A DNA stretch of 30,394 nucleotides, taken from positions 1 to 30,394 of the forward strand of contig CAVZMI010000035.1 of NCBI GenBank assembly GCA_963776275.1, written 5' to 3'. The stretch is from Ignavibacteriota bacterium. Lineage in GTDB: Bacteria > Bacteroidota > Ignavibacteria > UBA10030 > CAVZMI01. Shown piece by piece: positions 1-30,394 of this stretch (positions within the stretch are counted from its first letter, which is position 1; each line of letters opens with the position of its first letter). Made by a program: the position numbers and the translations under genes. The notes below the pieces were generated by a model. The model saw only the letters and a list, made by a program, of their open reading frames with translations, made no database searches and had not been told where the DNA came from.

Positions 1-64
1 TTCTGCTTCAGTTGGAAATGGATTTTTTGGCAATTAAATTAAGATAGAAGCCAAAGGAGAACCT

Positions 65-373
65 ATGAACCAACGGAAACAGATATCGGCCCAACAAAAA
101 GTTATTATTCTCCGGGAACACTTGGAAAACAATGTTCCACTGAGCGAGTTAGGTGAAAAATATGGAGTTCACATCAACCTTCTCTATCGGTGGAAAAAAG
201 AGCTTTTCGAAGGAGCGATTGACACCTTCGCTCGAAAACATGAGAAACAATCCAAAGCAGAGACACGAGCCGCTGATCGCCTCACCGAAAAACTCAAAGC
301 GAAGGATAAGCTCATTGCTGAGCTTGTCGAGGACAACATCCGGTTAAAAAAAAGTCTCACTGGCGACAATTGA
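65..373 (+). CDS. IS3-family transposase OrfA (HTH + coiled coil)
   Basis: AAGGAG RBS; HTH_Tnp_1-like 'LSELGEKYGVHINLLYRWKK'; C-terminal leucine-zipper-like segment ending at the slippery A-run. Confidence 0.92.
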   Translation: MNQRKQISAQQKVIILREHLENNVPLSELGEKYGVHINLLYRWKKELFEGAIDTFARKHEKQSKAETRAADRLTEKLKAKDKLIAELVEDNIRLKKSLTGDN

Positions 374-383
374 ACGATTGTTG
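346..383 (+). other. -1 programmed ribosomal frameshift signal of the IS3 element
   Basis: A_AAA_AAA(AG) at 346-354 is in the correct phase of orfA. The -1 frame is open (KKKSHWRQLNDCW) into orfB, followed by the hairpin CGACAAT-TGAACG-ATTGTTG (364-383). Confidence 0.8.
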
Positions 384-1362
384 GGTCGACATGGACATAC
401 GTGATAGTGTCATCGAATACGTTCAGATCATACATCAAAGATCGAATATATCGATCCAGAGACTTCTAAGCTGGATCGGCATATCACCCAGCAAATATTA
501 TGACTGGGTCGATCGTTGTGGGAAAGCCAATAATCACAATGGTAGCATAGTCAAAGAACACTGGCTTTTACCCTGGGAACGAGAGGCAATTATTCGATAC
601 TACAGCTCTCATTCCGAAGAAGGATATCGCCGCTTGGCCTATATGATGCTCGATGAAAATGTCGTTGCCGTCAGTCCGTCGAGTACCTATCGTGTGCTGA
701 AAACAACAGATCTGTTTAATATGTGGAATACAACACCAAAGAACCCGAAAAAGAAAGGATTTGATCAACCGACAAGGCCCCATGAGCATTGGCATATCGA
801 TATCAAATATGTAAACTTTCTTGGAACATTTTTATTCTTCACGAGCATCATCGACGGATTTTCTCGTTATATTGTCCATCACGAGCTTCGTCTATCGATG
901 CAAGAATTTGATGTACAATTAACTCTCCAACGTGCTTTGGAAAAATTCCCCGGGGTCTCTCCACGGATTATTTCGGACAATGGGACCCAGTTTATTGCAA
1001 AGGAGTTTGGTGAATTCTTACGGTTACGAGGTCTACAACATGCACGGACATCAATCGGCTATCCTCAGAGTAATGGCAAGATCGAGTGATTTCATCGATC
1101 GCTCAGTGAAGAATGTCTTCGAACATCAAGCTTCATTGATCTGAACGATGCTCGACAACAGGTTGCCACCTATGTCGAATATTACAACACTCATCGTCTT
1201 CATAGCTCGTTGTATTACCTGACCCCAGAAGATTTCTTGGTCAACAGAATCAATAGTCGTCTCAAAGAACGTGATGAAAAATTATATCAAGCTAGAGCCA
1301 ATAGAATCCAACAACACTCCACCAGCTGCGTTTCAAGTTATGCGTTACACCTTAATTCATAA
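370..1362 (+). pseudogene. IS3-family transposase OrfB (rve integrase/DDE) with internal stop at 1087-1089
   Basis: DDE motifs WHID, SDNG, NGKIE. After TGA the same frame continues FHRSLSEECLR...YYNTHRLHSSLYYLTP...to TAA 1360-1362. The family consensus NGKIERFHR implies CGA->TGA. Confidence 0.88.
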
Positions 1363-1395
1363 AGCTGTAATTCCATTTTCCGCTGAACCAGTACA

Positions 1396-1471
1396 TTTAC
1401 CCTGAGCGAGTCCCGATCCCGACGGCTTGCCCCGAGTTTATCGAGGGGAGTCGGGAGGGCGAGTCGAAGGG
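1396..1471 (+). repeat. REP-like palindromic element with nested inserts
   Basis: Outer TTTACCCTGAGCG...AGTCGAAGGG encloses the stem TCCCGAC...GTCGGGA, which encloses GCTTGCCCCGAGTTTATCGAGGGG. A related copy lies on the opposite strand at 17051-17111. Confidence 0.7.
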
Positions 1472-1556
1472 TTTAAAGTTGGAGGGTCTTAAACTATAGG
1501 AGCGGTATAAGGGTTTAAGGTATTTAAAATCCGTTTTATTATAGGAGGATGTGATT

Positions 1557-1946
1557 ATGGAAAAAATTATGGAGATCTTCGTTGTCGTCGAGAACAGACC
1601 CGGTGCGCTGGGAGATCTCCTCGGCTGTCTTGGCAGGGAGAAAATCAATATTGAGGCAATCGGGTTATTCCAGGATGTGGCAAAAATTTCTGTCTCGGAT
1701 GTCGATAGGGCGGCGAAAGCGCTGAGACTGAGCAATTACCAGGTCGAGCTGCGCGAAGTTCTTCGGCTTTACCTCGACAACAAACCGGGCTCGTTCGCCA
1801 TAGTAGCCTCGCGTCTTGGAGCGGCCGGGATCAACATCGATTATTGCTACTGCACGGTCGGCAAAGGGCAAAAGAATGCGTCCGTCATCGTCGATGTCGT
1901 AGACCTCGATCGCGCAGTGTCAGTCCTCGCGGGAGTAGAAACGTAA
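1557..1946 (+). CDS. ACT domain-containing protein (two ACT repeats)
   Basis: ACT signatures 'VENRPGAL...LGREKINIE' and 'LDNKPGSFA...LGAAGINID'. AGGAGG at 1543-1548 favours ATG 1557. Confidence 0.88.
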   Translation: MEKIMEIFVVVENRPGALGDLLGCLGREKINIEAIGLFQDVAKISVSDVDRAAKALRLSNYQVELREVLRLYLDNKPGSFAIVASRLGAAGINIDYCYCTVGKGQKNASVIVDVVDLDRAVSVLAGVET

Positions 1947-2094
1947 ACTTGAAGCAAAACAGATTCCTTGCCGGAGCGAGGGTAGAAGATTAGTGAGGTT
2001 TCAGGTTTTGATGTTGAAGGTTTAAGGCCTATTTTATGTTGGATCGCGGACATGGATTGACTTTTCTTTTCTCGGTGGCTATTGGGGTAAACAC

Positions 2095-2124
2095 TGCGCC
2101 AAAGGCGCATGCGCCTCCGGCGCA
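2095..2124. repeat. Tandem double-hairpin micro-element
   Basis: TGCGCC-AAA-GGCGCA followed directly by TGCGCC-TCC-GGCGCA. Confidence 0.65.
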
Positions 2125-2236
2125 AAGGTACACAGAGTACTATTGAATAGGCTATTGTTGAGGACACAAAGGAGAATTTAAGAGATCGTAACTCCAATTA
2201 TGTTTTTTCCTGACAATACTCTTTTGACTTTCCAAG

Positions 2237-2299
2237 CTTCAAACCTTCAACCTTAAACTTTCAACTTTCAACCTTCAACCTTAGAACCTTCGAACCTTA
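2237..2299. repeat. Heptamer tandem repeat array (CYTTCAA-like) with inverted partner at ~1997-2027
   Basis: CTTCAAA CCTTCAA CCTTAAA CTTTCAA CTTTCAA CCTTCAA CCTTAGAA CCTTCGAA; complementary GTTGAAGGTTTAAGG at 2013-2027. Confidence 0.8.
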
Positions 2300-3370
2300 C
2301 TCCCACACCCCAGGTATCGGCGTCAAGCATTTCGGACAGGTGCCGTTGACGATCCGATTCTTCATAACGTAAAAACCGGTACGCTCGACGAGAAGCTCAC
2401 TGCAGACCGGACAATAGGTATTTTCAAGCGATCCTACCATCCCGGGAATATTCCCCGCATACACAAACCGAACTCCACACTCCCGGCCGATTTCTGCTGC
2501 ACGCTGAAGAGTCTTTCTCGGTGTATAATCGGCGTTTGTCATTTTATAATCCGGATGAAATGCCGTCACGTGCCATGGAATGTCAGGAGAGACTGAAGCG
2601 ATAAATCCTGCAATCTCTCGCAGTTCGTTATCGCTGTCGTTGAATTCGGGAACGACAAGCGTCACGATCTCTACCCAGAATCCTTTTTGCTTTAATAGAG
2701 AAATCGTGTCAAGCACAACCGAAAGCCTACCGCCGAATTGCTGGTAATTTTTCTTCTGAAAACTTTTAAGATCGACTTTGAAGAACTCCAGGTACGGTTG
2801 GAGATACTCGATCACCTCCGGTGTGCCGTTTCCGTTGGAGACGTACGCCGTACGGAGTCCCTTGAACCGGGCAAGCTTGAAAATCTCGACAGCCCATTCC
2901 GATGTAATAAGCGGTTCGTTGTATGTGCTGGTAATTATGGGAGAACCACTTCTTAGTGCAAGCTGGACGAGATCTTCTGCCGTAACGATTTCAACCGGCG
3001 CCTGCGATTCAGCGTCGCGGAGCGTCTGTGAGGTGATCCAGTTCTGACAGTAGTCGCAGTGATAATCGCATCCTAACATCCCAAAGCTGAGTGCTTTACT
3101 GCCGGGAAGAACGTGATAGAACGGCTTTTTCTCAATAGGATCGACCTGTATACCCGATGCATATCCAAAAGGAACGTAGAGCTTGCCGTCGCGGTTGAAT
3201 CGGACTTTGCATATGCCGTCTTTCCCGGGGGCGATTTTACATCTATGCCCGCATGCATAGCAGCGCACCCAGTCATCGTGGGTTTTTTCGTAGAGTGTGC
3301 CCTCTACGGTATATCGTGAAAGAATTGAACCGACAGATTCGAGGGCGCTATGGTTTGAAAAGGACTTCAT
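2297..3370 (-). CDS. amrS: AmmeMemoRadiSam system radical SAM enzyme
   Basis: CDYHCDYC radical SAM motif; family signature 'DPIEKKPFYHVLPGS'; N-terminal CYACGHRC...GIC; 'TYNEP'; C-terminal CPVC...CPKC. Confidence 0.92.
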   Translation of the reverse strand: MKSFSNHSALESVGSILSRYTVEGTLYEKTHDDWVRCYACGHRCKIAPGKDGICKVRFNRDGKLYVPFGYASGIQVDPIEKKPFYHVLPGSKALSFGMLGCDYHCDYCQNWITSQTLRDAESQAPVEIVTAEDLVQLALRSGSPIITSTYNEPLITSEWAVEIFKLARFKGLRTAYVSNGNGTPEVIEYLQPYLEFFKVDLKSFQKKNYQQFGGRLSVVLDTISLLKQKGFWVEIVTLVVPEFNDSDNELREIAGFIASVSPDIPWHVTAFHPDYKMTNADYTPRKTLQRAAEIGRECGVRFVYAGNIPGMVGSLENTYCPVCSELLVERTGFYVMKNRIVNGTCPKCLTPIPGVWE

Positions 3371-3378
3371 GGCATCGG

Positions 3379-3407
3379 AATATACATCGCATATTCGGTG
3401 ATGTCAA
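3379..3407 (-). promoter_or_regulatory. Sigma70-type promoter of amrS
   Basis: Minus strand TTGACA-N17-TATATT, ending 8 nt upstream of the ATG at 3370. Confidence 0.7.
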
Positions 3408-3410
3408 GAG

Positions 3411-3477
3411 GATTTATGATTTCCGATTTATGATTTCCGAGTTTAAATTCAGAAATCGACAATCCGAAATCGGCAAT
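3411..3477. repeat. Inverted heptamer repeat pair
   Basis: GATTTAT GATTTCC GATTTAT GATTTCC ... GAAATC GACAATC CGAAATC GGCAAT. Confidence 0.8.
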
Positions 3478-3488
3478 ATCATAGCAAT

Positions 3489-6218
3489 CTAATGAGCCTC
3501 GAGCCAATTCTTTCCCACGCCGATTTCGATTTCGAGTGGGACGGACAGGAGTTGTGTCGTTTTCATGCACTCTTCAACAAGAGAGCGCATTTGCCGCTCT
3601 TCGGAAGTTGGAACTTCGAACACCAACTCGTCATGAACCTGGAGAAGCATTTTCGATTGAAGTGCGCCGCTAATTATCCTGTGATGGATTTCTACCATCG
3701 CTCGTTTGATCATATCGGCTGCAGTTCCCTGGATCGGCATATTGATTGCCGCACGCTCTTCGAATTCCCTCACCGTCCGGTTTTTATTATTGATGTTCGG
3801 AAGATATCGTCTGCGGCCGGAGAGTGTTTCCACATAACCGTGCTGGCGTGCGAGATTCTTTGTGTCGTGGATATACTGACTCACCTTCGGGAATCTCACA
3901 AAATACCGGTTGATGATCTCTTTCGCTTCGGATTGTGAAATCTCAAGTCGCGTTGCCAGTCCATACGGCCCGATCCCGTACATGATTCCGAAATTCACCT
4001 CTTTCGCTTTGCGCCTCATATCGCGTGTAATTTCTGTCTGTTCGACTCCGAATACCTTCGCCGCTGTGCTTGCATGAATGTCTTCGCGATTTCTGAATGC
4101 TTCCTGCAATCCCGGATCGTCCGACATATGCGCCATAACGCGGAGCTCGATCTGGGAATAATCAGCCGACATGATCGCCATATTGTCGTTGCCGGGGATG
4201 AATGCTTTCCGGATTTCACGTCCTATTTCTGTCCGGATGGGAATATTCTGCAGGTTCGGATCGCTGCTCGATAGTCTTCCGGTTGCGGCGATTGTCTGAT
4301 TGAACGATGTATGCACCCGTCCAGTGTCGGGATGGATAAGCTTTGGAAGAGCGTCGATATATGTCGATTTCAATTTTGTCAGTGTGCGATATTCGAGCAT
4401 CAATTCGACAATCGGATGTGCCAGCCGGAGCGACTCGAGCACCTGAACATCCGTCGAAAAGCCGGTTTTGGTTTTCCGTACCGTCGGCAGTTTCAATTTT
4501 TCGAAGAGGATTACGCCCAGCTGTTGTGTTGAGTTGATATTGAACTCCTCGCCGGCCTGCTCGTAGATCCGGTGAACAAGCTGATCGAGCTGACGCTCGA
4601 GATCTTTTGACATCTGTGCAAGAAACGGAACGTCAAGCCGGACGCCTGTCAGCTCCATTTCGGTCAGGACAGGGATAAGCGGGAATTCGATTTCTTCGCA
4701 AAGCTTTGTCATCGACTGTTTTTCAAGCCGCTCCTGGAGAACAGGGAAGAGCCTGAGCGTGAAATCGGCATCCTCGGCGGCGTATGTAGCGAGACGTTCG
4801 AGCGGAACCTGCCTGATATCGACCCTCGATTTCCCCGTACCGACGAGCTCGTCATAGGAAATCATTTTATACGATAGATACTCTTCGGCAAGAGCATCAA
4901 GGTTGTGCTTTCCATCAGGCCGTATCACATAGCTCGCTACCATTGTGTCAAATGCAATTCTTTTTAGACGCATGCCGTGTTGTGCCAGTACAAGTGCGTC
5001 GTACTTTATATTTTGTCCGATTTTTTTTATCGAGGGATTTTCCAGAACCGGGCCGAGATAATTTTTAAGAACAGCAAGAGGTATCCCGCCAATTCCAACC
5101 GGGATGAAATATGCATCACATTCTGCGACGGCGAGTGAAACGCCGACAAGTTCAGCAGTCATTGCATCCGTAGAGGTTGTCTCCGTATCGATACACAGAA
5201 GCGCCTGCTGCGAGAGTTGTTTACATAACGAAATGAGTTCCGCCTCGTTCGATATAATTTTGTATTGATGACGATCCGTTGTATTATCCGTAAGCGGCTT
5301 AGGCGCTTCAAAAACCAGAGTTTGATCTTCCTGAGGAGCTTCTTTGAGTTTTCGGACGAGCGTTCGAAATTCAAGTGCTGTAAAGAGTCCTGTAAGTTTT
5401 TCAATATCTTTCTTTGCTGCACGGAGTGTATGAAAGTTGATATCGAGCGGGACTTCGGTATGAATTGTCACCAGCTCTTTTGAAAGAAATGCGAGATCTT
5501 TATGAGTTTTAAGTTTTTCCCGCGTTCCTTTCTGCTCAATATCATCGAGATGAGTATAGACCTCGTCGAGGCTTCCGAAGCGTTGAATAAGCGGAATTGC
5601 AGTTTTTTCTCCGATTCCCGGGACTCCCGGCACATTATCCGATTTATCGCCGGTCAATGCAAGGACGTCGATAACCCGGTCGGGCTGGACGCCGAATTTT
5701 TCGGCCACCTCGTTCTCGGCGACAATTTCCAGGTCATTCCCCATTTTTCCCGGGCGGTACATTTTTATAAGGGGTGAAATCAGCTGCATGAAATCTTTGT
5801 CGCCGGTTACAAGGTAGGTCAGCACACCTTCTTTTTCTGCACGTCGGGCCAGAGTTCCCATGATGTCGTCTGCTTCATACCCCGGCACCTCTAGCAATGG
5901 AATGTTGTATGCACGGACGACCTCCTTCAATTTTTCCATCTGCGACGACATGTCGTCCGGCATCTTCTCGCGTGTTGCTTTATACTGTGGATATTTCAGA
6001 TGCCGGAATGTTGGCTCTTTCGTATCGAATACCACTGCGATATGATCGGGCCGTTCTTCATCGAGTACTTTATTGAGAAAGCTTACAAATCCATAGATGG
6101 CGCTTGTATTCTCACCCTTCGAATTCATAAGAGGGCGATTGATAAAGGCAAAATAGGCTCTATATGCAAGAGCCATGCCGTCGAATAAAAACAATTTCTC
6201 CTGGTTCTGACTGCTCAT
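3489..6218 (-). CDS. polA: DNA polymerase I
   Basis: 5'-3' exonuclease (YEADD, GDKSDNVPGVPGIGEKTA), 3'-5' exonuclease (DTET), polymerase motifs ADYSQIELR, RRKAKEVNFGIMYG, QVHDELVFE. Confidence 0.99.
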   Translation of the reverse strand: MSSQNQEKLFLFDGMALAYRAYFAFINRPLMNSKGENTSAIYGFVSFLNKVLDEERPDHIAVVFDTKEPTFRHLKYPQYKATREKMPDDMSSQMEKLKEVVRAYNIPLLEVPGYEADDIMGTLARRAEKEGVLTYLVTGDKDFMQLISPLIKMYRPGKMGNDLEIVAENEVAEKFGVQPDRVIDVLALTGDKSDNVPGVPGIGEKTAIPLIQRFGSLDEVYTHLDDIEQKGTREKLKTHKDLAFLSKELVTIHTEVPLDINFHTLRAAKKDIEKLTGLFTALEFRTLVRKLKEAPQEDQTLVFEAPKPLTDNTTDRHQYKIISNEAELISLCKQLSQQALLCIDTETTSTDAMTAELVGVSLAVAECDAYFIPVGIGGIPLAVLKNYLGPVLENPSIKKIGQNIKYDALVLAQHGMRLKRIAFDTMVASYVIRPDGKHNLDALAEEYLSYKMISYDELVGTGKSRVDIRQVPLERLATYAAEDADFTLRLFPVLQERLEKQSMTKLCEEIEFPLIPVLTEMELTGVRLDVPFLAQMSKDLERQLDQLVHRIYEQAGEEFNINSTQQLGVILFEKLKLPTVRKTKTGFSTDVQVLESLRLAHPIVELMLEYRTLTKLKSTYIDALPKLIHPDTGRVHTSFNQTIAATGRLSSSDPNLQNIPIRTEIGREIRKAFIPGNDNMAIMSADYSQIELRVMAHMSDDPGLQEAFRNREDIHASTAAKVFGVEQTEITRDMRRKAKEVNFGIMYGIGPYGLATRLEISQSEAKEIINRYFVRFPKVSQYIHDTKNLARQHGYVETLSGRRRYLPNINNKNRTVREFEERAAINMPIQGTAADMIKRAMVEIHHRIISGALQSKMLLQVHDELVFEVPTSEERQMRSLVEECMKTTQLLSVPLEIEIGVGKNWLEAH

Positions 6219-6238
6219 ACTATTATATGGACACGATG

Positions 6239-6340
6239 TTATCTGAGTAAGAGAAGTTTCCGGGTTGCGTTAAATTCTCCCGCTTCGATGCGGTAAAAAT
6301 AGACTCCGCTCGGATATCCCTTTGCCGACCATTCTACTTT
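6239..6340 (-). pseudogene. Orphan C-terminal fragment of a T9SS type A sorting domain
   Basis: VEWSAKGYPSGVYFYRIEAGEFNATRKLLLLR* closely parallels the end of the T9SS protein at 26012 (VEWNASCFASGVYYYKLEAGSFTETKKLVLLR*). The upstream frame is AT-rich and lacks the NYPNPFN half. Confidence 0.7.
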
Positions 6341-6558
6341 CAGGTTAAATGTGGTGAAGAAAAGATGTAATATCAAGAAAGAAAAAAAATTTAGGACATG
6401 CATTATAACTTTCGCTTGCATCTCCGTCATATGCCAGCTATATTTAAAGTAGGATATGGAGTAAAAACTCACGGCTCATGACTTCTAAAAAAAACACTTT
6501 TTGTATATTTTCTATGCAAGCACGAAAACCGGTGGTCTAATACAATCTGTATTTATGG

Positions 6559-6787
6559 ATTGCCACGAGCTCGTGCTTTTATGCCCCACGCTTCGTGTTT
6601 TTTACGTCCCACGTTTCCCCGTGGGATCCAGTGGGGTTAGCTCGTGGATGATAAGAGCTGAATATCCATAGGGCTTTAGCCCGAAATTAATCGATGACAG
6701 AGCCTATAGTAAGAATATTTAATATTGGGGGTTAAAACCCTATGATACGAGGAACTTAATATACCACGACCTGAAGGTCGTGGCAAT
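6559..6787. repeat. REPIN-like composite element (four hairpins, terminal inverted repeats) with nested inserts
   Basis: Terminal IR ATTGCCACGA (6559-6568) / TCGTGGCAAT (6778-6787). Hairpins CCACGAGCT[insert]TTAGCTCGTGG, GGGCTTTAGCCC (6671-6682), GGGTTAAAACCC (6729-6740), CCACGACCTGAAGGTCGTGG (6764-6783). Confidence 0.8.
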
Positions 6788-6881
6788 TCATTTGGCATTC
6801 ATTTTTCTCAGGCCGGAGTTGTTATTCAGTGGTCTCGACTCATAACTCATAACCCTAAAAAGCCATTTCAACAGCCCATTT

Positions 6882-8372
6882 ATGTCTCTAAAAGTCTTAC
6901 TGACATGCGAGAAATCGTTCCGGACTAAAGCGCAGCATGCTATCGAAATGCTCGCGATGATTCTCGGCGAGACTGCTCAGTTCGTTCGGAAAGAACAATG
7001 CAAAAGTTCTGATATCGTTCTCTGTTATGGCGGGAGAGACGCTCATCGCCGGCTTCCGGGCAAACATGTTATTATAAGTGGGAGTGAAGAGGCATGGAGG
7101 ATGTTCGATTTAAAGGAGCACTATCCTCATGAGATCGCCCGGCGATGCACGATTAATGGAGAACCGTCATTGGCGCTCTTTTATGACCGTGAGTTCGAAA
7201 AAGATCCTCGAGGAATTGTCGGAAAAAAAGGACGTGATATCGTTATCCATGTCGATATTGTTGCCAGCTCTTTCTTTTTCCTCTCCGGCTGGCAGGAGTG
7301 GCGATCTCCCAATGCCGATATTCATCAGCGGTTTCCGGTCGAATCAAGCATTCAATTTGCTTTCGGTCTGCTGAACCGCCCAATTGTCGATCAATATGCA
7401 ACTCTCCTTGAAAAAGCCCTTAAGAAATTCAGCTGGAGGCGTTCGAGAACCGGAAGGTATCAGGGGAAATCATTTGCAGTTCTGATGACTCATGATATCG
7501 ACCATACGCGAAAATGGACACCGGGAATCATTTATCGTGAATGTGTCCGTTATCTGATTCTAAACCGGCGAAATGATTTTATGAAGGATCGTCTTAATCG
7601 GTTCGGACATTTTCTCAAAATGTTGTCTATACAAAATGATCCCTATAGAAATTCCATTGAAATAATTCTGGCAGCCGAAAAAGCCGCGGGCGCACATAGC
7701 ACGTTCTTTTTTAAGGCCGGAGGTAACGACAGGCGGGATGTGACATATTCACTAAAAAACGCATTCGTCAATAAACTATTGGAAATTCTGCAGAAGGATG
7801 GACATCAGGTAGGACTTCATCCAAGCTACAGCGCGTATTCACAGAAAAGCATGATGGCCGAAGAGCAAAAAAAGCTGGCCGCGGTAGCGGGTGAACCGGT
7901 CGCTGCCGTCCGCGAACATTTTTTACGATTCGAAATGCCTCTCACGTGGAGAATCCAGGATGAGCTTGATTTTGAATACGATTCCACGCTCGGTTTCGCC
8001 GGCCACGAAGGATTTCGCATGGCGACATGTCGTCCGTTCCGCGCATATGATATCGAGCATGACCGCCCGCTCCGCTTATGGGAAATTCCGCTGATCGCGA
8101 TGGATGATACATTCGTATCGTACAGGAAACTGGACGCTTCTGCATCATGGAAAGCGATTCGTGAGTTGTTAGAGACGGTGAAAAAATATCGCGGCGTCGC
8201 CGTATTACTCTTCCATAACAGCTGTTATGATGAACTCGATAATAAGGGCTGGGGAAAGGTTTTTGAGAGTACTGTCCGATGGTGTATCGAGAACGATGCC
8301 GCACTTCTGAACGGTCATGAGGCGCTTGACTCGTATCGCAAAGCATGTGGTAAAATATCTGAAATAAAGTAA
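6882..8372 (+). CDS. Polysaccharide deacetylase-family (CE4/NodB-like) protein with N-terminal extension
   Basis: Motifs THDIDH, GLHPSY, REHFLRF, YDSTLGF, WEIPL, LLFHN. Confidence 0.8.
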   Translation: MSLKVLLTCEKSFRTKAQHAIEMLAMILGETAQFVRKEQCKSSDIVLCYGGRDAHRRLPGKHVIISGSEEAWRMFDLKEHYPHEIARRCTINGEPSLALFYDREFEKDPRGIVGKKGRDIVIHVDIVASSFFFLSGWQEWRSPNADIHQRFPVESSIQFAFGLLNRPIVDQYATLLEKALKKFSWRRSRTGRYQGKSFAVLMTHDIDHTRKWTPGIIYRECVRYLILNRRNDFMKDRLNRFGHFLKMLSIQNDPYRNSIEIILAAEKAAGAHSTFFFKAGGNDRRDVTYSLKNAFVNKLLEILQKDGHQVGLHPSYSAYSQKSMMAEEQKKLAAVAGEPVAAVREHFLRFEMPLTWRIQDELDFEYDSTLGFAGHEGFRMATCRPFRAYDIEHDRPLRLWEIPLIAMDDTFVSYRKLDASASWKAIRELLETVKKYRGVAVLLFHNSCYDELDNKGWGKVFESTVRWCIENDAALLNGHEALDSYRKACGKISEIK

Positions 8373-8491
8373 CTTTTTTCGATTTTTTAGTGTTAATGAG
8401 TTATCTTTTATGTCGCAACCAAAATTATCGGGAATCGTATACTAAGAATCCAACAAATTTCATCATGGTCCAACCAATGAAAGGCACAGAC

Positions 8492-10378
8492 ATGCATCCA
8501 TACGCACGGATTGCCCTATCACTCTGCGGCCTGACCCTTGCTACCGCAGCAATGTCCCCGGGACAAGAAAAAGACCGGGCAAAAATTCAAGATCAGTATA
8601 AATGGAATCTTACCAACGTCTACCCAAATGCCGACGCATGGAGAAAGGCGAAAGAAACATTGACAGCCGATGTAAAGAAGGTCACGAAATATAAAGGCAA
8701 ACTCGGTTCATCGGCAAAACAGCTTCTCGGTTGTTTCGAAGCCGGCAGCGCAATCGGCAAAGAGTTTGCGCGGCTTTCAAGTTATGCAAGCATGATATCG
8801 GACGAGGATACACGCGAATCCAAACCTCTCTCGATGAAGCAGGAGATGAGCACGCTGGGCGCATCAATCGGGGCGATAACGGCGTTTATTGAACCGGAAA
8901 TTCTAAAAATCAGCAAGAAAAAAATCGAGTCGTTTATCTCCTCGGAAAAGAAACTCGGCGTCTACAAACATTACCTGGACGACCTTCTCCGTCGTAAAAT
9001 CCATACCGGAACGGAAGGGGAAGAAAAGATCATCGCCGATGCAGGTTTGATGGCCGATGCCCCCGATAACATCTACGGTATTTTCTCGGATGCAGATTTT
9101 CCTTATCCAGAAATTACACTGAGCGATGGATCAAAGGCGAAGCTGAATCAAGCGACATATCAATTAAAGCGGACGTTGCCGAACCGCGAAGACCGAAAGA
9201 AAGTGTTTTCCTCATTCTTTGAAAAGATGAATGAATTCCGGCGTACATTCGGAACGCAATTAAGTGCCGAGGTTAACAAAGATATCTTTTATATGAAGGC
9301 ACGGAAGTACAATTCGTCGTTGGAAAGCGCACTCGATGCCAATAATGTCCCTGTCGAAGTGTATCACAAACTCGTAGATAATGTCAACAAGAATCTTTCG
9401 ACATTCCACCGCTACCTCAAACTCAGGAAGCGGATGATGGGACTTGATCAACTGCATTATTATGATCTGTATGCACCGCTCGTGGGCGGTGTCGATCTCA
9501 ATTACACAATCGAAGAAGCCGAAAAGAATGTCATTGCGTCTCTTGAGCCGCTCGGGAAGGATTATATTGATGTCACAAAAAAAGCTTTCGGCGAGCGTTG
9601 GGTCGACGTTTATCCGACCGACGGGAAACACTCTGGCGCATATTCCCAAGGATCGGTGTATGATGTCCACCCGTACATCCTCTTGAACTTCATCGGGAAA
9701 TATAACGACATGAGCACGGTCGCTCATGAACTCGGACACACCATGCACAGCTATCTGTCGAACAAGAATCAACCATATCCAACATCGCGATATCCGATTT
9801 TCGTGGCCGAAGTAGCCTCAACATTTAACGAAGCACTCCTGCTCGACCATATGCTGACGACAATCAATGATGACAACATTCGTCTATCGCTGCTCGGGAA
9901 TTATCTGGAAAATATTAAGGGAACCGTATTCCGGCAGACGCAATTCGCGGAATTCGAGCTCCAGATCCATGAGAAAGCCGAAAAGGGAGAAGCTCTGACG
10001 GGCGACGATTTCAACAAGATATACGAAGATATCACCCGTAAGTATTACGGACACGATCAGGGTGTGTGCATCGTCGATGATGAGATCAAGGCTGAATGGG
10101 CCTATATCCCTCATTTCTATTATGACTTCTATGTTTATCAGTATGCAACTGCGTTTACGGCATCGGCGGCGCTCTCGGAAAAGACGCTTGCAGGAGACAA
10201 GGCATCAACGGCAAAATACATTACATTCCTTTCATCGGGTGGCTCTGATTATCCGATCGAATTGCTGAAAAAAGCGGGCGTCGACATGACTACGTCGGAG
10301 CCGTTCGATCTCACAATGAAAAAGATGAATCGTGTTATGGATGAAATGGAGAAAATTCTAGACAAAATGAAGAAATAA
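8492..10378 (+). CDS. pepF: Oligoendopeptidase F (M3B), probably exported
   Basis: HELGH zinc motif, AEVAS, 'GKHSGAYS', 'WAYIPHFY', 'YKWNLT'. ATG 8492 follows GAAAGG and gives a signal-peptide-like N-terminus (MHPYARIALSLCGLTLATAAMSPG-Q). Confidence 0.93.
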   Translation: MHPYARIALSLCGLTLATAAMSPGQEKDRAKIQDQYKWNLTNVYPNADAWRKAKETLTADVKKVTKYKGKLGSSAKQLLGCFEAGSAIGKEFARLSSYASMISDEDTRESKPLSMKQEMSTLGASIGAITAFIEPEILKISKKKIESFISSEKKLGVYKHYLDDLLRRKIHTGTEGEEKIIADAGLMADAPDNIYGIFSDADFPYPEITLSDGSKAKLNQATYQLKRTLPNREDRKKVFSSFFEKMNEFRRTFGTQLSAEVNKDIFYMKARKYNSSLESALDANNVPVEVYHKLVDNVNKNLSTFHRYLKLRKRMMGLDQLHYYDLYAPLVGGVDLNYTIEEAEKNVIASLEPLGKDYIDVTKKAFGERWVDVYPTDGKHSGAYSQGSVYDVHPYILLNFIGKYNDMSTVAHELGHTMHSYLSNKNQPYPTSRYPIFVAEVASTFNEALLLDHMLTTINDDNIRLSLLGNYLENIKGTVFRQTQFAEFELQIHEKAEKGEALTGDDFNKIYEDITRKYYGHDQGVCIVDDEIKAEWAYIPHFYYDFYVYQYATAFTASAALSEKTLAGDKASTAKYITFLSSGGSDYPIELLKKAGVDMTTSEPFDLTMKKMNRVMDEMEKILDKMKK

Positions 10379-10403
10379 AATCCTATAGACAGGTCTTAAG
10401 AAT

Positions 10404-10450
10404 AAACGCCCTGCTCGCAGTGATTCTTTGAGCGGGGCGTTTCTGTTTTT
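10404..10450. terminator. Intrinsic terminator between convergent pepF and the hybrid kinase (possibly bidirectional)
   Basis: AAACGCCCTGCTC...GAGCGGGGCGTTT stem followed by CTGTTTTT. Confidence 0.75.
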
Positions 10451-10460
10451 CAGAACACCG

Positions 10461-11594
10461 TTACTCTTTTTTCCTCCTCATTCCGGCACTCTCGCTCTGG
10501 GCACTTTTCGCCGGCAGATCGATTTCGACGGTCGTTCCTTTTTTTCCGTCGCTGAAGATATTCATGGTTCCATCGTAGAGTTCTGTAAGCCGTTTTGCAA
10601 TGATCAATCCGAGGCCGACACCCTGCTGCTCGTAAAATTTCCGTTTGAATTGTTGATATGCCCCGAGGTATGCGATTTCCTTTTCCGACAATCCGCGCCC
10701 TTCGTCGGAAATGGATATAATGAGCCGGTTGGCGTTTTTTGTCGATGTAACACGGACATGTGTTCCGGCTTCGGAAAATTTCAATGCATTATCGACGACC
10801 TCCTCGACAATTTTTGTAAGGTGTTCGGGCAATAGCCGTACGGGACTTTCAACCAGCTCCGTTGTAATATCAGAGAGGCGGTTGTACATGCGCGCTCTCT
10901 GTCGTGCGATGGAATCGATGAGGTGAAGCGACTCCGGGATCTGAGTGTTGCGGAGTGATTCGATTTCGGATTGGTGAGCCGCGATAATCTCAATCTGGGT
11001 ATAGATCAAAAAATTTTCGATTAATCGCTGCAGACGGCTGCCGGATCTCCCTATGGCGCTGCCAATCCGCATAATATCTCCGGATGAAAGTTTCGGGGTA
11101 TCGCTCATCAGGACGTTCGCATTTCCCAGGATAATATGGAGCGGAGTGAGAAATTCATGCGGTAGAGCCATGCTGATGTTGTTCCGGAGTTCTGATAGTA
11201 TTTTCTCGGAGGTTTCAATGAAACGTTGATGCTTTGCGAGCTGAGTCTGGACCGCCGCGAGAAGATCGTTAAGACTGAATGGTTTGATGAGATAATCATC
11301 CGCACCCTCTGTCATCCCCTTGCGTACACTCTCCCTATCCGAAAGGCTCGTCATAATGACAAATGGTATTGTCGCTGTCGACTCGGATGCCCGCAGTTGT
11401 TCCAGGACGGAGAAACCGTCTACATTCCCCATGAGGATATCGCAGATAATAAGATCAGGCGAGTCTGATTGGGCGAGGTCGATGCCTTCGGATCCATTTT
11501 CAGCTTCAAGGGCGATATAGCCGGCGCCTCTCAGCACTGTCACAACCATTTCCCGCAGAATATCGTCGTCATCAATAACGAGGATCTTGCTCAT
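10461..11594 (-). CDS. Hybrid response regulator / histidine kinase (REC-HisKA-HATPase), cytoplasmic
   Basis: REC: ILVIDDD, ICD, GADDYLIKPF. H-box LPHEFLTPL, N-box DNALKF, G1 DEGRG, G2 GVGLGL. Confidence 0.92.
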   Translation of the reverse strand: MSKILVIDDDDILREMVVTVLRGAGYIALEAENGSEGIDLAQSDSPDLIICDILMGNVDGFSVLEQLRASESTATIPFVIMTSLSDRESVRKGMTEGADDYLIKPFSLNDLLAAVQTQLAKHQRFIETSEKILSELRNNISMALPHEFLTPLHIILGNANVLMSDTPKLSSGDIMRIGSAIGRSGSRLQRLIENFLIYTQIEIIAAHQSEIESLRNTQIPESLHLIDSIARQRARMYNRLSDITTELVESPVRLLPEHLTKIVEEVVDNALKFSEAGTHVRVTSTKNANRLIISISDEGRGLSEKEIAYLGAYQQFKRKFYEQQGVGLGLIIAKRLTELYDGTMNIFSDGKKGTTVEIDLPAKSAQSESAGMRRKKE

Positions 11595-11676
11595 GGTTTC
11601 GCTCCTTCAACTACACCCACCACCATGGTCATCGCGGGAGGGGATCGATGACTGTGTCCAACAACCACACTGCCGT

Positions 11677-11746
11677 AGTTTAACGATCTCAAAATAGAAA
11701 AGCAAGTCGACCCCCTATTGATTATTCCATCTTCACAGATTATCTT
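11677..11746. promoter_or_regulatory. Back-to-back sigma70-type promoters
   Basis: Minus: TTGCTT-N17-TAAACT (11677-11705) toward the kinase. Plus: TTGATT-N17-TATCTT (11718-11746) toward the zinc-ribbon gene. Confidence 0.5.
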
Positions 11747-11789
11747 TAATTAACTCTGTGGTTTCTGGAATTTCATAGGAGGATCAATC

Positions 11790-11957
11790 ATGCCCACATA
11801 CGACTATCATTGTTCGGAATGTGAAAAGTCATTTAGTGTCATTCTTACTATCACAGAACATGAAAAAACTCCACCACTCGTTTGTCCGGAATGCGGTAGT
11901 AAAAAAATCCGCCAGGTTTTTTCGGGTGTCACGGTTATAACTTCGAAAAAAAGTTGA
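11790..11957 (+). CDS. FmdB-family zinc-ribbon protein (55 aa; not in ORF track)
   Basis: AGGAGG RBS. Hand translation MPTYDYHCSECEKSFSVILTITEHEKTPPLVCPECGSKKIRQVFSGVTVITSKKS* shows the MPxYxYxC..C...CPxCGS signature. Confidence 0.9.
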   Translation: MPTYDYHCSECEKSFSVILTITEHEKTPPLVCPECGSKKIRQVFSGVTVITSKKS

Positions 11958-12080
11958 TATAAGGGATGGGGTACTAGTATTCAAAATTCTATGTCAGGAT
12001 ACTGAGGAGTTCTCATATTTTTTCACTATGTTGTGGAGTGGTTTACGATTTCTTGAAGTATCATCTGGAGGATAATGTGT

Positions 12081-13121
12081 ATGAGAATTTTCTCAATCGT
12101 TCTTCTCGTCTTTCTTTGCCTTTGCATATTTCCCCTACACGTTTCTGCTCAGGAAATCCGGCCGGTTCGGGATGACATTGGATATTGCTGGAATCCAGAT
12201 CAAATGAAACGGTTCATCGAGCATCTTCAAAATATTGAGAAGGAAGAACCTCTCTCTCATACAATCATTGCCGGGATCTCTCCGCATGACGATTACCTCT
12301 ATGCAGGCCGCATGTATTATCCTCTGTTCAGGGTGCTGCGGTCAAAAGAAGTTGTGATATTCGGCGTGACACACGGAACCGTCCGCCGGGAAATAGGCGA
12401 TCCGCAAAATATCCTCATACTGGATCGTCATGAATTATGGAAAGGCCTGACAGGTAATGTCGGAATTTCGCCGCTTCGGGAGTTTATTGAAAGCCGACTT
12501 GACAGCCAGTATTACATCGTGAGCAATAAAGCACATCAACTTGAACACTCCATCGAAGCTCTCGTTCCTTTTCTTCAATATTATAATCCATCGATCATGA
12601 TTACACCGATCATGGTCACAGTAATGCCGTTTGAAAGAATGGACGAAATATCCGGAAAACTTTCTTTGATCATTGCTGAATATATCACAAATAGAAAGCT
12701 CATCCCCGGAAAAGATATTGTGTTTTTGATGTCGTCGGATGCAAATCATTATGGCAAGGATTTCAACAATATTCCTTTCGGAGAGGATGATGTGGCGCAT
12801 ACAAGGGGGATCGGCCAGGATATTCGTGTTGCTCAGGAGTGTCTCGAAGGCCCGGTTCAACCCGGCAAAATCGGAAATCTTACGAATGAATTGAAAAATA
12901 TTAGCTGGTGTGGTAAGTTTTCAATCCCATTCGGACTCCTTACGACACAGAGAGTAATGGAAAAAATTACAGGGAAGGGATTAGAAGGTACAATACTCAG
13001 ATACTCGGATACTTACAGCGAAGGAGTACTCCCACTGACAAAAACCGGTATGGGAATAACGGCAGTCTTTTCGCTGAAACACTGGGTTGGATTTTTCTCT
13101 GCCGGATTTTGGGCTGAATAA
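12081..13121 (+). CDS. amrB: MEMO1-family / AmmeMemoRadiSam protein B, with signal peptide
   Basis: SPHDDYLYAG, GVTH, EHSIE, SSDANHYG and WCG motifs of the Memo fold. GGAGG spacing favours ATG 12081. Hydrophobic N-terminus ends VSA-Q. Confidence 0.8.
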   Translation: MRIFSIVLLVFLCLCIFPLHVSAQEIRPVRDDIGYCWNPDQMKRFIEHLQNIEKEEPLSHTIIAGISPHDDYLYAGRMYYPLFRVLRSKEVVIFGVTHGTVRREIGDPQNILILDRHELWKGLTGNVGISPLREFIESRLDSQYYIVSNKAHQLEHSIEALVPFLQYYNPSIMITPIMVTVMPFERMDEISGKLSLIIAEYITNRKLIPGKDIVFLMSSDANHYGKDFNNIPFGEDDVAHTRGIGQDIRVAQECLEGPVQPGKIGNLTNELKNISWCGKFSIPFGLLTTQRVMEKITGKGLEGTILRYSDTYSEGVLPLTKTGMGITAVFSLKHWVGFFSAGFWAE

Positions 13122-13173
13122 ATCCCAACGGTCATAGACGGCAATCTTTTTACGTTTTTCTTCTTTGATTTTT

Positions 13174-13963
13174 ATGATACGTATCGCAGTTGTTCAAACA
13201 AATCCTGTTTTCGGTGCAGTCGCTCATAATGTGAGTTCCGCTATCGAGATGATGGAAACACAGAATGCCGATCTCTATGTCCTTCCGGAACTTTTTAATA
13301 CAGGATATATTTTTCTCGACAAGGATGAGCTCGAACGACTTGCAGAACCGGTCGATATGCAGGCGGGACCTACATGCGTCGAGCTTCATAAATTTTCTCA
13401 ACGTCATTCATGCTTCATCGTCTACGGCTTCGCAGAAAAAGCGGACCGGCTGTACAATTCTTCCGCACTTATACTGACCTGACGGTCTGGTGGGACTATA
13501 TAGGAAAGTGCACCTCTTCGACTATGAGAACATTCTCTTTACTCCCGGAAATTTAGGTTTTCCTGTTTTTGATCTTCCATTTGGTCGAGTGGGGATGATG
13601 ATATGCTTTGATTGGTTCTATCCCGAAAGTGCCCGGACGCTTGCTCTGAAAGGTGCCCAACTCATCGCGCATCCGTCAAACCTTGTCCTCCCATATTGTC
13701 CCGATGCCATGGTGACACGGTGCATCGAAAATCATGTCTACGCCGTTACTGCCGATCGGGTCGGGAAGGAAGAGAGGGGAGGGAGCGGTTTTGACTTCAT
13801 CGGAATGAGTGAAATTGTTACACCAAAAGGGGAAATACTGATCCGGATGGGGACGGAACCAGGTGTGACGATGGTTGAAGTCGATCTTGCTTTGGCCGAT
13901 GAGAAAAAGATCAATCAATACAATAGTATCCTGGAGGGTAGGAAACCCGAGCAATATCGGTAG
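13174..13963 (+). pseudogene. Carbon-nitrogen hydrolase (nitrilase superfamily), split by a +1 frameshift near 13474-13482
   Basis: Catalytic E (LPELF) lies in 13174-13482; K (YRKVHLF) and C (ICFDW) lie in the next frame. Junction reads SALI|PDGLVGLYRK when one base is removed. Confidence 0.85.
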
Positions 13964-14032
13964 AACTTTCTTAGAGTCATTTCGTATATAGAATCATAGA
14001 CCCAGTCCGGTATTATTATATATAAGCAATTC

Positions 14033-16846
14033 ATGGATTATTTCGATAGACACTCGAAGCAATTTCGGATTGTATTGGCAATACTTGTCGTTGTACTCTG
14101 TGGAATTGCTGTTATCAATTTCTATAATTATGCGGGTTCGCCCACCGACGAGAATATTTTTGCCGACCCCCCGTCGAATCTGTACATCATGCGAGGATTT
14201 CCGGCATCGATCCTTTCCGACCCGATAGTAAAAGAGAAGGAGAGCGGATTACATTACGCAGCGGATGAAATCAAACGTGGTGATCTTCTAGTTGCGGTCA
14301 ATGGAAAATATGTCAAGAGTCTCACCGATTACGAAAAAGCTCTCTCCTGGATAAAAGGTAGTTCTGATGTTACATTGTTTGTTTTTCGACCATCGACCAA
14401 CGACAAGTTGACCTTCAAAGCTATCAGAAGAGCAATTCCAGATTCCAGTCTCATCCAGTTACCTTTCCATGTTACGAATGTTGTCGATATCACACCCGGC
14501 GGTGCCTCGGATCGGGCCGGCATGAAAATAGGCGATCTGATTTACCAGATTAATGGAAAGAGTTTTTTGAATTCCATCGAGGCCGATCGAATACTCCGTG
14601 GTGGAAAATCCGGCAACACAATTATATACGACGTATTCCGCGATGGCCGGGCCATTCCTCTTCGTGTCACGCTCGCCAGATTTGGAATTCCAATTCAGGT
14701 GTTCCCTTTCTTTCTTGCCGGATTACTATATATCGCTTTCGGTTCGTTTATCGGACTCCAACGTCCGGAACTCGTTGCAGCACGGTTGGTAGGACTTTCA
14801 TTCGTCTTTATCGGGTACTTCATTTCGGTCGCGGTTATTCAACGAGATCCCGGTATGTCCCTGTTCACGATGGTAAGAAATGTATCGGCGGTTCTGTGTG
14901 TGTTTTTTGGAATGGCAGTAATGATTCATTCAACTATCTACTACCCCACAAAACGTCAGGTACTACTGGACATCCGATGGTTGCACTGGATCCCGTACGG
15001 ATTGGCGGCGCTCTGCTGCTTAATCATTTTGATTACCAGGAATCCGTATGTCTATCTCGGAATGTTGGTAATTCTGCTCTATTGGATTATTATCGAATTG
15101 AAATATCGTAAGCAGAGGACAGAAGAATTCAAGAGACTGGTTCGCATTACGAAATGGACATCGGTCGGGGTTTCTCTTGTAAGTATTATCATCGGTACAG
15201 TCACCGCCGCCTCAGGGAAAACGCAATCGATCGGATTGATCGGCGTGTTACTGATATTCATCCCGCTTGCGTATCTCTATACAATAGGCAGGTACAGACT
15301 TCTGGGCCTGGATCTCCGTGTCCGCCGGAATGTCCGATATACACTCGTTACGGTGTTGTGGAATATGCTTCTTCTTTCCGGATTAATATGGGGTTTCACG
15401 GCGCTTCCAGCGGTTGAAACACCGTTCCGGAATCTTGTTATTACCGGTTCCTCGATCGAAGTGAACGATGCCCCCGAATTTCAAGAACAGAGGCTTCTCA
15501 CGCAAAAAATTCTGTTAATGGCAATCGCCGTTGTTATAACGTATGTTGCTCTGCGGTTGAGACAGGCAGGACAAAAAATGATCGATCGTCGGTACCATCG
15601 GTCGAGATACGATTATCGACGTGCGGCAGCTGAACTATCGGAAGTAATGAGCTCACGTGTCGGTATGGTCGATCTTGCGCAGGGTATCGTCAGGAAACTC
15701 ACCGAATTGATGCATCTCAAACATGCCGGTGTGCTGTTTTTCCGGAATGAAAAGATATGCTGCTGTCAGCAGTCGTACGGCATCGAAGGAAGCGGGTGGA
15801 AGGAATTATGCATGACCGTCGATGACAATTTGATCTCGACCATCAAAGGGTATCGAGGAGTGATCCGTGTCGAGGATCTTTCATGGACGATTCGCGATGA
15901 ATTTCGTGAAAGCGGATATCAGTTCATTGTCCCAATTAAATCGAAAAACCAGTTAATCGGTGTTCTTCTCATAGGTGAAAAGCTTGCGGAAACGACGATC
16001 CGCCAGGAAGATGTCGAATATCTTACCACCGCTGCGACGCAGGCCTCGGTCGCGATTGAAAATGCATTTCTCTATGAGGAGCTTGCCGAAAAAACACGTA
16101 TGCAGCATGAACTCGAAATCGCGCGGAATATCCAGCTCGCTTCACTTCCACAAAAAACACCGGCGGTGAACGGGCTTGATATTGCCGGAATTTCCGTGCC
16201 AGCGATGGAAGTGGGTGGAGATTTCTTTGATTATCTAAATGGAGAAGCGGACAGTCAGGACATATTAACCGTCATTGTGGGCGATGTCAGCGGAAAGGGG
16301 ACGTCGGCTGCATTATATATGTCGCGGGTTCAGGGTATCCTCCGCTCACTTCATGAATTCGCTCCTACACCGGCAGATCTCTTTATTAAAGCAAATAAAT
16401 TACTCTGTAAAGATCTTGAAAAAAAATCGTTTGTGACCGCCTTCGGGGCGTTGTTCGATACGACGAAGAAAAAAGCCGTGCTCGCACGTGCGGGACATCT
16501 TCCGCTGTTCCTTTTCCGATCGACCAATCAGAAAATACTGAAAATCATTCCGAAAGGGATTGGTCTGGGTCTGGATAATACCGAAGTTTTCACTAACGAG
16601 ATGCAGGAGGAATCCGTTTTATACGACTCAGGCGATGTCTTTATCTTTGTTACCGATGGAGTTCTCGAAGCACACAATGGTAACAAGGAAGAATTTGGGG
16701 AGGAACGGCTTATTCGCATTTTTGAAAACCATACACAATCCAGCGCTGAGCAGATCAGGAATCGTATCCTTGATGAAGTACGCACATTCACCAAAGAATC
16801 TTATCAGCACGACGATCAGACGATTGTCATAGTCAAAGCACTCTGA
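14033..16846 (+). CDS. Membrane SpoIIE/PP2C-type phosphatase with two PDZ domains, TM bundle and GAF domain
   Basis: PDZ 'IKRGDLLVAVNG' and 'GASDRAGMKIGDLIYQING'; multiple TM helices; GAF 'IVPIKSKNQLIGVL...AIENAFLY'; PP2C GGDFFD, GDVSGKG, TDG, DD. Confidence 0.9.
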   Translation: MDYFDRHSKQFRIVLAILVVVLCGIAVINFYNYAGSPTDENIFADPPSNLYIMRGFPASILSDPIVKEKESGLHYAADEIKRGDLLVAVNGKYVKSLTDYEKALSWIKGSSDVTLFVFRPSTNDKLTFKAIRRAIPDSSLIQLPFHVTNVVDITPGGASDRAGMKIGDLIYQINGKSFLNSIEADRILRGGKSGNTIIYDVFRDGRAIPLRVTLARFGIPIQVFPFFLAGLLYIAFGSFIGLQRPELVAARLVGLSFVFIGYFISVAVIQRDPGMSLFTMVRNVSAVLCVFFGMAVMIHSTIYYPTKRQVLLDIRWLHWIPYGLAALCCLIILITRNPYVYLGMLVILLYWIIIELKYRKQRTEEFKRLVRITKWTSVGVSLVSIIIGTVTAASGKTQSIGLIGVLLIFIPLAYLYTIGRYRLLGLDLRVRRNVRYTLVTVLWNMLLLSGLIWGFTALPAVETPFRNLVITGSSIEVNDAPEFQEQRLLTQKILLMAIAVVITYVALRLRQAGQKMIDRRYHRSRYDYRRAAAELSEVMSSRVGMVDLAQGIVRKLTELMHLKHAGVLFFRNEKICCCQQSYGIEGSGWKELCMTVDDNLISTIKGYRGVIRVEDLSWTIRDEFRESGYQFIVPIKSKNQLIGVLLIGEKLAETTIRQEDVEYLTTAATQASVAIENAFLYEELAEKTRMQHELEIARNIQLASLPQKTPAVNGLDIAGISVPAMEVGGDFFDYLNGEADSQDILTVIVGDVSGKGTSAALYMSRVQGILRSLHEFAPTPADLFIKANKLLCKDLEKKSFVTAFGALFDTTKKKAVLARAGHLPLFLFRSTNQKILKIIPKGIGLGLDNTEVFTNEMQEESVLYDSGDVFIFVTDGVLEAHNGNKEEFGEERLIRIFENHTQSSAEQIRNRILDEVRTFTKESYQHDDQTIVIVKAL

Positions 16847-16969
16847 GAGTTTCGGTCGATCCCATCCGGCAATTTTCATCGGTTCGGCACTTTATTCTTA
16901 CCTGAAAAACAACCATATTCGGTCCATCGTTACCCGAAAGACATTCAAAAGAAAAGAGTTATATGGCTT

Positions 16970-17133
16970 TTTCTAAGTAAAAAGTAAAAATTAAAAAGGA
17001 AAAAGGGGAGAAATATCTTTCTCACAGACATTTCATAATTTTAATTTTTCCCCCTCGACTCCCCCTTATCTCGCTCACTCCGTTCGCTCGATCGGGGTCG
17101 CTCGGGATAAACTTTTTACTTTTTCCTTAGAAA
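16970..17133. repeat. Inverted heptamer (TAAAAAG) repeat element containing a nested REP-like insert at 17051-17111
   Basis: TTTCTAAGTAAAAAGTAAAAA matches the reverse complement of TTTTTACTTTTTCCTTAGAAA at 20/21. The insert CCCCTCGACT...CGCTCGGGATAAA interrupts the right arm. Confidence 0.75.
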
Positions 17134-17223
17134 CTGTTTCCCTTTCAAAAAACATTAAACATAAATGATACTATAGAAAGTGTATCAGTATTTTAGTACG
17201 CCACTAGATCATTAATCGATACA

Positions 17224-18066
17224 ATGCTTAAGAATACATTCTGCCATATCCCGGGTTTTGGTATACAGACAGAACGATATCTCTGGACTCTCGGTATCCA
17301 TAATTGGGAGGCTGCACTCGCGATAGGGGATTCCCCTTTGACTCCCCGTGCACGGACACTCCTGAAAGAACATATTCCGCTCTCACAAACTAGATTGGAA
17401 AAAGCCGATATCGATTACTTCGCACTATCTCTTCCATCCGATCAACACTGGAGATTGTTTCCGGAATTCCGAAATTCGATTGCCTATTTGGATATTGAGA
17501 CGACCGGATTGGGAAGTCCGTACGATTCGATCACAACTATTACGCTCTACGATGGATTGTCGATCCGTACATTCATCCAGGATGAAAATCTACGTGATTT
17601 TCCATCGGCCATAAGAGAGTACAAACTCCTTGTTACATTCAACGGAAAATGTTTCGACATACCGTTCATTGAAAATTACCTGGGGATTCGATTGACCATG
17701 GCGCATATCGATCTCCGATTTGTACTGAGGAGTCTCGGATATCGCGGAGGATTGAAATCGTGTGAGCACCAGCTCGGCCTTGAGCGGACGGATGTGAAGG
17801 ATATTGACGGTTATTTTGCCGTACTGCTCTGGCATGATTATCAGGCAAGGGGATCGATACGATCGCTGGAGACTCTGCTTGCATATAACATCGTCGATAC
17901 GGTGAACCTTGAAAGCTTATTGGTCAGAGCGTATAATCTGAAGCTGCGCGAGACTCCTTTTCAAAAGAAAATCAAGCTTCCAATGCCGAAGGTGCCTGAG
18001 ATTCCGTACAAAGCAGACCACGATACAATCGAGCGCATACGCCGCGAGCACTATTGGCGGTTTTAG
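17224..18066 (+). CDS. YprB-like RNase H-fold (DEDD) exonuclease
   Basis: YLDIETTG, TFNGKCFDIPF, HIDL, GGLKSCE, YNIVD motifs. Confidence 0.85.
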   Translation: MLKNTFCHIPGFGIQTERYLWTLGIHNWEAALAIGDSPLTPRARTLLKEHIPLSQTRLEKADIDYFALSLPSDQHWRLFPEFRNSIAYLDIETTGLGSPYDSITTITLYDGLSIRTFIQDENLRDFPSAIREYKLLVTFNGKCFDIPFIENYLGIRLTMAHIDLRFVLRSLGYRGGLKSCEHQLGLERTDVKDIDGYFAVLLWHDYQARGSIRSLETLLAYNIVDTVNLESLLVRAYNLKLRETPFQKKIKLPMPKVPEIPYKADHDTIERIRREHYWRF

Positions 18067-18124
18067 TCAGAAACACCCCCAAATGCACCGCTGATAATAA
18101 ATGAAGAAAAATCGCACTTTAGAC

Positions 18125-18175
18125 TTGACAAATGCCTAAACATGTTGTATATTACTTTGAATAGCAAAGTACTTT
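18125..18175 (+). promoter_or_regulatory. Sigma70 promoter plus operator
   Basis: TTGACA-N17-TATATT (18125-18153) immediately followed by ACTTT-GAATAGC-AAAGT-ACTTT (18154-18175). Confidence 0.8.
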
Positions 18176-18193
18176 AAATAGAAGGGTACGAAT

Positions 18194-18787
18194 ATGACCG
18201 CAAATGATGCACAGGAACAGCTTGAATTCATAAAAAAGGTAATGGAAGAGACCCGTCGGGATATTACCGGTGACGGAGTTGATTTCCTGCGATGGGGGAT
18301 ACTATCAACGATAGGTGTATTCTTGACATATTTCTACGTTCTATTTAGATGGCCGGATTTTCATATATGGATCATCTGGGTGGTCGTTATCGGACTGGGG
18401 TGGATATTTTCGATACGAAGCTATTTGAAAACCCGAAAGGCAAGAGCGACATCGTACACAGGAAAGCTTGTCGGAAGAATCATTGGCGGGTACGGAGTTG
18501 CATCAACGATACTCGGATTTTTATGGACCAATGTTTGGAGCATATGGTCAAATTATATTGTGGCGGTAATATCGGCAATCCTCGGCGCGGCATATTATGG
18601 CACAAGTCTGATATTCGGATCGCGCTGGATGGCAATCTTTGCAGTCGGTTGGTGGTGCGGCTCAATTATTATGTTTGCGTTCCCGGTTATGCATACATTG
18701 CTCCTTTTCGGGGTCATGATGATTTGTTTCCAGGTTATCCCCGGATATACAATCTATCGGGCAAATAGAAAAGCGGTGAAATCATAA
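18194..18787 (+). CDS. Multi-pass membrane protein (about 6 TM) with N-terminal amphipathic helix
   Basis: GAAGGG RBS; hydrophobic segments; clear paralog of 22682-23278. Confidence 0.8.
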   Translation: MTANDAQEQLEFIKKVMEETRRDITGDGVDFLRWGILSTIGVFLTYFYVLFRWPDFHIWIIWVVVIGLGWIFSIRSYLKTRKARATSYTGKLVGRIIGGYGVASTILGFLWTNVWSIWSNYIVAVISAILGAAYYGTSLIFGSRWMAIFAVGWWCGSIIMFAFPVMHTLLLFGVMMICFQVIPGYTIYRANRKAVKS

Positions 18788-18790
18788 ATA

Positions 18791-19087
18791 ATGAAAGATT
18801 TTGATTATCAGCAGCTCGACGAGATTATTCATTCGCGCATCCGCCTGGCGATCATGACTCTTCTCGTCTCTGTCGAACAGGCAGAGTTTACATTTATCCG
18901 CGATAAAATAAACACGACCGACGGAAATCTGAGCGTTCATATGCGAAAACTGGAAGAAAGCGGTTATATAAAGACGCAGAAGCGATTTGTCGACCGGAAA
19001 CCGATGACTTCGTTTTCTATTACCAGGAAAGGTCATGAAGCGTTTGAGAAGTATATCGAGCAACTCGAGAAAATGATCAAGGAATAA
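18791..19087 (+). CDS. Winged-helix transcriptional regulator (HTH_34, MarR/ArsR-like)
   Basis: 'LDEIIHSRIRLAIMTLL...TDGNLSVHMRKLEESGYI...KPMTSFSITRKG' signature. Confidence 0.9.
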   Translation: MKDFDYQQLDEIIHSRIRLAIMTLLVSVEQAEFTFIRDKINTTDGNLSVHMRKLEESGYIKTQKRFVDRKPMTSFSITRKGHEAFEKYIEQLEKMIKE

Positions 19088-19109
19088 AAAATATTTTTTT
19101 TCACTATAT

Positions 19110-19131
19110 ACTTTATAATTCAAAGTACTTT
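19110..19131 (+). promoter_or_regulatory. Second operator copy
   Basis: ACTTT-ATAATTC-AAAGT-ACTTT, same architecture as 18154-18175. Confidence 0.75.
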
Positions 19132-19152
19132 ATTATTGGAAAGGAAGTCGTT

Positions 19153-19941
19153 ATGAAAAAGCAAATGACTGTATTTGCCATCTCGTGCTTGTGCGCCATC
19201 TCTTCTCTCATGGCTCAACAGCAGCCGTCGTTGGCTGATATTCTTTTTTCAACGTATGCAACGATCGAGGAAGGAGTCGAACAGAATAACAAGGGAGTGC
19301 TGATGCAAGCCCGCGCCACCCTGGAGCAGGCGCTTAATGTGAATCCTGAGAATCCGTATGTCCTGTATGCCATCGGTTTCGCCGAATATCGTATACTCTG
19401 CACCAGTTTTGCATCGAGGGATGATGCATTATTCGGTCAGCTCAGCGACAGCATCATTGTGCATGCGGAAAAAGCGGGATCAGATCCGCGATTGAAGTCC
19501 GATGCATCGGCACTGCTTGGAAGTGTCTATGGGATGAAGATTTCGAAAAACTGGAACGATGCGCCGATCCTCGGTCCGAAAAGCTCACGGTTGTTGGCCG
19601 AAGCGGTTCAAACCGATTCGTTGAATCCACGGGCATGGTTCTTTACCGGTGTGTCGCAGTTCTCGATGCCTGAATTTTTTGGAGGAGGCAAGAAAAAAGC
19701 CGCCGCGAGTTTCGACCGCGCAATCCGCTGTGCAGAGGCGGTTTCTTCAGGCGATTCGCTGCTTCCCCATTGGGGACTCCTCGACGCGTTGATCTGGGGC
19801 GGACGGAGTGCGGAAGCGAACAACGATCTAGCTGCGGCTGTCGCAATGTATCGACGGGTGCTGGAACTTGCCCCCGGGTACGGATGGGTAAAACATGTTC
19901 TCTTGCCCGATGCAGAGAAAAAACTGTCAAGTGTGAAATAA
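19153..19941 (+). CDS. Exported TPR-repeat protein
   Basis: Signal peptide ending LMA-Q; TPR-like helices (ALNVNPENPY, DSLNPRAW, VLELAPGY); 'PEFFGGGKKKA' and 'PHWG' motifs. Confidence 0.8.
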   Translation: MKKQMTVFAISCLCAISSLMAQQQPSLADILFSTYATIEEGVEQNNKGVLMQARATLEQALNVNPENPYVLYAIGFAEYRILCTSFASRDDALFGQLSDSIIVHAEKAGSDPRLKSDASALLGSVYGMKISKNWNDAPILGPKSSRLLAEAVQTDSLNPRAWFFTGVSQFSMPEFFGGGKKKAAASFDRAIRCAEAVSSGDSLLPHWGLLDALIWGGRSAEANNDLAAAVAMYRRVLELAPGYGWVKHVLLPDAEKKLSSVK

Positions 19942-19955
19942 TACTTGGAGGAATT

Positions 19956-22166
19956 ATGCGTTTGTTTTTCATTATCAGCGGAATAGTTTTTCTTCTTCTA
20001 CATTCTTCCGGAATCGCACAGCCTCGAACGACGATCAAAGGAAATGTCCGGGACGAAAACGGTCAGCCCATATCGTATGTGAACGTGTATCTACGCGGAA
20101 CGTACGACGGCGGGATGACCGACGAGCAGGGGAATTTTTTCTTTCAGCCGCAACGGAAGGGAAAATACGAGTTGGTTGCTAGCTTTGTCGGCTATCGCCA
20201 ATACACTGTGAATGTCGATCTCGTCGAAGGAAACACATATACATTTGATGTAGTTCTTGTGAGTTCGGAAGTGCGTACACGCGAGATTGTCGTCACCGCA
20301 AGTTCATTCAGCACCGAGGAAGGGAAAGGACTCGTCCTTTCCCCCCGCGATATTGTGATGACTCCCGGAGGTGCCGCCGACATTTTTCAATCGCTGAAAA
20401 CAATGCCGGGCATCACTCTGGTCTCCGAAAGTGCGGAATTGTACGTCCGCGGCGGAGATCCGACGGAAACGGTCACGATGATCGACAAGGCCACGCTCTA
20501 TCATCCGTACACCTTCGAATCATCCTACGGCGGTCTTTTTTCGAACATCAACACTTCTGCCGTGAAGGGGATGTACTTCTCGAGCGGCGGCTTCTCAGCC
20601 CGCTACGGGAATGCCCTCTCCGGAGTTCTCGACCTGAAGACTAAGTCCGATGCATCGGGTCCTGCTCTACAAGTTGGTTTGTCGATGGCGAATGTCTCTA
20701 TCAGCGGCGAGATGGCGCTGTTTAATAATTTGCTTTCCCTCCATATTGATGGGCGGCAGACTCTTATCAGACCGATGTTTGCAATTAATGGCGGACTCGA
20801 TCGGTTTCCGACTATACCTGTCTCCCGCGATGCGGACCTTCTGCTTCGATGGAAATATTCCGGGAGTGGATCGGTAAAACTCGTCGTGTTTCAGGGGAAC
20901 GACAAAGAAGGGGTCAATGTGGATCTTCCCGAATTCTCGGGTGTGTTCGATAATACATCGTCCAATACACTTGTCAATATTTATCATGAAGACATTATTA
21001 ATCAATCGGTTTTTATTTCGAACAGTATTTCCGCTAATCGATATAAACGCACCTGGCAGCTGGGTGCAATGGACATCGCAATGACCGAAGATGTAAAAAA
21101 AATCCGGTCGGACGTCTCTTTTCAACTCACACCGCATTTGAATGTGCAGAGTGGACTCGAAACCGAATTTCGGGAAACAAATGTTGATGGAACAATCCCT
21201 ATTACCGATTATGAACGAAATATCGGTGCTCAGACAAAAGATCTCGGTGAGCTTTTTCGTTCGGTACGATATGGAGGATTTGGCGAGATTGAAATGTCCG
21301 GCCTGTTTGGAGTTACGGCGCTTATGCTTCAGGCAGGAGTACGGGGAGATTATGTCTCCGTTCTCAATCAGGGATGGGTCGATCCCCGGGTCAGTCTCGG
21401 ATATCAATTGAATGAAAAAGCAACGTTCAGGGTTTCGACCGGAATATTTCACCAGATGTTCGATCCACGCTCGATGCAATCGGCCGAGGGAACGTCGGGA
21501 ATTCAACCGATGAAGGCAGCGCATCTTGTCCTTGGTACCGACTATATACTTGATGAAAACTCGAACCTGCGGTGCGAAGTCTATTATAAGTGGTATTCGC
21601 ATCTTCCGCGCGAGATAAGTTCGCATAAATACGACAACAGCGGTTACGGCTATGCATGCGGGATTGATCTTATTGCAAAAGGGAAGTTAAGCAACAAATT
21701 AGCAGGATGGATTTCATACGGCTACTTGAATAGTAAACGGTTGTGGATGGATTATGACGGACTTCTTCCGAGTCAATATGATATTACTCATAATCTGACG
21801 ATCATTCTCACATACGATATTGCAATGGATTGGCAGGTAGGACTCAGCGCAAAGATGGCGACCGGTTCACCCTTCACGCCGGTTGCCGGAGCAGAGTATC
21901 ACAGCGATAGAAATGTCTATGAGCCGCTCTATGGAGCGACAAATTCCGATCGGCTTCCCACATACAGGCGTGTCGATTGCCGTGTTACTCATTTTTTCCA
22001 GCTCTTCGAAAAGTACTTCACTGTTTTGTATCTGGAGTGCCTGAATATATTCAATCTGGAAAATATTTTCGGTTATACCTACTCACGTGATTTTTCCGAA
22101 AAACGTGTGCTGCCAAGCTATTTTGGCAGCAGGATGGTCGTTATCGGGGGAGTGATCAATTTTTAG
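19956..22166 (+). CDS. TonB-dependent receptor with N-terminal carboxypeptidase-regulatory-like domain
   Basis: GGAGG RBS and signal peptide at ATG 19956 (not 19770); 'IKGNVRDENGQPISYVNV'; plug 'LYVRGG...GGFSARYGNALSGVLDL'; C-terminal Phe. Confidence 0.92.
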   Translation: MRLFFIISGIVFLLLHSSGIAQPRTTIKGNVRDENGQPISYVNVYLRGTYDGGMTDEQGNFFFQPQRKGKYELVASFVGYRQYTVNVDLVEGNTYTFDVVLVSSEVRTREIVVTASSFSTEEGKGLVLSPRDIVMTPGGAADIFQSLKTMPGITLVSESAELYVRGGDPTETVTMIDKATLYHPYTFESSYGGLFSNINTSAVKGMYFSSGGFSARYGNALSGVLDLKTKSDASGPALQVGLSMANVSISGEMALFNNLLSLHIDGRQTLIRPMFAINGGLDRFPTIPVSRDADLLLRWKYSGSGSVKLVVFQGNDKEGVNVDLPEFSGVFDNTSSNTLVNIYHEDIINQSVFISNSISANRYKRTWQLGAMDIAMTEDVKKIRSDVSFQLTPHLNVQSGLETEFRETNVDGTIPITDYERNIGAQTKDLGELFRSVRYGGFGEIEMSGLFGVTALMLQAGVRGDYVSVLNQGWVDPRVSLGYQLNEKATFRVSTGIFHQMFDPRSMQSAEGTSGIQPMKAAHLVLGTDYILDENSNLRCEVYYKWYSHLPREISSHKYDNSGYGYACGIDLIAKGKLSNKLAGWISYGYLNSKRLWMDYDGLLPSQYDITHNLTIILTYDIAMDWQVGLSAKMATGSPFTPVAGAEYHSDRNVYEPLYGATNSDRLPTYRRVDCRVTHFFQLFEKYFTVLYLECLNIFNLENIFGYTYSRDFSEKRVLPSYFGSRMVVIGGVINF

Positions 22167-22241
22167 TGCAAAGAAGAAACGAGGTTGTCCAAAAAGAAAA
22201 TATTTCCGTCAATTCTTCAGACAATTTACAGATGGAGTGTT

Positions 22242-22319
22242 CTTCGGGAGCAGAGCTCCCTCAGAACTGGCTGGTATAGCAAAGACATAGAGCGTTTCGA
22301 GGGAGCTGTGCTCCCGAGG
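22242..22319. repeat. Inverted REP doublet (REPIN-like)
   Basis: CTTCGGGAGCAGAGCTCCCTC and GAGGGAGCTGTGCTCCCGAGG are 19/21 inverted copies, each an imperfect palindrome. Confidence 0.75.
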
Positions 22320-22498
22320 CATATGCGTAGCGGTGAGGTAACAGTTGAAAGCAATTTATTTTTCCTTATGGGTACCTGAAATTTTGTCTTGATACGGTGA
22401 AACAGTACCACCTGGTGGTAATAATTACTTTTTAATCACCTCTTATGTATGTTATTCTCTCGACAACTTCGGCGGGGTCGGAAAGTGAAAGCGGGTAT

Positions 22499-22550
22499 CT
22501 CCCCCTTTATCAAGGGGGTCTACGACTCGTAGAGAGACAAAGAGGGGGTT
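22499..22550. repeat. REP-like hairpin element with 16-bp palindromic insert
   Basis: CTCCCCCTT-TATC-AAGGGG[GTCTACGACTCGTAGA]GAG-ACAAAGAGGGGG; removing the insert restores a perfect 9-bp stem. Confidence 0.65.
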
Positions 22551-22554
22551 CATC

Positions 22555-22587
22555 GAAAGCCACCGCCTTTTGCGGTGGTAATTTACT
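22555..22587 (+). mobile_element. Isolated IS200/IS605-type end (hairpin + short tail)
   Basis: GAAAG-CCACCGC-CTTTT-GCGGTGG-TAATTTAC resembles the GAAGCC..hairpin..TAGTTCAC right ends of IS200/IS605 elements; no transposase nearby. Confidence 0.45.
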
Positions 22588-22681
22588 AGTTCCAAACGGT
22601 GCTGTATAGACTTGACTGGCGGCAGGAAATTATCTATTTTGCTATCGATAATAAAATACCTTTATCTGAAAGGGCATTAAC

Positions 22682-23278
22682 ATGGCCGCACAAGACGCAC
22701 AGGAAGAACTCGAGTTTGTCAAGAAAGTCGTGGAGGAATCGCGAAAGACCATCATTCAAGATGGAGCCGATTTCCTACGTTGGGGGATTCTTGCGTCCCT
22801 CGGGATATTTGCATCGTATTTTTATAATTACTTTAACTGGCAAATGACTCATGTGTGGATCTTTTGGGCTGCCATTGTTGTGATTGGCTGGACATTTTCC
22901 ATACAGAGTTACATTCGTGTGCGGAAAGTTAAATCAACGTCATTTACAGGAAAAATAATCTGGAGCACATGGATCGGTTGCGGCATTGCACTGACGATAC
23001 TTGGCTTTGTGGGGCCGTTAAGCGGGGCATATTCGGCGGTTTTAATTACAGCGGTGACGTCGGCGGTCATGGGAATCGGCTATTATGCGAACGGTATATT
23101 GATAGGCTCGCGCTGGTACATCTTTTTTGCAATCTGCTGGTGGTGTGGATCCATTGCACTGTTCTTTCTTCATAGAATTGAATCGTTATTAATTTTTGGA
23201 TTAATGATGGTTTTTTTCCAGGTTATTCCGGGATATATCTTTGTGAGACAGCGTAGAAAAACATCCGAAGTAGGTTAA
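22682..23278 (+). CDS. Multi-pass membrane protein, paralog of 18194-18787
   Basis: Shared 'DAQE.LEF.KKV.EE.R..I..DG.DFLRWGIL', 'WWCGSI', 'FG.MM..FQVIPGY'; own promoter TTGACT-N17-TATTTT (22612-22640). Confidence 0.82.
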   Translation: MAAQDAQEELEFVKKVVEESRKTIIQDGADFLRWGILASLGIFASYFYNYFNWQMTHVWIFWAAIVVIGWTFSIQSYIRVRKVKSTSFTGKIIWSTWIGCGIALTILGFVGPLSGAYSAVLITAVTSAVMGIGYYANGILIGSRWYIFFAICWWCGSIALFFLHRIESLLIFGLMMVFFQVIPGYIFVRQRRKTSEVG

Positions 23279-23587
23279 TACAGAATTAGAATTTTTCGTA
23301 TATCCTAATTTTTTATTATTCGCCTGTATCTTTATAGAATATTAGGGAGTGAAATATTATAGAATCATCTATCTACTCACTGCCATTGAAACATTTCGTC
23401 TGCTCCCAATTATTTTGTCCGGAGCTCTGGTAACACAATCTTGTCGGGGGATTGAGGAGTGTCGAGGGACATCAGGATTCGACGCCTGCCTGTCGAATTG
23501 CCTTCGGCCCGCAGTAATAGGTTGGTTCTTGAATTTGTATATAGAAGGTGCAATTGCTCTTCATAATTTTCAAAGGGAGTGTCACCT

Positions 23588-26012
23588 ATGAAAAACGTGT
23601 TTAGGATTTTGGTGTCGATAGTTTCTTTTTCCATAAGTATAGATTTATCGATTGCTCAATGGATTCAAACAGATCTGCTCATGTACCGGCCATATCTACA
23701 GTATAGCTCTGAGTAGATCAAATATTCTTGCGGGAACTTCAGGTGGAATTGTTCTTTCAAGAGATAACGGCTTATCGTGGACATCAGTCGGATATGATAT
23801 AATGAGATTGAGTAATTTTGTTCAAGCACTTGCTATCAATGATTCCATGGTTTTTGCTGGTACGTTTAATGGCATTTTTCGATCTAGGGATAATGGCGAA
23901 AATTGGGAATCTGCTAGCAATGGTCTGACATGGACAGCGTCGTATGTTAATTCACTTGCCGTTCAAGGATCTAGTATTTATGCAGGCTCACAAGGCGGTG
24001 GGATCTTTTACTCCGCAGATAACGGATCAAACTGGACGGAAGCTAATAACGGTTTGACAAATTTATATATAAGAGCTCTTGCTGTGAAAGGAACAAAAAT
24101 ATTCGCAGGAACAGATGATGGCGTATTTTTCTCTACAAATGAAGATTTAAATTGGACAAAAGTAAATGATGGATTAGGAAATTATGTCGTGTATGCTTTC
24201 GCTGTTATTGATTCAAGTATCATTGCTGGTACATCGGGTGGAGGTATTTTTGTCTCGATAAATGACGGGATGACCTGGAATCAAGTCTGCAATCAAGATG
24301 ACGCTGGCACCAACCAACTTAACGTGACAGCCTTTACTGTTACTAATTCAAAAATATTTGCCGGGACATGGAACGGCGGAATTCTTCTGTCCCAAAATAA
24401 CGGTATCAATTGGACGAAAGTGAATCAGGGTAGTACGACGTGTCTAGCGAGTCAGGACACCCTTCTTTTTGCAGGAACTTTCACCGGACAAATTTATATC
24501 TCCACTGACGATGGCTTAAATTTTGTAAAAGTGATGGAAGGTGTAAAGAACGTTTATTTGCAGACTGTTGCATTGGCAGGTAACAATATTTTTGTAGGTT
24601 CTTTATGGGGTGCTTTTCTATTAAAACAAAATGCTACCGGTTGGATTCAAATTAACAATGGTTTAAAAAATTTATGGGTACAAACCTTCGCATTCAGTGG
24701 TTCAAAAATATTTGCCGGAACCGGAGGAGGAGTTTTTGTTTCAATTGATAGCGGAGCTCACTGGACGGAAGCAAATGATGGATTAGGCAACAGAGATACG
24801 AGAGCTCTTGCCGTACGTCACTCAAAAATATTTGCCGGTACCGATACAGGCATATTTGTCGCAAATATTGATACCCTGAATTGGAGACGAGTCTCCAATG
24901 GGTTGCCAGATCAACCATATATGTATATTCAATCCCTGGCAGCAAGTAAAAATAATCTATTTGCCGGTATTCTTGGTTATGGAGTGTTTATCTCTTATGA
25001 TGATGGAAATACATGGGAGCAGTGTACGGCAACGGCATATTGTGGCGATATACGGGCAATAGCTGTAGATGACTCCGATATTTTTGTGGGAGCAAACGGG
25101 TATGGCGGTGTATTCAAATCTACAGATGAGGGAATGAATTGGATACAGGTTAATAATGGACTATATAATGGTTTTTCCACTTATGCGGTAAGTTCTCTCG
25201 TTTTCAGCGGTTCAAGAATATTTGCCGGGACTTTTAATGGAGGGATTTTTTGTTCAGACAGGAATGAAGTAAAATGGACAAAAATAAATCTTGGTCTTAC
25301 AACTGACTATATAAATAAGCTAGCAGTCAATGATTCAAGTATATTTGCAGCAACTTATAGCGGTTTGTGGCGAAGATCTCTCTCAGAGATTGTTTATCCT
25401 CTTCTTACTTTCTCTCCACCAACCGTAACTTATGGTAACACCCTTATTGGCACTACTAAGAAGGACAGTATTATCGTTAAGAACACCGGAACAAAAGCAT
25501 TAAGAATAGATTCAATGAAGACACGGACGGATGAATTCGAGGTAATGGTGTCCAATGGGACAACGGCGCCCTTTACCATCGGTATAAACGATAGCCTGAA
25601 ATTCTATGTTAACTTTTCTCCTAAATCAGCAGGAGCTAAAACAGATACTATCTGTTTCTACGATGATGCAGAAGACAGTCCACACAAGATTTCACTAAGT
25701 GGAAACGGGAACACTACGAGAGTGAAAACTGAAGGAAATGGCATCCCTCGTGAGTTCTCGTTATCACAGAACTACCCGAATCCGTTTAATCCTAACACAA
25801 CCATACAATTCTCTCTTCCGAAGACAGCACGTGTTGCCTTAAAAATCTACAACACTCTGGGTCAAGAAGTTGTACAGCTTGTGTCACAACAAATGAATGC
25901 TGGTATTTACACCGTTGAATGGAATGCATCATGTTTTGCGAGCGGTGTCTATTATTATAAACTGGAAGCTGGTAGTTTTACCGAGACGAAGAAACTTGTT
26001 TTGCTGCGATAA
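23588..26012 (+). pseudogene. T9SS-secreted BNR/Asp-box beta-propeller protein + Ig-like (ASH/choice-of-anchor D-like) domain + T9SS type A CTD; frameshift just after the signal peptide
   Basis: ATG 23588 (AGGGAG RBS) encodes MKNVFRILVSIVSFSISIDLSIA-QWIQTD but stops at 23716. The body (~40-aa repeats IFAGT..GG.F.S.D.G..W...NNGL; FSLSQNYPNPFNP...KKLVLLR) is in the +1 frame from about 23679. Confidence 0.8.
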
Positions 26013-26020
26013 AATAAAAA

Positions 26021-26038
26021 AGGGCCGCTGGTGGCCCT
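26021..26038 (-). terminator. Hairpin with minus-strand T-tract
   Basis: AGGGCCGC-TG-GTGGCCCT preceded on the plus strand by AAAATAAAAA. Confidence 0.5.
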
Positions 26039-26087
26039 CTTGTTCGATTTGTAACTTGTTGATGTACCATATTTGTATTTCCTTTCC

Positions 26088-26120
26088 GCCCGTGAGTGCA
26101 CCCTCCGGGCTTTTTTTATT
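26088..26120 (+). terminator. Intrinsic terminator downstream of the T9SS gene
   Basis: GCCCG-TGAG...CTC-CGGGC followed by TTTTTTTATT. Confidence 0.6.
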
Positions 26121-26253
26121 GCTATTCACATAAATAAAAAGCCGAAAATGCTTTAAAACGTGTACGAGAACGTCTTAAAGATTTCGGCAAAATATTTTCT
26201 TCTCGTACTCGAATGAATCTCATTGGGATTCAAACTGAGTACAATATGATTGT

Positions 26254-27027
26254 TTAATCAGCTACAATCGGTAACGAGGTGTTACTTTTTTCCTTTTGTC
26301 TCTTCCTCCATTCTTTATATTTATTTTGGATATCTATCTCCCTTAAATGAAATTCTTCCGGGGATAATGTGCTTTTAAGTTGAAAGAAAGTCTTTTCATT
26401 TGCTTTTTTTAAGGCATCGTTGTAGCCAATCTGTTTGGTTTGTTCAACCATAAATGCGAGACTCTCATCCTTTATTCCTCTACGAACACTCACTTTTTTC
26501 CCTCTGACAATGATTTCACCTTTCCGACTTTCAATTAAACAATCAAGCAATTCCCTCGCTCTTTTATTGTGGTTTTCAAAGATGATATCCGCTCTTTCAA
26601 AGAGTTCTACATCTAATGGGTTGACATATTGGCTAAGCTTTTTATAATAAAATTCTCTTAATTCATTGTGGGTAATTTCTTTCCCGACTGCCCATAAGTT
26701 TATTATTCCTATCAAGAGATTCGCATAGGGTAATGATTTTTTAAATGGAATATTTTTCGGTACTACTACCGATAAATTATTTAAAATCTCTCCCAGTAGT
26801 TTTTTCTCTTCATCTGCCCCGTATGATTCCATATTTTGAATTATATCGTAACTAAGTTTCTGGAGGACAGGCTTATGCTTTCGATGCTTTTCTATCCATT
26901 GTAATTTATAATTCGACCACTTATTCCCCGGTAGTCTCGGTGGATATTTTATATCCTTAATGGGAAAAAGAAGCATTTCTGTTTCAAGAATCCTTCTATT
27001 CCACTTTGAATATCCGAAGCTTCCCAT
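26254..27027 (-). CDS. Hypothetical protein (orphan, basic/helical, AT-rich)
   Basis: Long ORF; ATG 27027 with upstream AGGA preferred over TTG 27114; no family recognised. Confidence 0.6.
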   Translation of the reverse strand: MGSFGYSKWNRRILETEMLLFPIKDIKYPPRLPGNKWSNYKLQWIEKHRKHKPVLQKLSYDIIQNMESYGADEEKKLLGEILNNLSVVVPKNIPFKKSLPYANLLIGIINLWAVGKEITHNELREFYYKKLSQYVNPLDVELFERADIIFENHNKRARELLDCLIESRKGEIIVRGKKVSVRRGIKDESLAFMVEQTKQIGYNDALKKANEKTFFQLKSTLSPEEFHLREIDIQNKYKEWRKRQKEKSNTSLPIVAD

Positions 27028-27208
27028 GTTGATTCCTATATCGTAAAAAGCCCCAACGTCCAGTAGTGGCTTCGCCACAAGCCTGTGTTCGTTTGGGTTG
27101 CGTGTCCCCCTCAAAGTGGGGATTAAAATAATTATATCTATCTGGCGAATTTCTTCTGTTTGAATGAGTAAAACTTATCCATTTTCTTCGATCTTAACTT
27201 GACTTTTG

Positions 27209-27350
27209 CTACCTCTGTTTGTCCATCTTTTCCCAGTTCGGTACGTAAGCGTTCATCATACTCTTGAATAACTTTCCGTGATTGGGCACTTGGAGGTGCA
27301 GCAACTCGTGAACGATGACATATCCATGAAAGCGTGGTTTTTGCAAACTT
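27209..27350 (-). pseudogene. C-terminal fragment of a YgjP/DUF45-like metallopeptidase (not in ORF track)
   Basis: Hand translation ...GYVIVHELLHLQVPNHGKLFKSMMNAYVPNWEKMDKQR* (HExxH + NH + W); no start codon, abuts the stop of the upstream gene. Confidence 0.78.
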
Positions 27351-27363
27351 GGATTTTTAAGAC

Positions 27364-28070
27364 TTATTTCTTCTCTCTAGCCTGGTTTTTGGCATTTGTG
27401 TGTGATTTTATTGTATCTATTTTTTTCCAATTTTCATCCGTCATGCGTACATTTACTGTATCTGAGAAGGCATTCGGATTTTTAATAATTACATTGCGTT
27501 CAGTTGTGTAAATAATATACTGAAAAACTATTGAGCTGAGAGCGATGAAGACCGAAGCTCCAATCGAAATATAGGCAATTCTGCGGGTGAGTGAAAGATT
27601 CTTTTTCCTATCCGTATCCTCTTTTTGATGAAAGAATTCTTCATCTGTCATAAATCCGCGATTTACAAAATCTATTAACGGTGGTAAGTCGACAATTTCT
27701 TTATGAATGTAGGGAAAATAAGACGCATCAATTGAATGAATGGTTCATCATTTGATCGTAAGAAAAACATTATTCGGTGAGGTCATTGATCGAAGGTAAT
27801 ACTCTTCACCATCTTTATGTTTTCAAGAAATTCCCACATGGCAATAAATTCTTTGAATTGATATGAAGCCGCTTCATCGTCCATTACCTTATTAACAATA
27901 GTCCCCTCCGCCGCTCTGTAATCGACGGCTATAGAAAAGGATTTTTTTAATTTTATCCCACCCCAAATCTTTACAGGTATTTTTATATTGTTTACGAAGG
28001 AATAAATATCAAAGATATTTCCCGAAACAATTTCTTTGACAATAGTTTTTTGAAATTCGGAGAGGACCAT
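27364..28070 (-). pseudogene. Hypothetical protein with one C-terminal TM helix, broken by a TGA and a frameshift
   Basis: ORF 28070-27783 reads on past TGA (PHRIMFFLRSNDEPFIQLMR). The frame of ORF 27651-27364 extends upstream as YFPYIHKEIVDLPPLIDFVNRGF-MTDEEF; the two frames overlap near 27720-27745. Confidence 0.55.
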
Positions 28071-28089
28071 ATAGTCAGAAATCCTTTTC

Positions 28090-28521
28090 TTAGATTGACA
28101 TTCTATTCATTGGAGGAATTTCCAAATGTTCAGTAAAGTACGCTTTGAGGAACTCTTTTTCCAGGCTTTTAGGATCATTCACTTCTGCAAAAAGAATCTT
28201 TATTGCCAGACATTGTGAAAATATGAATTCATACCTTTGCCAATTTCCACCTTCACTCTCTTTTTTTGCATAGTAAAGATTTCTTTTTGCAAGTCCCTGA
28301 ATTGTTTGTCCGATGTAAAGGATGTTGCTTTCACCTTTGAGTCTTTTAATGGGTTTGTCTATATACGATACATAAATAACACTTTGAACAATCTTTGCCT
28401 CATTTTTGGAAAAAAACAATCGATACTGCTTCTCAAAATCTTCTGCAGATGTTGCAATAAGTTCACCACCGAGTTTAATGGGATTCAGCTTGAACTTCTC
28501 GAATAGATTTTGAGCATCCAT
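28090..28521 (-). CDS. GIY-YIG-superfamily-like nuclease domain protein
   Basis: 'VIY...ILYIGQT..GL..R' plus helix 'LEKEFL' and terminal 'PPMNR' match the GIY-YIG pattern (Y, YIG, R, E, N). Confidence 0.6.
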   Translation of the reverse strand: MDAQNLFEKFKLNPIKLGGELIATSAEDFEKQYRLFFSKNEAKIVQSVIYVSYIDKPIKRLKGESNILYIGQTIQGLAKRNLYYAKKESEGGNWQRYEFIFSQCLAIKILFAEVNDPKSLEKEFLKAYFTEHLEIPPMNRMSI

Positions 28522-28606
28522 AACAGTCTCACTTTTAGGGCCCTGAAAAAGAAAATCTATAATCGGGCTCGTTGATGAGCTTCCAATCTCAGCCTATCGG
28601 AGGTTC

Positions 28607-29728
28607 CTACTCTTTCTTGTCTTCCGCCTTCAGGTCACGCAACAACCGGTCGAAGGCGTTCTTGTAGCCAGCGTGATTCTGCCAGTTTGTAAAGTCTCCG
28701 ATGTTACGAGTCCGCCTTATGTCTGCTGCCCATGCAACATCGGTGTTAAATATTGCTTCATCTAGGCGTACTGGGAATAGAACGGTCTTATTCTCCTTAC
28801 GTTCTTTCTCAAACGCCGTTTCAACTTCTTTTTCTACCCATGTACTCTTTACTGAGGATTCAGACAAGACTAGGAGTAATTTATCATAACGAATGATTGC
28901 TTCATCTATCCCTGGTCTAATCTTCTGGCCAATTTTCAAGTCTTCGGGTGCGAACCAGCAACGCACACACTCAGTTTGCAGGTCAGCATACAATCGTCTT
29001 GCGAAATCCTCGTCCTTGGTCGAATAACTAATGAAACACGAATAGTAATCAAACGCCTTTCCTGTGAGCGAATTCATATACTCAATGAAGTTTTCTGGTA
29101 CACCGGCTTCCCTTAGGAACTTGTGTGGGATTTTACCTTTGGACATATAGATAGTATCAATCCCAATGCTCGATGGACCCTCGTGTATAACTTCATCAAG
29201 ACCAACGACTTCACTAAGATCAACTTCAGATAGAGTAAAATACTGTAGGTGTACATTTTGAAAATTCGAACCACGGAGTTCACTTCTCGTTAAGTTCGAA
29301 TATTCGATACTTGCACCGGTGAAGTCTGCTCTGATGAGGTTTGCCTCACGAATGTCTGCAGCGTAAAGGGATGCATTATTGAGTTTTGCTTCCGAAAAGT
29401 TTGTACCTCTGAGGCTCGTTATGGCAAATTTTGCATTACAAAGGAATGCATGTGAAAAATCCACAAACCCAAGGCGCGCCTGTAAAAAATTAACTCCTCT
29501 GAGGTTCGCATAACTGAGGTTCGCATTTTCAAGGTTTGCATAACTGAGGTCCGCATCTTCAAGTTCCGCTAAATGTAGGTTCGCATTTCTGAAGTCCACA
29601 TTTTCGAGTTTCCTACCATTGAGGTTTTCATTACTAAGATCGGGTGTACCCCTTAGTTGGTTATTTCTCCAGGTGTTCCATATCTTAATACCCTTATTTA
29701 AAATCTTTAAATGTTCGGGATTTGCCAT
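28607..29728 (-). CDS. Pentapeptide-repeat + TIR domain protein
   Basis: Long A(N/D)LxX repeat tract; TIR box1 'CFISYS', 'LLLVLSESSVKSTWVEKEV' with the putative catalytic Glu, 'LFPVRLD'. Confidence 0.92.
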   Translation of the reverse strand: MANPEHLKILNKGIKIWNTWRNNQLRGTPDLSNENLNGRKLENVDFRNANLHLAELEDADLSYANLENANLSYANLRGVNFLQARLGFVDFSHAFLCNAKFAITSLRGTNFSEAKLNNASLYAADIREANLIRADFTGASIEYSNLTRSELRGSNFQNVHLQYFTLSEVDLSEVVGLDEVIHEGPSSIGIDTIYMSKGKIPHKFLREAGVPENFIEYMNSLTGKAFDYYSCFISYSTKDEDFARRLYADLQTECVRCWFAPEDLKIGQKIRPGIDEAIIRYDKLLLVLSESSVKSTWVEKEVETAFEKERKENKTVLFPVRLDEAIFNTDVAWAADIRRTRNIGDFTNWQNHAGYKNAFDRLLRDLKAEDKKE

Positions 29729-29857
29729 TTTTGGTACGCCTATAATTTTTATAATACATGAAACCCGTAGGCGGTGTCTCCGGTTATTGGGAAACAGTCG
29801 ACCTGACCTTCCTCACGCGCTCGCTTAGTGAAGATGCTCGGCAATTCCGTCGGAGGA

Positions 29858-30303
29858 TTGACCTCTACGTCCCCTTTTGATTTCGGGCTCAACTATGTTA
29901 GAGCAGGCCGCACTTACGCCTTCGGAGGGAATCCCCCACCCGGATGGGCGATTTCTCAGAGGCCTTTAGATTCGACAGGATGCGAAGCGGAAACCCTGCG
30001 GTTTACCTCTTGAAGGAGCAGTTCGAGAAGTTCGCCGGTTCTCCCCAAAAACTCGACGTCTGCGAATCAATCGCCCACTGTTTCTACCAGCTTGAGCAGT
30101 ATGAGGATGCCGCCAACTGGTACGAGGCGGCAGGGCGGCTCATCATGTCGGAGTCAAGCACGCCCCCCAAGTCCAAAGCCTTGGCGGCTCTGGGCGAGTA
30201 CGAGAAGGCGTTGGAGTGCCACCGTTACGACGATGACGATGGGAAGTCCACCGAATGTTCGACCCTCATTAGGGAACTCAAACGGGCGTCTGCTTCGGCC
30301 TAA
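29858..30303 (+). CDS. TPR-like helical protein, probably frameshifted near 29940
   Basis: ORF 29944-30303 has a TPR-like 'IAHCFYQLEQYEDAANWYEAA'. An upstream frame from TTG 29858 (TSTSPFDFGLNYVRAGRTYAFGGNPPPG) joins it if one base is added; the start is uncertain. Confidence 0.5.
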
Positions 30304-30312
30304 GCCGGCAGG

Positions 30313-30393
30313 CTAGCGCTTCGATTCTTCTACCTTCGTCTTCTGCCGGTTCATCATCTTGGTATGGCATTCCTCGCAGACAGGTTCTTCCCG
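30313..30393 (-). CDS. 3' end of a small CxxC protein (partial, runs off window)
   Basis: Hand translation ...REEPVCEECHTKMMNRQKTKVEESKR*; codon style matches the GC-rich neighbour. Confidence 0.45.
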   Translation of the reverse strand, partial: REEPVCEECHTKMMNRQKTKVEESKR

Positions 30394-30394
30394 T

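Follow-up and report, generated by a model that had tools for sequence, protein, structure and literature searches.

The locus analysed here raises the question of whether a 65-nt insert in the loop of an intergenic hairpin is mobile DNA and, if so, how such a small unit could have entered the loop of its own copy. The window, meaning the whole stretch of 30,394 nucleotides under analysis, is contig C35 of genome G000 of an Ignavibacteriota bacterium (3.70 Mb, 38-contig draft, 45% G+C). A preliminary description, made from the letters of the window, had read positions 6563-6647 as an element of about 32 bp inserted into a second copy of itself inside a REPIN hairpin. Upon re-inspection of the sequence this proved accurate to the single base, and the observation is confirmed (Table 1). 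The insert (6572-6636) is made up of two homologous units, a split outer unit of 32 nt in total and a contiguous inner unit of 33 nt. The leader of the inner unit is T-rich and 13 nt long, with CGTG at its start and ACG at its end, and the 12-nt leader of the outer unit follows the same plan. Not a single base is duplicated at any junction of the two units. When positions 6555-6655 were folded as single-stranded DNA, three nested stems and a further 3-bp stem in the inner leader were obtained, with a minimum free energy of -20.5 kcal/mol (z = -4.63) that was reached by none of 200 shuffled sequences. The surrounding repeat occupies the divergent intergenic region between the genes for DNA polymerase I and a DUF7033 protein and contains, in addition to the host hairpin, a second and empty REP-type hairpin; GGGCTTTAGCCC is located at 6671-6682.

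Table 1. Coordinates of the nested units, their host repeat and the flanking genes in the window
Feature	Position	Strand	Basis
Host REP-type hairpin, 5' arm CCACGAGCT	6563-6571	+	Sequence; same arm with plain 2-nt loop in two paralogous repeat copies
Outer unit, 5' part: leader 6572-6583, 5' arm CCCCAC 6584-6589, first loop half GCTT 6590-6593	6572-6593	+	Sequence
Inner 33-nt unit: leader 6594-6606, arm TCCCACG 6607-6613, loop 6614-6619, arm CGTGGGA 6620-6626	6594-6626	+	
Outer unit, 3' part: second loop half TCCA 6627-6630, 3' arm GTGGGG 6631-6636	6627-6636	+	Sequence, fold, G001 ortholog
Host hairpin loop TT 6637-6638, then 3' arm AGCTCGTGG 6639-6647	6637-6647	+	
Mosaic intergenic repeat copy, about 290 bp when empty, four hairpins	6490-6840	+	BLAST against genome, 6-copy alignment; ends approximate
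Second REP-type hairpin CCACGACCT-GA-AGGTCGTGG, empty in window	6764-6783	.	Sequence, paralog alignment, hairpin census
DNA polymerase I gene	3489-6218	-	
DUF7033 protein gene	6882-8372	+	

Filled and empty states of the same site were compared among paralogs of the ~300-bp repeat, of which the genome holds at least six copies and six were aligned. Three BLAST alignments of other repeat copies end at window position 6571, which is the left boundary originally proposed for the insert. The plain hairpin CCACGAGCT-TT-AGCTCGTGG, predicted to remain upon deletion of the insert, was found to exist naturally at G000:C20:293500-293755 and G000:C23:295140-295400, these being the two of the six paralogs in which the first hairpin is empty. 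One further paralog carries a single unit there, one carries 60 nt of unrelated sequence at this position, and two (the window and G000:C32:87560-87700) are doubly filled, with a unit inside a unit. The inner units of these two copies are different sequences, and their insertion points lie one base apart in the loop. The outer unit, uninterrupted by any inner one, was seen at G000:C23:244250-244370. The second REP-type hairpin is empty in four of the six paralogs (degenerate in one of them), holds one unit in another, and in the last holds a unit that carries a further unit in its leader; the site corresponding to the hairpin at 6764-6783 is unit-filled in the copies at G000:C20:293520, G000:C32:87760 and G000:C28:54283. 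A census of CCACGAnCT hairpins returned 12 with 2-nt loops and 12 with a long 'loop', which on manual reading resolved into seven with units, three with other inserts and two chance pairings.

Further comparison was made with G001, the sole other species of the genus in the genome collection. The G001 ortholog of window positions 5600-7600 is 90% identical over 2 kb and contains the outer unit uninterrupted, its loop reading GCTT and then TCCA, with exactly 6594-6626 absent. The same joint, 6593 to 6627 with 33 bases skipped, is present on a 21.7-kb contig from public run X1, which also shares with G001 a 27-letter replacement at 6694-6775. Given this same skip and same replacement, the contig cannot be treated as independent of the G001 species; the empty state is confirmed by a second, independent assembly, though within one and the same lineage. 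X1 was the one sequencing run that matched, containing 0.05 of the words, and no within-population polymorphism could be read from its contigs. Beyond the window, two other orthologous loci yielded four differences that each amount precisely to a unit. In the pair L025 and G000:C23:94975-95275, G001 has three additional units with exact ends: the first interrupts another unit's leader, the second a main loop and the third a leader T-run, the last being accompanied by one extra T that could not be assigned. In the pair L117 and L010, G001 has one additional unit, located in a leader. Over the loci compared, four units are private to G001 and one to G000. The filled and empty alleles that the preliminary description had suggested looking for are present between paralogs, between sister species and in the X1 assembly, and the junctions at window, paralog and ortholog sites all bear out its claim that no target sequence is duplicated. 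The element has moved or has been precisely lost since the split of the two sister species, and each ortholog difference may be either a gain or a precise loss, there being no outgroup to polarise single sites. In the remaining ortholog comparisons, whole composite hairpins were seen in one species only, inverted, or rearranged.

The pattern originally proposed for finding further copies gave three matches in the 3.70-Mb genome, all three being units within hairpin loops. It was judged too narrow and was replaced by profile (HMM) and regular-expression scans with a reversed-genome control. The profile search of G000 returned 40 matches at E values up to 10, and a search for the head motif returned 44 matches in 27 clusters. 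Complete simple units numbered 26 in G000 by regular expression and two in the reversed genome; a scan tolerating one mismatch of any kind found 32 units in G000 and four in the control. These counts far exceed chance. The family in G000 is put at about 40-50 copies, spread over about 25 intergenic loci, so the unit is by no means private to the window.

All members share one plan, in which a T-rich leader of 12-14 nt, beginning with CGTG or a variant and ending in ACG or CCG, is followed by a 6-7-bp hairpin of the type YCCCAC(G)...(C)GTGGGR. The units are gene-less and mostly 31-34 nt long (32 nt, n = 26; 33 nt, n = 16; 31 nt, n = 5; 30 nt, n = 2; 29 nt, n = 1; 34 nt, n = 1). Their boundaries are sharp and common to the family, the first base being the C of CG(T/G/A)(G/T) and the last base being that of GTGGG(G/A) or GTGAGA, and they remain constant across five kinds of host hairpin. 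Compensatory stem differences, noted at first between the two window units, extend to the family, where four of the six stem pairs have changed on both sides: pair 1 is T-A in 33 and C-G in 9, pair 3 is C-G in 42 and T-A in 8, pair 5 is A-T in 44 and G-C in 5, and pair 6 is C-G in 45 and T-A in 5. Non-Watson-Crick pairs in the stem displayed no strand asymmetry (T-G 5 versus C-A/A-C 5) and are uninformative on single-strand structure; a first attempt at scoring G-T against A-C mismatches was swamped by chance matches. Most of 41 leaders open and close with complementary triplets, namely CGT...ACG (23), CGG...CCG (4) and CGA...TCG (1). As the third pair is mismatched in about a third of the units, a 3-bp mini-hairpin in the leader is rated only as probable. 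The stretch 6601-6626 of the inner unit recurs without a mismatch at G000:C23:267967-267992, and the G001 loci L019 and L023, which are separate, carry the same 32-nt unit in host hairpins that differ. Such identity between distant units suggests copying from remote sources.

The surroundings of the insertion points were established from a junction set of 43 innermost units, 24 of them from G000 and 19 from G001 loci. Complementary arms of at least 5 bp lie beside the junction in 25 of the 43, compared with a mean of 7.7 (maximum 12 over 200 trials) when the left flank of one unit was paired with the right flank of another and a mean of 2.3 (maximum 9) at random genome junctions, in agreement with the proposal that hairpin loops are the target. 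Another 13 innermost units have flanking arms of 3-4 bp and are mostly situated in the leader loop of another unit. The hosts include REP-type hairpins (CCACGAnCT), the GC-rich hairpins CCCGCC and CCCGAT, and the main loop and the leader loop of other units. At the junction itself the steps were T^T in 20 cases, C^T in 12, T^C in 6, C^C in 3 and T^A in 2, such that a pyrimidine stands on the 5' side in all 43 and on the 3' side in 41. To the left of the junction the sequence is variable (TTT 18, TTC 8, CTC 5, CTT 3, and others), the pyrimidine step being the only constant part. Integron attC sites have a core motif of the G^TTRRRY type; the junctions share no core of this type, and an attC reading was rejected.

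The orientation of units was uniform in all ten clusters with at least two units (27 heads), which means that it is invariably the T-rich strand of the target loop to which the unit strand is joined. Such a linkage of unit strand and target strand would be expected if strands were handled singly or if the target were read asymmetrically. Each unit adds two new T-rich loops, that is, its own targets, which accounts for the nesting of units in one another. Scripted peeling of innermost units exposed further complete units, 39 being removed at 25 loci in up to three rounds, and on manual reading the endpoint was a plain hairpin at 14 of the 25; at four loci no units were removed, the copies there being degenerate. 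While the window shows two levels, the REP hairpin loop at G000:C28:54283-54467 holds, as judged by eye, six units nested to a depth of four. All 11 CCG-leader units of G000 lie within the leader of an ACG-leader unit, and one CCG-leader insertion is a clean difference between G000 and G001. There was no overall replication-strand bias, the unit strand being the G-rich strand by GC skew at 12 of 25 loci, in a test that is weak on a genome drafted in 38 contigs. Among loci with |skew| > 0.03, 11 of 14 by manual count were on the C-rich strand, opposite to the direction expected for the unit strand as written. Gene-strand bias was likewise absent, with the unit strand on the majority gene strand at 9 of 25 loci.

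Given that HUH enzymes had been named as possible movers, genes matching the Y1 transposase model PF01797 were sought, and nine were found in G000, eight in G001 and nine in G002, a genome of a different genus. In the available part of the source, Y1 enzymes bind a hairpin together with a 4-nt guide, act as nucleases on single-stranded DNA and carry out a strand transfer that leaves no duplication, as is shown for E. coli TnpA-REP and for IS608-type enzymes (Messing et al. 2012, PMC3479197). For one Y1 gene, G000:C28:53606-53944, G001 provides an ortholog at 95% and G002 a homolog at 61%, and in all three genomes a CCACGAnCT hairpin lies about 50 nt upstream of the gene. The gene and its G001 ortholog have CCACGAnCT hairpins on both sides, and in both species the largest nest of units is in the loop of the hairpin directly 3' of the gene; in G001 the stop codon of the gene falls within this 3' hairpin. 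A PF01797 gene with the largest unit nest in its flanking REP is thus present in both species. The gene is flanked by the host hairpins and only indirectly by units, which are inside the loop of the 3' hairpin. Unit heads were detected at 4 of the 21 Y1-gene loci examined and not at the other 17, and in the flanks of these 21 loci no parent insertion sequence with unit-like ends was seen. Three Y1 proteins, namely the G001 ortholog and the products of two other G000 Y1 genes, pass both NF033573 (IS200/IS605) and PF01797; against the REP-associated transposase model NF047646 one of them scored 37.6 bits, relative to a cut-off of 80, and the other two gave no match. The G000 gene contains an in-frame TAG where G001, whose ortholog encodes an intact protein of 164 aa, has the Gln of a Trp-Gln motif common to other Y1 proteins, and the G000 copy may be dead. 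In G002 the Y1 homolog and the same upstream REP are present, but units are not. The link between units and Y1 gene is real but circumstantial, as hairpin-rich Y1 loci offer many targets, G002 has no units and the G000 copy is possibly dead.

Copy number, constant boundaries, filled and empty alleles and the Y1 locus together support the core of the preliminary description, that of a very small non-autonomous element with a hairpin-loop target. That the units are discrete mobile DNA units is very probable. As an overall explanation, we consider it probable that they are mobile gene-less units moved as single-stranded DNA in trans by a Y1 HUH transposase, the identity of the enzyme and the single-strand mechanism being what we infer. 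The best candidate mover would be the IS200/RAYT-like enzyme of the CCACGAnCT REP locus, acting in trans, and it is put forward only tentatively that this particular enzyme is responsible. Such an enzyme would act by single-strand cut-and-paste or copy-and-paste, would bind the main hairpin of the unit, whose foot CCACG resembles the REP foot, and would cut once immediately 5' of the leader and once at the hairpin foot on the 3' side. The unit would then be joined whole, and in one orientation, into a pyrimidine step, mostly T^T, of a T-rich loop exposed by hairpin extrusion or while the DNA is single-stranded. Several observations speak against a Y1 enzyme. Replication-strand bias is absent, the target is a loose T-rich step and not a fixed tetranucleotide, the G000 gene has the in-frame TAG, G002 combines gene and REP without units, and NF047646 was failed. 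In addition, the leader hairpin would have only 3 bp and is mismatched in about a third of the units, and one strong hairpin must serve both ends.

The main rival to movement by a Y1 enzyme is copy-choice or gene conversion without any dedicated enzyme, whereby a nascent strand switches between similar hairpins and a unit is copied into an empty hairpin with similar arms. Most host hairpins either belong to the family themselves or have a 5' arm that terminates in CACG or CCG, with T-rich bases after it, and donor and recipient would therefore share microhomology on both sides. The confinement of the 11 CCG-leader units of G000 to a single context, the leader of another unit, also speaks for it, as does the use of the same REP loop by similar inserts of unrelated sequence. 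However, identical exact ends recur in five host types with differing arms, those arms are merely 6-9 bp long, and the first entry into each host type is left unaccounted for. Copy-choice would explain spread among like hosts but not constant ends, and is considered unlikely. A smaller chance still is given to a true mobile unit driven by a non-Y1 enzyme, for instance a recombinase or nuclease-ligase specific for hairpin loops. The in-frame stop in G000, the lack of strand bias and the unit-free gene and REP of G002 would all fit such a mover, and insertion sequences of other families target REP hairpins according to the available text of PMC3116915, yet Y1 genes are the only candidate genes found beside units.

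Two readings that dispense with movement fare worse. Compensatory stem changes and an intergenic site upstream of a gene would be expected of a selected structured RNA or regulatory module, but a search of Rfam with positions 6200-6900 gave zero matches at E values up to 1, the composition, number and nesting of units differ between sister-species orthologs, and copies occur in unrelated contexts. As a primary explanation, a module of this kind is close to refuted and highly improbable. A local slippage duplication confined to the window locus would make sense of two units that are homologous and adjacent, but it is refuted by the units at about 25 loci, by the identity of part of the inner unit to a copy on another contig, by the lack of direct repeats at the junctions and by the clean ortholog difference that the inner unit constitutes.

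Among described kinds of element, the nearest are the cyanobacterial SDRs of Nostocaceae, REPs lying within palindromes, REPINs and gene-less derivatives of IS200/IS605. Small dispersed repeats (SDRs) nest in one another. SDR4, SDR5 and SDR6 of Nostocaceae were reportedly set out by Elhai et al. in 2008, in Genome Res 18:1484. In the available portions of the respective sources, SDR5 is 21 nt long (PMC13756078), is inserted precisely between the third and fourth base of the palindrome HIP1 (PMC4390886), and no SDR was found outside Nostocaceae (PMC5861425). Like SDRs, set beside them here by description, the units are dispersed gene-less repeats well under 100 nt, SDRs being described as mobile with the mover unknown. 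To judge from the accessible text of PMC4390886, they resemble SDR5 in particular as very small dispersed repeats inserted precisely into a palindromic site. Unlike SDRs, they occur in a Bacteroidota/Ignavibacteria-like genus, consist of a leader and hairpin of 31-34 nt, and have T-rich hairpin loops as targets. T. roseum GTAG-23 REPs lie within small palindromes that are also present empty in hundreds of copies, according to the available part of Di Nocera et al. 2013 (PMC3733652). The preliminary description knew of no account of this unit, but the kind of element has precedents in the Nostocaceae SDRs and in palindrome-nested REPs (PMC3733652). The unit behaves like an SDR, a comparison made by description only, or like a nested REP, yet belongs to no named family. 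Literature searches found no account of REP-like or SDR-like repeats in Ignavibacteria, text search being blind to sequence motifs.

With REP/RAYT systems (REPtrons) the units have in common that short imperfect palindromes with a terminal tetranucleotide are repeated in extragenic DNA; a Y1 gene flanked by hairpins is shared only by way of the host hairpins. A REP, however, carries its tetranucleotide (GTAG or CGTC type) at the stem foot, whereas the foot of the unit is (T/C)(A/C)CG, with a conserved CGTG about 9 nt away at the 5' end; unit stems have 6-7 bp compared with 8-9 bp in CGTC REP families; and the units are single, in one orientation and with exact ends known from filled and empty sites, and not dimers as in REP systems. 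Unlike RAYT, the three Y1 proteins fall below the NCBIfam REP-transposase cut-off. The host had been called a REPIN, and what stands of this is a REP-type hairpin of a REP/Y1-gene locus; an inverted REP doublet was not demonstrated, the two REP-type hairpins of the ~300-bp repeat each being self-complementary and more than 100 bp apart. As far as the available texts go, a REPIN consists of two REPs inverted around a spacer (PMC3337134), and REPINs resemble the units as non-autonomous hairpin formers for which mobilisation in trans by a single-copy Y1 transposase is proposed (Bertels and Rainey 2011, PMC3116915; PMC3337134). Unlike REPINs, the units are single, about a third the size and nested in direct orientation. 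The absence of target duplication, hairpins situated at both ends or close to them, insertion that is strand-specific and the possibility of precise loss are shared with IS200/IS605 elements as portrayed in the available part of PMC3479197, but the units have no fixed 4-5-nt target and no replication-strand bias, and a whole unit is shorter than one IS end. The available text of PMC3116915 also offers a likeness to REP-targeting insertion sequences (IS1397 and others), for which a REP hairpin is the landing site; elements of the IS1397 type are of kilobase size with their own transposase, in contrast to a 32-nt non-coding unit. Unlike MITEs, the units have ends (CGTG... and ...GTGGGR) that are not mutual inverted repeats, and they generate no duplication.

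At 32-33 nt, the unit is among the smallest mobile DNA elements seen, and it carries the notion of very small mobile repeats from Nostocaceae, for which they have been described until now, to an unrelated phylum. For decades there has been debate over the multiplication of REP-like repeats, with the REPIN doublet accepted as the mobile unit and a lone hairpin mostly taken for a remnant of it. In the present case the ends of a lone 32-nt unit are fixed exactly by filled and empty sites among paralogs and between two sister species, its target is of a defined kind, and a candidate Y1 gene lies beside its largest nest. The units offer a small, fully specified substrate for testing the excision and pasting of very short DNA by Y1 enzymes, and their recursive insertion reveals a route by which complex multi-hairpin intergenic DNA can grow. 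A bolder version, that the units are the minimal substrate of single-strand (HUH-type) transposition, with left and right end hairpins fused in 32 nt and no DNA between them, and that they exemplify a class of two-hairpin cassettes which is widespread, scarcely described so far and lands at T^T loop steps, is rather doubtful. If it were true, the smallest transposition unit would be about 30 nt, and the hairpin-rich intergenic DNA of many lineages would have been assembled through recursive self-insertion.

The distribution of the family was followed with two patterns. The hairpin pattern gave 10 matches in G000 and 13 in G001; 39 further genomes from their family and order gave none. The leader pattern, applied to one genome per species, gave 59 loci, of which 11 (12 matches) belong to the record set 'MAG: Bacteroidota bacterium isolate SPRUCE 29' and the rest are singletons; applied to metagenome contigs, it gave 93 stretches. 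As far as searched, the unit family is confined to one genus. Pattern matches that do not form complete units are singletons, mostly in GC-rich DNA, and fit a rough manual estimate of a few tens expected by chance. Complete, arm-closed units made up 19 of the 141 pattern matches from the genome-collection and metagenome scans, with nine in the SPRUCE 29 record set, nine in one metagenome sample and one (L145) in a second sample.

A second family of hairpin inserts, GC-rich and about 30 nt long, was observed in the same loops of the CCACGAnCT-type REP hairpins that are occupied by the 31-34-nt units. Its arms are of the CTCCGC/GCGGAG and CCGCC/GGCGG kinds, and its insert position corresponds to a T^T step when the opposite strand is read. 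These features suggest that the insertion process is specific to no single unit sequence. One insert, of 60 nt, looks like a second-family hairpin nested in itself; it lies in a copy of a mosaic intergenic repeat, which contains four hairpins, measures about 290 bp in its empty form and is present in at least six copies in the genome containing the window (G000). At least three positions of this repeat are each occupied by small inserts in some copy, and its centre is divergent in the window copy.

Coordinates of the repeats, inserts, host palindromes and Y1 transposase genes in G000 and its sister species of the same genus, G001
Feature	Location	Remark
Mosaic repeat copy	window 6490-6840	
Mosaic repeat copy	G000:C32:87504-87800	
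Mosaic repeat copy	G000:C23:244120-244421	
Mosaic repeat copy	G000:C20:293500-293755	
Mosaic repeat copy	G000:C7:36150-36468	
Mosaic repeat copy	G000:C23:295140-295400	
Second-family insert	G000:C21:243224	31 nt, in REP loop
Second-family insert	G000:C7:36150-36468	60 nt
Second-family insert	G000:C27:15814	
Second-family insert	L100 (G001)	upstream REP
Inverted host palindrome pair	G000:C6:148200-148780 vs L017 (G001)	
Y1 transposase gene, CCACGAnCT REP locus	G000:C28:53573-53990 (L003:1468-1980)	
Y1 gene ortholog	L100:1381-1872 (G001)	minus strand

Further differences were seen between the two genomes. In G001 and in a contig from a public sequencing run (X1), the 80 bases at window 6695-6774 are replaced by 27 letters, which resemble truncated remnants of the leaders of units within the second REP hairpin; the replacement is a deletion ending inside a nest of units. 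At locus L025 of G001, which has three extra units relative to G000:C23:95010-95190, the T-run of the host is longer by a single T at one of these units; this base may belong to either the unit or the host. About 60 nt upstream of this nest lies a 60-nt insert starting CTGTACTAAAGTAC, missing from the orthologous G000 site and belonging to yet another small repeat, which was also found beside other nests. A stretch of about 295 bp adjoining a unit-bearing REP (L010:1104-1398; G000:C20, about 138716-139010) is probably another small mobile element. It is missing from the orthologous G001 locus, with a 94% identical copy elsewhere in G001 (C3:6324-6617).

The host palindromes themselves appear mobile or invertible. 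A palindrome of the GAGCGA-TCCCGA...TCGGGA-GAGTCGA type has opposite orientations in G000 and G001 at one orthologous site, and at another (G000:C38, L028:1476-1687, compared with G001:C6) a whole composite of about 210 nt is found in G000 only.

In G000, the Y1 transposase gene at the CCACGAnCT REP locus contains one in-frame TAG, at a position encoding Gln in the G001 ortholog, which is 95% identical and open over 164 residues.
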